64,000 nt of DNA from positions 7,037 to 71,036 of the forward strand of contig JAKSQO010000001.1 in assembly GCA_024404095.1 (NCBI GenBank). The letters are read 5' to 3'. This document shows, piece after piece, positions 1-64,000 of the stretch. The translations under genes and the position numbers were made by a program. How positions within the stretch are numbered: the stretch's first letter is position 1; every line of letters starts with the position of its first letter. This stretch comes from Clostridia bacterium. GTDB lineage: Bacteria > Bacillota > Clostridia > Oscillospirales > Acutalibacteraceae. The notes under the pieces are model-generated. The model saw only the letters and a program-made list of their open reading frames with translations, had not been told where the DNA came from and made no database searches.

Positions 1-31
1 AAAGGCGTGAGTCCGAAGAAATAGTCAGTAC

Positions 32-63
32 AGAGAGCCGAACAAATCGGCTCTCTTTTTTCT
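32..63 (+). terminator. Rho-independent terminator of a gene ending upstream of the window
   Basis: Perfect 10-bp hairpin AGAGAGCCGA/TCGGCTCTCT (32-41/47-56) followed by a T7 run. Confidence 0.75.
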
Positions 64-91
64 TGCAAAAAAGATGAATATAATGTATAAT
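63..91 (+). promoter_or_regulatory. Sigma-A-type promoter for the 115-1676 operon
   Basis: -35 TTGCAA (63-68), 17-nt spacer, -10 TATAAT (86-91), 24 nt upstream of the ATG at 115. Confidence 0.55.
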
Positions 92-114
92 GTGCAAAAA
101 GGCAGGGGATAGGT

Positions 115-945
115 ATGGAAAAATCAAAAGGTAAAAAGAAGATTACAGCTTTTATAATTGTTATCGCTGTTATCGGCGGAATTGTTTTCGGTGCATTCTC
201 TTATGTCAAAAACTTTGCATCGTACACACCCGAGGAATATGACAAGGCTGCTGTCGTTGTTTCTGACAGATATGTTGTGCTTTCGGATAAAACGATAAAA
301 ATTGAAAGCCCGAGTGCAGCCTGTGAAATTTTTGATGTATACTGCATTGAGCAAGGCAAGGTTTTCTTTGCATACGGCACAGGCGGAATATGGAATGTTG
401 CTTCGACCGATTTTACGGGCAAGAATATCACCGTTTATTATAAATACGAGAACGCAGGCAAATATGAACGTCTGAGCTGTCTTTCAGATTATAAGGACGC
501 AATGGGCGGACTTTATAATAACGGCAAGATTTATCTCAAGGGCAATGAAGGAATTGTCGAGCTGAACCTTGCAAGCCAGGAAGTTAAAATGGTTAAAGCC
601 TTGCCTGCAAAATCCTATAACTGGTCAAACGAAAACGATAAGTTCTGCGTGGAAAAAAAGGATGCCCTGAAAGAAATTTCACTTGACGGTATGGCTAAGA
701 AGAACTCATCAGCCTATGAGATTAAAGAGATTGCTGACAAGAAAAATAATAAATTTATAACTGAAATCAGCTGTATCAATGATGAGGTTTATATCTCAGG
801 TATAGTTGAAAATCCTTTTGGAATTAAGTACGGTGTAATTTTCAGCTATTATCCCGACAGCGACAATTATAAATATATTGACACCGGAATAACTAAAACG
901 GATGCTTACCCGATTCCTGTTATATCTTATTTTGGTAAGAAATAA
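115..945 (+). CDS. Hypothetical membrane-anchored protein
   Basis: 276-aa ORF with a K-rich N-terminus and one TM helix (ITAFIIVIAVIGGIVFGAF). The remainder is beta-rich and repeat-like, with no catalytic motif recognised. Its stop overlaps the next ATG (TAATG at 943-947). Confidence 0.6.
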   Translation: MEKSKGKKKITAFIIVIAVIGGIVFGAFSYVKNFASYTPEEYDKAAVVVSDRYVVLSDKTIKIESPSAACEIFDVYCIEQGKVFFAYGTGGIWNVASTDFTGKNITVYYKYENAGKYERLSCLSDYKDAMGGLYNNGKIYLKGNEGIVELNLASQEVKMVKALPAKSYNWSNENDKFCVEKKDALKEISLDGMAKKNSSAYEIKEIADKKNNKFITEISCINDEVYISGIVENPFGIKYGVIFSYYPDSDNYKYIDTGITKTDAYPIPVISYFGKK

Positions 946-1676
946 TGAGAAAAACGCTTTTTCTCTCGGATTCAGAGCCTGTTGTTGTCGAAAAGCTGCG
1001 CCGGCTCGGATACGATACGCTGGTTTGCCGTCCGAATAATGATATAACAGATTCGGTATCAACTCACGCTGATTGCGCATTGTTCAGTCCCGATAATAAG
1101 ACGTATTTCTGTGAACAGGGTAATTACAGCAATATTGTTAATTATTTCACAAAAGGCGAGGGCCAACTGATAAACGGGGATATAACAATTATACCGATAA
1201 ATGGTATTAAATCGCCGTATCCTGATGATGTCAGGCTTAACTGCAAGTGTTTTGGCAAAAATATTATTTGCAATACAAATTATATTTCCAAGGAAATTGC
1301 TGATTTTGCACATTTCAACACCTGTGATCTGATTCATTGTAACCAAGGCTATTCAGCTTGTTCAACTGTTAAGCTGTCCGATAACGCCGCCATAACCGAT
1401 GATTCATCTGTTTATAATACGCTCAGTTCAATTGGAATAGATTGTATCAAGGTAAGCAAGGGTTCAGTTAAACTGAAAGGATTTGATTACGGTTTCATCG
1501 GCGGATGCTGCGGTCTGACTGAGAAAAACAAAATTGTATTTACAGGCAGCATTGATAAACACGCTGATGCGGAACTTATTAAATCATTTCTGAGCAAGCA
1601 CAGAGTTGAGTACATCAATCTGACTGACGGAGAACTGATTGATATCGGCGGTATTATACCATTATACAGTATATAA
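945..1676 (+). CDS. Conserved hypothetical protein, tentatively DUF6873-like (guanidino-modifying-enzyme fold)
   Basis: 243-aa ORF translationally coupled to the upstream ORF. It has a Cys-containing GFIGGCCG motif near the C-terminus and a STHADCALF motif. The family assignment is from memory and was not searched. Confidence 0.45.
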   Translation: MRKTLFLSDSEPVVVEKLRRLGYDTLVCRPNNDITDSVSTHADCALFSPDNKTYFCEQGNYSNIVNYFTKGEGQLINGDITIIPINGIKSPYPDDVRLNCKCFGKNIICNTNYISKEIADFAHFNTCDLIHCNQGYSACSTVKLSDNAAITDDSSVYNTLSSIGIDCIKVSKGSVKLKGFDYGFIGGCCGLTEKNKIVFTGSIDKHADAELIKSFLSKHRVEYINLTDGELIDIGGIIPLYSI

Positions 1677-1681
1677 TAAAG

Positions 1682-1727
1682 AAAGCTCCGAAAAGCTTTA
1701 ATTCAGTTTTTTAGGAGCTTTTTTTAT
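1682..1727 (+). terminator. Probable rho-independent terminator
   Basis: AAAGCTCC (1682-1689) pairs with GGAGCTTT (1714-1721) and is followed by a T run. The loop is long, so this is only moderate. Confidence 0.45.
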
Positions 1728-1831
1728 ATTTTTCCTCCCCTTAATTATACAAAATATTTCTTTTATATAATCTCTTGATTTTTTTACAGTCCTCTGCTAT
1801 AATAAAGAAAATCAGAAAAAATGGTGATTTT

Positions 1832-2821
1832 ATGAGAAAAGAAGAAATTAAAGAGCTTCCCGAAAGTGTCAGAGATTTTCTGCACTATATGAATGTAATA
1901 AAAAACAAGTCCGAGCTTACTGTTCTTGAGTATGCTTCGGATCTGAGAATGTTTTTTCGTTTTATGTACGTTGAACGCGGATTGGTTTCCAAGGACGTTG
2001 ATTTTGATAATATCGCTATCTCTGCGATTGACCTTGATTTTATAAAAACAATTACAATTTCCGACGCATACAGCTTTCTCGCTTACTGTAAGAATGAACG
2101 TCACAACGATGCTGCTTCACGCTCAAGAAAAGCCTCTACATTACGTGGTTTCTTTAAATATCTTAGTGTCAAGACAAAACAGATTGATGAAAATCCCATG
2201 GAAGAGCTTGAATCGCCCAAGACGAAGAAATCCCTGCCGAAGTATCTTACTCTTGACGAAAGTGTTGACCTTCTTAACTGTATTGACGGTAAATTTAAGG
2301 AACGTGACTACTGCATAATCGTATTCTTTCTTAACTGCGGTCTGCGTCTTGCTGAGCTTGTAGGGCTGAATTATAACGATATAAAGTCCGACAACTCAAT
2401 GCGAGTTACAGGCAAGGGCAACAAGGAACGTATTATTTATCTCAATGAGATGTGCATTAACGCATATAATGAGTATATGAAGGTGCGTCCGAATGACGGT
2501 GTAAAGGATAAATATGCCCTGTTCTTAAGCGCAAGGAAATCCCGTATCAGCCCCAAAACAGTTCAGTATATCGTTAAAACCTTCCTTGACAAAGCAGGTC
2601 TTGGCGGCAAGGGCTTGTCCACGCATAAGCTTCGCCATACCGCCGCAACGCTTATGTATCAGCAAGGCAATGTCGACATCCTGCTTATAAAAGAGCTGCT
2701 CGGTCACGAAAACCTTGCTACAACAGAGATTTATACACATATCGTCGACTCTCAGCTCAAGGATGCTGTTTCTTCTAATCCGCTTAACGCTTTATCAAAA
2801 GACAAAAAGTCCGACAAATAA
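1832..2821 (+). CDS. Tyrosine site-specific recombinase, XerC/XerD family
   Basis: I place the start at the ATG at 1832, inside track ORF 1775-2821. The catalytic signature is present: GLRLAEL (Arg), HKLRHTAAT (His-x-x-Arg) and LLGHENLATTEIYTH (His, Tyr). There is an N-terminal SAM-like core-binding domain. Confidence 0.85.
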   Translation: MRKEEIKELPESVRDFLHYMNVIKNKSELTVLEYASDLRMFFRFMYVERGLVSKDVDFDNIAISAIDLDFIKTITISDAYSFLAYCKNERHNDAASRSRKASTLRGFFKYLSVKTKQIDENPMEELESPKTKKSLPKYLTLDESVDLLNCIDGKFKERDYCIIVFFLNCGLRLAELVGLNYNDIKSDNSMRVTGKGNKERIIYLNEMCINAYNEYMKVRPNDGVKDKYALFLSARKSRISPKTVQYIVKTFLDKAGLGGKGLSTHKLRHTAATLMYQQGNVDILLIKELLGHENLATTEIYTHIVDSQLKDAVSSNPLNALSKDKKSDK

Positions 2822-3427
2822 GTATTCAAGCATTGTTTTGATAACGGCTGACGCGATGATATAAATGTAGTATTTGAGATAGGATTTGTAGAATTTTTTA
2901 AAGCTGTAATCAGAAAGCTTACCGTTTTTTGAAATGCATCTGAGCATAAATTCAGACATACTTATGCTTTCACAGCTGCAAAGCACAAGCCCCGTCAGCG
3001 ACAGCACGGCGTACGGAAACACAAGCATAACGCAGTAAGCAAGCCCTTTGAGCGTGTAATGATCGTACATAAAGTAAGAAATCATTCCGATAAGATACGA
3101 ATAACACAGCGGAATAAAATTGACTGCAAAGCCGCCGTACGCACTCAGCCCGAGAAAGAACAGCACAACCGCAAAGACTGTCGGCGGCAGAAGTGAGCTT
3201 ATAAAAGACGAAAGAGGTGTCGAAGCTCCCGAGGAAAGCGTTGACAAGAACAGATCCGTCACTTTTAAAAAGAGCTTCCCCTCCCCTTTGCCGCTCAACG
3301 CTCCGAGCACAAGCCCGGCGACCGAGAATGTCACAGGCACAACTATCTTCCAATTCAGAACAAAATCATTGACTCTGACGCTGTATTTATGCAGGTTCAG
3401 AGTCTTTTTTATTACGGGTGTTGACAT
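2795..3427 (-). CDS. spoIIM: Stage II sporulation protein M (SpoIIM)-like polytopic membrane protein
   Basis: Internal ATG at 3427 is preceded by AGGAGG (rc of 3431-3441 region). The product is 210 aa with about 5 TM helices. The longer track ORF (to 3826) would run into upp. Adjacency to a xerD-like gene mirrors the Bacillus spoIIM-fur-ripX neighbourhood. Confidence 0.5.
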   Translation of the reverse strand: MSTPVIKKTLNLHKYSVRVNDFVLNWKIVVPVTFSVAGLVLGALSGKGEGKLFLKVTDLFLSTLSSGASTPLSSFISSLLPPTVFAVVLFFLGLSAYGGFAVNFIPLCYSYLIGMISYFMYDHYTLKGLAYCVMLVFPYAVLSLTGLVLCSCESISMSEFMLRCISKNGKLSDYSFKKFYKSYLKYYIYIIASAVIKTMLEYLFVGLFVF

Positions 3428-3463
3428 ATGAATTCCTCCTTGGTTAATCCATATGCAGACAAG

Positions 3464-3493
3464 CATAAAAAAATGCCCCGAAAAAATCGGGGC
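3464..3493 (-). terminator. Rho-independent terminator after upp
   Basis: GCCCCG/CGGGGC hairpin (3475-3480/3488-3493) is followed on the minus strand by a T-rich run (plus-strand A run 3466-3473). Confidence 0.7.
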
Positions 3494-3506
3494 TGAAATT
3501 TTCAAC

Positions 3507-4136
3507 TTATTTTGTACCGAAGATTCTGTCGCCTGCGTCGCCGAGACCGGGAACAATGTAGCAATGCTCATTAAGGTGATCGTCGAGTGCTGCGCAGTAA
3601 ATGTCAACATCGGGATGAGCCTTCTGAAGAGCGTCAAGTCCCTCGGGAGCAGCGATGATACCCATGAACTTGATGGAACGGGGGTTTTTAGCTTTGATAA
3701 GAGAGATAGCGTCGATTGCCGAGCCGCCTGTTGCGAGCATCGGGTCGAGAACGATAACGTCTCTTTCCTCGATATCTGCGGGAAGCTTGCAGTAATACTC
3801 AACCGGCTTGAGTGTTTCGGGGTCACGGTAAAGACCGATATGACCTACACGAGCTGAGGGAACGAGTGAAAGAACACCGTCAACCATGCCGAGACCTGCA
3901 CGGAGAATCGGAACAAAAGCGAGTTTCTTACCTGCAAGGTTGTGAGCAACACACTTTGCGACAGGTGTCTGAATTTCAATCTCCTGAAGAGGAAGATCTC
4001 TTGTTGCCTCATAGCACTCAAGTGTAGCGATTTCACTGATGAGTGTTCTGAAATCCTTTGAAGATGTGTTGACATCTCTGAGAATTGAGAGCTTGTGCTG
4101 GATAAGGGGATGATTTGTAATAGTAACTTTAGACAT
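3507..4136 (-). CDS. upp: Uracil phosphoribosyltransferase
   Basis: 209 aa. N-terminus is [18 protein letters not shown], the PRPP loop is [14 protein letters not shown], and the C-terminus [13 protein letters not shown] is typical of UPRTase. Confidence 0.95.
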
Positions 4137-4153
4137 GATTTTTACCTCCGATA

Positions 4154-4609
4154 TTATTCAACGAATGTTCCGTTTTCAATTGCTGTAATCTGATCTATGC
4201 GTCGCTGATGTCTTCCGCCGCCCTCAAACTCGGTTGTGAGGAAAACGTCAACAAGCTCATTAGCAAGACCTGCACCGACAACACGTCCGCCCATACAGAG
4301 AATATTTGCGTCATTGTGCATTCTTGTAAATTTTGCGCTGAAATAATCTGAACAGCAGGCAGCTCTGACACCCTTGACCTTGTTAGCGGCCATGCTGATG
4401 CCGATACCTGTACCGCAGCAGAGAATACCGAGAATATTCTCGCTTGTAACTGCCTTGCCGACCTTATAAGCGATTGCGGCATAGTCAACTGACTCGGGGC
4501 TGTATGTACCGTAGTCAACAACCTCATAACCGCCAAGCTCCTCAAGATGCTTTTTGATTGATTCCTTAAGCTCGAATCCGCCGTGGTCAGCACCGATAGC
4601 TATTTTCAT
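4154..4609 (-). CDS. rpiB: Ribose-5-phosphate isomerase B (RpiB/LacA/LacB family)
   Basis: 151 aa with [16 protein letters not shown] and [13 protein letters not shown] motifs. Confidence 0.9.
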
Positions 4610-4623
4610 TATTTATCACACCT

Positions 4624-5325
4624 TTATTTTAAATCTTTCTTTGCCTTAAGCTCCCTTTCCGCCTGCGGAAGACGCAGATACTCGGGAACAAGTGCCGACG
4701 CAGGAATGTAATCCTCCCCGCTCAGCTTTTCAGCGGCGTGGCAGACGCCGACTGCGTTCTGATATCTGATGCTATCAGAGGCAATTCTCAGCTCTTTATC
4801 ATCATTTCTCAGCTTATTATAACATATTTCTGCGCCATCGCCAACAAAAATTTTAGATTTTTTGTAATTTTTCAGTTTTTTTCCGAGTTCATCAATGGAA
4901 ATCGCCTCGTCATCAGTCAATCTGTTTATACATTTATCGGAAATGTCAAAAAGAGCTGTATAAACCTGATTACATCTTGCATCCATTACGCAAACAGCGA
5001 TACAGTCGTTATTGATTAGATTGTAAGCCATTGATTCAAGTGTTGAAATACCAGCGCACGGTATGTCCCTGACATCCGCAAGTCCCTTAGCCGCCGCAAC
5101 ACCGATCCGAACTCCCGTAAATGAGCCCGGTCCCTTGTTGACTGCAATCAGACCGATATCATCAAGCTTGACGTCGGCACACTTGAGCGCGCTGTCAATC
5201 ATCGGCATAAGCGTCTGCGAGTGAGTAAGCCCCGTATTGATGTAAAAGCTGCTTATTATTTTTCCGTTTTCTGTCACAGCCGCCGAAGCTGACTTCGCCG
5301 AGCTGTCAATTCCGAGAATTTTCAT
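4624..5325 (-). CDS. tsaB: tRNA t6A37 biosynthesis protein TsaB
   Basis: 233 aa with N-terminal MKILGIDSSAKSASAAV and GPGSFTGVRIGV motifs. It overlaps the tsaE stop. Confidence 0.9.
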   Translation of the reverse strand: MKILGIDSSAKSASAAVTENGKIISSFYINTGLTHSQTLMPMIDSALKCADVKLDDIGLIAVNKGPGSFTGVRIGVAAAKGLADVRDIPCAGISTLESMAYNLINNDCIAVCVMDARCNQVYTALFDISDKCINRLTDDEAISIDELGKKLKNYKKSKIFVGDGAEICYNKLRNDDKELRIASDSIRYQNAVGVCHAAEKLSGEDYIPASALVPEYLRLPQAERELKAKKDLK

Positions 5326-5756
5326 TACAGTATATCTCCGATAATTTCAATTGTTCTGTCGTTTTCGTTTTCCCCGTGGGAGAAATAAATTCTGATGCAA
5401 TTGTCGGGAAGCGCATTTTCTATATTTTCGCTCCATTCAACTGCAAGAATTTCATTGTTGTCAAGATAGTCGAAAAAGCCTGTTGAATACAGATCGTCCC
5501 AACCCGAAATTCTATACATATCAAAATGATAAAGAGTGTTTTTTTCGCCTCTGTACTCGTGAACAAGAGCAAAGGTCGGACTGCTGACATTCTTTTCGTC
5601 AATGCCGAGACCCTCGGCAAGTCCGTGAGTGAATGCGGTTTTGCCCATACCCATAGGACCAAAGTAAGCGACAACATCGCCTTTTCTGAGCTTTTCACCG
5701 AGCTTTTTACCAAGCTCAACCGTATCGGCAACGCTGTGACTCTGAAAAACCGACAA
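5325..5756 (-). CDS. tsaE: tRNA t6A37 biosynthesis ATPase TsaE
   Basis: 143 aa with Walker A GPMGMGKT, SPTFALVHEY and HFDMYR motifs. Confidence 0.9.
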   Translation of the reverse strand: MSVFQSHSVADTVELGKKLGEKLRKGDVVAYFGPMGMGKTAFTHGLAEGLGIDEKNVSSPTFALVHEYRGEKNTLYHFDMYRISGWDDLYSTGFFDYLDNNEILAVEWSENIENALPDNCIRIYFSHGENENDRTIEIIGDIL

Positions 5757-5886
5757 TTAAAACACCCTTTCGTAATTTTTCTTAGGATATTATATCACAT
5801 ATTTTGAATAAGTAAATAACTTTATACTTGAAATTAGCGCAGAATACATATATAATATAATTTAATTAAAATACAGAGGTTATGTA

Positions 5887-7083
5887 ATGAATAAATTTAT
5901 ATATTGGTTCAAGGATATCATGCGCGGCACGGATAAGCTCCTGCTCGGCATCTGTCTTGTTCTTTCATCAATAGGTATTCTTATGGTTTACAGCGCAACA
6001 CGGGTAAATCTGAAAGAAAATATGATTATTTCACGTGACGCACGTACAATGATTATTGCTGTTTTTCTCGGCGTATGCATTGCGGTTGTAATGTCACTTG
6101 TCGATTACGAGGCTGTCACGCGACTATGGCCCATAATTGCCGTTGTCTGTCTCGGGCTGATGGTTTCGTTGTTTTTCTTCGGTAATTCTCCGAGCGGCCG
6201 ACAGGACGCTATTTCGTGGCTTAAGTTCGGCAGCTTCTATTTTCAGCCGTCAGAGCTGTTGAAAATCGGTTTTATTATTACGTTTTCTGTTCATCTTGAC
6301 GCAGTAAAGGATGAAATCAACAGCCTAAAAAACGTAATTTTCCTCGGAATACACGCTATGATAGCAATCGGTCTTGTTATTCTTACGGGTGACCTCGGTT
6401 CGGCTCTTGTTTTCATGGTTATGACAATCGGTATGCTTTTTGTCTGCGGACTCTATCTTCGCTATTTCATTTTCGGCGCAGGTGCGGTTATCGCGGTTGC
6501 TCCCATTGCTTGGTTTGAATTTCTTTCCGACTTTCAGAAGCAGAGATTTATGGCTATTTATTCCCCTGCTTCGCTTACCGAGGCTACATATAAGGATGTT
6601 ATTCTTCAGCAGAAGCTTTGCCTTAACGCAATCGGCTCGGGCAAAATATTCGGTCAGGGGCTTTTTCAGGGCACTTATACTCAGGCGGGAACAGTTCCCG
6701 AAAGTCAGAACGATATGATTTTCTCTGCTATCGGCGAGGAATTAGGTTTTGTCGGCGCGGTCGGTGTTCTTCTGGTTCTTACGCTTCTTATCATCAAAAT
6801 TGTCTGCATCGGTCAGAAAGCGGTTTCACTTACAGGCAAGCTTATCTGCAACGCCGTTGCCGTAATGATCGCAACTCACATTGTTGTCAACGTCGGAATG
6901 TGTCTGAATGTTCTTCCCTGTGTCGGAATTACGCTTCCGTTTATGAGTGCGGGCGGTTCGTCCAATCTTTGCATATATATCGCAATCGGACTTGTTCTCA
7001 GCGTCTACCGCTCATCCAAGGTCGGCAAGCCGATTGATTACAGGCACGGCAAGCTTTATTCACCGTTTACAGAAAGCTATTGA
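5887..7083 (+). CDS. FtsW/RodA/SpoVE (SEDS) family peptidoglycan glycosyltransferase
   Basis: 398 aa and polytopic. It has QPSELLKI, ESQNDMIFS and LPFMSAGGSS motifs characteristic of SEDS proteins. Confidence 0.85.
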   Translation: MNKFIYWFKDIMRGTDKLLLGICLVLSSIGILMVYSATRVNLKENMIISRDARTMIIAVFLGVCIAVVMSLVDYEAVTRLWPIIAVVCLGLMVSLFFFGNSPSGRQDAISWLKFGSFYFQPSELLKIGFIITFSVHLDAVKDEINSLKNVIFLGIHAMIAIGLVILTGDLGSALVFMVMTIGMLFVCGLYLRYFIFGAGAVIAVAPIAWFEFLSDFQKQRFMAIYSPASLTEATYKDVILQQKLCLNAIGSGKIFGQGLFQGTYTQAGTVPESQNDMIFSAIGEELGFVGAVGVLLVLTLLIIKIVCIGQKAVSLTGKLICNAVAVMIATHIVVNVGMCLNVLPCVGITLPFMSAGGSSNLCIYIAIGLVLSVYRSSKVGKPIDYRHGKLYSPFTESY

Positions 7084-7215
7084 TTAGGTGAAAACGGATA
7101 AAAGCTTTATTTAACCAATTAACGGCAATACTGAGAATGTGCCGTGCTTATGTCGAACAGCACAGCACCGATATAATTCAGACTATAAAACAACCCAGGA
7201 GAGTGATATCAGTCC

Positions 7216-8232
7216 ATGGACGATACCATACCACGAAGTATAATTTTAATATTTTTAATAATTTCCGGCGGATTTTTTGCGGCAGCTGAGACTGCATTTT
7301 CATATGTAAATGCGGTCAGAATTAGAATGCTTGCCGAGGAAAGCCGCAGGGCAAAACGTGTTGTCAGAATAATTGATGATTTTGATATGACCATTGTCAC
7401 GCTGCTTATTGTCATTAACATTGTTCACATTGTTGCTTCGGTAATCGCAACATCTCTGTTCATTGACCTGACAGGCAGTACGGCGGTTGGTTCGCTTCTT
7501 GCTACAATCATCATCACTCTGGCAATTTTTATTTTCAGCGAAACAATTCCGAAAAATATAGCCAAGGTCAACAGCGACGCTTTCTGCCTGAGCTTCGGTA
7601 CAGTAATCCGATTTTTTACAATAATGCTCTACCCTCTTGCATGGCTTCTGACAAAATTCGGTGAGCTTGTCAAAAAGGTTTTTCATCTCGAGGATTCAGA
7701 ACCGTCCGTTACCGAGGATGAATTTTCCGCTATGGTTGAGGATGCGGCTGAGGACGATATTTTTGAACCTGAGGAAAACGAAATTATTCAGTCTGCAATT
7801 GAATTCGGCGATACAAAGGTAAGCGAAATCATGACACCGAAATCGGATATTGTCGCTATTTCAGTCAAGGCTGACGAGGACGAAATCAAACGTATTCTTA
7901 TTGATGAGAAATACTCACGTTTTCCCGTTTACCGTGGAAGTGTGAACAATATTGTCGGCATTGTACGTTCATCCGCTGCGCTGTGGAAGATTATAAACGA
8001 TCCCGACGAGTTTGACCTGCGTGAAACAATGGTCAGACCGATGTTCTGCTCCCCCGATGATGAAATCGCAGTAATTTTTGAACGTATGTGCAACCGAAAA
8101 AATCATTTTGCCGTTATCCGTGATGATGACGAGCGAACCCTCGGAATTATCACAATGGAGGATATTCTTGAAGAGATTGTCGGCGAAATTTATGACGAGG
8201 ATGACACCGAGGAAGAGGAGGTGTCGGAGTAA
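7216..8232 (+). CDS. CNNM/CorB-type membrane protein (DUF21 + CBS pair), short form without the CorC_HlyC domain
   Basis: 338 aa with an N-terminal 4-TM DUF21 (FFAAAETAF, SETIPKN) and a CBS pair, ending in an acidic tail (EDDTEEEEVSE). Its stop overlaps the next ATG. Confidence 0.8.
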   Translation: MDDTIPRSIILIFLIISGGFFAAAETAFSYVNAVRIRMLAEESRRAKRVVRIIDDFDMTIVTLLIVINIVHIVASVIATSLFIDLTGSTAVGSLLATIIITLAIFIFSETIPKNIAKVNSDAFCLSFGTVIRFFTIMLYPLAWLLTKFGELVKKVFHLEDSEPSVTEDEFSAMVEDAAEDDIFEPEENEIIQSAIEFGDTKVSEIMTPKSDIVAISVKADEDEIKRILIDEKYSRFPVYRGSVNNIVGIVRSSAALWKIINDPDEFDLRETMVRPMFCSPDDEIAVIFERMCNRKNHFAVIRDDDERTLGIITMEDILEEIVGEIYDEDDTEEEEVSE

Positions 8233-9503
8233 TGTCTGCATTTTTCTACACAGTCAGCGGAATTGCGCTTTTTCTTTTTGTAGTTCTGTCAGCATTTTTC
8301 TCTTCTGCTGAAATTGCATTTGCAAAATGTAATAAGCTTCGCTTTGAACGTCTTGCCGACGAGGGAAACAAAACGGCAAAAACAGTTCTTAAAATCTGTG
8401 AGGATTACACAAATCAGCTTTCGACAATTCTTGTCGGCAATAATCTTGTAAATATCGCAGCATCATCACTTGCAACCGTTGTGGCAACCTCACTTATCGG
8501 CAAGGCACGCGGTGAAACTGTCGCTACGGTCGCTGTAACAGCCGTTATCCTTATCTTCGGTGAAACTCTGCCCAAGATTATTGCGGCGGCTATACCCGAC
8601 TCCACGGCAAAATTATACGCAGGTGCGCTCAACCTATGCATGATAATTTTTAAGCCTGTTGTGGTTGTTGTCAATAAATTTGTTAATCTTCTCTCTCCCA
8701 TATGGACGCCGAAGGAGGAAACTCCCGACGTAACGAGTGAAGAGCTTGTTGAAATTCTTGAAGATATCGAGGAGGAAGGCGTTTTCTCCGAGGACGAGTC
8801 AGAGCTTATACGGTCGGCCATTGAGTTTACGGATACCCTCGCAAAGGATATTCTTGTTCCGCGTGTTGATGTTGTTGCGATCGACATTGATGAGCCGTTT
8901 GAGCTGACTGATGATATCTGCAAGCACACACGCATCCCTGTCTATGAGGAAAGCATTGATAATATTATCGGTGTTGTTACAACCAAACAGCTGATGAAAA
9001 CGATTGCCTCGGGCGAAGAGGTTGACATTCGTTCAATGATGTATGAACCGATTTTTGTTCATATGACAAGGACTGTTTCTTCTATTATTGAAGAATTCAG
9101 AAAAAAACATCAGCAGCTTGCTGTTGTCCTTGACGAGTACGGCGGCACAATGGGTATTCTTACTTTTGAGGATATAACCGAGGAGATTGTCGGAGAAATC
9201 TTTGATGAACGTGACTCGGTTGAGATTGATGTATCAACGGTCGGCGAGAACACCTATGAAGTTGACGGAGGTATGAATATTTACGATATGTTCGATGAAA
9301 TTGAGTTTGATGAGCCGAACGATTTTGAATCGGAATATGTAACTGTCGGCGGCTGGGCAACGGAAATGCTCGACAAATTCCCCTCAGTCGGTGACGAATT
9401 CACGTATGAAAATCTGAAAATTACTGTTATCGAAACCGAAGGAAAGCGTGTCGAAACACTAAAGGTTGAGGTTCTCCCTGCTGAAGAAGAAGAGGAAGAT
9501 TAA
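8232..9503 (+). CDS. CNNM/CorB-type membrane protein (DUF21 + CBS pair + CorC_HlyC)
   Basis: 423 aa. It has the same DUF21 motifs (FFSSAEIAF, GETLPKI), a CBS pair, and a C-terminal transporter-associated domain (VDGGMNIYD...GGWATEMLDKFP). Confidence 0.85.
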   Translation: MSAFFYTVSGIALFLFVVLSAFFSSAEIAFAKCNKLRFERLADEGNKTAKTVLKICEDYTNQLSTILVGNNLVNIAASSLATVVATSLIGKARGETVATVAVTAVILIFGETLPKIIAAAIPDSTAKLYAGALNLCMIIFKPVVVVVNKFVNLLSPIWTPKEETPDVTSEELVEILEDIEEEGVFSEDESELIRSAIEFTDTLAKDILVPRVDVVAIDIDEPFELTDDICKHTRIPVYEESIDNIIGVVTTKQLMKTIASGEEVDIRSMMYEPIFVHMTRTVSSIIEEFRKKHQQLAVVLDEYGGTMGILTFEDITEEIVGEIFDERDSVEIDVSTVGENTYEVDGGMNIYDMFDEIEFDEPNDFESEYVTVGGWATEMLDKFPSVGDEFTYENLKITVIETEGKRVETLKVEVLPAEEEEED

Positions 9504-9505
9504 AA

Positions 9506-10072
9506 ATGAAAAAGTTTATTTTTACTCCCATGTGGAAAATTGAACAAACGGAAAAATTACTTGCTGAGTATGAAAAAGAAGGATTCAGATTTACATCAAT
9601 AAGATTCCCGTATATCTTTGAATTTAAAGAATCTAAACCAAAGAATGCATTGTATTTTATTACGAAGTATTACCAAGAGAGCAGTGATACTTCTATTAAT
9701 CTTGATCTTAATCTGACAGTCGAGCATCATTGTTCACCCATTGGCAAATTTGAGCCGCATACAGGATATAATGTATTTCGAACATTAAAGACGGATGATT
9801 TTACTGAATTCAAACGAATGCGTGCTGATTTTTTCCGTAGGCTTTACCGCAGCATTTTAATCGGAGACCTTGTATTTCTGGTTTGGTTTGTCGTTATGTT
9901 TATTCTTTCTCTGCACGGAAATAATGGCGGAAACGGAAACGCATTGTTTATATCCGTTTTTGTGTTCTTAATTTTATCGTCAGCGTACAGTCTTTTCGGA
10001 TATTTAAAAGAAAGAAAAGCATATAATTATTATAATAAAATTTATAAAGATAACAAAAAAGCTTCGGAATGA
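9506..10072 (+). CDS. Hypothetical membrane protein, tentatively DUF2812-like
   Basis: 188 aa, beginning 2 nt after the upstream stop. A soluble N-domain (MWKIEQTEKLLAEYEKEGFRF) is followed by two TM helices. The gene is visibly more AT-rich than its neighbours. Confidence 0.5.
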   Translation: MKKFIFTPMWKIEQTEKLLAEYEKEGFRFTSIRFPYIFEFKESKPKNALYFITKYYQESSDTSINLDLNLTVEHHCSPIGKFEPHTGYNVFRTLKTDDFTEFKRMRADFFRRLYRSILIGDLVFLVWFVVMFILSLHGNNGGNGNALFISVFVFLILSSAYSLFGYLKERKAYNYYNKIYKDNKKASE

Positions 10073-10087
10073 CCCGAAGCTTTTTTT
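10055..10087 (+). terminator. Rho-independent terminator of the CNNM operon
   Basis: GCTTCGG/CCGAAGC stem (10061-10067/10074-10080) is flanked by an A6 run and a T7 run. The stop codon lies in the loop. Confidence 0.8.
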
Positions 10088-10306
10088 AATCTTATGTATA
10101 GTTTAGAAAATCCAGCCTGCAAGATGTTTGAGAACACCGAGGATGATTAAAATTCCGAAATCCCAGAATGCTGACATACCTTTTCGCCCACACGGATATA
10201 ATGCGGACATCCTCCTTTCTGAAATCGCTTTATTTTCTTATATCACAATTATTACATTTTGTCAAGAGTGTATAAGTTATTCTGTTCCGTTATTTATAAT
10301 TAAAAA

Positions 10307-10377
10307 TGTCATTCTAAGGAGCTTGCGACGAAGAATCTTATATATATCAAAGCTGTGATTCTTCGCTCAGAATGACA
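10307..10377. repeat. Member of a dispersed inverted-repeat (REP/MITE-like) family, copy A
   Basis: Left arm is TGTCATTCTAAGGAGCTTGCGACGAAGAATC and right arm is GATTCTTCGCTCAGAATGACA. The same termini occur at 34605-34644 and 58281-58357. Confidence 0.7.
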
Positions 10378-10468
10378 CTCTGCGGAGTGCGTCTCAGGAC
10401 TCTGCCCTGATAACCCGCAGCCTTTGAAAAGGTTGCCGAAACTTTTTCATTTTTATCTCTTAATAAAA

Positions 10469-10494
10469 ATACCACCCGATTGCTCGGATGGTAT
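10469..10494 (-). terminator. Rho-independent terminator after the aminotransferase gene
   Basis: Hairpin ATACCA(C)CCGA...TCGG(A)TGGTAT is followed on the minus strand by TTTTTATT. Confidence 0.6.
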
Positions 10495-10502
10495 AAACTG
10501 TT

Positions 10503-11723
10503 TTAGTCATTCTTCTGCCAATATCCGTTAAGGAAGTCGCCGATGTCACGCATAGCCTGTGCCATCTCGTTCGGTTCGGGAAGCATAACAATGCGGAAGT
10601 GGTCGGGTGTATGCCAATCAAAGCCTGAACCTGGAACAATGAAAATGTGCTTCTCGTGAAGAAGGTCAAACGCAAACTTCTTGTCATTTGTGATGTTGAA
10701 CTTCTTGATGTCAAGCTTCGGGAACACATAGAATGCACCGTGATTCTTGACGCAGGTAAGACCGTCAATCTTTTCAATCTCTCTCATTGTTGCCTCTCTC
10801 TGCTCATAAAGACGTCCGCCGGGAACAAGCATAGCCTGTGTTGAAGCGTTGTCCTCAAGTGCTGCAGGAATTACAAGCTGTGTAAGTGTGTTTGAGCAAA
10901 GACGCATGGCTGCCATCTGGAAGATACCCTCTACATAATCGTCAGCCTTACCCTTGTAACCGCTTATGCACATCCAGCCGCAGCGGAAACCGCAAATGAT
11001 GTGAGACTTTGAAAGACCGTTCATTGTGATAACCATTCTGTCGGGAGCAAGAGCAGCTGTTGAATAATGCTCAACACCGTCCATAACAAGTCTGTCATAA
11101 ATTTCATCAGAGAAGATGATGAGGTCATTCTGACGTGCAACCTCGATAATGTCCTCAAGAACCTCCTTCGGGTAAACTGTACCTGTGGGGTTGTTGGGGT
11201 TGATGATTACGATAGCCTTTGTTTTCTTTGAAACCTTAGCCTTGATATCGTCAATGTCCGGATACCAGTTGTTCTCTTCGTTACATGTATAGAAAACGGG
11301 CTGACCGCCTGCAATGTATGTTGAGTTTGACCAGAGCGAGTAGCTCGGCGAAGGCATAAGAACCTCATCACCCTTGTTAAGCAGAGGAAGAAGCGCCATA
11401 AGAACAAGCTCTGAAACACCGTTGCCGATATAGATATCGTCGGGAGTTATGCCCTGAATACCCTTTGACTTGTGATAGTTGCAGATTGCTTCTCTTGCAT
11501 TGGGCATACCCTTAAGGTCGCAGTACGCAACAGCCTTGTCGGCATTGTTAAGAAGAGCTTCCTTAACGCTGTCGGGCATACCGAAGCCGAACGTAGCAGG
11601 GTTACCTGTATTAAGGCGGAGAACCTTGATTCCCTCTTTGTTCATACGCTGGCTTTCAAGATAAAGAGGACCTCTTATATCGGAATGTACGGGCTGTAAG
11701 TTTTCTGATCTGATAATTTCCAT
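10503..11723 (-). CDS. alaA: Alanine aminotransferase-like PLP-dependent aminotransferase (class I/II)
   Basis: 406 aa. N-terminal DIRGPLYLESQRMNKEGIKVLRLNTGNPATFGF closely resembles the E. coli AlaA N-terminus. The PLP lysine context is NGLSKSHIICGFRCGW. Confidence 0.75.
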   Translation of the reverse strand: MEIIRSENLQPVHSDIRGPLYLESQRMNKEGIKVLRLNTGNPATFGFGMPDSVKEALLNNADKAVAYCDLKGMPNAREAICNYHKSKGIQGITPDDIYIGNGVSELVLMALLPLLNKGDEVLMPSPSYSLWSNSTYIAGGQPVFYTCNEENNWYPDIDDIKAKVSKKTKAIVIINPNNPTGTVYPKEVLEDIIEVARQNDLIIFSDEIYDRLVMDGVEHYSTAALAPDRMVITMNGLSKSHIICGFRCGWMCISGYKGKADDYVEGIFQMAAMRLCSNTLTQLVIPAALEDNASTQAMLVPGGRLYEQREATMREIEKIDGLTCVKNHGAFYVFPKLDIKKFNITNDKKFAFDLLHEKHIFIVPGSGFDWHTPDHFRIVMLPEPNEMAQAMRDIGDFLNGYWQKND

Positions 11724-11816
11724 AAATGTCTCCTATCCGCCTCAACGGCTGTATAATATTACAGAAATATAGTATAATTATTCATTCTTAAAATGTCAAG
11801 TGTTTTTTCTGATTTT

Positions 11817-13250
11817 TCATTTTAATTCATTAGATTTTCTTACATATGCGTAAACTGGCTCAAGCTTTTCCTTGGTGAGCGGGTATGCAAATTTGTAAAG
11901 AATGAAGATTAACGTGTATGTTATTGCAGGGATAACGGTGCATACTGTCAGGATTCCTTCGCTGACACCCTTTACATAGCCTGCGTTTGCCATAACATTT
12001 ACGTCATAGCCAACCTTTGCGAGAAGTGTAAGTCCGCCGTAGTCAGCCGCTGTCTGACCGAGCTTACGGCAGAATGTATAAACAGCGTATATTGCGCTCT
12101 CACCCTTGATACCTGTCTTATATTCCTGATAGTCAATAACGTCGGCGACAACAGCCCAGTTTGTGATTGAAACAAACGAATAGCCGAAGCCGATAACAAA
12201 CAGGAATAGAATGAAAAGCCATGACTGGTCGGGTCTGGGCTTGACAACAAAGGTTGCAATAGCGGCAGCAGCTGAGAAAAACGCACCGAAGCCGCTGAGC
12301 TCCTTTTTTCCGTAACGCTTTACAAGCTTCGGTACAAACGGAATCATAATCGCCATAGGCAGATACTGAGCGATTGTACCGAGGACAGAAAGACTTGTGT
12401 TGCAGAAGTAGTTTTTATAAAGATACTGGTTGAGCGAAGCGAACTGAAGCTGACCGCTGATAAGTATACCTGTGACTGCGAGTACGATAAACGGACGGCT
12501 CTTGAACATTGCGCCGTAAGTCTTTTTGAAATCGACATTCGGCTCTGCCGCCGAGGGAACGCGTTCCTTTGTTGTGCCGTAGCAGGCAAAATAGAATATG
12601 ACCGCACAAACAGCCATAGCAACAGCGAAAATAAACATACCGTTTGCATTGGCAACATTGTATGTACCGCCGTTTCCGTCCTCGACCTTAGTATAGATAA
12701 TGTACGGCGCAAGAAGAAGCGGAGCGGCGCCGCCGATACCGCCGCCGATTGTGCGGAAAGTTGAAAGCAGGGTTCTGCCGTCGGGGTCATCGGTTATAAC
12801 AGAAGCGAGCGAGCCGAACGGTACGTTCATTCCCGTATAAAGCATACCGAAAGCGATATATGTAACGTAAGCAAAAGCGAGAATTATCCAGTCTTTTTCA
12901 GTAAATGAGCGGATATTCATAAAGCAGAGAAGCTGTGAAGCCGCAAGAGGAATCGCAATCCACTTTAAGTACGAGCGGTATTTGCCGTTTTTATCGGGTT
13001 TTCTTTTTGCGACAACCGCACCCCACAGCGGGTCATTGATTGCGTCCCACAGACGGGTGAAAAGAAAGAGATTGGCAACCTTTTTCGGCGCAATCTTTAA
13101 AACATCGGTGTAGAAAACCTTAAGGAATGACGAAACATATGTCAGTACAAACAGATTACCTGCGTCACCGAGCATATATCCGAGTCCTTCTTTGATTCCT
13201 ATTTTATTCGGGTGAGTGTTCTGCGAGGATTCTTTAGCTTTTTTTGACAT
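11817..13250 (-). CDS. Glycoside-pentoside-hexuronide (GPH):cation symporter family transporter
   Basis: 477 aa with 12 predicted TM helices and the GPH signature TRLWDAINDPLWG. Confidence 0.85.
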   Translation of the reverse strand: MSKKAKESSQNTHPNKIGIKEGLGYMLGDAGNLFVLTYVSSFLKVFYTDVLKIAPKKVANLFLFTRLWDAINDPLWGAVVAKRKPDKNGKYRSYLKWIAIPLAASQLLCFMNIRSFTEKDWIILAFAYVTYIAFGMLYTGMNVPFGSLASVITDDPDGRTLLSTFRTIGGGIGGAAPLLLAPYIIYTKVEDGNGGTYNVANANGMFIFAVAMAVCAVIFYFACYGTTKERVPSAAEPNVDFKKTYGAMFKSRPFIVLAVTGILISGQLQFASLNQYLYKNYFCNTSLSVLGTIAQYLPMAIMIPFVPKLVKRYGKKELSGFGAFFSAAAAIATFVVKPRPDQSWLFILFLFVIGFGYSFVSITNWAVVADVIDYQEYKTGIKGESAIYAVYTFCRKLGQTAADYGGLTLLAKVGYDVNVMANAGYVKGVSEGILTVCTVIPAITYTLIFILYKFAYPLTKEKLEPVYAYVRKSNELK

Positions 13251-13399
13251 AAAATAACCCCTTTATTACAATAAATGTATAATTATTATATTATATGAAT
13301 AATTCATTTTCAAGAATTATTCAGTAATAATTGTTGAAAATGTAGAATTTTAAAATTTGTTGTGCTATAATCAGAAAAACGGCTAAAAGGGATGATTTT

Positions 13400-13546
13400 A
13401 TGTCGGATGAAAAAGAAATACACGATAATAAAGAACTTTATGAACGCCAGGTCGAGATGCTTAAAATGTTCCTTGAAAAAGGAGTTATATCAAAGGCTCA
13501 GTTTGACAAGAGCTACGGCGACCTGACGAAGAAAATGAAGCTGTGA
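13400..13546 (+). CDS. Small SHOCT-like protein (48 aa)
   Basis: This ORF is not in the track because it is under 60 aa. It reads MSDEKEIHDNKELYERQVEMLKMFLEKGVISKAQFDKSYGDLTKKMKL. An AAGGGA RBS lies 6 nt upstream and the ORF ends 9 nt before the next gene. The LEKGVISKAQF pattern resembles the SHOCT motif. Confidence 0.4.
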   Translation: MSDEKEIHDNKELYERQVEMLKMFLEKGVISKAQFDKSYGDLTKKMKL

Positions 13547-13555
13547 GGTAAGGCT

Positions 13556-14698
13556 ATGTACGAGGATATTAAAAGCGGTATTGACCCTTTTGATGAGGAT
13601 GATATTGACGAGATAAAATATTACAGGACTGCTGACGGAAAAATTAAAATTGTATTTTATTTCAGCGTTGCCTGCTTCAGAGCAACACTGCGTATCGGCG
13701 ATAAGGTGTTCGTTGACGGCTTCAACGATAAAGAGCCGTATGACAACAACACACACTTTTTCTATGTTCCCGAGGAGCTTCTGACAGCTGAAAGCGAGCT
13801 GCTGTTCACCGCTGAGGATGCTTTTGAGGATGGCGATTTACTCTACATTGAGCTTACATACGGTGAACCCGAATTCGCTGACAGAGATGCGCTCTTAGCT
13901 GAATACAACAGCCATATTGAAACTGTGAAAGAGGAAACCGAGGTGGTATGTGACGGCGTTGTTTATTCTCATATGCTCTGCGAGGACAAAAATAACGCGC
14001 CTGTTCATATGTTTCTTCTTGAGGTTGACAGCAGTAAGGCTTCACTTTATGTCGGTACTCCCGATGACGGATATGATAATGTTGAGGTCTGTGCAAAGGT
14101 TCCCGAAATGATTAACTCGGCGGTTAAGAACGGACATAACGCCGTTGCTGCCGTCAATGCGGATTTCTTTGATATTTTCGGAAATAAAAGTCCGTCGGGA
14201 CTGTGCGTAAAGAACGGCAGAGTTGTTGCCAACGCAGACAGCAGCCGACCGTTTATCGGAATTAAAAAGGACGGAACTCCCCTGCTGACCACACTTACAG
14301 AAAATCCCGATGTAATAAACGAGCTTGACTGCGCAGCCGCAGGACTTGAGATGATTGTCAAAGACGGCAAAATCTTTGAATGGGGCGAGCTTGAACCGTT
14401 CAGCTATGTAAGACATCCGAGAACAGCCGCAGGACTGACAAAGGACGGAAAGATACTTCTGCTTGTTGTTGACGGCAGAATACCCGATTACTCAAATGGC
14501 GCAACTCTTGTTGACCTTGCTGATTTTATGATTTCAAGAGGTGCTGACAGAGCGCTGAACCTTGATGGCGGCGGTTCGTCTGTAATTTATACAAAACGCG
14601 GCGCTGAATTTGTTCTGCACTCAAATCCCGCAGACCTTTTCCGACCGTTTGATAAGCTTATAAGAGATGAATTTAACTGTATTATTGTCACAAAGTGA
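13556..14698 (+). CDS. Phosphodiester glycosidase family protein (DUF2233/NAGPA-like)
   Basis: 380 aa with motifs AVNADFFD, GLCVKNGRVV, HPRTAAGLTKDGKILLLVVDGR and ALNLDGGGSS. Confidence 0.75.
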   Translation: MYEDIKSGIDPFDEDDIDEIKYYRTADGKIKIVFYFSVACFRATLRIGDKVFVDGFNDKEPYDNNTHFFYVPEELLTAESELLFTAEDAFEDGDLLYIELTYGEPEFADRDALLAEYNSHIETVKEETEVVCDGVVYSHMLCEDKNNAPVHMFLLEVDSSKASLYVGTPDDGYDNVEVCAKVPEMINSAVKNGHNAVAAVNADFFDIFGNKSPSGLCVKNGRVVANADSSRPFIGIKKDGTPLLTTLTENPDVINELDCAAAGLEMIVKDGKIFEWGELEPFSYVRHPRTAAGLTKDGKILLLVVDGRIPDYSNGATLVDLADFMISRGADRALNLDGGGSSVIYTKRGAEFVLHSNPADLFRPFDKLIRDEFNCIIVTK

Positions 14699-14710
14699 GG
14701 AGATAGAACT

Positions 14711-15634
14711 ATGAAATTAAGCATTCAGACAGGCGATATTGTTGACCGCCTCGGACTTGAAAAAGGATATAAAGCCATAAAAGATATTGGATTTGACGCT
14801 GTCGACTGGAACCTTGACCATGCGTGGAAGTCAGCAGACCTGCGTTCGGGTGATTACAGAGGTAAGTGCATTTTTGAAAAGCCGCTCGAGGATGTCATTA
14901 AGCATTATGAATATGAGCTGAATATAATTAAAAGCAACGGACTTGAAATCACACAGGCTCACGCACCGTTTCCTGCCTGCATGGATAATATTGAGGAAAC
15001 GCTTGACTACGCAATCGAGGTTTACAAGAGAAATATCGAATACTGTTCATACGCAGGCTGTAAGAACCTTGTAATTCACGGTATTTCTTACAGGCTCGGT
15101 GACAAGTTCAGCAAGGATGAAATCGACAGAAAGAACAGAAAGCTTTACAGCTCACTTATCCCTACCCTGCTTGAAAATAATGTTACGGTTTGTCTTGAAA
15201 ATCTTTTCTCCTCACAGAGAGGTGTCTGCTATCAGGGACATTGCTCTTATCCCGAGGAGGCTAAGAAAGAGATTGATGAGCTGAACGCGCTTGCGGGCAA
15301 GGAGGTTTTCGGCTTCTGTCTTGACACGGGTCACGCAAATCTGCTTCACCACGATATCAGAAGCTTCATTCTGACACTCGGCAAGCGTATCAAGTGCCTT
15401 CATATTCACGATAACAACGGTCAGAACGATCAGCATCTTGCACCGCTGACAGGTACTCTCGACTGGGAAAACTTCTGTACGGCTATGAATGAAATCGGTT
15501 ACGATAATGACCTCAGCTTTGAAACCTTCGCTCAGACAAATCTTGTAATGAACTTTGACGAAGATATGCTTTATCCGTGGATGAAGCTGATTCAGAGTAC
15601 AGGCGAATGCTTCAGAAGAAGAATTGAAAAATAA
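14711..15634 (+). CDS. Sugar phosphate isomerase/epimerase (xylose isomerase-like TIM barrel)
   Basis: 307 aa with metal-binding pattern VCLEN...LDTGHANL...LHIHDN...H. Confidence 0.8.
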   Translation: MKLSIQTGDIVDRLGLEKGYKAIKDIGFDAVDWNLDHAWKSADLRSGDYRGKCIFEKPLEDVIKHYEYELNIIKSNGLEITQAHAPFPACMDNIEETLDYAIEVYKRNIEYCSYAGCKNLVIHGISYRLGDKFSKDEIDRKNRKLYSSLIPTLLENNVTVCLENLFSSQRGVCYQGHCSYPEEAKKEIDELNALAGKEVFGFCLDTGHANLLHHDIRSFILTLGKRIKCLHIHDNNGQNDQHLAPLTGTLDWENFCTAMNEIGYDNDLSFETFAQTNLVMNFDEDMLYPWMKLIQSTGECFRRRIEK

Positions 15635-15705
15635 ATCAAAAATAAGTTGACATTTTGCCCCGATTAAGATATAATAACACGGTGCTTTGAGGGCACCAAA
15701 TAATT

Positions 15706-15781
15706 CGGGGTGTAGCGCAGTTGGTAGCGCGCTTGCTTTGGGAGCAAGATGTCGGGTGTTCGAGTCACCTCACTCCGACCA
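15706..15781 (+). tRNA. tRNA-Pro (anticodon UGG)
   Basis: 76-nt cloverleaf folded by hand. Acceptor is CGGGGTG/CACTCCG (one G-U), the anticodon loop is TTTGGGA, the T-loop is TTCGAGT, and CCA is encoded. Confidence 0.9.
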
Positions 15782-15784
15782 AAA

Positions 15785-15822
15785 AATCTGCGGTACATGT
15801 AGTGTACTCGCAGATTTTTTAT
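15785..15822 (+). terminator. Rho-independent terminator after tRNA-Pro
   Basis: Long hairpin AATCTGCGGTACA...TGTAC(T)CGCAGATT is followed by a T6 run. Confidence 0.8.
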
Positions 15823-15898
15823 TATAATGACTCAAACACTGAGAGTGTAAAGAGCGTAAAAAACAGTCCGGTGGACTATTTTTTTAGGAGGAAATCCT

Positions 15899-16432
15899 AT
15901 GAGCGAAAAACAACATTCAACCTTATGCACTAACTGCGGTGCGCCGCTTGACATTGACCCAAATGCTGAAGTTGTCAAATGTGAATATTGTGAAACAGTA
16001 TACCCGGTTTCAGATTACATTAAAAAGAATGAAACAGTAATTATTAAAGAAATAACAGTGCATGAGGAGAAAAAGAAAAGTAAGTCTAAAAAATATATGG
16101 TATTAACATGTCTGTCTCTTCTCTTTGCCTACGCTTCAGTTTACAGCGAAGAAAAAAGTTTCGTTGCTTTTGCAATCGCTCTTGTTCAGGCACTTCTGTT
16201 CTTCCTTGTCTGGCTGAAGGAAACCAACAAAATAAATATGTCGGTTAATAAAACATTTTTTGTCGCAGTTGCTGTCGTACTATATATACCGTTCCTGATC
16301 TTTTTCCCGACCGACGTTGAAAATGAAGACAGAAGTACTGCAGAAACCTCTACTGTAATCACTGAAGATTATATAGAAGACATCTCGGAGTATTCGATCG
16401 TTACTTCTGAATTACCAGACACGATTTCTTAA
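15899..16432 (+). CDS. Hypothetical zinc-ribbon membrane protein
   Basis: 177 aa with an N-terminal CxxC...CxxC ribbon (CTNCGAPL...KCEYCETVY), three TM helices and an acidic tail. An AGGAGG RBS precedes it. Confidence 0.6.
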   Translation: MSEKQHSTLCTNCGAPLDIDPNAEVVKCEYCETVYPVSDYIKKNETVIIKEITVHEEKKKSKSKKYMVLTCLSLLFAYASVYSEEKSFVAFAIALVQALLFFLVWLKETNKINMSVNKTFFVAVAVVLYIPFLIFFPTDVENEDRSTAETSTVITEDYIEDISEYSIVTSELPDTIS

Positions 16433-16458
16433 AATTTTAAATAATACAGGAGAAAACT

Positions 16459-17376
16459 ATGAAATTATCAACTACAACAGCCGATTTCCGAGGCTACTTT
16501 GAAACCCCTGCCGAATGGGTAAGAGCTTACGAAGGAACAGGCTTCAGACATCTCGATTATTCATTTTATAAAGCAAACTACCCTGATTCGCCGTTTATGA
16601 GTGATAAAGACTGGATGAAAGAGGTTATTGATGCAGCTACTGCTGCCGAAAAGCTCGGTTATGATTTCGTTCAGGCTCATTCCCCGGGAAATGACCCGTT
16701 CAGAGATGATTTCGATACCGTTGTCAAGGGCAATATACGTTCGATAGAAGCCTGCAGCTACCTCGGAATTGACAAGATTGTAGTTCATTCAGGCAGATCG
16801 GACAGATTTGTTATGCCCGACGGCAAAAAGAAATATTTTGACGGTATCAAGCGTTTTTATGAAGCCTTATACCCTGCCATGGAAAAGTACAACGTATTTG
16901 TTCTTGCAGAAAACTATACACCGGCAAAGGAAGGCGTATGCTCTCTGTATAACAGTGACAATCTGCTGGAGCTTCTTGATTACTGTAACCATCCGCTTCT
17001 CGGTATCTGCTGGGACGTCGGTCACGCAAATATGATCAATCCTGCACAGTATAATGATATTGTCAATCTCGGTGATAAGCTTAAGGCTGTACATATTCAG
17101 GACAACATGGGACAGCATGATGACCATATTTGTCCCTACATGGGAACGCTTGATATCGATGCTGTTATGTGCGGACTTAAAGACAATGGGTTTGTTGACC
17201 GAAACGGTGTTTTTACTTTTGAATGTGATGACATAGTCAGCTTTGCAGGAAGACGTAACCACAGTATGCCGTCAATTGCCGCTGAACCGACTGCCGAAGT
17301 AAAAAAAGCCGCTGTTACAATGATGTACGAAGTCGGCAAAGCAATTCTGACAAAATACGGATTGTTTGAAGATTAA
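16459..17376 (+). CDS. Sugar phosphate isomerase/epimerase (xylose isomerase-like TIM barrel), paralogue of 14711-15634
   Basis: 305 aa with VLAEN...WDVGHANM...VHIQDN...H metal-site pattern. Confidence 0.8.
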   Translation: MKLSTTTADFRGYFETPAEWVRAYEGTGFRHLDYSFYKANYPDSPFMSDKDWMKEVIDAATAAEKLGYDFVQAHSPGNDPFRDDFDTVVKGNIRSIEACSYLGIDKIVVHSGRSDRFVMPDGKKKYFDGIKRFYEALYPAMEKYNVFVLAENYTPAKEGVCSLYNSDNLLELLDYCNHPLLGICWDVGHANMINPAQYNDIVNLGDKLKAVHIQDNMGQHDDHICPYMGTLDIDAVMCGLKDNGFVDRNGVFTFECDDIVSFAGRRNHSMPSIAAEPTAEVKKAAVTMMYEVGKAILTKYGLFED

Positions 17377-17398
17377 ACAATATCGCACATATAAAGTT

Positions 17399-17431
17399 AA
17401 AGACATTCCTTTTTTCGGAATGTCTTTTTTT
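17399..17431. terminator. Bidirectional rho-independent terminator
   Basis: AAAGACATTCC/GGAATGTCTTT hairpin is flanked by A and T runs and lies between convergent genes. Confidence 0.8.
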
Positions 17432-18134
17432 AAAAGAATTTTCTTCTTATCTTTTCAATTTTCTCTTCGGAAAGTCCTGTGCTGAGAATGTAATTATAAA
17501 CAGAGCCGTACTTTTCATTGAAATGAGAAATAAGACTTTTCATTGTTTCGGGCTTTGAGTAATGCATCTCTCTGTCCTTGCTCCACAATGTAGCTGAATG
17601 TTCCTCGACATATTTTTCAACATAGGTGTATGTAACCTGGTAATCGGCAATGATATCGTCCTCCTGCACACCTGCAATTGTCAGAAGCAGAAGTGTCAGA
17701 ATACCTGTTCTGTCCTTGCCGAAGAAGCAATGATACATCAGTGTACCTTCCTTTGCGTCGGCAATCGCTTCAAGCACAGCTCTGATGCTTTCTTTGTTTT
17801 CATCAACAATGTGATGATAGATGTCGTTGAGCACGGCAAGCGTACCGTTTGCATTGGCGACATTGGCTTCATACAGCGAAATGTTTCTGACCTCAGCACC
17901 TTTTATTCTTCCGAAATCAGGGTTCATATCGTTGGTTTCAAACTCGCCTCTGAGGTCGATAACGGTTCTTACACCGTAATTTTCAAGAAGCTTAACCTCT
18001 TCGTCATCGGGTACTTCAACTACGCCCGCTCTTAAGAACCTGCCGAATTTCGTAATGCCGTACTGACTTTCAAAGCCGCCGAGATCACGGCAGTTGAGTA
18101 TATGAGTCAGATTGATTCTTCTGCGATACTCCAT
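17430..18134 (-). CDS. Tyrosine-protein phosphatase (Y_phosphatase3-like, CX5R)
   Basis: I place the start at the ATG at 18134 (MEYRRRINLTHILNCRDLGG), which removes the overlap with uppP. The active-site loop is HCFFGKDRTG. Confidence 0.8.
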   Translation of the reverse strand: MEYRRRINLTHILNCRDLGGFESQYGITKFGRFLRAGVVEVPDDEEVKLLENYGVRTVIDLRGEFETNDMNPDFGRIKGAEVRNISLYEANVANANGTLAVLNDIYHHIVDENKESIRAVLEAIADAKEGTLMYHCFFGKDRTGILTLLLLTIAGVQEDDIIADYQVTYTYVEKYVEEHSATLWSKDREMHYSKPETMKSLISHFNEKYGSVYNYILSTGLSEEKIEKIRRKFF

Positions 18135-18135
18135 T

Positions 18136-18987
18136 TTACGCTCCTTTGAAAACAAGAAGTACAATAATACCGAGGATAATTCTGTAAACACCGAAAAGGG
18201 TAAAATTATGCTTTTTGATATAATTCATCAGAAGTCTTATCGCAAGAAGAGAAATTGTAAATGCGGCAATCATTCCGTCAATGAGAATTACAAACTCCAT
18301 TGCAGAGAAATTGAAGCCGAATTTAAGCAGCTTAAGTGCAGATGCACCGAGCATAACGGGAACTGCGAGGAAAAATGAAAACTCGGATGCAACACGTCTT
18401 GAATTGCCGAATGTTATACCGCCGAGAATTGTAGCGCCTGAACGTGAGGTGCCGGGAATAAGTGCAAGTGCCTGAAAAGCACCCATGATAAGTGCATCCT
18501 TGAAGGTCAGTTGAGTCAGCTTGCGAATTTTAGGAGGACGTTTTTGATTAAGAAATTCAACAACAATAAACAGAACGCCGTAGATAATAAGAGTAATCGC
18601 AACTGTTTTATAGTTGTAAAGATACTTGTCAAGCAGATCATCGAGCAGAACACCGAGAATACCCGCAGGGATACAGCCGGCAATGACCTTAAGCCAGAGA
18701 TTGATAATGCCCTTTCTGACCTTCATAACCTTTGTGCCGTTATCGCTGACTACACGTCTGAACGGACACAGCTTGTTCCAGAACATTACAACAACGGCAA
18801 GAATTGCTCCGAGCTGGATAACAACAAGGAACATATCGAAAAAGCCGTCGGAAACATCGCCGAATTCCATAAACTTTTCAGCGATAATCAGATGTCCCGT
18901 ACTGCTTATCGGGAGCCATTCGGTTATACCCTCGATAACTCCGAAGATGAGCGATTTTATAATATTGAGAAAATATGTTGCCAACAT
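18136..18987 (-). CDS. uppP: Undecaprenyl-diphosphate phosphatase
   Basis: 283 aa. It has the BacA/UppP motifs GVIEGITEWLPISSTGH and PGTSRSGATI and is polytopic. Confidence 0.95.
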   Translation of the reverse strand: MLATYFLNIIKSLIFGVIEGITEWLPISSTGHLIIAEKFMEFGDVSDGFFDMFLVVIQLGAILAVVVMFWNKLCPFRRVVSDNGTKVMKVRKGIINLWLKVIAGCIPAGILGVLLDDLLDKYLYNYKTVAITLIIYGVLFIVVEFLNQKRPPKIRKLTQLTFKDALIMGAFQALALIPGTSRSGATILGGITFGNSRRVASEFSFFLAVPVMLGASALKLLKFGFNFSAMEFVILIDGMIAAFTISLLAIRLLMNYIKKHNFTLFGVYRIILGIIVLLVFKGA

Positions 18988-19037
18988 CAGTTTCCCTCCG
19001 AAAGAATAGTATTGTTAATATATATGTACAGGTTAAT

Positions 19038-19066
19038 ATTATACTACACGTCTTATGTATTTGCAA
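19038..19066 (-). promoter_or_regulatory. Sigma-A-type promoter for uppP
   Basis: On the minus strand: TTGCAA (19061-19066), 17-nt spacer, TATAAT (19038-19043). Confidence 0.6.
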
Positions 19067-19081
19067 CTGAAAAAGACAAAA

Positions 19082-19108
19082 GCTCACGGATTTTTCTTTT
19101 CCGTGAGC
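19082..19108 (-). terminator. Rho-independent terminator after the HTH-cupin-acyl-CoA synthetase gene
   Basis: GCTCACGG/CCGTGAGC hairpin is followed on the minus strand by TTTTGTCTTTTT. Confidence 0.75.
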
Positions 19109-19115
19109 CACATTT

Positions 19116-21389
19116 TTAAAGCTTATTTCTGATAATCTTGCCGCTTGTCGTTTTCGGAAGCTCATCCTTGAATACAACAATTCTCGGATACTTATAAGGT
19201 GCGGTGTGTTCCTTAACGTAAGTCTGAATTTCCTTTTTAAGTTCTTCGGTCGGTTCAGTTCCCTTGGTAAGAACAATGCTCGCCTTAACAACCTGACCTC
19301 TGATTTCATCCGGAGCGGCAGAAACTCCGCACTCAAGAACATACGGAAGCTCCATGATAACGTTTTCAATCTCAAATGGTCCGATACGGTAGCCTGATGA
19401 TTTGATTACGTCGTCAACACGGCCGACATACCAGTAGAAGCCGTCCTCGTCCTTCCATGCGACATCGCCTGTATGGTACATTCCGTCATGCCAGCATTCC
19501 TTTGTTTTGTCCTCAGCGCCGTAGTAGCCGATGAACAGACCGCACGGAATTGTATCACCTGTACGAACGACAATTTCGCCCTCCTCACCTACTCCGACCG
19601 GCTTGCCGTCAGCGTCAACAAGGTCGATATCATAAGACGGAACAGGCTTACCCATTGAGCCGAGACGGTGGTCTGAACCGAAGAGATTGCCGATAAGAAG
19701 TGTTGATTCACTCTGACCGAAGCCCTCCATAACCTTAAGCCCCGTGAGCTTGTTGAGCTGTCGGAATACTTCGGGATTGAGTGCCTCACCTGCTATTGTT
19801 GCGTGCTCAACCGAGCTGAGATCGTACTTTGTGAGATCTTCCTTAATCATCATACGGTACATTGTCGGCGGACAGCAGAATGTTGTAATATTATATTTTT
19901 TAAACATCGGAAGTATTTCTGCGGCGTTGAAGCGGTCAAAATCGTAAACAAAAATCGCGCCCTCGCAGAGCCATTGACCGTAGAGCTTACCCCACATAGC
20001 CTTTGCCCAGCCTGTGTCGGAAATGGTAAGATGAAGTCCGTTGGGGTTAACGCAATGCCAGTAGTTGGCTGTAACAAAATGGCCGAGCGGATATTTGAAG
20101 TTATGAGTTGCGATTTTCGGATAGCCTGTTGTGCCCGAAGTAAAGAACATGAGCATCATATCACTGCCGCAGGCTGAATCCTCGGTGCGCTCAAATGTAT
20201 TTGAATAGAGCTTATATTCCTCGTTGAAGTTGTGCCAGCCCTCACGCTCACTGCCGACAATAATCTTTGTCTTAACAGTCGGAGAATTCTTAATTGCAAG
20301 ATCAACCTGATTTGCGGAATCACCGTCAGAGGTGCAGATGACAGCGCTTACTCCTGCCGCATTAAAGCGGTAGTCAAGGTCGTGCTCCTGGAGAAGATAT
20401 GTTGCGGGAATGGCGATTGCGCCGAGCTTATGAAGAGCGAGAATCGAGAACCAGTACTGATAGTGACGTTTAAGTATAAGCATAACTCTGTCACCCTTTT
20501 TAATGCCGAGCGACTTAAAGTAATTTGCGGTTTGTGAGGAATATTCCATCATGTCTCTGAATGTGAATCTTCTCTCCTGCTTGTTGTTGTCAACGTGTAT
20601 CATGGCTGTCTTATCGGGACATTTCCTGCCGAGGCCGTCAACAATATCGAATGCGAAATTGAACATCTCTTCATTTTCATATGAGAGTGACAGCAGTGCG
20701 CCGTTCTCGTCCTCTTTCGGATGAATAAAGTTATGATAAATACGCTTGCCTGTGCCTGTTCTCTTCGGTGAATTGTCATCAATCTTGTTGATTTCTGACG
20801 GAGTTTCGCCCGACGGATTGAAAACAAGAGCATAGAAAATTGTTTCCTTATCACCAACGGAAATCATACCGTGAGGTGTGGATGAATCGTAGTAAATTGT
20901 GTCGCCTGCGTTGAGAATTTCAACGTGATTGCCGACCTGAACACGAAGAGTACCGCTTACAACAATGTCAAGCTCCTGTCCCTCATGGGTTGTAAGAGCG
21001 ATATCGTTATCACCCTTGCCGGGGTCGCACTTAACAAAAAGCGGTTCGCAGATTTTATTTTTAAATGTGGAAGCAAGGTTATAGTATTCCATGCCGTGCG
21101 CATGGTCAATCAGCTGTCCCTCGCCGTTTCTTGTAACAGTATAGGAGGCAAGAACGGGGCTTTTACCTTCGATAATATCTGTTACATCAACATTGAAAGC
21201 GATAGCACATCTGTAAAGGAAAGCGAAGTTAAGATCTTTTTCGCCACGCTCGCAGGCGATATATTCTTCGATTGTAACATCCGTCTTTTCAGCCATCTCA
21301 GCGGGTGTGAAGCCGACAACCTCGCGAAGCTCACGGATACGCTGAGCCATTTCGCTGATTTTGAAATCAAGTCCTGTCATTTCTTTCAT
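19116..21389 (-). CDS. Fusion protein: XRE-type HTH + cupin domain + AMP-forming acyl-CoA synthetase (ANL family, medium-chain/ACSM-like)
   Basis: Uninterrupted 757-aa ORF. The HTH is MAQRIRELREVVGFTPAEMAEKTDVTIEEY, and the cupin is HEGQELDIVVSGTLRVQVGN...YYDSSTPHGM. ANL cores are present: FTSGTTGYPK, YHTGD, GRVDDVIKSSGYRIGPFEIE and LPKTTSGKIIRNKL. Confidence 0.85.
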   Translation of the reverse strand: MKEMTGLDFKISEMAQRIRELREVVGFTPAEMAEKTDVTIEEYIACERGEKDLNFAFLYRCAIAFNVDVTDIIEGKSPVLASYTVTRNGEGQLIDHAHGMEYYNLASTFKNKICEPLFVKCDPGKGDNDIALTTHEGQELDIVVSGTLRVQVGNHVEILNAGDTIYYDSSTPHGMISVGDKETIFYALVFNPSGETPSEINKIDDNSPKRTGTGKRIYHNFIHPKEDENGALLSLSYENEEMFNFAFDIVDGLGRKCPDKTAMIHVDNNKQERRFTFRDMMEYSSQTANYFKSLGIKKGDRVMLILKRHYQYWFSILALHKLGAIAIPATYLLQEHDLDYRFNAAGVSAVICTSDGDSANQVDLAIKNSPTVKTKIIVGSEREGWHNFNEEYKLYSNTFERTEDSACGSDMMLMFFTSGTTGYPKIATHNFKYPLGHFVTANYWHCVNPNGLHLTISDTGWAKAMWGKLYGQWLCEGAIFVYDFDRFNAAEILPMFKKYNITTFCCPPTMYRMMIKEDLTKYDLSSVEHATIAGEALNPEVFRQLNKLTGLKVMEGFGQSESTLLIGNLFGSDHRLGSMGKPVPSYDIDLVDADGKPVGVGEEGEIVVRTGDTIPCGLFIGYYGAEDKTKECWHDGMYHTGDVAWKDEDGFYWYVGRVDDVIKSSGYRIGPFEIENVIMELPYVLECGVSAAPDEIRGQVVKASIVLTKGTEPTEELKKEIQTYVKEHTAPYKYPRIVVFKDELPKTTSGKIIRNKL

Positions 21390-21420
21390 AATCTACACCT
21401 TTCTTTCGGGGACAGAAAAA

Positions 21421-21688
21421 ATAAAAAACCCGTCCCAAAGTAAAAATCTTTGAGACGAGTTATAAACCCGCGGTACCACTCAAATTGCATTCCGAAGAAT
21501 ACCTCTTACGGACTCTGACAAGTCCTGTGCTTTTACGCAGCCATACGGAAGGGTTCTACTCGCCTTTGCTTTCTTCCCTCCGGCTCAGAAACTACAAACC
21601 TGCAACTTTCATTTATCGGTTTTCACCAATACCGACTCTCTGAGAAATTACTTGATTACAGGCACTTTTCGTCAACGCCTTTTCTTTT
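21421..21688 (-). promoter_or_regulatory. T-box riboswitch leader (tRNA-sensing transcription attenuator)
   Basis: Minus-strand elements are as follows. A K-turn-like GUUGA...CUGAGCC closes the Stem I base. The AGAGAG box plus distal loop AUUGGUGAAA lies at plus 21621-21644. The T-box sequence AAUUUGAGUGGUACCGCGGGU lies at plus 21466-21486. The terminator CGUCUCAAAG/CUUUGGGACG plus U6 lies at plus 21421-21457. UUUGAG/CUCAAA pairing gives the competing antiterminator. Confidence 0.85.
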
Positions 21689-21695
21689 TTATCTG

Positions 21696-21724
21696 ATTTT
21701 AACATGACAAAATGTAATTGTCAA
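21696..21724 (-). promoter_or_regulatory. Sigma-A-type promoter driving the T-box leader
   Basis: On the minus strand: TTGACA (21719-21724), 17-nt spacer, TAAAAT (21696-21701). Confidence 0.65.
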
Positions 21725-21733
21725 TAGCCTATT

Positions 21734-23650
21734 TTAAACTTCTTCACCAATTTTTTCATGAAGTTCTTCCCATAAGCTATACAAATCCTCAAGATTGTCG
21801 TTTTTTTGCTGAAGCTTTTCTGTAAGCTCTATGATTTTTTCGTAATCCGACTGCGTTTCCGGCAGATTCATAAGCTCTTGAATCTCCTCAATTTCAGCCT
21901 CCGTCAGGGCAATCTGTTCCTCGGTTTTAGTCAGCTGAGTTTTCATTTTGCGAAGCTCTGCCGCCTGCTCCTTTTTAAACTTATAGTCATTCACCTTTTT
22001 AACAGGCTGAGCCGATTTTACAGGAGCAGCCTGTGTTGAAGAAGCGGATTTCCTCTCAATATAATAATCGTAATTCCCGAGGTACTCAGTCAATCCGTCA
22101 GAACTTAGCTCAAGAATTCGTGTGCTGAGCTTATTTATAAAATATCGGTCATGCGAAACAATCAGCATTGTTCCGCTGTATTCAAGCAGAGTGTTTTCAA
22201 GCTCCTCGCGCGAAAATGCGTCAAGATGATTTGTCGGCTCGTCAAGCAAAAGCAGATTATATCCACCGAGCATGAGCTTGAGAAGAGCGATTCTCGCTCT
22301 TTCACCGCCGCTGAGCTTGGACAGCTGCTTGAACACCTCATCACCCTTAAAGAGAAAAGCGGCAAGCGAGCTGCGGATTTCCGTCTGCGACATTCTCGGA
22401 TAAGCCGTCCATATCTCGTCAATTGCGGTTTTATTTAAATCAAGCTTTGCCTGAACCTGGTCAAAATAGCCCTTAAACAGGTTTTCACCGAATGAGAAAG
22501 TGCCCGAATCGGCACGGTATTCACCCATAAGCGTCTTTAACAGAGTGGTTTTGCCGCAGCCGTTATCGCCCAGAAGAAAGACACGCTCTCCCCTTGTAAT
22601 GTGCATTTTAACATTAGAAAAAATCTCTTTACTGCCGAAGCTCTTTGAAAGTCCGTCGGCAATAATTACATCATTTGAGCTGACAGATTTCGGCTCGAAA
22701 TTCACTCTGATTCTTTCAACCTTACTGTCGGGAATAACAAGCTGTTCCTTAATGCGGTCAATCTGTTTGAGCTTGCTTTCAGCCGTGCGGATGTTTTTCT
22801 CTCTGTTCCATTGTCTCTGCTGAGCAACAACGCCCTCAAGACGCTGAATCTCACGCATATCATTTTCATATTTCTCTTCAATCGCCTTCTGCTCGGCTTT
22901 TTTCTTGATAAGAAATTCAGAATAATTGCCCTTGTAGCATCTGATTTTTCGGTTTTCAAGCTCAACGGTTTTATCTGTGATTTTATCAAGAAAATAACGG
23001 TCATGCGATATTACAAAAACAGCACCGTTAAAATTTTTAAGAAAGTTTTCGAGCCATTCAACACTCTTGATATCGAGGTGATTTGTAGGCTCGTCAAGAA
23101 GCAGAAGATTGCAGGGCGAAAGAAGAAGCTTCGCAAGGGCAACCTTTGAACGCTGACCGCCGCTGAGCTTGTCGGTTGTAAGTGAAAAATCATCCTCTGT
23201 GAAGCCAAGTCCCAAAAGCGCACTACGTGTGCGGCTTTTATATGTCAGACCGCCCTCGTTGTTGTATTTAAGCGTCAGTTCATCCTGAATTCTGATATTT
23301 TCTTCAAGATTGCCGATATTATTTGAGAGCTTTGCGTTGACCTCGGCAAGCTTGATTTCAAGTTCACGCAAATAATCAAAAACGCTGACAAGCTCCTCAT
23401 AAAGAGTTCTGCCCTTGCTCGAGCAGGTGTGCTGCTCCATATAGCCGACAGTAACATCCTTGCTCTTGATAACAGCACCCTCCGTGGGCTCGAACTCCCC
23501 TCTTATCATGCGGAAAAGGGTCGTCTTTCCGACTCCGTTTGAGCCGATAAAGCCAACCTTTTCTTTTTCCTGAATATCAAAATTTACATTAGAGAACAGC
23601 TCACGTTCACCGAATGAGAACCCGAGGTTCTGAAAATTTAAAATAACCAT
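21734..23650 (-). CDS. ABC-F family ATPase (two ABC domains, no TMD; translation-factor type)
   Basis: I place the start at the ATG at 23650, which has GAGG 6 nt upstream. The track ORF begins at a GTG at 23662. Walker A motifs are GSNGVGKTT and GDNGCGKTT, and signatures are LSGGQ and LSGGE. There is an ~80-aa interdomain linker and a C-terminal coiled-coil extension. Confidence 0.9.
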   Translation of the reverse strand: MVILNFQNLGFSFGERELFSNVNFDIQEKEKVGFIGSNGVGKTTLFRMIRGEFEPTEGAVIKSKDVTVGYMEQHTCSSKGRTLYEELVSVFDYLRELEIKLAEVNAKLSNNIGNLEENIRIQDELTLKYNNEGGLTYKSRTRSALLGLGFTEDDFSLTTDKLSGGQRSKVALAKLLLSPCNLLLLDEPTNHLDIKSVEWLENFLKNFNGAVFVISHDRYFLDKITDKTVELENRKIRCYKGNYSEFLIKKKAEQKAIEEKYENDMREIQRLEGVVAQQRQWNREKNIRTAESKLKQIDRIKEQLVIPDSKVERIRVNFEPKSVSSNDVIIADGLSKSFGSKEIFSNVKMHITRGERVFLLGDNGCGKTTLLKTLMGEYRADSGTFSFGENLFKGYFDQVQAKLDLNKTAIDEIWTAYPRMSQTEIRSSLAAFLFKGDEVFKQLSKLSGGERARIALLKLMLGGYNLLLLDEPTNHLDAFSREELENTLLEYSGTMLIVSHDRYFINKLSTRILELSSDGLTEYLGNYDYYIERKSASSTQAAPVKSAQPVKKVNDYKFKKEQAAELRKMKTQLTKTEEQIALTEAEIEEIQELMNLPETQSDYEKIIELTEKLQQKNDNLEDLYSLWEELHEKIGEEV

Positions 23651-23710
23651 AACATACCTCACAAAGTACGTTTATTTTACTACATATGTGAGAATAAAAC
23701 AAGTATTAAG

Positions 23711-23742
23711 CAAAATAAAATAGAGCAGGCGTAAACCTGCTC
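23711..23742 (-). terminator. Rho-independent terminator after the nucleotidyltransferase-like gene
   Basis: GAGCAGG/CCTGCTC hairpin (23723-23729/23736-23742) is followed on the minus strand by TATTTTATTTTG. Confidence 0.7.
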
Positions 23743-23757
23743 CGTACATAGGATAAT

Positions 23758-24414
23758 TCATTCATCACAATTTTCATTATAACAAGCATTGACTGCTTCG
23801 GCGAATATTGAACGGGAATGCTTATTCGGATCATCATTGCTATTTTTCTTGCGGATGTATAGTGCGTCCAGTTCGTCTTTCAGCCCATTATCTTTTATCC
23901 ATTGAAAGCGTTCCGGAAGCATATAGAATCCTTGAGATTGTTCTAACCACGAGTAAGTATTCTGCTTCTTGTTATAGTGAATGTATTCTTGACAATCGTA
24001 TCCGTCATCATCCTCATAGTCATTAACAAAGGCAAAGTCCACACTATGAAGGATACGGGAATTCTTGCGATCTTTAACCTTGATGGTCAAAACGCGAGTT
24101 GAGTCTTCGGCAAAGTCGTAGCCATACCGATGTGCGAATTTATCCAATGATTGCTTGAACAGTAACTTGATCTGTTTTGCCTTGAAACGGTTTTCTTCAT
24201 CATTTGGATAAATGTTGATGTCAAAATCGAAACCAATATTTGATTTTGCGTCATAGGTAATCATGTTACGAGAGTAACTGCCAACAGGCTCATGCTGAAA
24301 AGTGTATTGCTTTCGTAAGTCGTCATGAACAAGGCTGAGAATTTCCATAAGGTCAGAATAGGCAGACTTAACTTGGGGCGAATGTTTTGATATGAACTTA
24401 AAATCATGTTTCAT
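23758..24414 (-). CDS. Pol-beta superfamily nucleotidyltransferase-like protein (SMODS/CD-NTase-like pattern), function unknown
   Basis: 218 aa. The G-S...D-x-D pattern is PVGSYSRNMITYDAKSNIGFDFDINIY, and a later acidic residue sits on a beta strand (HSVDFAFV). The gene has an AAAGGA RBS plus its own promoter and terminator, and is AT-rich by eye. Confidence 0.5.
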   Translation of the reverse strand: MKHDFKFISKHSPQVKSAYSDLMEILSLVHDDLRKQYTFQHEPVGSYSRNMITYDAKSNIGFDFDINIYPNDEENRFKAKQIKLLFKQSLDKFAHRYGYDFAEDSTRVLTIKVKDRKNSRILHSVDFAFVNDYEDDDGYDCQEYIHYNKKQNTYSWLEQSQGFYMLPERFQWIKDNGLKDELDALYIRKKNSNDDPNKHSRSIFAEAVNACYNENCDE

Positions 24415-24473
24415 ATTATAATCCTTTCTTCTTCGCCCATGCCACCCATTCAGCGTTTTCGCTAAATCATTAA

Positions 24474-24502
24474 AGTATACTCACGAATGATACCCTTGTC
24501 AA
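24474..24502 (-). promoter_or_regulatory. Sigma-A-type promoter of the nucleotidyltransferase-like gene
   Basis: On the minus strand: TTGACA (24497-24502), 17-nt spacer, TATACT (24474-24479). Confidence 0.65.
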
Positions 24503-24513
24503 TACTTTTTTCT

Positions 24514-24548
24514 AAAAAAAGTGGATGTAACTGAAATCAGTTACATCC
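24514..24548 (-). terminator. Rho-independent terminator after tRNA-fMet
   Basis: Perfect 12-bp hairpin GGATGTAACTGA/TCAGTTACATCC (24523-24548) is followed on the minus strand by a T7 run (plus A run 24514-24520). Confidence 0.85.
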
Positions 24549-24556
24549 TTAAAAAA

Positions 24557-24633
<77 letters not shown>

Positions 24634-24664
24634 ATATTCAAGCGTTCCCTCAGAACGCTTAGCT

Positions 24665-24693
24665 ATTATATAACAAATGTTTGCTTTTGTCAA
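24665..24693 (-). promoter_or_regulatory. Sigma-A-type promoter of the tRNA-fMet gene
   Basis: On the minus strand: TTGACA (24688-24693), 17-nt spacer, TATAAT (24665-24670). A leader hairpin AAGCGTTC/GAACGCTT (24640-24660) precedes the tRNA. Confidence 0.65.
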
Positions 24694-24725
24694 TAGCTTT
24701 TTGAATATTTTTTTAATTTTTTCAA

Positions 24726-25310
24726 TTATATTATTTGCATCTCTTTTGCAATATATTCTTCGCAGGATTTCATTGCTTCGAGAGTCTTTTCGAGCAGTTC
24801 ATCAATTGTCCATCCGAGCATTTGGGCACCTTGCGCAATAATCTCACGTGAACAGCCTGCCGCAAACTTCTTATCCTTAAATTTCTTTTTAAGACTCTTA
24901 AGCTCCATATCCTGTGTACTCTTTGACGGACGCATAAGTGCCGCCGCCCAGATAAGACCTGTAAGCTCATCCGCAGCAAAAAGAACTTTTTCCATTTCGT
25001 GCTCAGGCTTCACGTCAACACAGATGCCGTATCCGTGGGCACAGACAGCGTGAATCATGTCCTCACCTGCTCCGCCCTCTCGAAGAAGCTCGGGAGCTTT
25101 TTTGCAATGCTCATCAGGATAAAGCTCAAAATCTATATCGTGTAGAAGTCCGACAATGCTCCAGTATTCTTTATCTTCAGCGTAGCCGAGATTTGCGGCA
25201 TACCAGCCCATAACGCCCTCAACTGTCAGAGCGTGCTGAAGATGGAAGCTTTCTTTATTATATTTTTTCAGAAGCTCAAGCGCCTCCGCACGTGTAAGAT
25301 TACTTTTCAT
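24726..25310 (-). CDS. HD-domain metal-dependent phosphohydrolase
   Basis: I place the start at the ATG at 25310 with an AAAGGA RBS, because the track ORF extension overlaps the upstream gene. The product is 194 aa with an H...HD pattern (HALTVEG...LLHDIDFE) and a later HAVCAHGYG. Confidence 0.8.
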   Translation of the reverse strand: MKSNLTRAEALELLKKYNKESFHLQHALTVEGVMGWYAANLGYAEDKEYWSIVGLLHDIDFELYPDEHCKKAPELLREGGAGEDMIHAVCAHGYGICVDVKPEHEMEKVLFAADELTGLIWAAALMRPSKSTQDMELKSLKKKFKDKKFAAGCSREIIAQGAQMLGWTIDELLEKTLEAMKSCEEYIAKEMQII

Positions 25311-25330
25311 ATTATCAATCCTTTCTGTGA

Positions 25331-27241
25331 TTAGACGCTGAGCACAAGTGCCTTTATCGCATTGTAAAACATAGCTGTGATTTTCTGTGCCGCAAGTGAC
25401 GGGATGAACTTCATTATGATATTGAGAAGACAATCATAATTTTTTTCTATATCAATTATAGAGTTACCGCTGTTTTCAACCTGCTCAGAGCCGCAAATTG
25501 TAAAGTCAAGCGTACGTGAACCGAACGGAGTTACAGAACCGACAAGAATGTAGTTAACGGTCACCTGAGTAAGAACGCAGTCAATATCGGGGATTTCTCC
25601 CTTAAAAGGAATCTCAATCTTACCGCCGACAGGAATTTCGGTCATAAACGAATTATCAAGTTTAATATCCATTCCGTCACACGAAACAGAGACAAGCCTT
25701 ACTTTATATTTTTCAGACACGTTTTCAACAATCAGCTTTGTGTCGCCTGAATTGACATAGCCCTCTGTGCTGTTGTCAAAATATGCAGTAACCGACTGAC
25801 AGCGGTTAGTGTCTGCGTGGAACTGCGGAAACTCCTTGCAGGTGTATATGCTGTGAAGATTATTCTTGAACATCAGCTCGGTGATAAGTGCCTCACAGTA
25901 TCTGCTCTTGATTGTCATGCCGTGATACAGTCCGTCAACAAACCACGTCTGCTCGGGAAGATAAGCGGTTGAAGCGTCGATTTCCATATCGGGAGAAACA
26001 TGACGGTGTGTTTTGTCCTTACATACAGTGCAAAGCGGCTGATATCCGTCATCAAAGCGCTGTCCGTAAGGTGCGCAGACGGCACCTGTTGCGGATGACG
26101 TCGGAATAATCGAATCGGAGTTTACGTTGTAGCCTGCAATGTCATTTGAACCGCAGCCTGCGAGAATATAAACATTGATACCGCTGTCAATACATTCCTG
26201 AAGCCGCTCACTCATCTGAGGATAAACCTCATAATGGAAGCGGTCAGATTTCGCAATAAGCTCGGCACTCTCAACGGGGTCGAGATATTGCTCTTTTATT
26301 TTATCATATTCTTTTGCGGGAACGAAGTCCCACATACTGCCCCAGTAGCCGAGAATCTCGTTGGCATAAGGCAGGAAATAATATAGTATATCATCAAGAA
26401 AATCGAGGTTTTCCTCGGCAAAAAGCCAATGGATATCTGTTTCAAACATCATTCCGTTTTCGATAAAGTACATCAGGTTTTCTTCGCCGAAATCAATATC
26501 TCTGCTGAAGAAATCATACGCAATTCCCGCACCGCCGATAGCAGGAACGGTAATAATTACATTATTGAGCTTATCGGCATCGCTTACACCGTAAAGATTA
26601 AGATAGGTTGCGCCTATCTGTCCGCCGTGGCTGACACAATAGAGATTGACCTTTTCTGCGCCTGTGTATTCAAGAACCTCGTCAACATAGCTGTCAAGCT
26701 CAGCGGCGCAGTCGATAGCGCCCATTCGGAAATCGGGATTAAAGTTAAATATATACTCTTTCCAATCCTCACCGAGGTAACTGCCGTACATCGCCATAAT
26801 TTCCGGCTCAAAAAGATATTTTCCGTCCTCATTTTCATAAAGATAAGCATAATTCGAGTCTGCGGCTGTGTTACAGTAGCGGTGCACATCGTGAGCACTT
26901 GTTCCGTCGGGGTTACAGCGAAGATTTTCAAACATTTTAACAAACTCACCGCCGACAACATCGGCTATGTATTTTGCGTCTCCCTTTGTCAGCCTGCCGA
27001 CGCCGATTGCGACATCAACAATTCGGGCGAGCACACGCATAACGATTTTATCCATCTCAATGCCCCACGCATGTGAGTGACTGCCGTCCTCATTGACAGC
27101 ATAAAGACTTGTCGAGCCATAGCCGGCAACAATTATTATCGGGTATGTGTTTTCCATATCCTCGGCGTTAAACGCAAGCGTCTGCGCACCGAGCAGGAAA
27201 GTCATGACAAGTGCGAGAAATAACGAAAGAATCTTTTTCAT
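25331..27241 (-). CDS. Secreted alpha/beta-hydrolase, lipase/esterase-like (LCAT/PGAP1-like pattern)
   Basis: 636 aa with signal peptide MKKILSLFLALVMTFLLGAQTLA. The nucleophile elbow is VSHGG, in YCVSHGGQIG. A large C-terminal beta-rich region ends in a hydrophobic helix. Confidence 0.6.
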   Translation of the reverse strand: MKKILSLFLALVMTFLLGAQTLAFNAEDMENTYPIIIVAGYGSTSLYAVNEDGSHSHAWGIEMDKIVMRVLARIVDVAIGVGRLTKGDAKYIADVVGGEFVKMFENLRCNPDGTSAHDVHRYCNTAADSNYAYLYENEDGKYLFEPEIMAMYGSYLGEDWKEYIFNFNPDFRMGAIDCAAELDSYVDEVLEYTGAEKVNLYCVSHGGQIGATYLNLYGVSDADKLNNVIITVPAIGGAGIAYDFFSRDIDFGEENLMYFIENGMMFETDIHWLFAEENLDFLDDILYYFLPYANEILGYWGSMWDFVPAKEYDKIKEQYLDPVESAELIAKSDRFHYEVYPQMSERLQECIDSGINVYILAGCGSNDIAGYNVNSDSIIPTSSATGAVCAPYGQRFDDGYQPLCTVCKDKTHRHVSPDMEIDASTAYLPEQTWFVDGLYHGMTIKSRYCEALITELMFKNNLHSIYTCKEFPQFHADTNRCQSVTAYFDNSTEGYVNSGDTKLIVENVSEKYKVRLVSVSCDGMDIKLDNSFMTEIPVGGKIEIPFKGEIPDIDCVLTQVTVNYILVGSVTPFGSRTLDFTICGSEQVENSGNSIIDIEKNYDCLLNIIMKFIPSLAAQKITAMFYNAIKALVLSV

Positions 27242-27264
27242 AGTAATACCCCTTTTTTATTGTA

Positions 27265-27804
27265 TTAAGAGAGACAATCTGGAATTTTCTGTGCACCCTC
27301 AAGGAGCTTTTCACGCTCTTTATAATCGGGCAAAACAGCTTCAATGCATTTGTAGAATTGTCTGCTGTGGTCGTGGTGAACAGTATGTGCGAGCTCATGA
27401 ACAACAACGTAATCAACCGCACTTTCGGGATACAGCATAAGAATGTACGAAAAACAAATATTATTCTTTGTGTTACAGCTTCCGAAACGCTTCTGAGCGG
27501 ATGTAATTTTCACAGAACTGAAGTCAACACCCATAATTTTCGCAAAGTATTCTGCCTTTTCGGGAAGAATCTTCTTTGCAAGAGCTTTGAGCTTAGCAAT
27601 TGTTTCTTCGTTAAGCTCAACCTTACCTGCTTTGACTTTCTGCTGCTTTTTCAGTGCGTTTTCTATCCATTCGGAGTGTTCGGAAAGAAATGTATCAATT
27701 TTTCGCTGTGAACAAAGCTTCGGCGCACGAACAATAATTTCACAGTTCTGTGTAATCTGAACGGCAAGAGTTTTTCTGCTTGATCGAATAATACTGTATT
27801 CCAT
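27265..27804 (-). CDS. DUF45/YgjP-like M48-family zinc metallohydrolase
   Basis: 179 aa. N-terminus is MEYSIIRSSRKTLAVQI and the HExxH motif is HELAHTVHHDHS. Confidence 0.8.
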   Translation of the reverse strand: MEYSIIRSSRKTLAVQITQNCEIIVRAPKLCSQRKIDTFLSEHSEWIENALKKQQKVKAGKVELNEETIAKLKALAKKILPEKAEYFAKIMGVDFSSVKITSAQKRFGSCNTKNNICFSYILMLYPESAVDYVVVHELAHTVHHDHSRQFYKCIEAVLPDYKEREKLLEGAQKIPDCLS

Positions 27805-27928
27805 ATTTCACCGCCTCGGCAATTTTTTCTTATTGTAACACAAATACTCTGAAAGTACAATTATAATTTGATTTTAATAAACTATTATGATATAATTTCT
27901 GCATATTACTGAATGCGAGGTAGATAAA

Positions 27929-29119
27929 ATGGTATCAGAATTGATGACTGAATACGGCAATAACCGCTGTCTTATAAGAGAAATAAGTGAAATCTGCAAC
28001 AAAAAAGCAGCTGAAATAGGAAGAGAAAATCTCTGCGATTTCAGCATCGGCAATCCGAGTGTACCCTCTCCCCTTGCTGTACGTGAAGCAATGCTTGACA
28101 TTCTCACGAATGAAAATCCGCTCAATATTCACAGCTACACGAGCGCGCCGGGTATGATGGAAACACGTGACGCTATCGCTGAAAATCTTAATAAGCGTTT
28201 CGGGACGAGCTACACAGGCAAGAATCTTTATATCACCTCGGGTGCGTCAACATCACTTGTATGTGCTATCAAGGCTGTGCTTAAGGACGCTGACAGCGAG
28301 ATTATCGGCATTGCTCCGTATTTTGCGGAGTATAAGGCTTTTACCGAGGGCAACGGCGGCAGGTTCAAGCTTGTTCCGGCGGATACAGAGAAATTTCAGA
28401 TAAATTTTGATGCTCTTGAAGCCCTGATAACAGAGAAAACTCAGGGTGTTATCATAAACTCACCTAACAATCCCTCAGGTGTTATTTATTCGGCTGAAAC
28501 TCTCAGAAAGCTCTCGGCTCTGCTTAAAGAAAAAAGCTGCGAGTACGGTCATATAATTTATCTGATTTCCGACGAGCCGTACCGTGAGCTTGTTTACGGT
28601 GATGAGCCTCTGCCCTTCACAGCTAAATTCTATAATAACACAATCGTTTGCTACTCTTACAGTAAATCATTTTCACTCCCGGGTGAAAGAATCGGTTATG
28701 TTCTTGTTCCCGGTGAAGCGGATAACTGGGAAGAGGTTTACAGCGCGGTTGCAGGCGGTGCTCGTGCTTCGGGCTTCATCTGCGCTCCGTCACTTATGCA
28801 GAAGGTTATCGCAAGATGTGCGGACATTGAGCCTGATATAAGCGTTTACAGAAAGAACCGTGATTTCCTTTATAAATCACTTACCGAAATCGGCTATGAA
28901 TGTGCCGAGCCGGCAGGAGCTTTCTATCTCTTTGTCAAGGCTCCGAACGGTGACGCAACACCGTTCTGCATGAAAGCGATGGAGGATAATCTCTTTATTG
29001 TTCCGGGTTCGGAATTTGGCTGTCCGACACATTTCAGAGCGGCGTACTGTGTTGACTATGAGATGATTGAACGCTCAATTCCGCTGTTCAAAAAAGCATT
29101 CGAGGAAGCGACAAAATGA
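27929..29119 (+). CDS. PLP-dependent aminotransferase, class I/II (aspartate/aromatic-type)
   Basis: 396 aa with motifs NPSGV and SYSKSFSLPGERIGY (PLP Lys). Its stop overlaps the next ATG (ATGA). Confidence 0.85.
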   Translation: MVSELMTEYGNNRCLIREISEICNKKAAEIGRENLCDFSIGNPSVPSPLAVREAMLDILTNENPLNIHSYTSAPGMMETRDAIAENLNKRFGTSYTGKNLYITSGASTSLVCAIKAVLKDADSEIIGIAPYFAEYKAFTEGNGGRFKLVPADTEKFQINFDALEALITEKTQGVIINSPNNPSGVIYSAETLRKLSALLKEKSCEYGHIIYLISDEPYRELVYGDEPLPFTAKFYNNTIVCYSYSKSFSLPGERIGYVLVPGEADNWEEVYSAVAGGARASGFICAPSLMQKVIARCADIEPDISVYRKNRDFLYKSLTEIGYECAEPAGAFYLFVKAPNGDATPFCMKAMEDNLFIVPGSEFGCPTHFRAAYCVDYEMIERSIPLFKKAFEEATK

Positions 29120-30267
29120 AAACAATAAAGCTTTATGATGAGGACAGTCATCTTTATAATTTTGAGGCTGAGGTTATCAGCTGTGAAAAATCAGATGATA
29201 AATATATAATCGTACTTGACCGCACGGCATTCTTTCCCGAGGGCGGCGGTCAGAAGTCAGATACTGGGTTTATAGAAAAATCTGCCGTAACTGATGTTCA
29301 GATAAGAAACAAGATAATTTATCACTATGCCGACTCCCCTGTTGAAGCCGGTCAGAGGGTTAAGTGCGGAATTGACGAAAGAAGGCGCTTCAGACATATG
29401 CAGAACCATTCGGGTGAGCATATTTTCTCCGGTATAGCGCACACGCTTTACGGCTGTGAAAATGTCGGCTTTCATCTCGGTGATGAGGTTACTGTTGACT
29501 TTGATATCGAGCTGAACGAAGCTCAGATCAGACGAATTGAAGCAAAAGCAAATGAAGCTGTATGTAAAAATCTTAAGATAACAGCCGAATATCCCGACAG
29601 TAAAACGCTTTCAACGCTTGATTACAGAAGCAAGCTTGAACTGACCGAGGACGTACGAATCGTAACGGTTGACGGTATTGATGTCTGCGCCTGTTGTGCG
29701 CCGCACGTAAGCTATACAGGCGAAATCGGTATTATTAAAGTATTGAACTTTATGCGACATCGCGGCGGTGTGCGTATATTTATCAAATGCGGACTTGACG
29801 CTTTTGAAGATTACTGTATCAAATGCAACAATCTTGCGAGAATTTCAACCGCCCTCTGCGCTAAGCAGAATGAAGCGGCGGATGTATTTGATAAATTCAG
29901 TAATGACACGCTTGAACTCAAGCAGAAGCTGACAAAGCTCAGCAAGGAGCTTGCAGCACTTAAGGCTCAGAGTATTGAGGATACCGACGGTAACATTTTA
30001 CTTTTTGAGGATGAATGCGATATGCCGACTCTGAGAACGGCCGTTCTCGACGGAGCAAAGCACGCGGGCGGTATTTGTGCAGGCTTTTCGGGTAATGATA
30101 AAAACGGATATATTTATGTTGCTTCAAGTCAGAACATCAAGCTCAGAGCTATGTCAAAAGAAATAAACACCGTCCTCAACGGCAAGGGCGGCGGCTCGGA
30201 TGAGCTGATTCAGGGAAGCGTTAAAGCTACACGTACGGAAATAGAAAAATATTTCAGCGAGGTATAA
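29116..30267 (+). CDS. Alanyl-tRNA editing protein AlaX-L type
   Basis: 383 aa. The second-additional-domain zinc motifs are HSGEHIFSG and CCAPHV. A C-terminal DHHA1-like segment is present (LNGKGGGS). Confidence 0.85.
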   Translation: MKTIKLYDEDSHLYNFEAEVISCEKSDDKYIIVLDRTAFFPEGGGQKSDTGFIEKSAVTDVQIRNKIIYHYADSPVEAGQRVKCGIDERRRFRHMQNHSGEHIFSGIAHTLYGCENVGFHLGDEVTVDFDIELNEAQIRRIEAKANEAVCKNLKITAEYPDSKTLSTLDYRSKLELTEDVRIVTVDGIDVCACCAPHVSYTGEIGIIKVLNFMRHRGGVRIFIKCGLDAFEDYCIKCNNLARISTALCAKQNEAADVFDKFSNDTLELKQKLTKLSKELAALKAQSIEDTDGNILLFEDECDMPTLRTAVLDGAKHAGGICAGFSGNDKNGYIYVASSQNIKLRAMSKEINTVLNGKGGGSDELIQGSVKATRTEIEKYFSEV

Positions 30268-30268
30268 A

Positions 30269-30850
30269 ATGAACATCTGTGTTTACGGTGCGTCAAGCAC
30301 AACAATTGACAAATCATATATCGAGGATGGAGAAAGGCTCGGCAGAATTATGGGAGAGCACGGCTTCGGACTTGTTTTCGGCGGCGGTGCGAACGGACTT
30401 ATGGGTGCGGTTGCACGCGGAGTTAATCAGGTCGGCAAGACAGAAATTATCGGTATAGCCCCTGCGTTCTTCAACGTTGACGGCATACTTTACGAGCATT
30501 GCACTCAGTTTATCTATCCCGAGAATATGCGTAAGAGAAAAGCAATTATGGAAGAGATGTCCGAAGCTTTTATCGTCACACCCGGCGGTATCGGAACGTT
30601 TGACGAATTCTTTGAGATCCTCACGCTCAAACAGCTCGGCAGACACAACAAGCCTATTGCACTTCTGAATACAAACGGCTACTATGATCATTTCAAATCG
30701 TTCATTCAGAACAGCATTGACGAGAATTTTCTCAATGAGGAATGTCATAAAATGTTTTTTATCTCTGACAGCTGCGAGGAAATAATCAGTTACATCGAAA
30801 ACTATAATCCCGAAGAAACTCCTGTATCAAAGTTTAAAAATATAAAATAA
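30269..30850 (+). CDS. LOG family protein (TIGR00730; nucleotide 5'-monophosphate nucleosidase type)
   Basis: 193 aa with motifs GGGANGLMG and PGGIGTFDEFFE. Confidence 0.9.
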   Translation: MNICVYGASSTTIDKSYIEDGERLGRIMGEHGFGLVFGGGANGLMGAVARGVNQVGKTEIIGIAPAFFNVDGILYEHCTQFIYPENMRKRKAIMEEMSEAFIVTPGGIGTFDEFFEILTLKQLGRHNKPIALLNTNGYYDHFKSFIQNSIDENFLNEECHKMFFISDSCEEIISYIENYNPEETPVSKFKNIK

Positions 30851-30853
30851 AAG

Positions 30854-30885
30854 AACGCTGAAGAGGAAAAATCCTTTTCAGCGTT
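30854..30885 (-). terminator. Terminator hairpin between convergent genes (better context on the minus strand)
   Basis: AACGCTGAA/TTCAGCGTT with inner AGGA/TCCT pairing. A T-rich tract follows on the minus strand. Confidence 0.6.
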
Positions 30886-30892
30886 AAAATCT

Positions 30893-31291
30893 TTACTGTG
30901 CGTTATTCGGATTATCAAAACGATAAATCTCACGGTTCTCAATATCCATATCGGGAATCATAATCGGCTGAATACCTGCGTTGGCTGTGATTGTTGTAAC
31001 AACAGCTCTTGCATACGGGAACAGCTCCTTATAAGTCTGAACGTGAAGAATCTCACGTGCGACATTTGTATCATACTCAAAAATACCTGCAAGAACAAGC
31101 TTAATATTGAACTGCTCGGGATTTGTCTTGTCTGTAATTGTAACAGTAAATTTGCCCTCGCAGATGCTTTGATTTGTATAGCGAACATTGTACGCATAGC
31201 TGTTTTTAAGCTCAATCTTAGTGTTGCCTCTGATTTTATTCACAAATTCGATTTCTTCAATTTTATATGCCTTAAGCTTTAAGTTTTTCAT
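30893..31291 (-). CDS. SecB-like chaperone
   Basis: I place the start at the ATG at 31291, after GAGGAG. The product is 132 aa. The segment LAGIFEY...LFPYARAVVTTITANAGIQPIMIP aligns by eye with E. coli SecB GGIFSI...[25 protein letters not shown]. Confidence 0.6.
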   Translation of the reverse strand: MKNLKLKAYKIEEIEFVNKIRGNTKIELKNSYAYNVRYTNQSICEGKFTVTITDKTNPEQFNIKLVLAGIFEYDTNVAREILHVQTYKELFPYARAVVTTITANAGIQPIMIPDMDIENREIYRFDNPNNAQ

Positions 31292-31418
31292 AACAGTTCT
31301 CCTCTTGTTAATATATATTGATTTTATCACATTAAATACAAATTTACAAGAAAAATATTTATACATTATTCTATACCTGACAAAATATAATATATTGATT
31401 ATAAAAATACAAATATAC

Positions 31419-31447
31419 TTGACTAATTCTTATGAAAATATTATAAT
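31419..31447 (+). promoter_or_regulatory. Sigma-A-type promoter of the TAXI-TRAP operon
   Basis: TTGACT (31419-31424), 17-nt spacer, TATAAT (31442-31447). Confidence 0.65.
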
Positions 31448-31497
31448 TAGTAATATTCAGGATAAAAATATCCGAAAAAGTGAAAGGAAGAAAACTT

Positions 31498-32472
31498 ATG
31501 AAAAGAATTCTCGCAGTTCTTCTTGCAGTTGCACTTGTTTTCTCATTTGCAGCCTGCGGAAAGACATCAGGTGGTAACGAACAGGCTCCTGTTAAGCTTC
31601 GTTTTGTAACAGGCGGCGAATCAGGTACATACTACGCATTCGGTTCAGTTATCGCACAGCACGCAACAAACAACACAAACGTTAAGGTTACAGGCGTTGT
31701 AGGTAACGGCTCACAGAAGAATATCGTTGAGCTTCAGGACGGCAACGCAGAGCTTGCATTCTGCCAGTCAGACGTTATGGCTTATGCTTATCAGGGCACA
31801 AACCTTTTCGCTGAGACAGGTAAGGTAGATTGCTTCAAGACTGTTGCAGCTCTTTACACAGAGCAGGTTCAGCTCATCACAACTGATCCTTCAATCAAGT
31901 CAGTTGCTGACCTCAAGGGCAAGAACGTTTCAATTGGCGCAGCAGGTTCAGGCGTTTACTTCAACGCTATCGACATCCTCGGTGTTTACGGTCTTACAGA
32001 AAAGGACATTAAGCCGACATACCAGTCATTCGGCGACAGCGCTGAGGCTATCAAGGACGGCCTTATCGATGCAGCATTCATCGTTGCAGGTGCTCCCACA
32101 TCAGCTGTTACAGACCTCGCTACAACAAAGAATGTTTACCTTGTATCACTTGATGACGAGCATATCAATAAGCTTATCGAAAAGTCACCCTTCTACTCAA
32201 AGTGCGTAATCCCCGCAGAAACATACAAGGGCGTTGCTGAAGCAACAACAGTTGGTGTTGGCGCAGTTATCATCGCTAAGGACACAGTTTCTGAGGATGC
32301 TATTTATGCTTTTGTAAAGGATATCTTTGATAACGCTGAATCACAGATTGGCGCACACGCAAAGTATGCCGAGCTTAGCCTTGAGTTTGCTTCATCAATC
32401 ACATCTGTTCCCTACCATGCAGGTGCTGCCAAGTACTTTGCAGAAAAGGGCATCACAGTTCCCACAGTTTAA
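31498..32472 (+). CDS. TAXI-family TRAP transporter solute-binding lipoprotein
   Basis: I place the start at the ATG at 31498, after AAAGGAAG. The lipobox is FSFAACG and the TAXI signature is GGESGTYYAFGSVIAQ. Confidence 0.85.
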   Translation: MKRILAVLLAVALVFSFAACGKTSGGNEQAPVKLRFVTGGESGTYYAFGSVIAQHATNNTNVKVTGVVGNGSQKNIVELQDGNAELAFCQSDVMAYAYQGTNLFAETGKVDCFKTVAALYTEQVQLITTDPSIKSVADLKGKNVSIGAAGSGVYFNAIDILGVYGLTEKDIKPTYQSFGDSAEAIKDGLIDAAFIVAGAPTSAVTDLATTKNVYLVSLDDEHINKLIEKSPFYSKCVIPAETYKGVAEATTVGVGAVIIAKDTVSEDAIYAFVKDIFDNAESQIGAHAKYAELSLEFASSITSVPYHAGAAKYFAEKGITVPTV

Positions 32473-32502
32473 TAGTAAAGCTGTAATTTAATTGTAAACA
32501 GA

Positions 32503-32536
32503 CTGCGGCAGCGTAAAACCTGCCGTAGTTATTTTA
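32503..32536 (+). terminator. Intra-operon hairpin/partial terminator between the SBP and permease genes
   Basis: CTGCGGCAG/CTGCCGTAG stem (one G-U) is followed by TTATTTTA. Confidence 0.5.
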
Positions 32537-32555
32537 TCGGAAAGGAGTGATTACG

Positions 32556-34589
32556 ATGAAGAAAAAAGGAAACACGGCTGAAGCTGTTGTTGATACAGCC
32601 TCAGAGCAGGATCTTGATGCAGTTATGCGAAAGTTTGACCGTGAGTCAAATACAAGGATCTGGGAAGGTAAACCGAAAATTGTTGTTACAATCATCATTG
32701 CACTTTTTGCGTTTTACTGTATTGCGATTGCATTCATGAAAACGCTTCCCGAAATCAAGCTTTCTTCTTTCCTCGGACTTATCACTATAATCGGATATAT
32801 CACATATCCGGCAAACAAGAAAAAGGTTAAAGTAAACTCAATGCCGATTTACGACATTCTGCTTATGGCTGTCGGTGCGGCGGCTTTCTTCTATTTTACA
32901 CTCAAGGCACAGGCTATGCAGCAGCCGGGTTATGTATATGAAATAACCGACATTCTTATCGGTGTCGTCGGCATTCTGATTATGGCTGAGCTTTGTCGCC
33001 GCTGTGTAGGTGTTCCGATTCTTTGTGTAGCGGGCGCATTGATAATTTATGCCTTTGTAAATCAGTTCTCATACGGTGCTGACATTTTCCAGGCTCTTAA
33101 GGTTATCATTTATAAGCTGTTCTACTCAACCAACGGAATCATCGGTACGCCTGTTGACGTATGTACAAAGTACATTGTTCTGTTCATAATTTTCGGTGCA
33201 TTCCTTGAAAGAACAGGCATTGCAAACTTCTTTATTGATTTTGCTAACAGAATTGCAGGCTGGTCAAGCGGCGGTCCTGCAAAGGTTGCGGTTATCTCAT
33301 CTGCCCTCTGCGGTATGGTTTCGGGTTCATCTGTCGGTAATACAGTTACAACAGGTTCTGTTACAATTCCGATGATGAAGAAAACAGGCTACAAACCTGA
33401 ATTTGCAGGTGCAGTTGAAGCCGCCGCATCAACAGGCGGTCAGATCATGCCCCCGATTATGGGTGCCGCAGCTTTCCTTATGGCTGAGTACATGAACCTC
33501 GATTACGGTTCAGTTGCAGTTAAAGCTATTCTTCCTGCAGTTCTTTATTTCACAGGTATTTTCATCGCGGTTCATCTTGAGGCTAAGAAGCTCGGACTTA
33601 AAGGTATTTCCGTAAAGGATCTTCCGAAGTTCAGCTACCTCTTCAAGAATATCTACCTCATGATTCCCCTTGTTGTTCTTGTTGCACTTGTTGCTTCAGG
33701 TAAGAACACAATGAGAATGGCTGCTGTAATTTCCATCGGTGCAGCTTTCCTTGTAGGCTTCATCAATTTCCTTACATCAGCTTTTGCTGAGAAGAAAAAC
33801 ACAGGTGACGGCGCAGGAAAGGTTATCGGCAAGACAGTTGCAAAGTCACTTAACGTAGGACTTGACGCACTTGTTGCAGGTGGTAAGGGTGCAATCACAG
33901 TTGCTGTTGCCTGCTCAATGGCAGGTATCATCGCAGGCTGTATCACAGTAACAGGTCTTGCATCAGTTCTTATCAACGGTATTGTTCAGATTGCAGGTAA
34001 TGCAAAGATTATCGGTCTTCTTCTTACAATGCTTTGCTGTATCGTTCTCGGCATGGGTGTTCCCACAACCGCAAACTACTGCATTATGGCTTCAACTTGT
34101 GCACCGATTCTTACACAGCTCGGCTTCCCTGTTGTTGCCGCTCATTTCTTCGTATTCTACTTCGGTATCGTTGCCGACATCACACCACCTGTTGCTTTGG
34201 CGGCTTACGCAGGATCTGCGATTGCAAAATCCAATCCGATGAAGACAGGTTTGAATGCAACGAAGCTTGCCATTGCGGCATTTATCGTTCCGTACATTTT
34301 CGCTTTCAGCCCCGAAATGCTCTTCGAGGGTGTTCAGCACTGGTACGAGGTACTTCAGATTGCCGCTACATCTCTTGTAGGTCTTTACGGTGTTGCCGCT
34401 GCTCTTAATGGTCACCTCTTCAAGAAGATTCCTGTTCCGTTCAGAATTCTCCTTGTTGCAGGCGGTATCGCAATGATGATTCCTGACACTACAACTGATA
34501 TCATCGGTTTCGCAGTTGTTGCCGCAATAACTGTTTTACAGTTATTAATGTCTAAGAAAAATAAGGCTACTCCCCTGCAGACCGCATAA
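32556..34589 (+). CDS. TRAP transporter fused permease (TAXI-associated DctQM-like)
   Basis: I place the start at the ATG at 32556, after AAAGGAG. The product is about 677 aa with many TM helices. The order downstream of a TAXI SBP is typical. Confidence 0.9.
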   Translation: MKKKGNTAEAVVDTASEQDLDAVMRKFDRESNTRIWEGKPKIVVTIIIALFAFYCIAIAFMKTLPEIKLSSFLGLITIIGYITYPANKKKVKVNSMPIYDILLMAVGAAAFFYFTLKAQAMQQPGYVYEITDILIGVVGILIMAELCRRCVGVPILCVAGALIIYAFVNQFSYGADIFQALKVIIYKLFYSTNGIIGTPVDVCTKYIVLFIIFGAFLERTGIANFFIDFANRIAGWSSGGPAKVAVISSALCGMVSGSSVGNTVTTGSVTIPMMKKTGYKPEFAGAVEAAASTGGQIMPPIMGAAAFLMAEYMNLDYGSVAVKAILPAVLYFTGIFIAVHLEAKKLGLKGISVKDLPKFSYLFKNIYLMIPLVVLVALVASGKNTMRMAAVISIGAAFLVGFINFLTSAFAEKKNTGDGAGKVIGKTVAKSLNVGLDALVAGGKGAITVAVACSMAGIIAGCITVTGLASVLINGIVQIAGNAKIIGLLLTMLCCIVLGMGVPTTANYCIMASTCAPILTQLGFPVVAAHFFVFYFGIVADITPPVALAAYAGSAIAKSNPMKTGLNATKLAIAAFIVPYIFAFSPEMLFEGVQHWYEVLQIAATSLVGLYGVAAALNGHLFKKIPVPFRILLVAGGIAMMIPDTTTDIIGFAVVAAITVLQLLMSKKNKATPLQTA

Positions 34590-34604
34590 ATCCGAATAAA
34601 AGCA

Positions 34605-34649
34605 AAAGTCATTCTGTCAGATAAATACTGCTCAGAATGACTTTTTTCT
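34605..34649 (+). terminator. Rho-independent terminator built from the TGTCATTCTGA-type inverted repeat, copy B
   Basis: 12-bp stem AAAGTCATTCTG/CAGAATGACTTT (34605-34616/34633-34644) is followed by a T run. Confidence 0.8.
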
Positions 34650-34657
34650 TAATAAAT

Positions 34658-34687
34658 AAAGCTGTTGACGTTTAAATCAACAGCTTT
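34658..34687 (-). terminator. Rho-independent terminator after the GDSL hydrolase gene
   Basis: AAAGCTGTTGA/TCAACAGCTTT hairpin has T-rich flanks on both strands. Confidence 0.75.
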
Positions 34688-34693
34688 ATATTT

Positions 34694-35542
34694 TTAATGA
34701 TAGCGTACGCCTGTCGCAAAGCAAGCCGCAAATGTAATAATTTGTCCGAGCGGAACAGGGAAATACTCAATAAGATAATCTCTGTCGATACCCTCAACAA
34801 GTATAACAGGCTCGGTTGTTGCGCCAAGACCGATATCGTAAAGTGTCTGAAGAGTAACTCTTGCGAGTTCTACATTTCCTGCCGCGTTCGGATGGATTGT
34901 ATCAGTTGTGATAAGTGAGGGATTCTTATAGAAAGGCTCTCTTGTGTCAACAACATAGTAGCTGCCCGGATTTTTTTCAAGGTAGGAAAAAATCTCGTTG
35001 TTAATTCTATCGGCGCAGGCTCCAAAAATATCGTGGGCAAATGTTGTCCATGAATTGTAAAGCGTCTGAACAAGAACGACAGCGTCAGGATTTATCTCAT
35101 GAATCTTCTCAATCAAGGCTTCAAAATTATTATTGAAGTCAACCGCTCTCTTATCAAACGGCTTGTAATAGTGAATGATTCCGCTGAGAACAAGTCCGAC
35201 AGGATTATCAAGCAGAAAATCGTTTCCGCCGACTGAAACGCTGATAATATCAGCCCACTTAACATAGTACTCATATGTATCGTTTGTCTGGAGCAATTCA
35301 AGCAGATAGTCGCTTGTGTAACCCATATGACCGAGGTCTTTATAGTTGTAGCCGTTTGTGTCAGCTACGATTTTACCGTATGCGCTCTCGTCACGGTTTG
35401 TAACTCCGAAGCCCTCAGCGATTGAATCGCCGATAACAAGGTAATTCAGCTTTTTGTCCGCGGCACTTGCGGAAACAGCAAAACAGCTGAGCACCATAAC
35501 TAAAGCGACGAACACGGAAATTATTTTTTTGGCAGTTTTCAA
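34694..35542 (-). CDS. Secreted SGNH/GDSL hydrolase
   Basis: 282 aa with signal peptide ...CFAVSASA. Block I is LVIGDSIAEG and block V is DTIHPN. Confidence 0.8.
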   Translation of the reverse strand: MKTAKKIISVFVALVMVLSCFAVSASAADKKLNYLVIGDSIAEGFGVTNRDESAYGKIVADTNGYNYKDLGHMGYTSDYLLELLQTNDTYEYYVKWADIISVSVGGNDFLLDNPVGLVLSGIIHYYKPFDKRAVDFNNNFEALIEKIHEINPDAVVLVQTLYNSWTTFAHDIFGACADRINNEIFSYLEKNPGSYYVVDTREPFYKNPSLITTDTIHPNAAGNVELARVTLQTLYDIGLGATTEPVILVEGIDRDYLIEYFPVPLGQIITFAACFATGVRYH

Positions 35543-35554
35543 AATTTCACTTCC

Positions 35555-36574
35555 TTACTTGTCAAGACCTGCGAAAAGCTTGACGTTCTCGAAGCAATAC
35601 TTATAATCGCCGTTCTCAATGCCGTGAACGATTTCACAAACCTTATCATTGTAAGGAGTGGGAACACCGTACTTTCTTCCGTAAGCGCATACAACACCGT
35701 TGATAGCGTCGATTTCGCACTTTCTTCCCTTTTCAAGATCCTGAAGCATACTTGCCTTAAGAAGTCTGTGCTTCTTGATGCAGATAGGAATAAGGAAGTT
35801 TGAAATCTTCTTCTTAATGCCGTTGCCCTTATAGTAGAGGAGTTTAACGATATCCTTGCCCTGAACAGGCTCAATTTTGATACCTGCGGCATTGCATACG
35901 TCAATAACTTCCTTTATGATATTCTGACAGCAAACACGGGAATCCTTGCGTTCAGCCGCATCACCGAATGTGCCGCCCATAACTGCTGACATACCGCTGA
36001 ATGCTGAGTTGATAAGAAGCTTTGACCAGCGAACACCCATAAAGTTTTCCTCGACCTCAACAGGACACATAAGCTCAAGAATCTTCTTTACTTCCATAAG
36101 CTTGTCGTCAACCTTGCCGTTCATTCTGCCGAGACCGAATGTCATGCTGTCAGGCTCACTTGTAAGCTCTGATACGCCGTGTCCGTGAAGAGTTGCGCCC
36201 CATGCAACGGAGCATCCCATTGTGTAATCCTCGCCGACAACTTCAGAAACCGAAAGCTCGGGAAGTCCGTTCTGCATTGTGCAGACAATACAGCCCTCTG
36301 CCATGTTCTTCTTAAGATTTTCAAGAACGTTTTTATTGTCAAGCTGCTTGGTCATAAGGATGATAAGATCATACTTTTCTGTAAGCTGATCGGGTGTGAG
36401 TGCGTGAACCTTGGCAACAAAATCAACAGTACCGATGATATGAGCACCATCCTTGTTCATAGCGTCAACGTGATCCTTGTTTCTTGTGATAAGATCGACC
36501 TGTCCGCCTGCCTTGGATATGTATGCACCTAAAACCGTGCCTAATGAACCTGCGCCGTAAATTGCTGTTTTCAT
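35555..36574 (-). CDS. Ketopantoate reductase (ApbA/PanE) family oxidoreductase
   Basis: 339 aa with an N-terminal Rossmann motif IYGAGSLGTVLGAY. Length and organisation are typical of the family. Confidence 0.75.
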   Translation of the reverse strand: MKTAIYGAGSLGTVLGAYISKAGGQVDLITRNKDHVDAMNKDGAHIIGTVDFVAKVHALTPDQLTEKYDLIILMTKQLDNKNVLENLKKNMAEGCIVCTMQNGLPELSVSEVVGEDYTMGCSVAWGATLHGHGVSELTSEPDSMTFGLGRMNGKVDDKLMEVKKILELMCPVEVEENFMGVRWSKLLINSAFSGMSAVMGGTFGDAAERKDSRVCCQNIIKEVIDVCNAAGIKIEPVQGKDIVKLLYYKGNGIKKKISNFLIPICIKKHRLLKASMLQDLEKGRKCEIDAINGVVCAYGRKYGVPTPYNDKVCEIVHGIENGDYKYCFENVKLFAGLDK

Positions 36575-36594
36575 ACTTTTTATCCTCCTCAGAT

Positions 36595-37878
36595 TTAATA
36601 TAATTTAATTCCGCCAAAGGGTCTTACGCTGAGCACGTGACATGAACCCTCGGAATAAACTGCCTCAATTGCATTGCGGAACTCTTCAAGCATGCTGACA
36701 GGAACGAAAGCCTGGATTGTACCTGCAAAGCCGCCGCCGTGTACTCGCCAAGCTCCCTTGCCCTTGAGCATCTTTTCACAGATTGCAAGTGCAAGTGAAA
36801 CACCCTGCTGTGCAGGAGCCTTAACGGTGAAAACATTCTGATTATACATATATGATGAGAATCCGCTCTCGATAACAAGTGACTTAAACGCTTCAAAGTC
36901 ATTTTCGGTAAGAGCCTTGACCTCTGCATCAACACGCTTATTTTCATTGAAGAAATGAAGCGCACGAAGAACCGCCCTGTCACCTGCTTTTTCACGTACG
37001 GCAGGTATATTCTTCATAAATTCATCCTCGCAGACCTCACGAAGAACACTCTTACCGAAGCACTCGGCAGCAGCCTCCATCTCACCTCTTACAGCAGCAT
37101 AATCATCTGTAAGGTCAGCGTGGCTTCCGCCTGTGTCAACTATGCAGAGTGCGTGACCGCAGGATGCAAAATCAAATTCAACCTTATTGATAACAGGCTG
37201 TGCAGGGTCTTTGAAGTCAATTGTTATAAAGCTTCCGACTGATGATGCCATCTGATCCATAAGGCCGCAGGGCTTGCCGAAATATTTATTCTCAGCGTAC
37301 TGTGCAATCTTTGCGATATCAACAGGTGAAACCTTACCGTCATTGTAAAGGTGATTGAGAATTGTTCCGATAAGAACCTCGTAAGCAGCAGATGATGAAA
37401 GACCTGAGCCTGAAAGCACGTTGCTTGCGCTTGCGGCATTAAATCCGCCGATATTGTAGCCGTACTCCTTAAAGCCTGCACACATACCTCTGATAAGACC
37501 TGAGGACTTACCGAACTCCTCCTCGTGAACGCTGAGGTCAGAGATATCAATTTCAATCATACCGTAGCCTCGAGTCTTTTCACAGGCAACCGTATCATCA
37601 CGCTTAGCCGCTGCGGCAACGCTGTCAAGATTGACGCCCGCCGCAAGAACCTTGCCGTGATTATGGTCGGTGTGATTGCCGCCGACCTCGGTTCTGCCCG
37701 GTGCGCTGAAAAGACCAATACCGTCGCAGTCACCGTAGATTTCCACAAAGCTTTTAATTATTTCAGCTTCACGCTCTTTTTCATCTTCAACTGCACTGTC
37801 AGTCATATAAACTTCCTTAAGGCGGTTGTCAAAACTGCCGTCAGAAAGCATTTCAAGTAACTTTTTTGAATCAGCCAT
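36595..37878 (-). CDS. Galactokinase-family GHMP kinase
   Basis: 427 aa with motifs GRTEVGGNHTDHNHG, SGSGLSSSAAYEV (GHMP motif II) and PCGLMDQ. Confidence 0.8.
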   Translation of the reverse strand: MADSKKLLEMLSDGSFDNRLKEVYMTDSAVEDEKEREAEIIKSFVEIYGDCDGIGLFSAPGRTEVGGNHTDHNHGKVLAAGVNLDSVAAAAKRDDTVACEKTRGYGMIEIDISDLSVHEEEFGKSSGLIRGMCAGFKEYGYNIGGFNAASASNVLSGSGLSSSAAYEVLIGTILNHLYNDGKVSPVDIAKIAQYAENKYFGKPCGLMDQMASSVGSFITIDFKDPAQPVINKVEFDFASCGHALCIVDTGGSHADLTDDYAAVRGEMEAAAECFGKSVLREVCEDEFMKNIPAVREKAGDRAVLRALHFFNENKRVDAEVKALTENDFEAFKSLVIESGFSSYMYNQNVFTVKAPAQQGVSLALAICEKMLKGKGAWRVHGGGFAGTIQAFVPVSMLEEFRNAIEAVYSEGSCHVLSVRPFGGIKLY

Positions 37879-38620
37879 TTTTTTTCTTCCTCCTGGATTG
37901 TTTCTGAAGAATCTTGCTTAAAGTAAATGTTGCGATGCCTACAAGCGAGAACATCAATACAAACGGCAAAAGGAAAGCCGTTGAAAGCGGATTAAAGACA
38001 TTTCGACCGATGAATGTATAAAAAATCAAAAGCGGGAAATATCCTGTAAGTGAGAGAAGAATGAAATCTCTGTATCTGAAGCCCATAGCTCCGTAAAGCT
38101 TGCTGACCATATTTATAGGAATACCGGGAATGAACCTGAAAAGCGGAAGAAGCCACGGATTTCCCCGCCCGTCCTTTTCAATAAAGTATTTAACCGTTTC
38201 GTTGCGCTGAAGTATTCTCGAAACTTCATTCGCTCCTACACGTCTTCCCCACATAAATTTGAGTGAATAAAGTATTATCAGACCTGCAATATTTATCGGT
38301 ATTGAAATATACGGATCAAAAACCGTACTCGTAACTGCGCAGAGTGCGGGAAGCGGATAAAGATAGACGGGAAAAACACCCTTGAACATAAACAGGAAAA
38401 GAACAATAAATACAACAAGACCTCTGTCTGTCATAGCTTCAACTCTGTCCTCAGCGGCCTGAAGCGTTGACTGATATGTCTGATACCAGAGTTGGATTTT
38501 ATCGCTCTGTGAAATAACAAGTAAGAATATAAAAACGGCGGCAAGAATAAAGCCAAGAGCCGAAAGAATTTTAAGAATTGTTACAACATGACCCTGTGTA
38601 GTTTTCTTCGCCAACGGCAC
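37871..38620 (-). CDS. TVP38/TMEM64 (DedA-like VTT domain) family membrane protein
   Basis: 249 aa and polytopic, with an LFRFIPGIPINMVSKLYGAMGF VTT-like motif. The real start may be the TTG at 38614, which has better spacing to AGGAGG. The 3' end overlaps the kinase start by 8 nt. Confidence 0.55.
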   Translation of the reverse strand: MPLAKKTTQGHVVTILKILSALGFILAAVFIFLLVISQSDKIQLWYQTYQSTLQAAEDRVEAMTDRGLVVFIVLFLFMFKGVFPVYLYPLPALCAVTSTVFDPYISIPINIAGLIILYSLKFMWGRRVGANEVSRILQRNETVKYFIEKDGRGNPWLLPLFRFIPGIPINMVSKLYGAMGFRYRDFILLSLTGYFPLLIFYTFIGRNVFNPLSTAFLLPFVLMFSLVGIATFTLSKILQKQSRRKKKNG

Positions 38621-38746
38621 CGCCTCCTCATTAAAATTTGCTTTAACGCAGATTAAACCAATATAACTCTCTTATTATAACTATTTTTACCATTAAGGTC
38701 AATATGTATTAAAAAATATTTGTCGTAAAGTTGCGATTTTGTTTTA

Positions 38747-38775
38747 TTGACTATTAGACTTAATTGTGATAAAAT
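38747..38775 (+). promoter_or_regulatory. Sigma-A-type promoter of the phosphoglucomutase gene
   Basis: TTGACT (38747-38752), 17-nt spacer, TGaTAAAAT extended -10 (38767-38775). Confidence 0.6.
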
Positions 38776-38809
38776 TTATTCGGAAATTTATGTAAAGCGA
38801 GGTCTTACA

Positions 38810-40450
38810 ATGAATTATAAAGAAAAGTATGAACAGTGGCTTACCTTTGACGAAGAAACAAAAGCTGAGCTTCTTGCAATCAATGATGAAAAGGAAATCG
38901 AAGACAGATTCTACAAGGATCTTGAATTCGGCACAGGCGGTCTTAGAGGAGTTATGGGCGCAGGCGCAAACAGAATGAACAAGTACACCGTCAGCAAGGC
39001 TACACAGGGTCTTGCACAGTATCTCAGAAGTGAGTTCTGCGGTGAAAAGAGCGTTGCAATCGCACACGATTCAAGAAACAATTCAAGACAGTTCGCAATC
39101 TATGCCGCAGAGGTTCTCTGCGCTAACGGTATCAAGGTTTTCCTTTATGATACTCTTATGCCCACACCTGTTCTTTCGTTCACAACAAAGTATCTCGGCT
39201 GCACAGCAGGTATTGTCCTTACCGCAAGCCATAATCCCAAGGAGTACAACGGCTACAAGCTCTATGATGAGAACGGCTGTCAGCTCGTACCGGCATATGC
39301 AAACAAGGTTATTGACTACGTTAACGCTGTAACAGACCTTACCTCAGTTCCTCATATGGATCTTGACGAGGCAAAGGCAAAGGGACTTTACACACCTATC
39401 GGCTCGGATGTTCTTGACGCATTCCTTGAGGCTGTAAGAAAGCAGTCACTCTATGAAGAAAAGTCGGATATCAAAATCGTCTACACTCCCCTTCACGGCA
39501 CAGGCAACGTTCCTGTAAGAAAGATTCTTGAAGGAAAGGAAATTTCAATCGTTAAGGAGCAGGAAATGCCTGACGGCAATTTCTCAACTGTTCGCTCCCC
39601 CAACCCCGAGGAAAAGGACGCTCTTACGCTCGCACTCAAGCAGGCTGAGAAAGAGGACGCAGACCTTGTATTCGGTACGGACCCCGACTGTGACCGTATT
39701 GGTGTCGGTGTTAAGCACAACGGTGAATACAAGCTTATCACAGGTAATCAGATGGGCGCTCTTCTCACAAACTTCGTTCTCAATATGAAGAAAGACGAGC
39801 TTAATGAGAAGTCAACACTTATCAAGACTATTGTTACAAGCGATCTCGGCGCAAATATAGCAAGAAGCTTCGGTCTTAATATCGTTGAAACACTCACAGG
39901 CTTCAAGTACATCGGTGAGCAGATTAACAATTACGAAAAGAACGGTGACAAGGAATTCGTTATGGGTTACGAGGAGAGCTACGGCTATCTTGTCGGTACT
40001 CACGCACGTGATAAGGACGCTGTTGTTTCTTCAATGCTTGTATGTCAGATGGCTTCATATTACTTCAACAAGGGTATGACTCTTATTGACGCTCTTGACG
40101 AAATCTATGCTAAGTACGGTTACTACCTTGACGCTCTTGATACATTCGTACTTAAGGGTATTGACGGCGCGCAGAAGATTCAGAGCATTATGACTGATTT
40201 CCGTGAGAACGGCTCAAGCTTCTTTGACAATATTAAGGAAATTACCGACTTCTCAAAGGGAATCGGCGAGCTTCCGAAGGAGAATGTGCTCAAGTATGTA
40301 TTTGATGACGGTTCATGGATAGCAATCCGTCCCTCAGGCACAGAGCCGAAGCTCAAGGTTTACTACTCAATTCAGGATGAGAACAAAGATAACGCAAATG
40401 CAACTCTTGAAGCAATCAGAGCAAAGCTTCACAGCATTATCAACGGTTAA
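38810..40450 (+). CDS. Phospho-sugar mutase (alpha-phosphoglucomutase/phosphomannomutase family)
   Basis: I place the start at the ATG at 38810 (MNYKEKYEQW). The active-site loop is TASHNPKEYNGYK, the Mg site is DPDCDR, and the sugar loop is GYEESYG. Confidence 0.9.
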   Translation: MNYKEKYEQWLTFDEETKAELLAINDEKEIEDRFYKDLEFGTGGLRGVMGAGANRMNKYTVSKATQGLAQYLRSEFCGEKSVAIAHDSRNNSRQFAIYAAEVLCANGIKVFLYDTLMPTPVLSFTTKYLGCTAGIVLTASHNPKEYNGYKLYDENGCQLVPAYANKVIDYVNAVTDLTSVPHMDLDEAKAKGLYTPIGSDVLDAFLEAVRKQSLYEEKSDIKIVYTPLHGTGNVPVRKILEGKEISIVKEQEMPDGNFSTVRSPNPEEKDALTLALKQAEKEDADLVFGTDPDCDRIGVGVKHNGEYKLITGNQMGALLTNFVLNMKKDELNEKSTLIKTIVTSDLGANIARSFGLNIVETLTGFKYIGEQINNYEKNGDKEFVMGYEESYGYLVGTHARDKDAVVSSMLVCQMASYYFNKGMTLIDALDEIYAKYGYYLDALDTFVLKGIDGAQKIQSIMTDFRENGSSFFDNIKEITDFSKGIGELPKENVLKYVFDDGSWIAIRPSGTEPKLKVYYSIQDENKDNANATLEAIRAKLHSIING

Positions 40451-40462
40451 TTATATTACAGC

Positions 40463-40495
40463 AAAAGACTTCGGATTTTTGTCCGAAGTCTTTTT
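40463..40495. terminator. Bidirectional rho-independent terminator
   Basis: AAAAGACTTCGGA/TCCGAAGTCTTTT hairpin lies between convergent genes. Confidence 0.85.
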
Positions 40496-40502
40496 ATCTG
40501 AG

Positions 40503-42977
40503 TTATAATACCTTGTAGCCCTGCGCCTCAATAACAGCCTTTATTTCGCTGTCGGCAAGGTCAGCGTTGAGCTTAATTACAGCTGTACCGCTCTCGTGGC
40601 TCGGTGTTGCCTCGTCAACCTGCGGGAGCGCTTCAAGCACCTGTTTAACTCTTGCTTCACAATGAGGACACATCATTCCTTCGATTTTAACTGTTTTTTC
40701 CATTGCTTTTACCTCCTTGAAATGTTTATGCTTATCACGCTTCGGAGAGCGTATATCAACTAAATTTAATCTTAATGCATTACTTACAACACAGAAGCTT
40801 GATAAACTCATTGCAGCCGCTGCAAGCATCGGATTAAGTTCAATTCCGAAATGAGGAATCAACACACCTGCCGCAACGGGAATACAGATTGCGTTATAGA
40901 AAAATGCCCAGAAAAGATTTTCTTTTATATTTTTGTATACCGCACGGCTCAGCCTTATCGCAGCTGAAACATCCGTCAGCTTGCTGTTCATCAGAACCAC
41001 ATCAGCCGCTTCAACCGCAATGTCCGTACCGGCACCGATTGCAATGCCGACATCAGCTCTCGCAAGCGCAGGTGAATCGTTTATGCCGTCACCGACCATT
41101 ATAACCTTGCCGTTTTTATGAATATCCCGGACATATTTTTCTTTTTCATCAGGCAGTACGCCTACGACAACATTATCAATTCCCGCCTGCCCTGCTATTG
41201 CACGGGCGGTTTTTTTGTTGTCACCTGTCAGCATAACGACGTCAATTCCCATGTTTTTTAGCTCAGCAACAGCCTGCTTACTCTCTTCTTTGACTGCATC
41301 GGCAACTGCGATAATTCCGAGAAGCCTGCCGTCATACGAAAACAACAGCGGTGTTTTACCGTTCTCTGATAATATTTCCACCTGTTCAGCAGTATCCTGA
41401 TCAGAGTCTGTTTTTGATTTTATAAACTCACTTTTACCGCCGAAAGCGGGTTTGCCGTCAATCAGAGCTTCAATGCCGTTGCCGGCATGAGTTATAAAAT
41501 CCGTTGTTTCTTTAATCTCTGCCTGATTTTTTTCAGCGTAAACAACGATTGCATTGCCGAGCGGATGCTCACTTTTATATTCAAGTGAATATGCAACGCT
41601 TAGCAGCTCATTTTCACTTGTATTGCCAAACGGAATTATATCCGTCACAACAGGTTTACCCTCCGTAACAGTTCCTGTTTTGTCAAAAATAACAGTTCTC
41701 GCCTTGCCTGTCTGTTCAAGAGAAACAGCAGTTTTGAAAAGTATTCCGTTCTTTGCGCCGACACCGCTCCCGACCATTATTGCAACAGGAGTAGCAAGAC
41801 CGAGAGCGCACGGACAGCTGATTACAAGTACGGATATCGCACGTGCAAGCACAAAACCGAAATTCTTTCCTGAAATAAACCATATAATTGCTGTCAGAAC
41901 TGAAATGCCGATAACAACAGGGACAAACACACCTGACACCCTGTCGGCTATCTTCGCAATAGGAGCTTTAGTTGCCGAAGCGTCGCTTACCATTTTAATA
42001 ATATGAGAAAGAGTTGTATTCTCACCTGTGCGTGTCGCTTTACAACGAATAAAACCCGATTTATTTACCGTTCCTGCAAAAACAGTATCATTCTCTGATT
42101 TATCAACGGGAACGCTCTCACCTGTCAGACTTGACTCGTCAAGTGAACAACCGCCATCAATAATAAAACCGTCAACAGGTATCGTCTGACCCGAACGGAC
42201 AACAAATATATCACCTGTAATTACTTCGTCGACAGGAATTTCCGTTTCCTTTCCGTTTCGTTCAACTGTTGCTGTTTCAGGGCTGAGATTCATAAGGCTT
42301 TTGAGAGCGTCAGTTGTTTTACCTTTTGAACGGGCTTCAAGCATTTTACCGACAGTAATCAGCGCAAGAATCATTGACGCGGATTCAAAATATAATCCAT
42401 GCAACAGATTATCGTTAGTCGCCGTCATTCTGAAAAGCTCAACTGTGCTGTAAATAAATGCCGCAGAGGAGCCGAGAGCGACAAGCGTATCCATATTGGG
42501 AGCACGGTTGATGATGCCTTTAAAACCGGAAACAAAAAATTTCTGATTGATTATCATAACAGCAACAGTCAGAAGCATTTCGAGAAGTCCGAGCGCAAGC
42601 TGATTGCCGTCAAAAAATGCAGGCACAGGAAAGCCCAACATAATGTGACCCATTGAAATATACATCAGAACAATAAGAAAAACGAGCGACCACAGAAGTC
42701 TTTTTCTGAGCTTCGGAGTCTGTGTATCTTCAAGAGAATCTGAGGCTTCGACCTTTATACTTTGTGAGCCGTTTAGTTTAGCATCGTACCCTGCCCTGCG
42801 CACAGCTGAAATAATCTGCTCCGCTGTCGCCGAGCCCTCAACGCCCATTGAGTTTGTAAGCAGATTAACTGAGCACGAGGTGACACCCTCAACCGAACTG
42901 ACAGCTTTCTCAACTCTCGTACTGCACGCTGCACAGCTCATACCGATTACATCATATTTCTGCATCTTTATCCTCAT
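40503..42977 (-). CDS. copA: Copper-translocating P1B-type ATPase
   Basis: 824 aa. It has an N-terminal HMA (GMSCAACS), the motifs CPC (SCPCALGLATP), DKTGT and GDGINDSPAL, and a second HMA at the C-terminus (GMMCPHCEARV). Its ATG overlaps the csoR stop (ATGA). Confidence 0.95.
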   Translation of the reverse strand: MRIKMQKYDVIGMSCAACSTRVEKAVSSVEGVTSCSVNLLTNSMGVEGSATAEQIISAVRRAGYDAKLNGSQSIKVEASDSLEDTQTPKLRKRLLWSLVFLIVLMYISMGHIMLGFPVPAFFDGNQLALGLLEMLLTVAVMIINQKFFVSGFKGIINRAPNMDTLVALGSSAAFIYSTVELFRMTATNDNLLHGLYFESASMILALITVGKMLEARSKGKTTDALKSLMNLSPETATVERNGKETEIPVDEVITGDIFVVRSGQTIPVDGFIIDGGCSLDESSLTGESVPVDKSENDTVFAGTVNKSGFIRCKATRTGENTTLSHIIKMVSDASATKAPIAKIADRVSGVFVPVVIGISVLTAIIWFISGKNFGFVLARAISVLVISCPCALGLATPVAIMVGSGVGAKNGILFKTAVSLEQTGKARTVIFDKTGTVTEGKPVVTDIIPFGNTSENELLSVAYSLEYKSEHPLGNAIVVYAEKNQAEIKETTDFITHAGNGIEALIDGKPAFGGKSEFIKSKTDSDQDTAEQVEILSENGKTPLLFSYDGRLLGIIAVADAVKEESKQAVAELKNMGIDVVMLTGDNKKTARAIAGQAGIDNVVVGVLPDEKEKYVRDIHKNGKVIMVGDGINDSPALARADVGIAIGAGTDIAVEAADVVLMNSKLTDVSAAIRLSRAVYKNIKENLFWAFFYNAICIPVAAGVLIPHFGIELNPMLAAAAMSLSSFCVVSNALRLNLVDIRSPKRDKHKHFKEVKAMEKTVKIEGMMCPHCEARVKQVLEALPQVDEATPSHESGTAVIKLNADLADSEIKAVIEAQGYKVL

Positions 42978-43279
42978 TTCATAAGCTTTTTTACAAGCTC
43001 TGCAAGTTCTTCGACTGCTGACTCGTCATCTGCTTTTATATCACGCACAACACAGATTTTCAGATGTCTTGTCAACACATCCCTGCTGAAAGAATTGAGT
43101 GCAGAGCTTGCGGCGGAGGTCTGTGTCAGAACATCAACACAGTAAGCGTCATTTTCAATCATCTTTTTTATGCCTCTTATCTGACCTTCGATTCTCGAAA
43201 GCCTGTTCAGAAGCTTTTTCTTTTCTTCATCCTGTCTTTCTGTAATTTTCTCACCACAGCATTTACAATCAATATTCAT
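42974..43279 (-). CDS. csoR: CsoR-family copper-sensing transcriptional repressor
   Basis: 101 aa with the conserved Cys...His...Cys pattern (YCVDVLTQ...RHLKICV). It lies directly upstream of copA. Confidence 0.9.
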   Translation of the reverse strand: MNIDCKCCGEKITERQDEEKKKLLNRLSRIEGQIRGIKKMIENDAYCVDVLTQTSAASSALNSFSRDVLTRHLKICVVRDIKADDESAVEELAELVKKLMK

Positions 43280-43295
43280 TATATCATCCTTTGCA

Positions 43296-43316
43296 ATATA
43301 CCCCCATAGGGTATAT
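43296..43316. promoter_or_regulatory. CsoR operator
   Basis: Palindrome ATATACCC-n5-GGGTATAT matches the GC-tract-flanked TACCC...GGGTA CsoR box type. It lies immediately downstream of the -10. Confidence 0.7.
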
Positions 43317-43318
43317 TT

Positions 43319-43347
43319 ATTATAAATAAAAATCTCTGTGTTGTCAA
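43319..43347 (-). promoter_or_regulatory. Sigma-A-type promoter of csoR-copA
   Basis: On the minus strand: TTGACA (43342-43347), 17-nt spacer, TATAAT (43319-43324). Confidence 0.7.
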
Positions 43348-43348
43348 G

Positions 43349-43380
43349 AAAAAACCGACCCCAAATAATGGAGTCGGTTT
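43349..43380 (-). terminator. Rho-independent terminator after putP
   Basis: ACCGAC/GTCGGT hairpin (43354-43359/43373-43378) is followed on the minus strand by a T6 run. Confidence 0.65.
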
Positions 43381-43400
43381 GAAATGGTTTGAATATATAA

Positions 43401-44930
43401 TTATTTATCGCTGAAATTTACAGCATCATCAAAAATCTTTTCGACATCTTCTGAGGGAGCTTTTGTAAGAAGAGTTACGACAACAGCAACAATTAAGCTT
43501 GCAATGAATCCGGGAATGATTTCATATAATCCGCCAAGTGCGCCATCGTGTAACGGAGCAACCAATGCACCCAAATGACTGCCGTCTGCGAACGAGTAGT
43601 TGAACATAAGCAGCCATGCAATATCAACAACAGCACCTGTAACGATACCTGAAATTGCGCCTGCGATATTGAATCGCTTCCAGAAAAGTGAAAGAAGAAT
43701 TACAGAGCTGAATGCTGCGCCGAAAAGACCCCATGCATTTTCTACAAGACCCATAATCGTACCTGAATTGGGGTTAGATGCAATAATTACGGCAACAACT
43801 GAAATTGCAAGAACAACAAATCGACCTGCCCAAAGCATTTCTTTATCTGAAGCTTTATTCTTACGGATAATCGGTTTGTATAAATCACTTGCAAATGCTG
43901 ATGATGAAGCAAGAAGCTGAGAGTCAGCTGTTGACATAGAAGCTGCAAGAATTGCCGTAAGAACGATACCTGAAATTATTGCAGGGAAAAGGAAACGTGT
44001 CATCTGAATGAAAACAGTTGAGCTGTCAGCAATCTCACCGAGAAGAAGATGACCGACACAGCCTGCCGCAACTGAGAAAATAACAATAAGTACATTCCAT
44101 GTAATACCGATCTTTGCGCTCTTTTTGAGAGACTTGTCGGATTCAAGTGACATAAATCTTACGATAATGTGAGGCATACCAAAGTATCCGAGTCCCCAGC
44201 CGAGACCGGAAGCTACATCCTTCCAGCTGCTGAATGCATTCCAGTATCCGTCGGGAAGCTGTGTTACTGTTTCTGAACCGCCGTTGTTTTTCATAACGAA
44301 AACCGCGAAAATAGGTGCGGCAAGCAAAGCGGCAAGCATAAGCATTCCCTGGAAGAAATCAGTCCAGCAAACAGCCTTGAAACCGCCGAGGAATGTATAA
44401 ATAAGAATAACAACGGCAGCCAGATACATTGCTTTAGAAGGATCAATACCGAGAACAGTATTGAAAAGTGTACCGCAGGCTTTCATACTTGAAGCAGCGT
44501 AAACGGTATAAGCTATAAGAAAAATAACAGCGCAAATTACACGTACAGCACCGCTCTTTGAAAGAAAACGGTTTGTCAGATACTGCGGAAGTGTAATTGA
44601 GTCGTTGCAGACGATAGTGAACTTACGAAGACGGGGTGCCTCAAAAATCCAGCTTAAAGCATAACCGATTGCAAGACCTATTGCGATCCATGCCTGACCG
44701 ATACCGTAAAGATAAATTGAAGCCGGAAGTCCCATAAGAACCCATGCGCTCATGTCTGAAGCGCCTGCAGAAAGAGCGGAGACCCAGGGACCCATCTCTC
44801 TTCCTCCGAGGAAATATGATTTTTCGCTGCCGTTTTTATCCTTGAAGAAGAAAAAGAAGCCTATTCCAAGCATAAAGAACAGATAAACAACGAAAACCAC
44901 TAATTCGAGATTAAATTTCAATTTTTTCAC
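43401..44930 (-). CDS. putP: Sodium:solute symporter family protein, proline-symporter-like
   Basis: 509 aa with about 13 TM helices. The N-terminal SYFLGGREMGPWVSALSAGASDMSAW motif is typical of PutP/SSS. Confidence 0.8.
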   Translation of the reverse strand: MKKLKFNLELVVFVVYLFFMLGIGFFFFFKDKNGSEKSYFLGGREMGPWVSALSAGASDMSAWVLMGLPASIYLYGIGQAWIAIGLAIGYALSWIFEAPRLRKFTIVCNDSITLPQYLTNRFLSKSGAVRVICAVIFLIAYTVYAASSMKACGTLFNTVLGIDPSKAMYLAAVVILIYTFLGGFKAVCWTDFFQGMLMLAALLAAPIFAVFVMKNNGGSETVTQLPDGYWNAFSSWKDVASGLGWGLGYFGMPHIIVRFMSLESDKSLKKSAKIGITWNVLIVIFSVAAGCVGHLLLGEIADSSTVFIQMTRFLFPAIISGIVLTAILAASMSTADSQLLASSSAFASDLYKPIIRKNKASDKEMLWAGRFVVLAISVVAVIIASNPNSGTIMGLVENAWGLFGAAFSSVILLSLFWKRFNIAGAISGIVTGAVVDIAWLLMFNYSFADGSHLGALVAPLHDGALGGLYEIIPGFIASLIVAVVVTLLTKAPSEDVEKIFDDAVNFSDK

Positions 44931-45093
44931 TCCTTTTATAAAATAAACATTAGCATTTTATCATAAAGTAAATTAAAAGTAAACAAATACTTAATAAAAA
45001 TTTTACATTTTATTGTTTTATTTCTAAATTGTACTTATAACTTGACATTAAAAATATATTGTTGTATTATTTTCGGGAATTGGAGTGATTTTA

Positions 45094-45714
45094 ATGAAAT
45101 ATGACAGCATTGGTTTTGACCTTGACGGAACTTTATGGAGCTCAATCCCCGCAGTAACACAGGCATGGGATATTATAGCCTCCGAATACGGCGTTTATAA
45201 ACCGAATGAGGAACAGATGGCAGGTGTTATGGGACTTAATGAAATTCAGCTTATGACAAAGCTTTACCCCGATATGCCTCAAGATGACAAGCTTGTTTTT
45301 TTCGGCAAGGCAAGTAAAAAGTGCAATGAGCTTCTCGCTGAACACGGAGGTGTGCTTTTTGACGGAATGGCTGAGACTATTGAAAAGCTGTCAAAGGATT
45401 TCAAGCTTTACATTGTCAGTAACTGTCAGCCGGGTTACATTGAAACATTTCTCGGATATCATAAACTTGAAAAATATTTCTGCGATTTTCAGTGGTCAGG
45501 CAGAGAATGTGTTCCGAAAAGTGAAAATATAAAATCGGTTATAAATCGAAACGGATTCAAAAATTCAATTTATGTCGGCGACACTCAGGGCGATGCTGAC
45601 GCGGCATACGGTGCAGGTGTTCCGTTTGTGTTTGCGGAATTCGGCTTCGGAAACGTAAAAAAATATGATTACAGCATTGAAAAATTTTCAGACATATTAA
45701 AAATCGTATATTAA
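45094..45714 (+). CDS. HAD-IA family hydrolase (phosphoglycolate-phosphatase-like)
   Basis: I place the start at the ATG at 45094. Motif I is GFDLDGTLW and motif IV is YVGDTQGDADAA. Confidence 0.8.
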   Translation: MKYDSIGFDLDGTLWSSIPAVTQAWDIIASEYGVYKPNEEQMAGVMGLNEIQLMTKLYPDMPQDDKLVFFGKASKKCNELLAEHGGVLFDGMAETIEKLSKDFKLYIVSNCQPGYIETFLGYHKLEKYFCDFQWSGRECVPKSENIKSVINRNGFKNSIYVGDTQGDADAAYGAGVPFVFAEFGFGNVKKYDYSIEKFSDILKIVY

Positions 45715-45720
45715 AAACAA

Positions 45721-45748
45721 AATCCTGTCAGCATAAGCCGGCAGGATT
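45721..45748. terminator. Bidirectional terminator hairpin
   Basis: AATCCTG...CAGGATT stem with inner pairs lies between convergent genes, with T-rich flanks. Confidence 0.6.
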
Positions 45749-45754
45749 CATTAT

Positions 45755-46510
45755 TTAATATTTTTCAATTATCTCTCTTGCAAACTTCGGTACGTCGGTG
45801 ATAACGCTGTCAACACCGCAGTCAAGGCAATGCTTAATCTCTCTTTCGGTATTTATTGTCCACGGATTAACCATTATTCCTGCTTCGTGCGCCTCGTCAA
45901 CAAATCTTTTGTTTATGTAATATTTGTGTGGGTGAAGTGCGTCAGCGCCGATTTCTTTAGCAAACTCGACAGCGTGTTTGAAATACTTGATTGATTTCAC
46001 CTTGTTCGGACAATACAAAAAGGCGGTTTTGCATTTTTCATCGAAGTCCTTTGCGGCAATCAATGCATCGGAATCAAAGCTTGAAATAATCAGTTCATTA
46101 AAAAGCCCGTGAGCTTTTACAGCATCTATCGTTTTCTTTACAACCTCATACTCCCTGTTTTTCGGCGGTTTAATTTCAATATTAAGAATCTTAAGATTCG
46201 CCTTTTCGCTCAGAGCGAGAAATTCCTCAAGCGTCGGAAGCGGAGTATTTTTATATGAATGATGAAAGCTTCTGCCGAAATCAAGCTCCTTAAGATCCTC
46301 AAGAAACATTGAAGTAATCTCGCCTGTACCGTTAGAAGTTTTATCAACATCATAGTTATGACATATAACGGGTATGCCGTCGGCAGACAAATGAACATCA
46401 GTTTCAAAGCCGTCAGCCTTATACAAGATTGATTGTCTGAACGCAGGAAGCGTATTCTGGGGTGCTACCCTGTTAGAACCTCTGTGAGAAATTACATTAC
46501 ATTCAGCCAT
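45755..46510 (-). CDS. Glycerophosphodiester phosphodiesterase
   Basis: 251 aa with GDPD motifs ISHRGS, APQNTLPAF, GFETDVHLSADG and VICHN. Confidence 0.85.
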   Translation of the reverse strand: MAECNVISHRGSNRVAPQNTLPAFRQSILYKADGFETDVHLSADGIPVICHNYDVDKTSNGTGEITSMFLEDLKELDFGRSFHHSYKNTPLPTLEEFLALSEKANLKILNIEIKPPKNREYEVVKKTIDAVKAHGLFNELIISSFDSDALIAAKDFDEKCKTAFLYCPNKVKSIKYFKHAVEFAKEIGADALHPHKYYINKRFVDEAHEAGIMVNPWTINTEREIKHCLDCGVDSVITDVPKFAREIIEKY

Positions 46511-46577
46511 TTTTTCATCTCCAAATTAAACTTTTATTTATTATAGCATAAATCGGAAATAAATCAACGATAAATAT

Positions 46578-46606
46578 TTGACAATCAACATTATTATACT
46601 TATAAT
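46578..46606 (+). promoter_or_regulatory. Consensus sigma-A promoter
   Basis: TTGACA (46578-46583), 17-nt spacer, TATAAT (46601-46606). Confidence 0.7.
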
Positions 46607-46627
46607 ATACAGGTTGAGGTGAATCTG

Positions 46628-47173
46628 ATGATAGAAAACAAGAATTATATGCACAACAAGAATATAAAGCTCTGGAACGGATATATAAACGGCCAGGGTT
46701 GCGGCAATGTAGCAAATATGCGATACGGACTGTTCCCGATGTCTTTCAACGGCTGTGAGATTATCGCACTTTATAATTTTATGTATTCTATCGGCAGAAA
46801 AATGGAGCTGAAGGACGTTGCACGCGAAGCATATCCCTATGCATCTGTTCTTATGGGTATTTTCGGAAGTGCACCGAAAAAAATCGGCAGATTCCTTGAT
46901 GATCACGGTATAGAATATAAAAGAGCTTCTGACTTTGATGAGTTTGTAAACAATTTTGAAAAATCAGAAAGTGCTTTGATCGCCTTTTGGGTAAAGCTCA
47001 AAAGCGGCTTTTACGGTATTCACACAGTCTTCATAAGAAACATTGACGGAAAGGTTCGTGTTTACAACCGTTCAAACGGCAATCCCCGTCCTGTTGACTA
47101 CGATAAAATGAGCGACTTTCTTAAAAATCCAAAGCACTTGATTGTTTCGTTCTGCTGCGGAGATAAATTATAA
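46628..47173 (+). CDS. Hypothetical protein, possible papain-fold Cys/His peptidase-like
   Basis: I place the start at the ATG at 46628, after GAGGTG. The product is 181 aa. A candidate catalytic order is Cys (FNGCEIIALYNF), His (FYGIHTVFI), Asn (YNRSNG). This assignment is speculative. Confidence 0.45.
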   Translation: MIENKNYMHNKNIKLWNGYINGQGCGNVANMRYGLFPMSFNGCEIIALYNFMYSIGRKMELKDVAREAYPYASVLMGIFGSAPKKIGRFLDDHGIEYKRASDFDEFVNNFEKSESALIAFWVKLKSGFYGIHTVFIRNIDGKVRVYNRSNGNPRPVDYDKMSDFLKNPKHLIVSFCCGDKL

Positions 47174-47205
47174 TCAACTGATTAAAAAATGTAGGTAGGT
47201 AAAAA

Positions 47206-48120
47206 ATGACTGAGAAAAAGCAAAATAAAATTATAGGACCGATAATACTTGTTACAGCGGCGATGATATGGGGACTTTCTTTCGTTGCGCAGAAATCGGG
47301 AATGGCATATGTTGAAGGCTTTACGTTCACCACAATCCGACTTATTCTTGCCTCACTGACGCTTCTTCCGGTAATAATATTTAACAGAAAGAAAAACCCC
47401 GAAACGCTCTCTGTTGAGGAAAAGAAAATTAAAGATAAAAGAAAGTTCAAAGGTATCATCTGTGTAGGTCTTTGCCTTTTTGTCGGACTTAATCTTCAGC
47501 AATTCGCTTTCAATTATATCGAAGCAGGCAAGGTCGGATTTCTGACAGCACTTTATATGCTTCTTGTTCCGATTTTCGGTCTTTTCTTAAAAAAGAAACC
47601 GCCGTTCACAGTATGGATTGGCGTTGCTCTCGGGATGTGCGGATTATATCTTATCTGCATGGGCGGCAAAGGAGGCGACTTTAAGCTCGGAACAGGTGAA
47701 ATGCTCACCCTGCTGTGTGCTGTCGCTTTTACACTTCATATCCTTGTTATAGACCATTTTTCCGATGTTGACAGCATTGAGCTTTCCTGCGGTCAGTTCG
47801 TTGTAGCTGCCGTACTCTCGCTTATTCTGATGCTGATATTTGAAAAGCCTGACATCGGCGGACTTAAGAGTGCTGCAATTACAATTATCTATGCCGGTGT
47901 GTTCAGCTCGGCAATCGCATTCACATTTCAGATTATCGGTCAGAAGAAAACCGATCCGACGCTCGCATCAATGCTCCTGTGCCTCGAGTCAGTATTTTCT
48001 GTTCTTTTCTCATTCCTGCTTCCCCCTCACGAGAAGCTTGATGTTCCCGAATACATAGGCTGTGGAATTATGTTTATCGCTATACTTATTGCACAGATTC
48101 CACCGAAAAAAAGAGCATAA
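47206..48120 (+). CDS. DMT superfamily (EamA-type) transporter
   Basis: 304 aa with 10 TM helices in two EamA-like halves. Confidence 0.85.
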   Translation: MTEKKQNKIIGPIILVTAAMIWGLSFVAQKSGMAYVEGFTFTTIRLILASLTLLPVIIFNRKKNPETLSVEEKKIKDKRKFKGIICVGLCLFVGLNLQQFAFNYIEAGKVGFLTALYMLLVPIFGLFLKKKPPFTVWIGVALGMCGLYLICMGGKGGDFKLGTGEMLTLLCAVAFTLHILVIDHFSDVDSIELSCGQFVVAAVLSLILMLIFEKPDIGGLKSAAITIIYAGVFSSAIAFTFQIIGQKKTDPTLASMLLCLESVFSVLFSFLLPPHEKLDVPEYIGCGIMFIAILIAQIPPKKRA

Positions 48121-48127
48121 ATTTGGA

Positions 48128-48155
48128 TTGACAAATAAGCTTTCTGTGATATAAT
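48128..48155 (+). promoter_or_regulatory. Sigma-A promoter of the pyr operon
   Basis: TTGACA (48128-48133), 16-nt spacer, extended -10 TGaTATAAT (48147-48155). Confidence 0.7.
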
Positions 48156-48177
48156 TTTAATGATAAATCTTTAAATT

Positions 48178-48275
48178 CGATACAGAGATATCGGCAAGAT
48201 TAAAATATACACAGGTGTATTGCACCTTGATTAAGTGTGTCTAAGCCTTGCCTTCCGGCAGGGCTTATTATTATA
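48178..48275 (+). promoter_or_regulatory. pyr leader: putative PyrR-type binding hairpin plus transcription attenuator
   Basis: Hairpin CGATA-CAGAGA-TATCG (48178-48193) has a CAGAGA loop resembling the PyrR box. GGCAAG (48193-48198) can pair with CTTGCC in the left arm of the terminator. The terminator is AGCCTTGCC/GGCAGGGCT (48244-48265) followed by a U-rich tract. Confidence 0.5.
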
Positions 48276-48291
48276 ATAAAAGGAGAAAATT

Positions 48292-49482
48292 ATGAGCGGA
48301 ATCAACGTAATGAAAATAAAAGATTTTCCCCAGTTCAATCCAATGGTTGACCTGTCATTTGCTGATTTCACTTCTGATTCAGAATATTGTATTTTTCCCG
48401 GCTTTTGCGATGTGCACGTTCATTTTCGCGAGCCGGGTTTTTCTTATAAAGAAACAATTCTTTCAGGTTCAAGGGCTGCGGCTCACGGCGGATATACCGC
48501 TGTATGCACAATGCCTAATCTCAACCCTGTCCCCGACAGCGTTGAACATCTTTCGGAACAGCTGAAAATCATCGAATCCGACGCTGTAATCAATGTTTAT
48601 CCGTACGGTTCGATCACCGTGGGACAGAACGGAGAAAAACTCTCCGATATGGACGGCATGACAAAGGATGCTATTGCATTTTCCGATGACGGCAAGGGTG
48701 TTCAGCCTGAGAATCTTATGCGTGAGGCTATGCTCAAGGCTAAGTCACTCGGCAAAATAATTGTCGCTCATTGCGAGGATAACACGCTACTTCACGGAGG
48801 TTATATTCATGACGGTGAATATGCAAAAAAACACGGTCACCGTGGAATTTGTTCAGAGAGTGAGTGGAAGCCGATTGAGCGTGATATCCGACTTGCCAGG
48901 GAAACAGGATGCGGTTATCACGTCTGTCACATTTCCTGCAAGGAGAGCGTTGAGCTTATCAGAAAAGCCAAGGCTGACGGAGTTGACATCACCTGCGAGA
49001 CAGGTCCGCACTATCTTACAATGTGTGACGCCGACCTCAGGGAGGACGGAAAATTCAAAATGAATCCTCCGCTTCGAAGCAATGAGGACAGGCTGGCTCT
49101 GATTGAGGGCATTAAGGACGGTACAATTGATATGATTGCAACCGACCACGCACCGCACAGCGCCGAGGAAAAAAGCAGAGGGCTTGAAAAGAGCGCATTC
49201 GGAATTGTCGGAATTGAAACCGCTTTTCCTGTTCTTTACACAAGGCTCGTCAAGGAGAACATAATCTCTCTTGAAAAGCTTATCGAGCTTCTTGCTGTCA
49301 ACCCGAGAAAGCGTTTCAATATTCCGCTCGGTAACGATTACACCGTATGGAATCTGAATGAAAAATTTACTGTAAGTCCAAATGAATTTTTGTCAAAAGG
49401 CCGTGCAACACCGTATGAGGGTGAGGAGCTTTACGGAAAATGCATTATGACCGTTTGCGGCAATAAGATTGTATATAAATAA
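48292..49482 (+). CDS. pyrC: Dihydroorotase
   Basis: 396 aa with metal ligands DVHVHFREPG and ATDHAPH. It sits in a pyr operon context. Confidence 0.9.
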   Translation: MSGINVMKIKDFPQFNPMVDLSFADFTSDSEYCIFPGFCDVHVHFREPGFSYKETILSGSRAAAHGGYTAVCTMPNLNPVPDSVEHLSEQLKIIESDAVINVYPYGSITVGQNGEKLSDMDGMTKDAIAFSDDGKGVQPENLMREAMLKAKSLGKIIVAHCEDNTLLHGGYIHDGEYAKKHGHRGICSESEWKPIERDIRLARETGCGYHVCHISCKESVELIRKAKADGVDITCETGPHYLTMCDADLREDGKFKMNPPLRSNEDRLALIEGIKDGTIDMIATDHAPHSAEEKSRGLEKSAFGIVGIETAFPVLYTRLVKENIISLEKLIELLAVNPRKRFNIPLGNDYTVWNLNEKFTVSPNEFLSKGRATPYEGEELYGKCIMTVCGNKIVYK

Positions 49483-49496
49483 GGAGGAAATATAAT

Positions 49497-52400
49497 ATGG
49501 CAAAAAGAACAGACATCAAAAAGGTATTGATTATCGGCTCAGGTCCTATTGTTATCGGACAGGCAGCTGAGTTTGACTATGCAGGTACTCAGGCTTGCCT
49601 TGCGCTTAAGGAAGAGGGCTACGAGGTTATTCTCTGCAACTCTAACCCTGCAACAATCATGACAGATACAACAATCGCTGACAAGGTTTACATGGAACCG
49701 CTTACACTTGAATATATCGCTAAGATTCTCCGCTATGAGCGTCCTGATGCAATTGTTCCGGGCATCGGTGGACAGACAGGTCTTAACCTTGCTATGCAGC
49801 TTGAAAAGAAAGGCGTTCTTAAGGAATGCGGAGTTGAGCTTCTCGGCACAAGCAGCGAAAGCATTGAGCGTGCTGAGGACCGTGAGCTTTTCAAGGAGAT
49901 GTGTCAGTCAATCGGCGAGCCTGTTATCCCCTCGGAAATCACTTACAGCATCGAGGAAGCAAAGGCAGCTGCCGAGAAAATCGGTTACCCTGTTGTTCTG
50001 CGTCCCGCATTCACACTCGGCGGTACAGGCGGCGGCTTTGCAAACAACGAAGAAGATCTTTATGAAATCGGTCTTAACGCATTCAAGCTCTCCCCTGTTC
50101 ATCAGGTACTTATAGAAAAGAGCGTTAAGGGCTACAAGGAAATCGAATTTGAGGTTATGCGTGACTCGAACGACCACGCAATCACAATCTGCGGTATGGA
50201 AAATGTTGATCCTGTCGGCGTTCACACAGGTGACTCAATCGTTGTAGCTCCCATCCTTTCACTCAACGACCACGACCTTAAGATGCTTAACGACAGCGCA
50301 ATAAAAATTATTCGCGAGCTTAAAATCGAGGGCGGCTGCAACGTTCAGTTTGCACTCAATCCCACATCAAGCGAATACTTCCTTATTGAGGTTAATCCCC
50401 GAGTTTCACGTTCTTCCGCTCTTGCTTCAAAGGCAAGCGGCTATCCTATCGCGAGAGTAACAGCTAAGATTGCTCTTGGTATGGCACTTGAGGACATCCC
50501 TGTTGCAGGCGGGACAGCTGCAATTGAACCGAGTCTTGACTACATTGTAGCAAAGTTTCCCCGTTTCCCGTTCGATAAATTCGCTACCGCTCCCAACACA
50601 CTCGGCACACAGATGAAGGCAACAGGTGAGGTTATGGGTATTGGCTCAACCCTTGAGGAATGCTTCCTTAAGAGCGTACGTTCACTTGAAACAGGCGTTT
50701 GCCACTTCCACCTCTCAAAGTTTGACAATATGTCAGATGATGAAATCTTCGACTACATCAGGGATTTCAAGGATGACAACATCTATGCGGTTTCTGAACT
50801 TATCCGCCGTGGCTGTGATATGAAAAAGCTCCACGAAGTAACTATGATTACCGATCTCTTCCTCGAGAGCATCAAGAAGATAATTGATATGGAAAAGGTA
50901 ATCAAGGCTAATCCGAATGACGTTAAGGTTCTCAAGGATGCCAAGGTTATGGGCTTCTCCGATAAATTCATCTCAAAGCTCTGGGGTGTTGACGAGGTAA
51001 GCATTTATAAGCTTCGCAAGCAGGAGAAGATTCTTCCCATTTTCAAGATGGTTGACACTCTCCACACAGGCAAATACATTGCATATCTCTACTCATCATA
51101 CACAGGCGAGAACGCATCAAGACTTACAGATAAGAAGAAAATCATTGTTCTCGGCGCAGGTCCTATCCGTATCGGTCAGGGCGTTGAGTTCGACTACTCA
51201 ACCGTTCACGCTGTTCAGACAATCAAGCGTGAGGGCTACGAGGCAATAATCATAAATAACAATCCCGAAACAGTTTCAACTGACTACACAACAGCGGACA
51301 AGCTTTACTTTGAGCCGCTTACTCCCGAGGATGTTATGGCTATCATCGACTTTGAGCAGCCTGAGGGTGTTATCGCTTCACTCGGCGGTCAGACTGCAAT
51401 CAACCTTGCTCAGCCGCTTATGGACAGAGGTGTTAAGATTATCGGTACTGACTGTGAGGCTATTGAGCGTGCTGAGAACCGTGACAGCTTTGAAAAGATT
51501 CTTTCCGACCTAAACATTCCTCAGCCGAAGGGCAAGGCAGTTACAAATATCGAGGACGGTCTTAAGGCTGCAAATGAAATCGGTTACCCCGTACTTGTTC
51601 GTCCGAGCTTTGTTCTCGGCGGTCGTGCAATGCAGATAGTTTCAAATGATGAAAGCCTTCGTCACTACCTCAAGACTGCCGTTGAAATTGACGTTGACAA
51701 GCCGGTTCTTGTTGACAAATATATACAGGGTAAAGAGGTTGAGGTTGACGCAATCTGCGACGGCAGAGATGTATTTGTTCCCGGAATTATGGAGCTTGTT
51801 GAGCGTACAGGTATTCACTCAGGCGACTCAATCAGCGTTTATCCGACATTCAGCATTTCAGATAAGGTCAAGGGCATCATTCTTCAGTATGCTAAGAAGC
51901 TCGGCCTTGGTATCGGAATTGTCGGTCTGTTCAATATTCAGTTCATTGTTGACAAGAATGACGATGTTTACATTATCGAGGTAAACCCCCGTTCATCAAG
52001 AACAGTTCCGTTCCTTTCAAAGTCAACAGGCTTTTCTCTTGCTGATATTGCAACAGAGGTTATCCTCGGCAAGTCACTTAAGGAGCAGGGCATCTTTGAT
52101 ATTTATCCTGAGGAGAAGAAACGCTTCTACGTTAAGGTTCCCGTATTCTCATTCAATAAAATCAAGGGTCTTGACGCTTACCTCTCACCTGAAATGAAGT
52201 CAACAGGTGAAGCAATCGGCTATGACAACAAGCTTCACAGAGCTATGTTCAAGGCACTCACAGCCTCAGGCATGAACCTCCAGAACTACGGTACAGTTCT
52301 TGTAACACTCGCCGATGAGGATAAAGAAGAAGCTCTCCCGCTTATCAGACGTTTCTACGATATGGGCTTTAACATTGAAGCCACAATCGGCACAGCAAAC

Positions 52401-52670
52401 TACTTCAAAGAGCGTGGAATCCGAACAAGAGTAAGAGGTAAGATCAGCGAGGGAAGCGAAGAAATTCTCGACTCAATTCGCGCAGGCTATGTAAGCTATG
52501 TTATCAACACAAGAGCAGTTCTTTCGGGCGTTCATTACGATGACGGTATTCAGATTCGTCAGTGCGCAACTGAGAACAATGTTACAATCTTCACTTCACT
52601 CGACACAGTTAAGGTTCTCCTTGATGTTCTCGAGGAAACAACACTCACAATCTCTACAATTGATTCATAA
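49497..52670 (+). CDS. carB: Carbamoyl-phosphate synthase large subunit
   Basis: 1057 aa with duplicated ATP-grasp halves (IIGSGPIVIGQAAEFDYAGTQA and VLGAGPIRIGQGVEFDYSTVHA) and a C-terminal MGS-like domain. Confidence 0.97.
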   Translation: MAKRTDIKKVLIIGSGPIVIGQAAEFDYAGTQACLALKEEGYEVILCNSNPATIMTDTTIADKVYMEPLTLEYIAKILRYERPDAIVPGIGGQTGLNLAMQLEKKGVLKECGVELLGTSSESIERAEDRELFKEMCQSIGEPVIPSEITYSIEEAKAAAEKIGYPVVLRPAFTLGGTGGGFANNEEDLYEIGLNAFKLSPVHQVLIEKSVKGYKEIEFEVMRDSNDHAITICGMENVDPVGVHTGDSIVVAPILSLNDHDLKMLNDSAIKIIRELKIEGGCNVQFALNPTSSEYFLIEVNPRVSRSSALASKASGYPIARVTAKIALGMALEDIPVAGGTAAIEPSLDYIVAKFPRFPFDKFATAPNTLGTQMKATGEVMGIGSTLEECFLKSVRSLETGVCHFHLSKFDNMSDDEIFDYIRDFKDDNIYAVSELIRRGCDMKKLHEVTMITDLFLESIKKIIDMEKVIKANPNDVKVLKDAKVMGFSDKFISKLWGVDEVSIYKLRKQEKILPIFKMVDTLHTGKYIAYLYSSYTGENASRLTDKKKIIVLGAGPIRIGQGVEFDYSTVHAVQTIKREGYEAIIINNNPETVSTDYTTADKLYFEPLTPEDVMAIIDFEQPEGVIASLGGQTAINLAQPLMDRGVKIIGTDCEAIERAENRDSFEKILSDLNIPQPKGKAVTNIEDGLKAANEIGYPVLVRPSFVLGGRAMQIVSNDESLRHYLKTAVEIDVDKPVLVDKYIQGKEVEVDAICDGRDVFVPGIMELVERTGIHSGDSISVYPTFSISDKVKGIILQYAKKLGLGIGIVGLFNIQFIVDKNDDVYIIEVNPRSSRTVPFLSKSTGFSLADIATEVILGKSLKEQGIFDIYPEEKKRFYVKVPVFSFNKIKGLDAYLSPEMKSTGEAIGYDNKLHRAMFKALTASGMNLQNYGTVLVTLADEDKEEALPLIRRFYDMGFNIEATIGTANYFKERGIRTRVRGKISEGSEEILDSIRAGYVSYVINTRAVLSGVHYDDGIQIRQCATENNVTIFTSLDTVKVLLDVLEETTLTISTIDS

Positions 52671-52680
52671 GGATAGATTT

Positions 52681-53415
52681 ATGAAAAAGGGAATTTTTGA
52701 AATAAAAGAAAATATCAAGCTCACCGACAGTGTTATGAAAATGACGCTGTGCGGTGACGCTGCCGCAATAACCGCTCCCGGTCAGTTCATCAATATTCAG
52801 CTTGACGATCTGTTTCTCAGACGTCCGATTTCAGTTTACGACTGCGGAGATAATTTTGTAACAATAATCTACAAGGTTGTCGGACACGGAACCGAGAAAA
52901 TGAGCAAAATGACAGCAGGTGAAAAGCTTGACGTTCTGACAGGTCTCGGCAACGGCTATGACCTTTCACTTTCGGGTGATGCTCCCCTGCTTATCGGCGG
53001 CGGTGTCGGTGTACCTCCGCTTTATATGCTTGCAAAAAAGCTTATTAAAAACGGCAGGAAGGTCAGCGTTATTCTCGGCTTCAACACAAAAGATGAAATT
53101 TTCTGTGAGGATGATTTCAAAGCACTCGGCGCTGATGTTACAGTTACAACCGTTGACGGCTCATACGGTGTAAAGGGCTTTGTAACAAACGCTCTGCCCG
53201 AAAATTATACGCATTTCTTCTGCTGCGGACCCGAGCCGATGCTTAAAGCAGTATATAAATTCACAAAAACAAGCGGTCAATTTAGCTTTGAGGAGCGTAT
53301 GGGTTGCGGCTTCGGTGCGTGCATGGGCTGCTCGTGCAAAACTATCACAGGATATAAGCGTATCTGCAAGGACGGTCCTGTTATGATGAAGGAGGAAATT
53401 TTATGGGAAGCTTAA
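52681..53415 (+). CDS. pyrK: Dihydroorotate dehydrogenase B electron-transfer subunit
   Basis: I place the start at the ATG at 52681, because the track ORF extension overlaps carB. It has an FAD/NAD-binding fold and a C-terminal 2Fe-2S motif CGFGACMGCSC. Confidence 0.9.
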   Translation: MKKGIFEIKENIKLTDSVMKMTLCGDAAAITAPGQFINIQLDDLFLRRPISVYDCGDNFVTIIYKVVGHGTEKMSKMTAGEKLDVLTGLGNGYDLSLSGDAPLLIGGGVGVPPLYMLAKKLIKNGRKVSVILGFNTKDEIFCEDDFKALGADVTVTTVDGSYGVKGFVTNALPENYTHFFCCGPEPMLKAVYKFTKTSGQFSFEERMGCGFGACMGCSCKTITGYKRICKDGPVMMKEEILWEA

Positions 53416-54314
53416 AAGTCAATCTCTGCGGTATTGAGCTTGACAATCCTGTAATTCCTGCTTCGGGCACATTCGGATTCGGATATGAGTTTGCAGAGCT
53501 TTACGATATAAACAAACTCGGAACGTTCTCGTTCAAGGGTACAACCAAAGACCCGCGCTTCGGCAACCCGACACCACGAATCGCCGAATGTACCGCCGGT
53601 ATGATTAACGCTGTCGGGCTTCAGAATCCGGGCGTTGAAAAGGTAATTGCTGAGGAACTTCCTAAGCTGAAAAAATGCTTCAATAAACCCGTAATGGCAA
53701 ACGTCAGTGGATTTTCGGTTGACGATTATGCATTCACCTGCGAAAAGCTCGATAAAGAAGAGCAGGTCGGCTGGCTTGAGGTAAACGTCAGCTGCCCGAA
53801 TGTTCACGGCGGCGGAATGAGCTTCGGAACAAGCCCCGATGCGGCGGCTGAGGTTGTCAGAGCAGTCAAGGCTGTTACCGCAAAGCCTGTTATCGTCAAG
53901 CTTTCGCCCAATGTCACCGACATTGCTGCAATTGCAAAAGCCTGCGAGGATGCAGGTGCAGACGGCATCAGTCTTATAAACACTCTTCTCGGAATGAGAA
54001 TTGATTTAAAGACAAAGAAACCTGTTATCGCAAATAAAATGGGCGGTTTCTCAGGACCTGCGATTTTCCCGCTTGCTGTCAGAATGGTGTATCAGGTTGC
54101 TCACTCTGTTAAAATTCCCGTAATCGGAATGGGCGGTGTTTCAACAGCAGAGGATGTTATAGAAATGATGCTTGCAGGTGCGACAGCAGTCGAAGTCGGC
54201 GCTGCAAATCTTGTTGATCCGTTCGCCTGTCTGAACATAATCAACGATCTGCCCGAAACAATGAAGAAATATAATATAGAAAATTTATCGGATATAATAG
54301 GAGGAGTCGAATAA
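53403..54314 (+). CDS. pyrD: Dihydroorotate dehydrogenase B catalytic subunit
   Basis: 303 aa with motifs NPVIPASGTFGFG, NVSCPNV and GMGGVSTAEDV. Confidence 0.95.
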   Translation: MGSLKVNLCGIELDNPVIPASGTFGFGYEFAELYDINKLGTFSFKGTTKDPRFGNPTPRIAECTAGMINAVGLQNPGVEKVIAEELPKLKKCFNKPVMANVSGFSVDDYAFTCEKLDKEEQVGWLEVNVSCPNVHGGGMSFGTSPDAAAEVVRAVKAVTAKPVIVKLSPNVTDIAAIAKACEDAGADGISLINTLLGMRIDLKTKKPVIANKMGGFSGPAIFPLAVRMVYQVAHSVKIPVIGMGGVSTAEDVIEMMLAGATAVEVGAANLVDPFACLNIINDLPETMKKYNIENLSDIIGGVE

Positions 54315-55012
54315 TGGGTAAGGACGTAATCATTGCCTGTGATTTTGCAAGCGCTGAGGATACATTCAGATTTCTTGACAAGTTCACAGGTAAAAAGCCT
54401 TTTGTCAAAATAGGTATGGAGCTTTTTTATGCCGAAGGTCCGCAGATTGTTCGTGAAATAAAAAAGAGAGGTCACAAAATTTTCCTTGACCTCAAGCTTC
54501 ACGATATACCCAATACGGTTAAAAAGAGCATGGCTGTTCTTTCAAACCTCGATGTTGACATCTGCAACCTCCACGCAAGCGGAACCTGCCGTATGATGGA
54601 AGCCGCTCTTGAAGGTCTTACACGTCCCGACGGAACAAGACCTCTGCTTATCGCTGTTACTCAGCTTACCTCAACCGATCAGGAAAGCATGGAAAATGAC
54701 CTGCTTATAAAAGAGCCTATTGATAAGGTTGTTATGCACTACGCACACAACGCAAAGAAGGCAGGACTTGACGGCGTAGTCTGCTCACCTCTTGAAGCAG
54801 GTAAGGTTCACGAAATCTGCGGTTCTGATTTTCTTACCGTAACACCCGGCGTGCGCTTTGCAGACGGCGATATCGGCGATCAGAAGAGAGTTATGACCCC
54901 TGCCGAAGCTAAAAAAATCGGCTCTGACTACATTGTAGTCGGCCGTCCGATTACAGCCGCCGATGACCCCGTTGCGGCATATGAAAGATGTATAAACGAA
55001 TTTGTTGACTAA
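54314..55012 (+). CDS. pyrF: Orotidine-5'-phosphate decarboxylase
   Basis: 232 aa with motifs DLKLHDIPNT and VVGRPI. Confidence 0.95.
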   Translation: MGKDVIIACDFASAEDTFRFLDKFTGKKPFVKIGMELFYAEGPQIVREIKKRGHKIFLDLKLHDIPNTVKKSMAVLSNLDVDICNLHASGTCRMMEAALEGLTRPDGTRPLLIAVTQLTSTDQESMENDLLIKEPIDKVVMHYAHNAKKAGLDGVVCSPLEAGKVHEICGSDFLTVTPGVRFADGDIGDQKRVMTPAEAKKIGSDYIVVGRPITAADDPVAAYERCINEFVD

Positions 55013-55032
55013 TTATAAAGGAGATAACCGAG

Positions 55033-55671
55033 ATGCAGGAACTTATCGCAAAAGATTTACTTTCAATTAAAGCAGTTTTCTTCCGTCCCGAAGAACCGTT
55101 CACATGGGCAAGCGGAATCAAAAGCCCTGTTTACTGCGACAACCGCCTTACACTCACAGCTCCCGAGGTTCGTACAGACGTTGAAAACGGACTTGCACAG
55201 CTTATCAAGATGAATTATCCCGAAGCTGAGGTTCTTATGGGAACTTCAACCGCAGGTATCGCTCACGCAGCAATCACAGCTCATCTTATGGGACTTCCCA
55301 TGGGTTATGTTCGCTCAGGTGCAAAGGATCACGGCAGACAGAACCAGATCGAGGGTAAGCTTGAAAAGGGTCAGAAGGTTGTTGTTGTTGAGGATCTTAT
55401 CTCGACAGGCGGAAGCGTTATCGAGGTTGTTAACGTACTTCGTGAAGCAGGTGCGGAGGTTCTCGGTATTGTCAGCATTTTCACTTACGGAATGGCAAAG
55501 GGTCTTAAGAGACTCAGCGAAGCTGATGTTAAGAACGTATCTCTTACTAACTTTGACGTTATCGCTGATGTAGCCGCAAAGGAAGGCTATATCAAGCCTG
55601 AGGATGTTAAAAAGCTTATAGCGTTCCGTGATAACCCGTCTGACGAAAGCTGGATTTCCAAGGGGGAATAA
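55033..55671 (+). CDS. pyrE: Orotate phosphoribosyltransferase
   Basis: 212 aa with PRPP motif [13 protein letters not shown]. Confidence 0.95.
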
Positions 55672-55673
55672 AA

Positions 55674-56594
55674 ATGAGAAGTCTTATTGACATCGTTGAC
55701 TTTTCTGTTGAAGAGCTTGACGCTCTTATCGCAACAGCCTGCGATATTATAGACAATCCTGCCAAATATTCCGAAAAGTGCAAGGGCAAAAAGCTTGCAA
55801 CACTTTTCTTTGAGCCGTCCACACGTACACGTCTGAGCTTTGAGGCGGCTATGTATGAGCTCGGCGGTAATGTTATCGGCTTCTCCGAGGCAAAAAGCTC
55901 TTCAGCCGCAAAGGGCGAAAGCGTAGCCGATACAGCAAAGGTTATCAGCTGTTACGCAGATATCATTGCCATGCGTCACCCCAAGGAGGGTGCTGCTTAT
56001 GTTGCCGCTAAAAATGCAACCATCCCTGTTATCAACGCCGGTGACGGCGGTCATTGTCACCCGACACAGACACTTGCCGACCTGCTTACAATTTACCGTG
56101 AGAAAGGCAGATTCGATAATCTGACAGTCGGATTCTGCGGAGACCTCAAATTCGGCAGAACAGTTCATTCACTCATTAACGCTCTTTCTCGTTACACAGG
56201 AATTAAAATTGTTCTCATCTCCCCTCTTGAGCTTAAACTTCCGAGTTATGTAAAAAAAGATGTTCTTGAAAAGAACAACATTACTTATGTTCAGACAACT
56301 GACCTTGAAGAAGTAATGCCTGAGCTTGATGTTCTTTATATGACACGTGTTCAGCGTGAGCGTTTCTTTAACGAGGAGGATTATCTCCGACTTAAAGACA
56401 GTTACATCCTTGAGCCGAGCAAGCTTAAAAACGCAAAATCAGATCTTTGCATAATGCATCCCCTGCCGAGAGTAAATGAAATCAGCGTTGCCATTGATGA
56501 TGATCCGCGTGCGTGCTATTTTAAGCAGGTGCTTAACGGAAAATATATGCGAATGGCTCTCATCCTTAAACTTCTTGAGGAGGCAGCAAAATGA
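55674..56594 (+). CDS. pyrB: Aspartate carbamoyltransferase catalytic subunit
   Basis: 306 aa with motifs [13 protein letters not shown] and HPLPR. Confidence 0.95.
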
Positions 56595-57007
56595 ATATAG
56601 ATTCAATCACAAACGGTGTTGTTATTGACCACATCACAGCAGGCAAAGGAATGCGACTTTATGAGCTGCTCGGGCTTGATGAGCTTGACTGTTCAATAGC
56701 TATAATCAAAAATGTAACAAGCAACAAGATGGGCAAAAAGGATATTATCAAAATTGATGCCGATATACCTGTTAACCTTGATGTTATCGGTTATGTTGAC
56801 CCCGACGTTACAGTAAATATTATTAAAAACGGAAAGCTCGTTGATAAGCACACAATTGAGATCCCCGAGCTTCTTACAAATGTTATTAAATGCAAAAACC
56901 CGAGATGTATTACATCGTGTGAGCAGGAGCTTGACCATGTATTCAAGCTTACAGATAAACAGAATAAGATTTACCGCTGTCTTTACTGTGAGGCACAGGC
57001 GAAATAA
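56591..57007 (+). CDS. pyrI: Aspartate carbamoyltransferase regulatory subunit
   Basis: 138 aa with a C-terminal zinc domain CKNPRCIT...YRCLYCE. It overlaps the pyrB stop. Confidence 0.9.
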
Positions 57008-57010
57008 ATT

Positions 57011-57040
57011 AAAAGGAACCGAATTTCGGTTCCTTTTGAT
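57011..57040. terminator. Bidirectional rho-independent terminator (end of pyr operon and of the XRE gene)
   Basis: AAAAGGAACCGAA/TTCGGTTCCTTTT perfect hairpin. Confidence 0.85.
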
Positions 57041-57047
57041 TTATCAG

Positions 57048-57293
57048 TTATTCAATTCCAAGAAGCCAGTTTACGCTGACATCAAGCGATTCTGCAATAG
57101 CCTTAAGCTCATAATCGGAAACTCCTCTGAGTTGTCCTTCAAGCTTTGATAATCCTGATGCATTAAGATCGACTCCGCGAATCTGAAGCTGAGCCAAAAG
57201 ATCCTTCTGCTTCATACCGATTGCCTTGCGCTGCTTTTCGACTTTTCCTCCGATGATATTCATATCACCGAGTTCCTGTTTTCTGATTCTCAT
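57048..57293 (-). CDS. Small XRE-family helix-turn-helix protein
   Basis: 81 aa. The HTH is RKAIGMKQKDLLAQLQIRGVDLNASGLSKLE. The start could also be the internal ATG (MNIIGG). Confidence 0.7.
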   Translation of the reverse strand: MRIRKQELGDMNIIGGKVEKQRKAIGMKQKDLLAQLQIRGVDLNASGLSKLEGQLRGVSDYELKAIAESLDVSVNWLLGIE

Positions 57294-57541
57294 TGCTTTA
57301 ATTCTTCCTCCTAAATGTGCTGAAAACGTGATCTCTCACGGACGTAGATTATATCACAAAAGAAAAAATATAACAAGTCCTTTTCATTAAAAAACCTTAT
57401 ATTTTTTGTATATATTACATAATAGAATGTTTGATTTTTAACAAACAATAAACAAATTATATAATTATATTTTTTGATTTTATTGAAACGTCAACATAAG
57501 GATGATATAATATAAAAAAATATAAAAAAGGAAAGAAAACT

Positions 57542-58267
57542 ATGAAAATTTACCCGAGAGATATTATTCTTTTTTCAGGAGATTCAATAACGCATGGCGG
57601 TCGAGGCGAATGTATGGATTGCAACCATATTATGGGTCACGGCTATCAGTTTATTGTTGCCGCTGAGCTTGCGTTGAAAAATTCTGCAAAAGCACCAAAA
57701 TTCATCAACAAAGGTTACTCAGGCTACACTATGACACAGCTCCTCGACAAATGGCAGGAGGATGTTATACCCTACAAGCCGAGAATATTAAGTATACTTG
57801 CAGGCGTGAACGATTGTCATGACGGATATAATCGAGGAATGTCGATTACAGAGATTACAGAGAAATATAAAAACAGTCTTATAGAAGCAATCAGACTTAC
57901 CAAAGAAGCCAATCCTGAGGTTAAGATTATAATTTGTGAGCCGTTCTACTTCCCTCTTGACCGCACAAATCTCGATTACAGTAAAACACCTCACCCCTAT
58001 TGCGAGCGTGAGTTTCTTCGTCCCGACAGGTTCGATACCGACGAAATGTGTGCGTTCCGACTTGAAGCAATAAAGTCAATTCAAAATGTTGCGAAAAACG
58101 TAGCTGATGAAATGGCGGATATATTTGTTCCGCTTGCGGAACGCTTTGAGCAGGAAATGGCAAAAGCGAAACCGGAGTATTTCATCTGGGACGGCACGCA
58201 CCCGACTATCGCAGGTCATGCACTCATAGCTGAAGAGTGGCTCAAAGCCTTTGAAAAAATTTCATAA
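57542..58267 (+). CDS. SGNH/GDSL hydrolase (cytoplasmic type)
   Basis: 241 aa. Block I is LFSGDSITHG, block III is GVND, and block V is WDGTHP. Confidence 0.8.
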   Translation: MKIYPRDIILFSGDSITHGGRGECMDCNHIMGHGYQFIVAAELALKNSAKAPKFINKGYSGYTMTQLLDKWQEDVIPYKPRILSILAGVNDCHDGYNRGMSITEITEKYKNSLIEAIRLTKEANPEVKIIICEPFYFPLDRTNLDYSKTPHPYCEREFLRPDRFDTDEMCAFRLEAIKSIQNVAKNVADEMADIFVPLAERFEQEMAKAKPEYFIWDGTHPTIAGHALIAEEWLKAFEKIS

Positions 58268-58280
58268 TAATATTAAGTCC

Positions 58281-58357
58281 TGTCATTCTGAACAAAGTGA
58301 TGAATCTCTTCTTCAAGTTGCATTAGATTCTTTTGTCACAAGCTTCTCAGAATGACA
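58281..58357. repeat. Member of the dispersed inverted-repeat family, copy C
   Basis: Left arm is TGTCATTCTGAACAAAGTGATGAATCT. The reverse complement of the right arm is TGTCATTCTGAGAAGCTTGTGACAAAAGAATCT, which is near-identical to the left arm of copy A. Confidence 0.7.
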
Positions 58358-58526
58358 TTGATTTTATCAGATACTATTTCAGCTGCAAAATGGTACAGAG
58401 CGTAAAATAATTTTATTATATTCTTAGATAATAGGACACTTTTTCTCTTTGTCTGAAATGAAGCTTTAGCATCATAATAATCAAACAGAACACTTAAATT
58501 GTAACAAAAATATTATAAATAATTTT

Positions 58527-58554
58527 TTGCAAAATTAAAATAATATGATATAAT
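58527..58554 (+). promoter_or_regulatory. Sigma-A promoter of the large surface-protein gene
   Basis: TTGCAA (58527-58532), 16-nt spacer, extended -10 TGaTATAAT (58546-58554). Confidence 0.6.
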
Positions 58555-58630
58555 TTTAACAAGTGTTTTTTACTTATATCATTATAAAAATAAGCTCTAA
58601 AAACAAATATATCAAAGAAAGGAAAATAAT

Positions 58631-61600
58631 ATGAAAAAAACAAAAAGAATCATCAGTATTATTCTTGCGGTTATGATGATACTGGGCGCAGTGCCCTTTG
58701 CGGGTATGACAGCGTTTGCGGCTGAAACCTATGTTGACCGCACATGGGACGGCACAAAGGTTGTTAAAACCGTTAAGGAAATTCCTGCGAATGCAAAACA
58801 AATCACATCAGAAACAACATACCTTTACGGAAATTGGTATTATGTTGACGGTAATGTAACTTCTGACAGCAGAATAACCGTCAACGGAACCAGTACAAGT
58901 CCGACACACATTATTCTGAAAGACGGATGTTATCTCAATGCTGCGAGGGGTATCAATGTTGCAAAGGGTAATATGCTGTATATTTACGCTCAGTCAGATG
59001 AAACAGGACGATTATTTGCATCAGGAGCGACAGATGGCGCAGGAATCGGCAGCATGAACAAAAAAACTGACTGTGGCGAAATCACAATTAATGGTGGCCA
59101 AATAACTGTTCATGCCGGCTCTCTCGCTGCAGGTATCGGTAGCGGCTCAGAAAAAAACAGCGGTACTGTAACAATTAACGGCGGTACTGTAACGGTCAGA
59201 GGCAACAACTTGGGTGCAGCTATTGGCGGCGGTAAAGGCGGCGATGGCGGTACTGTAACAATCAACGGAGGTACTGTCACAGCCACAGGCGGTACAAATG
59301 GTAGCGGTGTCGGTATCGGCGGTGGAACAGGGTGTAGTAGTCACGGTACACTTACAGTTAACGGCAAAGTTTCGATTAAAGCAGGCTCAAGAGAAGCTGA
59401 GGCACAGGAAACCACTGTTGAAGCATACACAACATCAAGAGATGCTTATGTAAGCATTGTACCCATACCCCACGTACATGAGTTTGCAGAAACATGGTCA
59501 ACAAATGAAACAGCTCACTGGTATGCCTGCACAGCAGACGACTGCGACATCACAGATTACGCATCCTGCGGAATCGAGGACGCAGCTTATGCCGCACATA
59601 CATGGGCAGACGGCAAATGCTCCGTTTGCGGATATGAATGCGGTCATGATTATGTAAACAAGGCTTGCAAATATTGCGGTGAGGAAGAGCCTGAGTTCAT
59701 CATTGATAAAAACGGTGTGCTTATTGGCTACACAGGCAACGGCGGAGACGTTGTTATCCCTGACGGCGTAACAGGCATTGGTAAGAGCGTATTTGAGGGC
59801 TGCGAAAATCTTACAAGTGTAAAAATCCCCGATAGTGTAATAATCATTGGTTCTTTGGCTTTTGAAGATTGCTCTAATCTTACAAGTGTAACACTTCCGA
59901 ACGGTTTGAAAGCCATAGAAAATGAAACTTTCATGAATTGTATAAATCTGAAAAATGTTACAATTCCTGACAGCGTAGAAAGTATCGGAGATTCAGCTTT
60001 CGGAAATTGTACGGGACTTAAAAACGTAATAATTCCGAATAGTGTGGAAAAGATTGGTGTCTGTGCATTCAGTCACTGCACAGGCCTTGAGAGTATAACA
60101 ATCTCAGACAATGTAACAGATATGGGAGCCCGCGCGTTTGATGAATGTAATAAGCTCACAGATGTATTTGTTTCTTGCGACAGTGATATTAAAGCAGTGC
60201 GTGGAATTATGCAGTCTTACGGAGACTATAATTACACTCAGTTTGAACATAACTTTGTTGACGGTGTATGCACATCTTGCGGTGTGGAAGAGTTTGTGAT
60301 TGAAAACGGTGTTCTTGTAGAATACAACGGCAACGGCGGAGATGTTGTTATCCCTGACGGCGTAACAAGCATTGGTAAGAGCGTATTTGAGGGCTGCGAA
60401 AATCTTACAAGTGTAAAAATCCCCGATAGTGTAATAATCATTGGTTCTTTGGCTTTTGAAGATTGCTCTAATCTTACAAGTGTAACACTTCCGAACGGTT
60501 TGAAAGCCATAGAAAATGAAACTTTCATGAATTGTATAAATCTGAAAAATGTTACAATTCCTGACAGCGTAGAAAGTATCGGAGATTCAGCTTTCGGAAA
60601 TTGTACGGGACTTAAAAACGTAATAATTCCGAATAGTGTGGAAAAGATTGGTGTCTGTGCATTCAGTCACTGCACAGGCCTTGAGAGTATAACAATCTCA
60701 GACAATGTAACAGATATGGGAGCCCGCGCGTTTGATGAATGTAATAAGCTCACAGATGTATTTGTTTCTTGCGACAGTGATATTAAAGCAGTGCGTGGAA
60801 TTATGGAGGTTTACGGAAACTATCATTACACTAAGCTTAACCATGATTTTAAAGACAATGAATGTCAGGTTTGCGGTGCTCCGGAATTCGATATTAAAAA
60901 TGGTGTTCTTTATGCGTATAACGGCAACGGCGGAGATGTGGTTATCCCCGACGGTGTAACAGAAATCAGATCAGCTTTTCAAGATACTTCAATTACTTCT
61001 GTTACTATTCCCAACAGCGTAACAAAAATTGGAGCTAAAGCGTTTGAGAATTGTATGTCGCTTACTTCTGTTGTTATTCCATGCAGTGTAAAAAGAATTG
61101 GCGATTCTGCATTTAGTAACTGTACAAACCTTGCAAGTATAACAATTTCAGGTAATGTTGTTACTGATGTAGATGTATTTGATAACTGCGAAAGCCTCAC
61201 AAATATTTATTGCTTCTGCGATAGTGATGTCGAGTCAGTAAAAGAATTTATGGATGTTTACAACACATCTGATAATTTTATATACACTCAGCTTGACCAT
61301 AACTTTGTTGACGGCGTATGCACAGTCTGCGGTGAGAAAGATGCGGCAACCAAGCTTGCAGAAGCAAAGACAGCTGCAATTGCAGCGATTGATGCCGCAA
61401 CGACAGAATATAACGCAGAGTATGCCGAAGCTGCAAAATACATGATAAACACTTGTGAAACAGTTGAAACAGTTAACCATCAGAAAGAATTATTGCTTGA
61501 GGAAATGGCATACATTGATGCCATTGAGAGAGCAAAAGCTGAAATTGATAAATTTGTTAAAGAGAATGTTCCATCTGCAACACAGGAACTTAATCAGTTT

Positions 61601-62512
61601 AAGACTGCTGTTAATAACATCAAGAAAGAAATTATCACAGCCGATAACAAAAAGGAAGCTGACGAAGCTCTTGCAAACGGACTCAAGGCTCTTAACGAGT
61701 TTGTTCCCGAAATACACAGTGTAACCGCAACAAACGGTGCAACAGTTACAAAGTCACTTAATCTTGATAAGTCAACAAAATATGAAATCGCAACAGTTAA
61801 GATTGCAGAGGATAACGGTATTAAGGACGGCAAATGGTTTGTTTACTGGGTAGATCAGACGGGTAAAATCGTAAGCACATATTCAACATACAGCTTCTTT
61901 GCTGTTGAGGACAGAACTCTTACCCCTGTTTATGTATCACCAGATGAATATGAAACAGAAAGAGCAAAGGCAATTCTTGTAACTGACATAGTAAGAGCTG
62001 ATAACAACGGTGACGGTACTGCTACTCTCTATGCAGAGCATTCAGCAAGTAAGGCTGCTGTCGGCGGTGCAATTACTCAGCACGGCATTGTTTATACAAC
62101 AGACGCTTCGCAGATTGACAATCTTACATTCAACGGCGCAAACGAGAATGTTAAGGTATCAGCTGCAACAAAAACGATGAACTCACTTTCGGGTCTTCAG
62201 AGAACAACTGTTAAAGTTGATGAAAACGCTGAAAAGGTTTACGCAAAATCCTATATAGTTGATGCAGACGGTAATGTTGTTTACGGCAAGCTTCAGACCA
62301 TTGATGTAACACTCAGCACAGAAAGCATTGATTCTGAGATTCTCGTTTGCAGCTCATTTGATTCTATGCTTGTTCAGGCTGATGAAATTATCCCGACAGC
62401 CGATGACGTTCCTGCTCAGGAAGAGACAGAAACACCAACGATTGTTTCAATCATTACAAGCATCATCAATGCAATAATGTCTCTCATTCAGGCAATTATC
62501 GCATTATTCTGA
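58631..62512 (+). CDS. Large secreted/cell-surface protein: Gly-rich beta-helix repeats + three BspA-type leucine-rich-repeat modules + helical region + Ig-like region + C-terminal hydrophobic helix
   Basis: 1293 aa with signal peptide ...AGMTAFA/AETY. GGTVTINGGTVT-type repeats are present. The LRR consensus is IPDSVxxIGxxAFxxCxxLxSV. H-x7-C-x2-CG motifs recur. The tail is TPTIVSIITSIINAIMSLIQAIIALF. Confidence 0.85.
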   Translation: MKKTKRIISIILAVMMILGAVPFAGMTAFAAETYVDRTWDGTKVVKTVKEIPANAKQITSETTYLYGNWYYVDGNVTSDSRITVNGTSTSPTHIILKDGCYLNAARGINVAKGNMLYIYAQSDETGRLFASGATDGAGIGSMNKKTDCGEITINGGQITVHAGSLAAGIGSGSEKNSGTVTINGGTVTVRGNNLGAAIGGGKGGDGGTVTINGGTVTATGGTNGSGVGIGGGTGCSSHGTLTVNGKVSIKAGSREAEAQETTVEAYTTSRDAYVSIVPIPHVHEFAETWSTNETAHWYACTADDCDITDYASCGIEDAAYAAHTWADGKCSVCGYECGHDYVNKACKYCGEEEPEFIIDKNGVLIGYTGNGGDVVIPDGVTGIGKSVFEGCENLTSVKIPDSVIIIGSLAFEDCSNLTSVTLPNGLKAIENETFMNCINLKNVTIPDSVESIGDSAFGNCTGLKNVIIPNSVEKIGVCAFSHCTGLESITISDNVTDMGARAFDECNKLTDVFVSCDSDIKAVRGIMQSYGDYNYTQFEHNFVDGVCTSCGVEEFVIENGVLVEYNGNGGDVVIPDGVTSIGKSVFEGCENLTSVKIPDSVIIIGSLAFEDCSNLTSVTLPNGLKAIENETFMNCINLKNVTIPDSVESIGDSAFGNCTGLKNVIIPNSVEKIGVCAFSHCTGLESITISDNVTDMGARAFDECNKLTDVFVSCDSDIKAVRGIMEVYGNYHYTKLNHDFKDNECQVCGAPEFDIKNGVLYAYNGNGGDVVIPDGVTEIRSAFQDTSITSVTIPNSVTKIGAKAFENCMSLTSVVIPCSVKRIGDSAFSNCTNLASITISGNVVTDVDVFDNCESLTNIYCFCDSDVESVKEFMDVYNTSDNFIYTQLDHNFVDGVCTVCGEKDAATKLAEAKTAAIAAIDAATTEYNAEYAEAAKYMINTCETVETVNHQKELLLEEMAYIDAIERAKAEIDKFVKENVPSATQELNQFKTAVNNIKKEIITADNKKEADEALANGLKALNEFVPEIHSVTATNGATVTKSLNLDKSTKYEIATVKIAEDNGIKDGKWFVYWVDQTGKIVSTYSTYSFFAVEDRTLTPVYVSPDEYETERAKAILVTDIVRADNNGDGTATLYAEHSASKAAVGGAITQHGIVYTTDASQIDNLTFNGANENVKVSAATKTMNSLSGLQRTTVKVDENAEKVYAKSYIVDADGNVVYGKLQTIDVTLSTESIDSEILVCSSFDSMLVQADEIIPTADDVPAQEETETPTIVSIITSIINAIMSLIQAIIALF
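59735..60805 (+). repeat. In-frame tandem duplication inside the surface-protein gene
   Basis: Blocks 59735-60211 and 60329-60805 are 477 bp each, with a period of 594 bp (198 codons). By direct comparison they are identical except at 59749/60343 (c/t) and 59774/60368 (g/a). Confidence 0.9.
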
Positions 62513-62528
62513 TAGGAGGTAAATTAAA

Positions 62529-62699
62529 ATGGAATACAAAAAGCCCGAGCTTAAAATTGAGAAATTTACTTTCGAGAATATCATGGGAGATTTTCTGAGT
62601 GCGTCAGATCCGACTACAAAGGGACCTGTAATTGAGGAAAACGATCCGTTTATCGAAACAATGAACGCGTTTGGTGAGGTTTTCAATTTTAGTAAATAA
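62529..62699 (+). CDS. Small acidic hypothetical protein (56 aa)
   Basis: This ORF is not in the track. It reads MEYKKPELKIEKFTFENIMGDFLSASDPTTKGPVIEENDPFIETMNAFGEVFNFSK. A consensus AGGAGG (62514-62519) lies 9 nt upstream. The ORF begins 17 nt after the large gene's stop, and a terminator follows immediately. Confidence 0.5.
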   Translation: MEYKKPELKIEKFTFENIMGDFLSASDPTTKGPVIEENDPFIETMNAFGEVFNFSK

Positions 62700-62702
62700 C
62701 AA

Positions 62703-62741
62703 AAAATCTCCGCTGTACTTTAAGTATAGCGGAGATTTTTT
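62703..62741. terminator. Bidirectional rho-independent terminator
   Basis: AAAATCTCCGCT/AGCGGAGATTTT hairpin lies between convergent genes. Confidence 0.85.
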
Positions 62742-62760
62742 ATATAAAAGTGCTTAATCC

Positions 62761-64000
62761 TTAAAAATCTATAAAGTTCTGATTTTTATCAACGCACATA
62801 AAGCGTGAATAACCGCAGTATGAATCGGCATTCGGCTGTTTATCAGCCTCAGTAAGTGAAAAGATAAACTTGTTGAAATCCGAGCCGACCGCACATCCGA
62901 CGTGAGGCTCATTCTTTATTACCCACGTGTACTCAGGGAAAAGTGCGCTTGACAAATCGACTATGTTATCCGGAGAAACAAGCTTCGGGTCTTTAGCAAT
63001 GTAGTTTTCGCCGAGAGTTTCACCGAACTTCGCAACAGTTGCGCCGCCGAGCATAAGCTCAGTTTCAAGTGTGCCGTCCCCCTGCACGTCAGCTCTTTCG
63101 TATGCAGGTATCGGAGCGAGATTATAGCTTGCTACAACCATAACATTCATTCCGTTTGCCATCGCCTTTTTAAGCATCGTATCTCTGTTTTTAATCATAT
63201 CCTGTAAGGCATCAGCACGCTTTATAACACCGGCATATTCGCTCTTAAGCTCTTCTGTATTAAAGATGAAGTTGATACAGTCGTCGTATTCCTCAGGAAG
63301 AACAACCGCCCATAACGATGGCATTGTAGCGAAAGCGTCACGCAAAACCTCGTCATAAATCTGTCGCTTGTTTTTCTCGATAAATCTGTTGAGGAAAGAA
63401 CAACCGAAATCTATAATACCTGTCTTGTTAATTGCCTTAAAAAGAATTGGAAGAACAGGCACGTCGCCAATCATAGAAATCAGGAAATTAGTCAGCGTAT
63501 TGCCGTTAAAATCAATCTTACCGCTGAAAAGGTCAGTCGCAACATATGTACCGCAGAATGTCGAAGAGAGAAAAATGCAGTTATGTACGCTGTCGCTGCC
63601 GTACTTGGTAAGGTAAGCAAGTGCGTTAACACCGCCGAGACTTGCGGAAACAAGATTAACCTTGTCACAGTTGTGATCTTTCTTTGCGGTTTCAATCAGT
63701 TCGTTGATTTCATCCGCATTGTCAAGCGGGTCAAGCCTCCAGTCATAAGCATAAAAATAACAGTTCTCTGCGCCGTAATACTCTGCCGCATCACTAATAA
63801 GACCCGGTTCATACATATCGCCGACAGGTTTTCTTTCACACTCGGACAAAGCCTTTTTATACTTAGGAGACTGAATTTCATAAACCGAGTTTCCGTTTTT
63901 ATCACATCTGAAATACTTCAGCGCCTCGCTTGCGGTTGCGCAAAATTCATCAACAAAAACGCTTGAATCATGAAGAATTGAACCGAAAACAATCGCCTTA
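62761..64000 (-). CDS. Lipase/esterase-like alpha/beta hydrolase (LCAT/PGAP1-like), 5'-truncated by the window edge
   Basis: The reading frame stays open upstream of the track start (63849) to the window end (...KAIVFGSILHDSSVFVDEF...). The nucleophile elbow is SASLGG, and a YDWRLDP motif is present. It is a paralogue-like relative of 25331-27241. Confidence 0.65.
   Translation of the reverse strand, partial: KAIVFGSILHDSSVFVDEFCATASEALKYFRCDKNGNSVYEIQSPKYKKALSECERKPVGDMYEPGLISDAAEYYGAENCYFYAYDWRLDPLDNADEINELIETAKKDHNCDKVNLVSASLGGVNALAYLTKYGSDSVHNCIFLSSTFCGTYVATDLFSGKIDFNGNTLTNFLISMIGDVPVLPILFKAINKTGIIDFGCSFLNRFIEKNKRQIYDEVLRDAFATMPSLWAVVLPEEYDDCINFIFNTEELKSEYAGVIKRADALQDMIKNRDTMLKKAMANGMNVMVVASYNLAPIPAYERADVQGDGTLETELMLGGATVAKFGETLGENYIAKDPKLVSPDNIVDLSSALFPEYTWVIKNEPHVGCAVGSDFNKFIFSLTEADKQPNADSYCGYSRFMCVDKNQNFIDF

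Follow-up and report, generated by a model that had tools for sequence, protein, structure and literature searches.

An XRE-like HTH and cupin module fused to a predicted branched-chain acyl-CoA synthetase behind a valine T-box in Clostridia

The window (the whole 64,000-nucleotide stretch of DNA analyzed here) encodes a 757-amino acid protein in which an XRE-like HTH domain and a cupin, together termed the N-module, precede a complete AMP-forming acyl-CoA synthetase (ACS). With somewhat better than even confidence, we regard the N-module as a dedicated accessory or sensor partner of the synthetase that acts in the salvage of isobutyrate to valine and has lost DNA binding. The preliminary description of this DNA knew of no characterized member of this architecture, and the searchable literature indeed yielded none, nor any T-box-controlled ligase of such a kind.

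Architecture and distribution of the fused protein

The protein is read from a single frame on the minus strand, with an ATG start and an AGGTG ribosome-binding site ahead of it. It is organized as follows.

19116..21389, minus strand: open reading frame, XRE-like HTH, cupin and AMP-forming ACS (757 aa)
21168..21374, minus strand: five-helix XRE-like domain, residues 6–74 (AlphaFold helices and Pfam HTH_19)
20814..21128, minus strand: cupin β-barrel, residues 88–192 (Pfam Cupin_2 and AlphaFold strands 92–190)
20778..20813, minus strand: flexible linker between N-module and ACS, residues 193–204 (pLDDT <50 in the full-length model)
19521..20627, minus strand: ACS N-terminal (adenylation) domain, residues 255–623 (Pfam AMP-binding, motif A3; A7 lies just beyond)
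19137..19373, minus strand: ACS C-terminal domain with the A10 lysine (PKTTSGK), residues 673–751 (Pfam AMP-binding_C)

HTH, cupin and ANL enzyme thus share one uninterrupted polypeptide, as had been proposed. Both ACS domains score far above their Pfam cut-offs (AMP-binding, 214.7 bits against 29.9; AMP-binding_C, 75.6 against 24.5). Within the first 200 residues, Cupin_2 (residues 126–186) reaches 46 bits with a cut-off of 27.2, whereas HTH_19 (residues 16–76) stays slightly below its cut-off of 30.2 at 28.7 bits. The predicted structure confirms the XRE fold independently of this sub-threshold match, because AlphaFold places five helices (6–25, 29–35, 40–47, 55–65, and 69–74) ahead of a β-barrel at 92–190 (mean pLDDT of the N-module 90.7), and because a profile match to PDB entry 1Y9Q covers both HTH and cupin (positions 6–186). 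A profile was needed for the latter, as a single-sequence search of the PDB with the N-module gave weak HTH matches only. Foldseek likewise matched the N-module to the XRE-cupin fold (E 1.7e-14). The linker is the least conserved stretch of the protein.

All motifs quoted in the preliminary description are in place. The cupin carries HEGQELDIVVSGTLRVQVGN (residues 135–154) and TPHGM (171–175), and the ACS carries FTSGTTGYPK (416–425, motif A3), YHTGD (638–642, A7), GRVDDVIKSSGYRIGPFEIE (656–675, A8), and PKTTSGKIIRNK (745–756), with the A10 motif PKTTSGK at 745–751. Motifs A3, A7, A8 and A10, including Lys-751, are invariant across 103 sequences, so that the ANL core is intact. By its sequence, the protein is a member of the ANL superfamily and an AMP-forming acyl-CoA synthetase.

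Far from being rare, the fusion is very common in the class: the N-module occurs in about 220–259 of the 399 genomes sampled, usually in two copies of ∼760 amino acids each. The top 120 database homologues (70–92% identity, many independent assemblies) contain all four domains in 750–790 amino acids, and a further 102 genes, drawn from 80 genomic loci, were translated free of stops. Because these homologues share the frame, the conservation indicates that the fused frame at 19116–21389 does not contain an assembly join.

T-box control, predicted substrate and proposed pathway

Three elements upstream of the gene account for its predicted control.

21427..21461, minus strand: intrinsic terminator of the T-box (terminator hairpin with a 14-bp stem and a U run)
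21448..21684, minus strand: T-box leader (Rfam RF00230, 93.3 bits against a gathering threshold of 93, model positions 1–219)
21696..21724, minus strand: promoter, TTGACA, 17 nt, TAAAAT with a TG extension (11 of 12 matches plus TG)

The T-box control assumed earlier is supported by the full-length RF00230 match and the terminator, and also by the specifier and the tRNA acceptor-binding bulge. Read from the RF00230 alignment and the sequence, the specifier is GUA (Val), followed by a G, and the bulge is UGGU. Among the T-box codons of 106 fusion genes, GUA or GUC occurs in 62 of the clade to which the window protein belongs, and AUC in 15 of a sister clade. In a comparison of the promoters of orthologous and paralogous genes (81 non-identical sequences), a near-consensus TTGACA-17-TATAAT was the sole common element, and no conserved palindrome was found. 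An inverted repeat over the –35 box of the window gene (TGACAA-N7-TTGTCA) was considered as an operator and rejected, as 80 other leaders and even an orthologue of 91% identity lack it.

The nearest solved structure to the ACS is that of MacsMa (PDB code 3ETC, 615 bits), and the best NCBIfam model is MbcS (NF047394). At 448.3 bits, the match to the latter falls short of the equivalog cut-off of 850 bits, placing the ACS, as judged by this model, in a subfamily related to MbcS rather than among the MbcS equivalogs. MacsMa prefers 2-methylbutyrate (PMC10455477), and MbcS activates isobutyrate and 2-methylbutyrate (PMC10026030). Considering the T-box codon, the gene context, and these relatives, the enzyme is most likely a short branched-chain acyl-CoA synthetase with isobutyrate as its specific substrate.

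The gene context is provided by a paralogue in the same genome (L001:7901–10171), which has an Ile T-box ahead of it. Downstream, after gaps of 13 and 11 nt, lie genes for a CbiA-like protein, a ferredoxin, VorB, and a β subunit. VorB scores 547 bits with a cut-off of 399 and thus belongs to the VorB-type 2-oxoacid:ferredoxin oxidoreductases (VOR). This cluster recurs in dozens of loci, and at most loci the N-module is accompanied by CbiA-like and VOR genes. In a second ACS of the paralogue cluster, the N-terminal fusion partner differs, being a TIM barrel of the sugar-isomerase type; it falls into Pfam AP_endonuc_2, most members of which are metal-dependent enzymes.

A de novo valine route is apparently absent from the genome. 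IlvD gave no match in the genome (controls, 14 of 14 positive), and ketol-acid reductoisomerase (KARI, IlvC) gave matches of 20–30 bits only, none of them convincing; IlvE is present. Because neither IlvD nor a convincing IlvC was found and the operon of the Ile T-box paralogue contains VorB-type genes, the most likely role of the enzyme is to channel isobutyrate into the synthesis of valine. In the pathway that we propose, a strong constitutive promoter would drive transcription, with read-through only when uncharged tRNA-Val stabilizes the T-box antiterminator. Isobutyryl-CoA from the synthetase would then undergo reductive carboxylation to 2-oxoisovalerate by the VorB-type oxidoreductase encoded beside the Ile-specific paralogue, and an IlvE-type transaminase would convert 2-oxoisovalerate to valine. 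For the synthesis of valine, isoleucine, and leucine, rumen and gut anaerobes reportedly require or draw on isobutyrate, 2-methylbutyrate, and isovalerate, according to classical work by Allison and Bryant that dates back to the 1960s.

Role of the N-module

A survey for split orthologues had been suggested, and such genes do exist, as adjacent, co-oriented pairs in other families. Free N-module genes of 184–195 amino acids were found in six other families, and at seven of seven paired loci examined they lie directly upstream of, and co-oriented with, the orthologous ACS gene. The gaps are mostly 13–50 nt (about 190 nt in one pair), and the called frames overlap at locus L119. One natural pair consists of L121:5876–6430 and L121:4195–5856. 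Genuine splits are confined to these more distant families. The fused ACSs form one clade that is separate from the split ACSs. A T-box is absent from six of the seven split pairs, so that the small protein could still regulate the operon in those lineages.

We propose that the N-module descends from an XRE-cupin regulator fold and would serve as an equimolar partner of the synthetase, fused to it here and encoded by a separate upstream gene elsewhere, and that it probably acts on the enzyme itself. Its likeliest role would be that of a small-molecule sensor, possibly metal-assisted, that could add fast post-translational control on top of slower control by the T-box. Candidate ligands are the end product, the 2-oxoacid, or a CoA species. 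More specifically, and at rather less than even confidence, an XRE-cupin repressor fold may have come to regulate an enzyme as its dedicated subunit or domain, sensing a pathway metabolite, possibly at a His/Glu/His metal site, and gating adenylation by the synthetase. An amino acid sits in the cupin pocket of 1Y9Q (PMC7901475). The cupin core is nearly identical in the Val and Ile clades, which is a poor fit to an amino acid sensor specific for the side chain.

The cupin residues His-135, Glu-139, and His-173 show no variation among 103 fused and 21 free members and occupy the positions of the HppE iron ligands (His-138, Glu-142, and His-180) in the alignment. This leads to a different, unlikely reading: the N-module would be a metallo-cupin with catalytic activity, as HppE is, and would carry out an auxiliary reaction such as an isomerization or proofreading by hydrolysis. 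Its substrate could be the 2-oxoacid, the acid itself, the acyl-adenylate, or the acyl-CoA. HppE, HEPD, MPnS, and Psf4 are indeed top fold matches, and the second ACS of the paralogue cluster demonstrates that fusions of ACSs to enzyme-type folds occur. A need for proofreading is conceivable, given that MacsMa reportedly mishandles non-cognate acyl-adenylates (PMC10455477). However, Escherichia coli PuuR, a proven, non-enzymatic repressor, carries the same three residues, which we therefore dropped as a discriminator between HppE-type enzymes and regulators. Furthermore, the proposed pathway would work without an additional chemical step, oxygen-dependent cupin chemistry is improbable in an anaerobic organism, and no catalytic family model of Pfam or NCBIfam matched the N-module. 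HTH plus cupin, described earlier as normally a regulator, does not always have that function, since the enzymes HppE, HEPD, and MPnS share this fold as well.

The HTH is, to judge from its substitution pattern, functional and under strong purifying selection, because its dN/dS of about 0.05 equals that of the ACS N-domain, both ratios being rough owing to saturated dS (1.2–2). It is also strikingly acidic. Its net charge, which is an indicator of DNA binding only, is –6, and the two fusions (–6 and –7) are the lowest pair among the 37 XRE-type HTHs of the genome (median –0.5 for the 32 near-full-length matches, both fusions included; the other domains range from –5 to +5). Mean charges are –4.9 for fused HTHs and –5.6 for the free partners, compared with +3 for PuuR over the same columns; helices 2–3 alone carry –5 in the window HTH and 0 in PuuR. 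Helix 3 reads VTIEEYIACERGE, whereas the other XRE proteins of the genome exhibit S/T-x-x-x-[ILV]-S-[KR]-[WY]-E, and E-E-Y-I-A-C replaces the usual polar and basic residues. The invariant residues of the HTH are Arg-17, Arg-22, and Glu-47, which we take to include structural salt-bridge positions of XRE domains and not base contacts. Helix 4 (FAFLYRCA), not helix 3, forms the best-conserved surface. Taken together, the N-module most likely no longer binds DNA.

The preliminary description had suggested a trigger enzyme or autoregulator. In such a reading, the HTH would bind DNA and the protein would repress or activate either genes of branched-chain amino acid metabolism or its own gene, with the state of the cupin or of adenylation as a BirA-like switch. 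The fold is that of a full XRE-cupin protein, matching 1Y9Q from end to end, its cupin residues are those of the repressor PuuR, selection on the HTH is strong, and the split pairs that lack a T-box would need another regulator. Characterized XRE-cupin proteins also locally repress neighboring metabolic genes (PMC7901475), which counts in favor of such a function. Nevertheless, the acidic HTH, its atypical helix 3, and the presumably structural nature of its conserved residues all argue against it, as does the lack of a palindrome in the 81 promoters. Upstream of eight free N-module genes (six from split pairs, T-box-less ones included, and two solitary), a search confined to the genes' own promoters and upstream regions gave short AT-rich repeats only and no shared operator. 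Finally, fusion and tight co-oriented coupling would be expected of a stoichiometric subunit more than of a regulator, and we consider a trigger enzyme quite improbable.

We attach similarly little probability to a purely architectural N-module that serves in oligomerization or docks to the oxidoreductase or the CbiA-like protein for channeling of acyl-CoA. The conserved helix 4 surface and the common cupin core of the Val and Ile clades would fit such a scaffold, as would the frequent co-occurrence of the N-module with CbiA-like and VOR genes; XRE and cupin domains often dimerize (PMC7901475). However, a scaffold has no need for an invariant, pocket-type His/Glu/His set, and the copy in the window lies far from any oxidoreductase genes, as do the split pairs of other families.

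That a regulator gene and a ligase gene were joined by a sequencing or assembly error is an explanation with a negligible chance of being correct, which the conservation of the gene refutes: a few database entries do give the two halves as separate frames, but these are collinear frame switches in otherwise identical genes (one contig has every gene fragmented), whereas more than 220 independent genes are fused at full length and, of the best 150 genome matches, 131 fall within frames of 750 amino acids or more. Three close homologues that looked like split genes (L082, L083, and L084) proved to be collinear frameshifts of this type.

The genes for branched-chain acid salvage and their control are poorly defined, and the fusion family, present in more than half of the class genomes sampled, is a likely entry enzyme in which the T-box codon provides a built-in substrate label. 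If the more specific reading of the N-module as a metabolite sensor that gates adenylation is correct, branched-chain salvage in most gut and rumen Clostridia would be controlled at two tiers, by a tRNA-sensing RNA and by a sensor at the protein level, and the N-module would be an allosteric domain of a class new to ANL enzymes. Should it respond to a metabolite, it could offer a handle on the use of branched-chain acids in rumen nutrition and gut ecology. As a transcription factor fold recruited as an enzyme partner in both split and fused form, it appears tractable for studying how a regulator becomes an allosteric domain. Annotation pipelines call the free copies “XRE family transcriptional regulator,” a label to be treated with caution.

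Comparison with known systems

The N-module shows the same two domains in the same order as the XRE-cupin factors E. coli PuuR, Pseudomonas aeruginosa ErfA, PsdR, and PauR, and Vibrio cholerae 1Y9Q. The H-x-G-x-E...H residues of the PuuR cupin are also found in the window cupin, and the free relatives of the N-module resemble these factors in their size (∼185 amino acids) and in adjoining metabolic genes. XRE-cupin factors bind palindromic operators as dimers (PMC7901475). In contrast, the window HTH is acidic (–6 versus +3) and lacks both the usual helix 3 residues and a conserved operator, and the N-module is tied to one particular clade of enzymes, by fusion or by translational coupling.

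In HppE ((S)-2-hydroxypropylphosphonate epoxidase), HEPD, MPnS, and Psf4, an HTH-like α-domain and a cupin belong to an enzyme and not to a regulator. Proteins of the HppE type are the top profile and fold matches alongside 1Y9Q (41.5 bits; E about 3e-14, TM about 0.5), and the α-domain of HppE is acidic too (about –4, counted on the alignment). Their identity to the N-module, however, is only 18–20%. Whereas they act in phosphonate antibiotic pathways and use the cupin as a catalytic iron site, the window protein is placed in the amino acid salvage of an anaerobe, with no indication of catalysis by its cupin. No phosphonate genes were found in the fusion gene contexts examined, which comprise T-box and ACS and, at the paralogue, VOR genes.

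BirA, PutA, and NadR are trigger enzymes with a DNA-binding domain of their own and demonstrated DNA binding, and BirA, like the window protein, forms an acyl-adenylate. As in the window protein, enzyme and DNA-binding-type fold share a single chain in these proteins, but the indicators of DNA binding are negative in the window protein. For P. aeruginosa FadD1, also an acyl-CoA synthetase, promoter binding has been reported (PMC12754631); unlike the window protein, FadD1 has neither an HTH nor a cupin.

MacsMa from Methanosarcina acetivorans and MbcS from Staphylococcus aureus are likewise synthetases for short or medium branched-chain acyl-CoAs. The MbcS model and 3ETC align to the window protein only from about residues 240–256 onward, so that neither covers the HTH-cupin region. 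MbcS functions in the priming of membrane fatty acids, whereas we propose a function in amino acid synthesis for the window ACS. With respect to its control, the window gene resembles other T-box-controlled genes of branched-chain amino acids, such as the ilv-leu operon of Bacillus subtilis. The T-boxes of this group are of class I, act on transcription, and have specifiers for Val, Ile, or Leu, and the genes that they control supply the cognate amino acid. In place of a de novo enzyme, a tRNA synthetase, or a transporter, however, the T-box of the window controls an acid-activating ligase that probably serves a route of reductive carboxylation.

Domain organization and occurrence of the fusion

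The window protein combines an XRE-like helix-turn-helix (HTH), a cupin, and an AMP-forming acyl-CoA synthetase (ACS), as follows.

19116–21389, (−) strand: fusion ORF, a single unbroken 757-aa frame
Six bases 5′ of the fusion ATG: ribosome-binding site, AGGTG
Residues 16–76: HTH_19 (Pfam, 28.7 bits, slightly below the 30.2 cut-off)
Residues 126–186: Cupin_2 (Pfam, 46 bits)
Residues 255–623: AMP-binding (Pfam, 214.7 bits)
Residues 673–751: AMP-binding_C (Pfam, 75.6 bits)

An AlphaFold model of the HTH–cupin part (N-module), built with an alignment of 31 N-modules, has helices at residues 6–74 and strands at 92–190 (mean pLDDT 90.7), and a profile search matched PDB 1Y9Q over both domains. Model and match together confirm that the N terminus consists of an XRE-type domain with five helices and, after it, a cupin barrel. 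The preliminary description of HTH, cupin, and ACS in a single polypeptide was thus correct by Pfam, AlphaFold, and profile search; all motifs it quoted lie where it placed them, and each is invariant in 103 of 103 relatives.

Its claim of an uninterrupted frame also holds, as all 120 best database homologues (70–92% identity, many independent assemblies) possess the same four domains in 750–790 aa. This conservation excludes an assembly join as the origin of the fusion. Stable split genes were not found among close homologues, where the few short ORFs are collinear frameshifts. Species-representative genomes contain 106 fusion genes in 80 loci. Of the 399 genomes that were scored in this class, 259 (134 of 216 genera) match the N-module at E ≤ 1e-8, with a best E ≤ 1e-22 in about 220 of the 259 and two matches in most; open frames of ≥750 aa hold 131 of the 150 best matches.

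T-box control and metabolic context

Layering on T-box control, as proposed earlier, was borne out by the fusion leader.

21696–21724: near-consensus promoter, upstream of the fusion gene
21448–21684: full-length T-box (93.3 bits versus a gathering score of 93)
21427–21461: T-box terminator

As aligned to the Rfam model, the specifier is GUA with a G after it, and UGGU forms the acceptor-binding bulge; by sequence, this is a valine T-box. A T-box core precedes about 100 of the 106 fusion genes, with GUA or GUC specifiers in 62 parsed cases of the window-type (Val-type) clade and AUC in 15 cases of the sister (Ile-type) clade. Three fusion genes appear to lack a T-box because tandem repeats are inserted between T-box and ORF. 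These orthologous loci carry three or four copies of a unit of about 100–125 nt.

L003, about 2620–3168: tandem-repeat insertion
L012, about 5450–6001: tandem-repeat insertion
L013, about 590–1011: tandem-repeat insertion

In L003 and L012, the T-box core is thereby moved about 500–550 nt further from the ORF. A pattern search found no core within 560 nt in L013, but since the repeats are the same, we infer displacement there as well. At the downstream end, no terminator-like site was found between the fusion stop codon and uppP (18987–19116), and fusion-gene transcription possibly reads through into uppP. A promoter-like TTGCAA-17-TATAAT lies in this interval (19038–19066, (−) strand).

The closest solved structure to the ACS half is 3ETC (615 bits), MacsMa of Methanosarcina acetivorans, which prefers 2-methylbutyrate (PMC10455477). 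The best NCBIfam model is MbcS; because the score of 448 bits is under the 850-bit equivalog cut-off, the ACS is assigned to a related subfamily rather than to MbcS itself.

A second fusion is encoded elsewhere in the same genome (locus L001, contig C22).

L001 7901–10171: second fusion (paralogue)
L001 3191–7427, just upstream: Leu T-box (CUC), LeuA-like gene (470 aa), and TIM–ACS fusion gene

The paralogue is 49% identical to the window protein in the N-module and 73% in the ACS, and directly 5′ of it lies a T-box whose specifier is AUC (Ile). On its 3′ side, with gaps of 13 and 11 nt, follow genes for a CbiA/ParA-like protein, a 68-aa 4Fe-4S ferredoxin, a VorB-type alpha subunit (547 bits versus a 399 cut-off), and a 2-oxoacid:ferredoxin oxidoreductase beta subunit. 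The usual order in related loci is TIM–ACS, Ile-type fusion, Val-type fusion, CbiA-like, and oxidoreductase. The 834-aa TIM–ACS fusion joins a xylose-isomerase-like TIM barrel (AP_endonuc_2, residues 20–234) to a distinct ACS that shares only about 25% identity with the window enzyme; L051, L052, and L078 have this TIM–ACS gene as well. The CbiA/ParA-like P-loop protein (220 aa, L001 10185–10847), encoded between the fusion and the ferredoxin and alpha/beta genes, is conserved there in most related loci and matches no NCBIfam model; it may serve in maturation or assembly.

The genome (95.9% complete) yielded no match to IlvD, which was found in 14 of 14 control genomes, and only unconvincing 20–30-bit matches to KARI (IlvC); it does have IlvE-type transaminase and LeuA-like genes. 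For its valine and isoleucine, the organism seems to rely on a supply of branched-chain acids or on amino-acid import. A coherent reading is that the ACS fusion would convert a branched-chain acid to its acyl-CoA, reductive carboxylation would yield the 2-oxoacid, and this would finally become the amino acid, each entry ligase being induced when its cognate charged tRNA runs short. We regard this pathway as likely, and with it the assignment of the window enzyme as a valine-T-box-gated, isobutyrate-type CoA ligase.

Role of the N-module

In profile and fold searches, 1Y9Q and the enzymes HppE, Psf4, HEPD, and MPnS match the N-module on equal footing. Because these enzymes and 1Y9Q, a structural-genomics “regulator,” alike combine an HTH-like domain with a cupin, this domain layout is by itself no sign of a regulator. 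The family-invariant His-135, Glu-139, and His-173 align with His-138, Glu-142, and His-180 of HppE. PuuR carries the same residues, however; they belong to this HTH–cupin fold in general and decide nothing. A catalytic metallo-cupin is unlikely. The 1Y9Q crystal holds D-methionine in its cupin pocket, and characterized XRE–cupin factors sense pathway metabolites (PMC7901475), which makes ligand sensing the default reading of the cupin by analogy. Val and Ile clades have almost the same cupin core, which points to a putative ligand feature common to both pathways. An allosteric sensor specifically is a tentative assignment.

The preliminary description also proposed a DNA-binding trigger enzyme, which the HTH does not support. 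Searching the genome's ORFs with an HMM in two rounds gave 37 XRE-type HTH domains, and the lowest net charges among them belong to the two fusions (−6 in the window protein, and −7); the median is −0.5 among near-full-length matches, and non-fusion domains range from −5 to +5. Whereas almost all others show S/T-x-x-x-[ILV]-S-[KR]-[WY]-E in helix 3, the fusion has VTIEEYIACERGE. The proven Escherichia coli repressor PuuR carries +3 on the same columns (helix 2–3: 0). Mean charge is −4.9 in ten fused modules and −5.6 in 21 free partners, the same module as a separate gene. These features are not those expected of a DNA-binding HTH. Nor is an operator visible: 81 non-identical leaders share the near-consensus TTGACA-17-TATAAT promoter, with unconserved spacers and flanks and no palindrome. 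A perfect inverted repeat in the window, TGACAA-N7-TTGTCA (21705–21724, (−) strand), overlaps the −35 box; it is kept in no orthologue and is therefore probably fortuitous. A DNA-binding trigger enzyme is improbable.

Approximate dN/dS values (HTH 0.05, cupin 0.09, ACS N-domain 0.05) are rough, as dS is saturated; the N-module is not decaying. A purely architectural domain is likewise improbable. We consider the N-module probably an enzyme partner rather than a transcription factor. Derived from the XRE–cupin fold, it would act on the enzyme to which it is tethered, as a sensor or an accessory subunit. For the full proposal, a valine-T-box-gated isobutyrate-type CoA ligase carrying such a module, we lean slightly in favor.

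Split partners, fusion history, and comparison with known systems

Six loci from five other families encode a free N-module homologue (184–187 aa, 31–39% identical) immediately 5′ of an orthologous ACS (50–56% identical) on the same strand, mostly with gaps of 13–50 nt; L117 adds a seventh pair (13-nt gap). Across this ACS clade, the module is a constant companion, whether fused or free. At L119 6720–6955 (genome G022), a T-box whose specifier is AUC (Ile) precedes the pair; the other six pairs examined have none at Rfam's gathering score. The upstream regions of T-box-less pairs have nothing in common, a weak negative for an operator given the distance between families. In L115 (4684–5295, genome G011), an orphan free N-module gene lies beside YkuD and Clp-ATPase genes. 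Since the syntenic L117 has an ACS gene between the N-module and these neighbors, L115 seems to have lost its ACS and kept the partner.

In the ACS-domain tree, whose root is tentative because of a very long outgroup branch, fused Val and Ile proteins form one group (support 84/80) to the exclusion of every split-pair enzyme, and the Val clade is monophyletic (96/98). This would fit one fusion followed by duplication.

The preliminary description knew of no characterized member, and our literature search likewise found no paper on such a fusion or on its regulation by a T-box. Among ACSs that regulate transcription, the closest is FadD1 of Pseudomonas aeruginosa, which has neither HTH nor cupin (PMC12754631). 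The window protein has both; it joins an established enzyme family to an established regulator fold, a partnership that is very widespread yet unstudied.

Follow-up and report, generated by a model that had tools for sequence, protein, structure and literature searches.

A valine-specifying T-box leader precedes an HTH-cupin-fused acyl-CoA synthetase gene in a Clostridia bacterium and probably ties isobutyrate activation to valine supply

The window analyzed here, a stretch of 64,000 nucleotides from a Clostridia bacterium, carries on its minus strand a transcription unit consisting of a promoter, a T-box leader and one gene. The upstream neighbor is an ABC-F ORF (21734-23662), and the gene itself is a 757-aa ORF that begins with an ATG at 21389 (minus strand). 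The unit comprises the following features.

21696-21724, minus strand: sigma-70-type promoter, with the -35 box TTGACA at 21724-21719, a 17-nt spacer and the TG-extended -10 box TAAAAT at 21701-21696
21448-21684, minus strand: T-box leader (Rfam RF00230), full-length, covering model positions 1-219 of 219
21582-21679, minus strand: Stem I, with K-turn base, lower helix GAAA/UUUC, specifier loop, AGAGAG bulge and distal loop
21593-21595, minus strand: specifier codon GUA (Val), followed by the purine G21592 and then by the UUUC strand of the lower helix
21466-21486, minus strand: T-box sequence AAUUUGAGUGGUACCGCGGGU, with UGGU at 21478-21475
21449-21484, minus strand: antiterminator, composed of the helix UUUGAG/CUCAAA, the 7-nt bulge UGGUACC and the helix GCGGG/CUCGU
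21415-21461, minus strand: intrinsic terminator of the leader, a 14-bp stem (21461-21427) and a U run; the strand that forms its 5' arm also serves as the antiterminator's 3' arm
19116-21389, minus strand: regulated gene, 757 aa, encoding HTH, cupin and AMP-forming acyl-CoA synthetase domains
19069-19109, minus strand: intrinsic terminator at the end of the unit, with a 10-bp stem (19109-19081), a 9-nt loop and a U-rich tail

The near-consensus promoter TTGACA-17-TAAAAT, with which the initial annotation had opened the unit, lies at 21724-21696 and matches 11 of 12 consensus positions, with a TG preceding the -10 box. A similar TTGACA/TGnTAnAAT promoter is found just 5' of Stem I in each orthologous leader. 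A candidate HTH operator, TGACAA-N7-TTGTCA, lies over the -35 box; nothing alike is kept in 38 orthologous promoters, and we treated it as a chance occurrence. The ligase gene has a ribosome-binding site (AAAGGUG) 7-13 nt before its ATG and is monocistronic in the window. As initially described, it is the only gene between the leader and the next terminator, which folds at -16.3 kcal/mol (z = -3.05); the gene beyond that terminator, uppP/BacA, has its own promoter-like site at 19066-19038. In tblastn searches of the 64-kb window with the alpha, beta and gamma subunits of 2-ketoisovalerate:ferredoxin oxidoreductase (VOR), branched-chain aminotransferase (BCAT), P-loop and LeuA-like queries, only the ligase itself was matched, and no oxidoreductase, aminotransferase or second ligase was found within these 64 kb. 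The tRNAs of the window are tRNA-Pro and tRNA-Met only, and a tRNA-Val, for which the matching anticodon would be UAC, was found neither there nor in 60 related loci.

The leader is a full-length T-box with the standard architecture, as had been proposed from its sequence. It matches RF00230 with 93.3 bits (E = 4e-19), passing the gathering score of 93 by 0.3 bits only, and orthologous leaders score 64-108 bits, most of them below the gathering score. Within a comparison set of 80 species-level genomes, the same leader stands 5' of the ortholog in 73 of the 77 genomes with enough upstream DNA, and an Rfam T-box was found in all 11 short loci searched at an E-value threshold (E <= 1.4e-11). The elements of Stem I named in the initial annotation can each be read on the minus strand: a K-turn base with its GA motif, GGC-GUUGA...UGA-GCC, at 21679-21671 and 21587-21582, an AGAGAG bulge at 21641-21636, and a distal loop of the GGUGNRA type, AUUGGUGAAA, at 21630-21621. 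The S-turn GAA that is usual for the specifier loop is absent here. RNAalifold, applied to a sequence-based alignment of 66 leaders, recovered the well-aligned helices only. Among these, the basal helix shows compensatory changes in 10-11 sequences and the distal helix in up to 31, and the lower helix of Stem I shows AU<->GC swaps in 17 and 14 sequences; the middle helices of Stem I, too variable for this alignment, are neither supported nor contradicted.

The 3' part of the leader can adopt two mutually exclusive folds, for which the UUUGAG of the T-box had already been suggested as the pairing partner of the terminator's 5' arm. Both folds are found, and they share one strand. The antiterminator has an energy of -9.3 kcal/mol, and the terminator, at -18.4 kcal/mol (z = -7.45), is matched by 0 of 200 shuffled sequences. 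Across 69 leaders, the antiterminator pairing holds in 99.6% of 759 cells, with compensatory changes at three pairs, whereas shifted registers pair in just 39-63% of cells; the terminator stem is kept in 69 of 69. The UGGU at 21478-21475 could pair with the ACCA-3' end of a tRNA carrying the discriminator A73. The motif that contains it, TGGTACCGCG, occurs in every orthologous leader with a detected T-box motif, and the earlier argument for A73 holds.

The initial annotation had placed triplets in Stem I that read as Val (GUU/GUA) or Leu (UUG), with the register left open. We tabulated the specifier by alignment columns across the comparison set, and the columns give Val, not Leu (UUG) or Cys (UGU). 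The canonical position holds GUA (68) or GUC (4) in all 72 readable orthologous leaders; 64 of the 68 aligned leaders have GUA and four have GUC, and GUA recurs in five further loci. A branched-chain-amino-acid specifier, whose conservation among aligned orthologs the initial annotation had proposed as a check, is thus present in every one of them. Within the 68 leaders, the base after the specifier is G in 61 and A in seven, the base before it is U in 64, G in two and C in two, and the base two positions before GU is U in 47, C in 15, A in five and G in one. The loop accordingly reads N-GU[A/C]-[G/A] in the aligned leaders and adjoins a GAAG/CUUC helix; because this neighboring helix covaries, the boundary of the loop is fixed. 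The RF00230 alignment likewise puts GUA-G on the consensus codon-plus-purine positions. Judged from the aligned sequences, the specifier is valine, since GUA or GUC occupies the canonical position, a purine follows it and the base before it varies.

Two triplets that overlap GUA within UUUGUAG, UGU (Cys) and UUG (Leu), would be presented if the register were shifted, and the marginal Rfam score and missing S-turn GAA could equally be signs of a decaying, non-functional T-box. We regard a shifted register or decay as highly improbable. In four of the 68 leaders GU is preceded by G or C, which destroys UGU, and the variable base two positions before GU destroys UUG; the exchange between GUA and GUC is synonymous, the following base is a purine in every leader tabulated, and the covarying helix sets the loop boundary. 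UGGU fits the discriminator A73, whereas the usual discriminator of bacterial tRNA-Cys is U73. In relatives, a paralogous ligase encoded just upstream has a T-box of its own, and all 42 of its leaders show AUC (Ile) where the Val leaders show GUA or GUC. In the unshifted register the paralog thus yields a sense codon, whereas a +1 shift would make the Val leaders read UAG or UAA. A serine reading (UCN) of the paralogous leader was also rejected: it would require G73, UC is preceded by A without exception, and shifting the Val leaders likewise produces stops in them. Against decay stands the conservation of leader, terminator and antiterminator in 69 species.

The 757-aa protein consists of an XRE-type HTH (residues 16-76), a cupin (126-186) and an AMP-forming acyl-CoA synthetase (255-751), with AMP-binding and AMP-binding_C matches of 214.7 and 75.6 bits. 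Its ligase domain is intact and strongly conserved. The nearest solved structure is Macs of M. acetivorans (MacsMa, PDB 3ETC), with 613.7 bits and 52% identity over 513 residues. MacsMa is likewise an AMP-forming ligase, whose DTGW/DSGW motif and CoA-site residues align with those of the window protein, but it is archaeal and lacks the HTH-cupin extension. It prefers 2-methylbutyrate (PMC10455477). The best NCBIfam model is MbcS (NF047394), at 448.3 bits and below the equivalog cut-off of 850. The earlier appeal to MbcS as a precedent is therefore borne out as to family and not as to equivalence: by sequence, the window protein is a relative of MbcS and not its ortholog. MbcS is selective for 2-methylbutyrate and isobutyrate, is poor on isovalerate, and supplies primers for branched-chain fatty acids in Staphylococcus aureus (PMC10026030); the text consulted mentions neither a fused regulatory domain nor a T-box before mbcS. 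This selectivity mirrors the paralogs seen here, which occur in Val- and Ile-linked versions only, with no Leu-linked one.

By identity, the window protein falls into the Val-T-box class (66-86%), its identity to the Ile-T-box class being 58-66%. A single residue of the catalytic domain divides the two classes, Ala462 in the Val class against Gly in the Ile class and at the corresponding Gly278 of MacsMa. This residue adjoins Trp461 of the DTGW motif, and an alanine there would fit a tighter pocket for a smaller acid. We consider the enzyme most likely to be an isobutyrate-CoA ligase. The initial annotation had placed a branched-chain-amino-acid T-box before an enzyme for isobutyrate, isovalerate and 2-methylbutyrate; the pairing is supported, but the comparison points to isobutyrate and valine specifically and not to all three acids.

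Gene order in relatives links the ligase to a pathway. Downstream DNA of 4.5 kb or more was available for 52 loci. In 39 of them, the Val-T-box ligase heads a same-strand operon together with a P-loop gene and the delta, alpha, beta and gamma subunits of an oxidoreductase; a BCAT is also present in 36 of these 39. The alpha subunit passes the NCBIfam model VorB (542.6 bits against a cut-off of 399) and the aminotransferase passes the model for branched-chain aminotransferases (487 against 307), with Pfam in agreement on the operon genes. In the closest relatives (L001-L006), as in the window, the ligase is monocistronic and is linked to no VOR, BCAT or second ligase. Rumen and gut anaerobes convert isobutyrate, 2-methylbutyrate and isovalerate into branched-chain amino acids by reductive carboxylation, as established in labelling studies, and the ligase, VOR and BCAT of the relatives are the exact gene set required. 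What differs from the classical pathway is that its activating enzymes are here pinned to genes and labelled by amino acid through T-boxes. The VOR and BCAT partners, the Ile-linked paralog and the 2-methylbutyrate preference of MacsMa strongly support, by comparison, the route that had been suggested initially, in which a branched acid would be converted to its acyl-CoA and then reductively carboxylated.

We therefore propose that a tRNA-Val-responsive transcription-attenuation T-box probably controls a ligase that makes isobutyryl-CoA for valine supply. Transcription would start at the TTGACA/TAAAAT promoter. With tRNA-Val charged, the 14-bp terminator would form and the transcript would stop before the gene. 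Uncharged tRNA-Val would make two contacts, one between its anticodon and the specifier-loop GUA of Stem I and one between its free ACCA end and the UGGU of the T-box bulge; together they would stabilize the weaker antiterminator and let RNA polymerase continue into the single gene. The HTH-cupin-fused ligase would then convert isobutyrate to isobutyryl-CoA, VOR would carboxylate this reductively to 2-oxoisovalerate, and BCAT would yield valine. 2-Oxoisovalerate, rather than isovalerate, may also be the source of leucine, by way of LeuA-type enzymes. In the host genome itself, VOR and BCAT would be encoded elsewhere; we infer this, along with the isobutyrate specificity and the direction of the pathway, from the relatives and the characterized enzymes.

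The same reactions might instead serve catabolism: valine would be degraded by way of 2-oxoisovalerate and isobutyryl-CoA, and the ligase, working in reverse, would release isobutyrate. Both VOR and BCAT can work in either direction, and many anaerobes employ them to ferment amino acids. AMP-forming acyl-CoA synthetases, however, are effectively irreversible toward acyl-CoA, fermenters use ADP-forming synthetases or a phosphotransacylase plus kinase instead, and valine breakdown induced at uncharged tRNA-Val would be counter-productive; we judge this direction to be very improbable. A T-box switches genes on when its amino acid is short. Because AMP-forming ligases run toward the acyl-CoA and the T-box answers an amino-acid shortage, the anabolic direction alone makes physiological sense.

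A second possibility keeps the Val T-box as genuine and lets the ligase supply branched acyl-CoA primers for membrane lipids, as MbcS does in S. aureus. The rank of MbcS as top NCBIfam model, the primer-supply role of that enzyme (PMC10026030) and the unlinked ligases of the window and L001-L006 would suit it. Nevertheless, control by uncharged tRNA-Val suits amino-acid supply and not lipid homeostasis, a same-strand VOR lies directly 3' of the ortholog in 39/52 loci (with BCAT too in 36), the paralog is controlled by an Ile T-box, and the protein, at 448 against 850 bits, is not an MbcS equivalog. A role in lipid priming thus appears distinctly unlikely.

The N-terminal part of the protein bears on a further alternative. 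Of the nine residues that divide the Val and Ile classes, eight sit in the HTH-cupin module and only one in the ligase, and H135, E139 and H173 of the cupin, a His...Glu...His set, are invariant. Foldseek matches the N-terminal 190 residues to 1Y9Q, an HTH_3 regulator of Vibrio cholerae (E = 7.5e-14), and to the enzyme HppE (E = 4e-13), with low TM-scores (0.35-0.45) and on a model of moderate confidence (pLDDT 73.8). The predicted two-domain HTH-cupin fold resembles both proteins, the difference being the ligase that follows the module in the fused window protein. Sequence searches of the module against PDB and NCBIfam returned generic HTH matches only. The T-box might then sense valine shortage while the protein acts on another substrate, such as a short acid or a valine-related compound, or is mainly regulatory. 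The concentration of class-dividing residues in the module, its invariant His-Glu-His set and its likeness to a transcription regulator and to metal-dependent cupin enzymes such as HppE would favor this. We still think it unlikely, as the protein retains an intact, highly conserved ligase domain with 52% identity to a branched-acid ligase, the VOR and BCAT partners define a pathway that needs isobutyryl-CoA as its input, and the Ala/Gly switch beside Trp461 follows the T-box class.

Retaining isobutyrate activation as the function of the ligase, the same features of the module (the eight residues, the invariant triad and the regulator- and metal-enzyme-like fold) suggest a second sensor. Tentatively, and with more doubt than confidence, we suggest that this ligase family is under two-layer control, by a T-box on tRNA charging and by an HTH-cupin sensor for the Val or Ile branch. 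What the module senses could be the acid, the keto acid or the amino acid; in response it could bind DNA, in the manner of the 'trigger enzyme' BirA, or else gate ligase activity. If this were true, many Oscillospirales and Christensenellales would make Val, Leu and Ile mainly from cross-fed isobutyrate and 2-methylbutyrate, and the paired T-boxes would be ready genetic markers of branched-acid dependence. A full-text literature search returned no description of an HTH-cupin-ligase fusion, which may have been described elsewhere; the fusion offers a new regulatory architecture open to testing.

As an RNA mechanism, the leader is ordinary. It shares with the Val, Ile and Leu T-boxes of Firmicutes aaRS genes and ilv-leu operons the K-turn, specifier loop, AG bulge and distal loop of Stem I, the UGGN bulge of the T-box sequence, and an antiterminator and terminator that exclude each other, and would share with them the attenuation read-out of uncharged tRNA. 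It differs from them in lacking the S-turn GAA and in belonging to a family whose leaders mostly fall under the Rfam gathering score. The gene is another difference: an acyl-CoA synthetase here, and a ligase-VOR-aminotransferase operon in relatives, with a route to valine that draws on a fermentation acid from outside the cell in place of the acetolactate pathway of ilv-leu. The initial annotation had set this T-box apart from those of aaRS, biosynthesis and transport genes. The acyl-CoA synthetase stands, but the gene is best seen as one for amino-acid supply (salvage biosynthesis), and the usual T-box logic applies. The pairing of T-box and ligase appears to be unreported: a full-text search of the literature, including a 2008 in-silico T-box survey, returned no T-box tied to an acyl-CoA synthetase or VOR, although a prior description elsewhere is possible.

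Which amino acid a gene serves can be read reliably from the specifier codon of its T-box. Two paralogs annotated only as 'AMP-binding protein' are marked in this way as valine-branch and isoleucine-branch enzymes, which would make these the enzymes that activate isobutyrate and 2-methylbutyrate. The branched-acid pathway has been known for decades from labelling, and to our knowledge its acid-activation step is poorly assigned to genes. In most relatives the T-boxes connect the ligases with a VorB-type oxidoreductase and with a branched-chain aminotransferase, which provides a gene-level handle on the pathway, and dependence on branched-acid cross-feeding could become predictable from genomes. 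Routine annotation would miss the link because most leaders fall just below the Rfam gathering score. The family is spread over several hundred species-level genomes, with at least 580 encoded relatives among the matches listed.

The 345-nt gap on the minus strand between the stop codon of an ABC-F ATPase gene and the ATG (21389) of the 757-aa HTH-cupin-AMP-ligase ORF (the window gene; 19116-21389) contains every named element of a T-box leader. The features of this region, all on the minus strand, are as follows.

Features of the leader and its transcription unit
21734-23662, minus strand: ABC-F ATPase ORF
21724-21696, minus strand: near-consensus promoter TTGACA-17-TAAAAT with a TG extension, at the start of the gap
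21684-21448, minus strand: T-box leader, full-length match to Rfam RF00230 (model positions 1-219; 93.3 bits, E = 4e-19)
within the leader, minus strand: K-turn base GGC-GUUGA / UGA-GCC, read directly from the sequence
21641-21636, minus strand: AGAGAG, read directly
21630-21621, minus strand: distal loop AUUGGUGAAA, read directly
21486-21466, minus strand: T-box sequence AAUUUGAGUGGUACCGCGGGU, read directly
21461-21427, minus strand: 14-bp stem of the leader terminator, with a U run
19109-19081, minus strand: stem of a second terminator, 3' of the window gene (-16.3 kcal/mol)

The initial annotation had placed a complete T-box before an acyl-CoA-synthetase-type gene, and the RF00230 search bore this out. 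The gathering score of RF00230 is 93, and since the leader exceeded it by just 0.3 bits, we did not take the Rfam score as sole support. The leader terminator folded at -18.4 kcal/mol (z = -7.45), and none of 200 shuffled sequences was equally stable. The antiterminator, which carries a 7-nt UGGUACC bulge and has its 3' strand in common with the terminator, folded at -9.3 kcal/mol. A shared strand and a weaker antiterminator are the classic T-box arrangement, in which tRNA would be needed for the antiterminator to win. The gene after the second terminator, uppP/BacA, has its own promoter-like site; the unit is thus monocistronic, with the ligase fusion as its only gene, as originally described. 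Between the ABC-F gene and a tRNA-Met gene (24557-24633) lies a 218-aa ORF (23758-24414, minus strand) with no Pfam match at E <= 0.001.

The amino acid to which the leader responds had been proposed to be valine or leucine. RNAalifold analysis of 66 Stem I sequences revealed compensatory GC<->AU changes in 10-11 sequences in the basal helix, AU<->GC changes in 17 and GC<->AU changes in 14 in the lower helix (GAAG/CUUC), and compensatory changes in up to 31 in the distal helix. The covarying lower helix marks where the specifier loop ends on its 3' side, and the columns beside this helix were read from an unconstrained MAFFT alignment of 68 leaders.

Specifier columns in 68 orthologous leaders
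second base 5' of the codon: U 47, C 15, A 5, G 1
first base 5' of the codon: U 64, G 2, C 2
codon: GUA 64, GUC 4
first base 3' of the codon: G 61, A 7

A specifier codon is recognizable as a triplet that is constant save for a synonymous third position, followed by a purine and preceded by variable bases. Here, the invariant GU, the synonymous third position, the purine after it and the variable bases before it identify the specifier, on comparative grounds, as valine. The same columns rule out UGU (Cys) and UUG (Leu), so that valine stood and leucine fell. GUA was also present in five further loci with a mis-set gene start. Overall, GUA or GUC occurred in 72 of 72 readable orthologous leaders and in the window leader, whose GUA-G falls on the consensus codon-plus-purine positions of the Rfam alignment. 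UGGU pairs with discriminator A73, which is found in bacterial tRNA-Val, and we consider it almost certain that the leader is a functional Val T-box.

The association extends well beyond this genome. The window protein has HTH_19, Cupin_2, AMP-binding and AMP-binding_C domains; among the best 120 of 8000 relatives in a protein search, all had the cupin and both AMP-binding domains, and an HTH was annotated in nearly all. Scanning one genome per species recovered at least 580 encoded relatives, of which the best 80 loci (L001-L080), mostly Acutalibacteraceae, Oscillospiraceae and Christensenellales from gut and rumen metagenomes, formed our comparison set. With three loci left out for too short an upstream sequence, 77 remained, and 73 of these carried the T-box core TGGTACCGCG before the ortholog, at a distance of 80-270 nt (mostly 80-150). 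No T-box directly preceded the ligase in L050, L061, L076 and L080 (ligase matches at about 6001, 5535, 1462 and 6001, respectively), where another coding sequence abuts. L050, L061 and L080 carry a ligase of the class found behind isoleucine T-boxes (Ile class), an ORF of ~825 aa and then a ligase of the valine-linked class (Val class), apparently in one long operon, and in L076 a 478-aa ORF lies immediately upstream of the Val-class ligase.

The leaders of this family share the overall architecture of canonical T-boxes, but the window loop lacks the canonical S-turn GAA. The antiterminator was paired in 99.6% of 759 alignment cells (69 leaders), with compensatory changes at three pairs, compared with just 39-63% in shifted registers, and the terminator stem was present in 69 of 69. 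At the gathering score, Rfam detected T-boxes before Val- or Ile-class ligases in L001, L007, L025, L044 and L073; at an E-value threshold, one was detected before the ortholog in 11 of 11 short loci (64-108 bits, E <= 1.4e-11). The majority of the family's leaders (e.g., L002, L016, L018, L021, L034, L047 and L048) scored 64-92 bits, below the gathering score. Routine Rfam-based annotation would therefore miss them, which is probably why the association stayed unannotated.

The genes behind the Val T-box point to its metabolic role. L073 is typical of the more distant relatives.

Gene order in L073 (all genes on one strand)
1-2: promoter and T-box (3073-3314); paralogous HTH-cupin-ligase, 755 aa (3367-5634)
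3-4: promoter and Val T-box; ortholog of the window gene
5: CbiA/MinD-like P-loop protein, 222 aa (8286-8954), its start overlapping the ligase stop
6-9: 4Fe-4S delta; POR_N/PFOR_II alpha; TPP-binding beta; POR gamma
10: class IV aminotransferase
11-12: further T-box (12665-12896, plus strand; 119 bits); LeuA-like gene (12939-14282)

The alpha subunit passes the NCBIfam VorB model (542.6 bits, cut-off 399), which describes a subunit of 3-methyl-2-oxobutanoate (2-ketoisovalerate) ferredoxin oxidoreductase (VOR), and the aminotransferase scores 487 bits with the branched-chain aminotransferase model, above the cut-off of 307. Downstream DNA of 4.5 kb or more was available for 52 loci. In 39 of them, the Val-T-box ligase is directly followed by the P-loop gene and the complete set of four oxidoreductase genes, and 36 of the 39 have the aminotransferase too. 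Converting isobutyrate to valine takes exactly three steps, namely those of a ligase, a VOR and an aminotransferase. By established enzymology and T-box logic, an AMP-forming ligase and induction by uncharged tRNA-Val fit the anabolic direction only, in which we infer that the pathway runs. The original proposal of branched-acid activation for amino-acid synthesis is supported by these operons and narrows, as a prediction, to isobutyrate and valine; we regard the whole mechanism, a Val T-box with isobutyrate activation for valine synthesis, as likely. In the window clade (L001-L006), the ligase and its Val T-box stand without VOR and aminotransferase beside them, and none of these partner genes was found within the 64-kb window; they may lie elsewhere in the genome.

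In 42 loci (e.g., L073, L044, L015 and L025), the Val-class gene is immediately preceded by a tandem HTH-cupin-ligase paralog, which has its own promoter and T-box. All 42 paralog leaders carry AUC at the loop position where the Val leaders have GUA or GUC. Both neighbouring bases vary: on the 5' side, C occurs in 21 leaders, U in 19, G in 1 and A in 1; on the 3' side, A occurs in 21, C in 17 and G in 4. This marks the paralog leader, by its aligned codon, as an isoleucine T-box. VOR and the aminotransferase were located only behind the Val T-box, not the Ile T-box. Sequence identity of the window protein is 66-86% with Val-class and 58-66% with Ile-class proteins, which makes it a Val-class ortholog.

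The best NCBIfam model for the window protein was MbcS, at 448 bits; this is far below the equivalog cut-off of 850, so the protein is not an MbcS ortholog. MbcS acts selectively on 2-methylbutyrate and isobutyrate, and isovalerate is a poor substrate for it (PMC10026030). The closest solved structure was Methanosarcina acetivorans Macs (PDB 3ETC; 613.7 bits, 52% identity over 513 residues), which prefers 2-methylbutyrate (PMC10455477). Comparing 67 Val-class with 42 Ile-class sequences, we found nine positions at least 90% conserved inside each class and different between them, just one of which is in the ligase: residue 462 (codon at 20004-20006, minus strand), which is Ala in Val-class and Gly in Ile-class sequences. 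It adjoins Trp461 of the conserved DTGW motif; in acetyl-CoA synthetases, the counterpart of this Trp makes up the floor of the acyl pocket. The aligned residue of 3ETC is Gly278, as in the Ile class, whereas the Val class has Ala. The two residues would match the sizes of the acids if Val-class enzymes use isobutyrate and Ile-class enzymes 2-methylbutyrate, which makes position 462 a candidate specificity switch between these substrates.

T-boxes ahead of biosynthesis genes are well known. In full-text literature searches and a 2008 in-silico T-box survey, we found none described before an acyl-CoA synthetase or a ligase-VOR-aminotransferase operon, although an earlier mention may exist; the switch is of a known kind and its target gene apparently unreported. 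The main value lies in functional annotation: ligases of gut and rumen Clostridia receive paralog-specific Val and Ile labels, and the acids that they activate to make amino acids are most likely isobutyrate and 2-methylbutyrate.

Several accompanying genes deserve mention. The P-loop protein (~220 aa, GHYGSGKTN) always lies between the ligase and oxidoreductase genes in the 39 of 52 loci; it received no NCBIfam name, its single weak match being an Fe-S cluster carrier (MrpORP), and may serve to mature the oxidoreductase. Many ligase clusters have as a neighbour a LeuA-like gene behind a separate T-box, as in L073 and in L025 (T-box 2631-2873, 103 bits; gene 1162-2559; both minus strand). The gene in these two loci has HMGL-like and LeuA_dimer domains and falls far short of the cut-offs for 2-isopropylmalate synthase; several loci have, after it or as a fusion with it, a protein with an N-terminus that resembles, by eye, a xylose-isomerase-type TIM barrel. 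The specifier tentatively reads CUC (Leu). Leucine can derive from 2-oxoisovalerate, and no Leu-linked ligase was seen among the compared loci.

The other eight class-separating positions (46, 60, 73, 78, 97, 100, 102 and 117) fall in the fused HTH-cupin module (residues 1-235; 20685-21389, minus strand). A perfect inverted repeat (TGACAA-N7-TTGTCA; 21705-21723, minus strand) overlapping the -35 box was rejected as an operator of the HTH domain, being unconserved in 38 orthologous promoters. The AlphaFold model of the module (mean pLDDT 73.8) best matched the Vibrio cholerae HTH_3 regulator 1Y9Q (E = 7.5e-14) and also the HTH-like-plus-cupin iron enzymes HppE, HEPD and MPnS (E = 4e-13 to ~1e-8). 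H135, E139 and H173 are invariant and look like a putative cupin metal site, presumably resembling the HppE triad; a second sensor, an operator-binding domain and a catalytic domain are candidate roles for the module.
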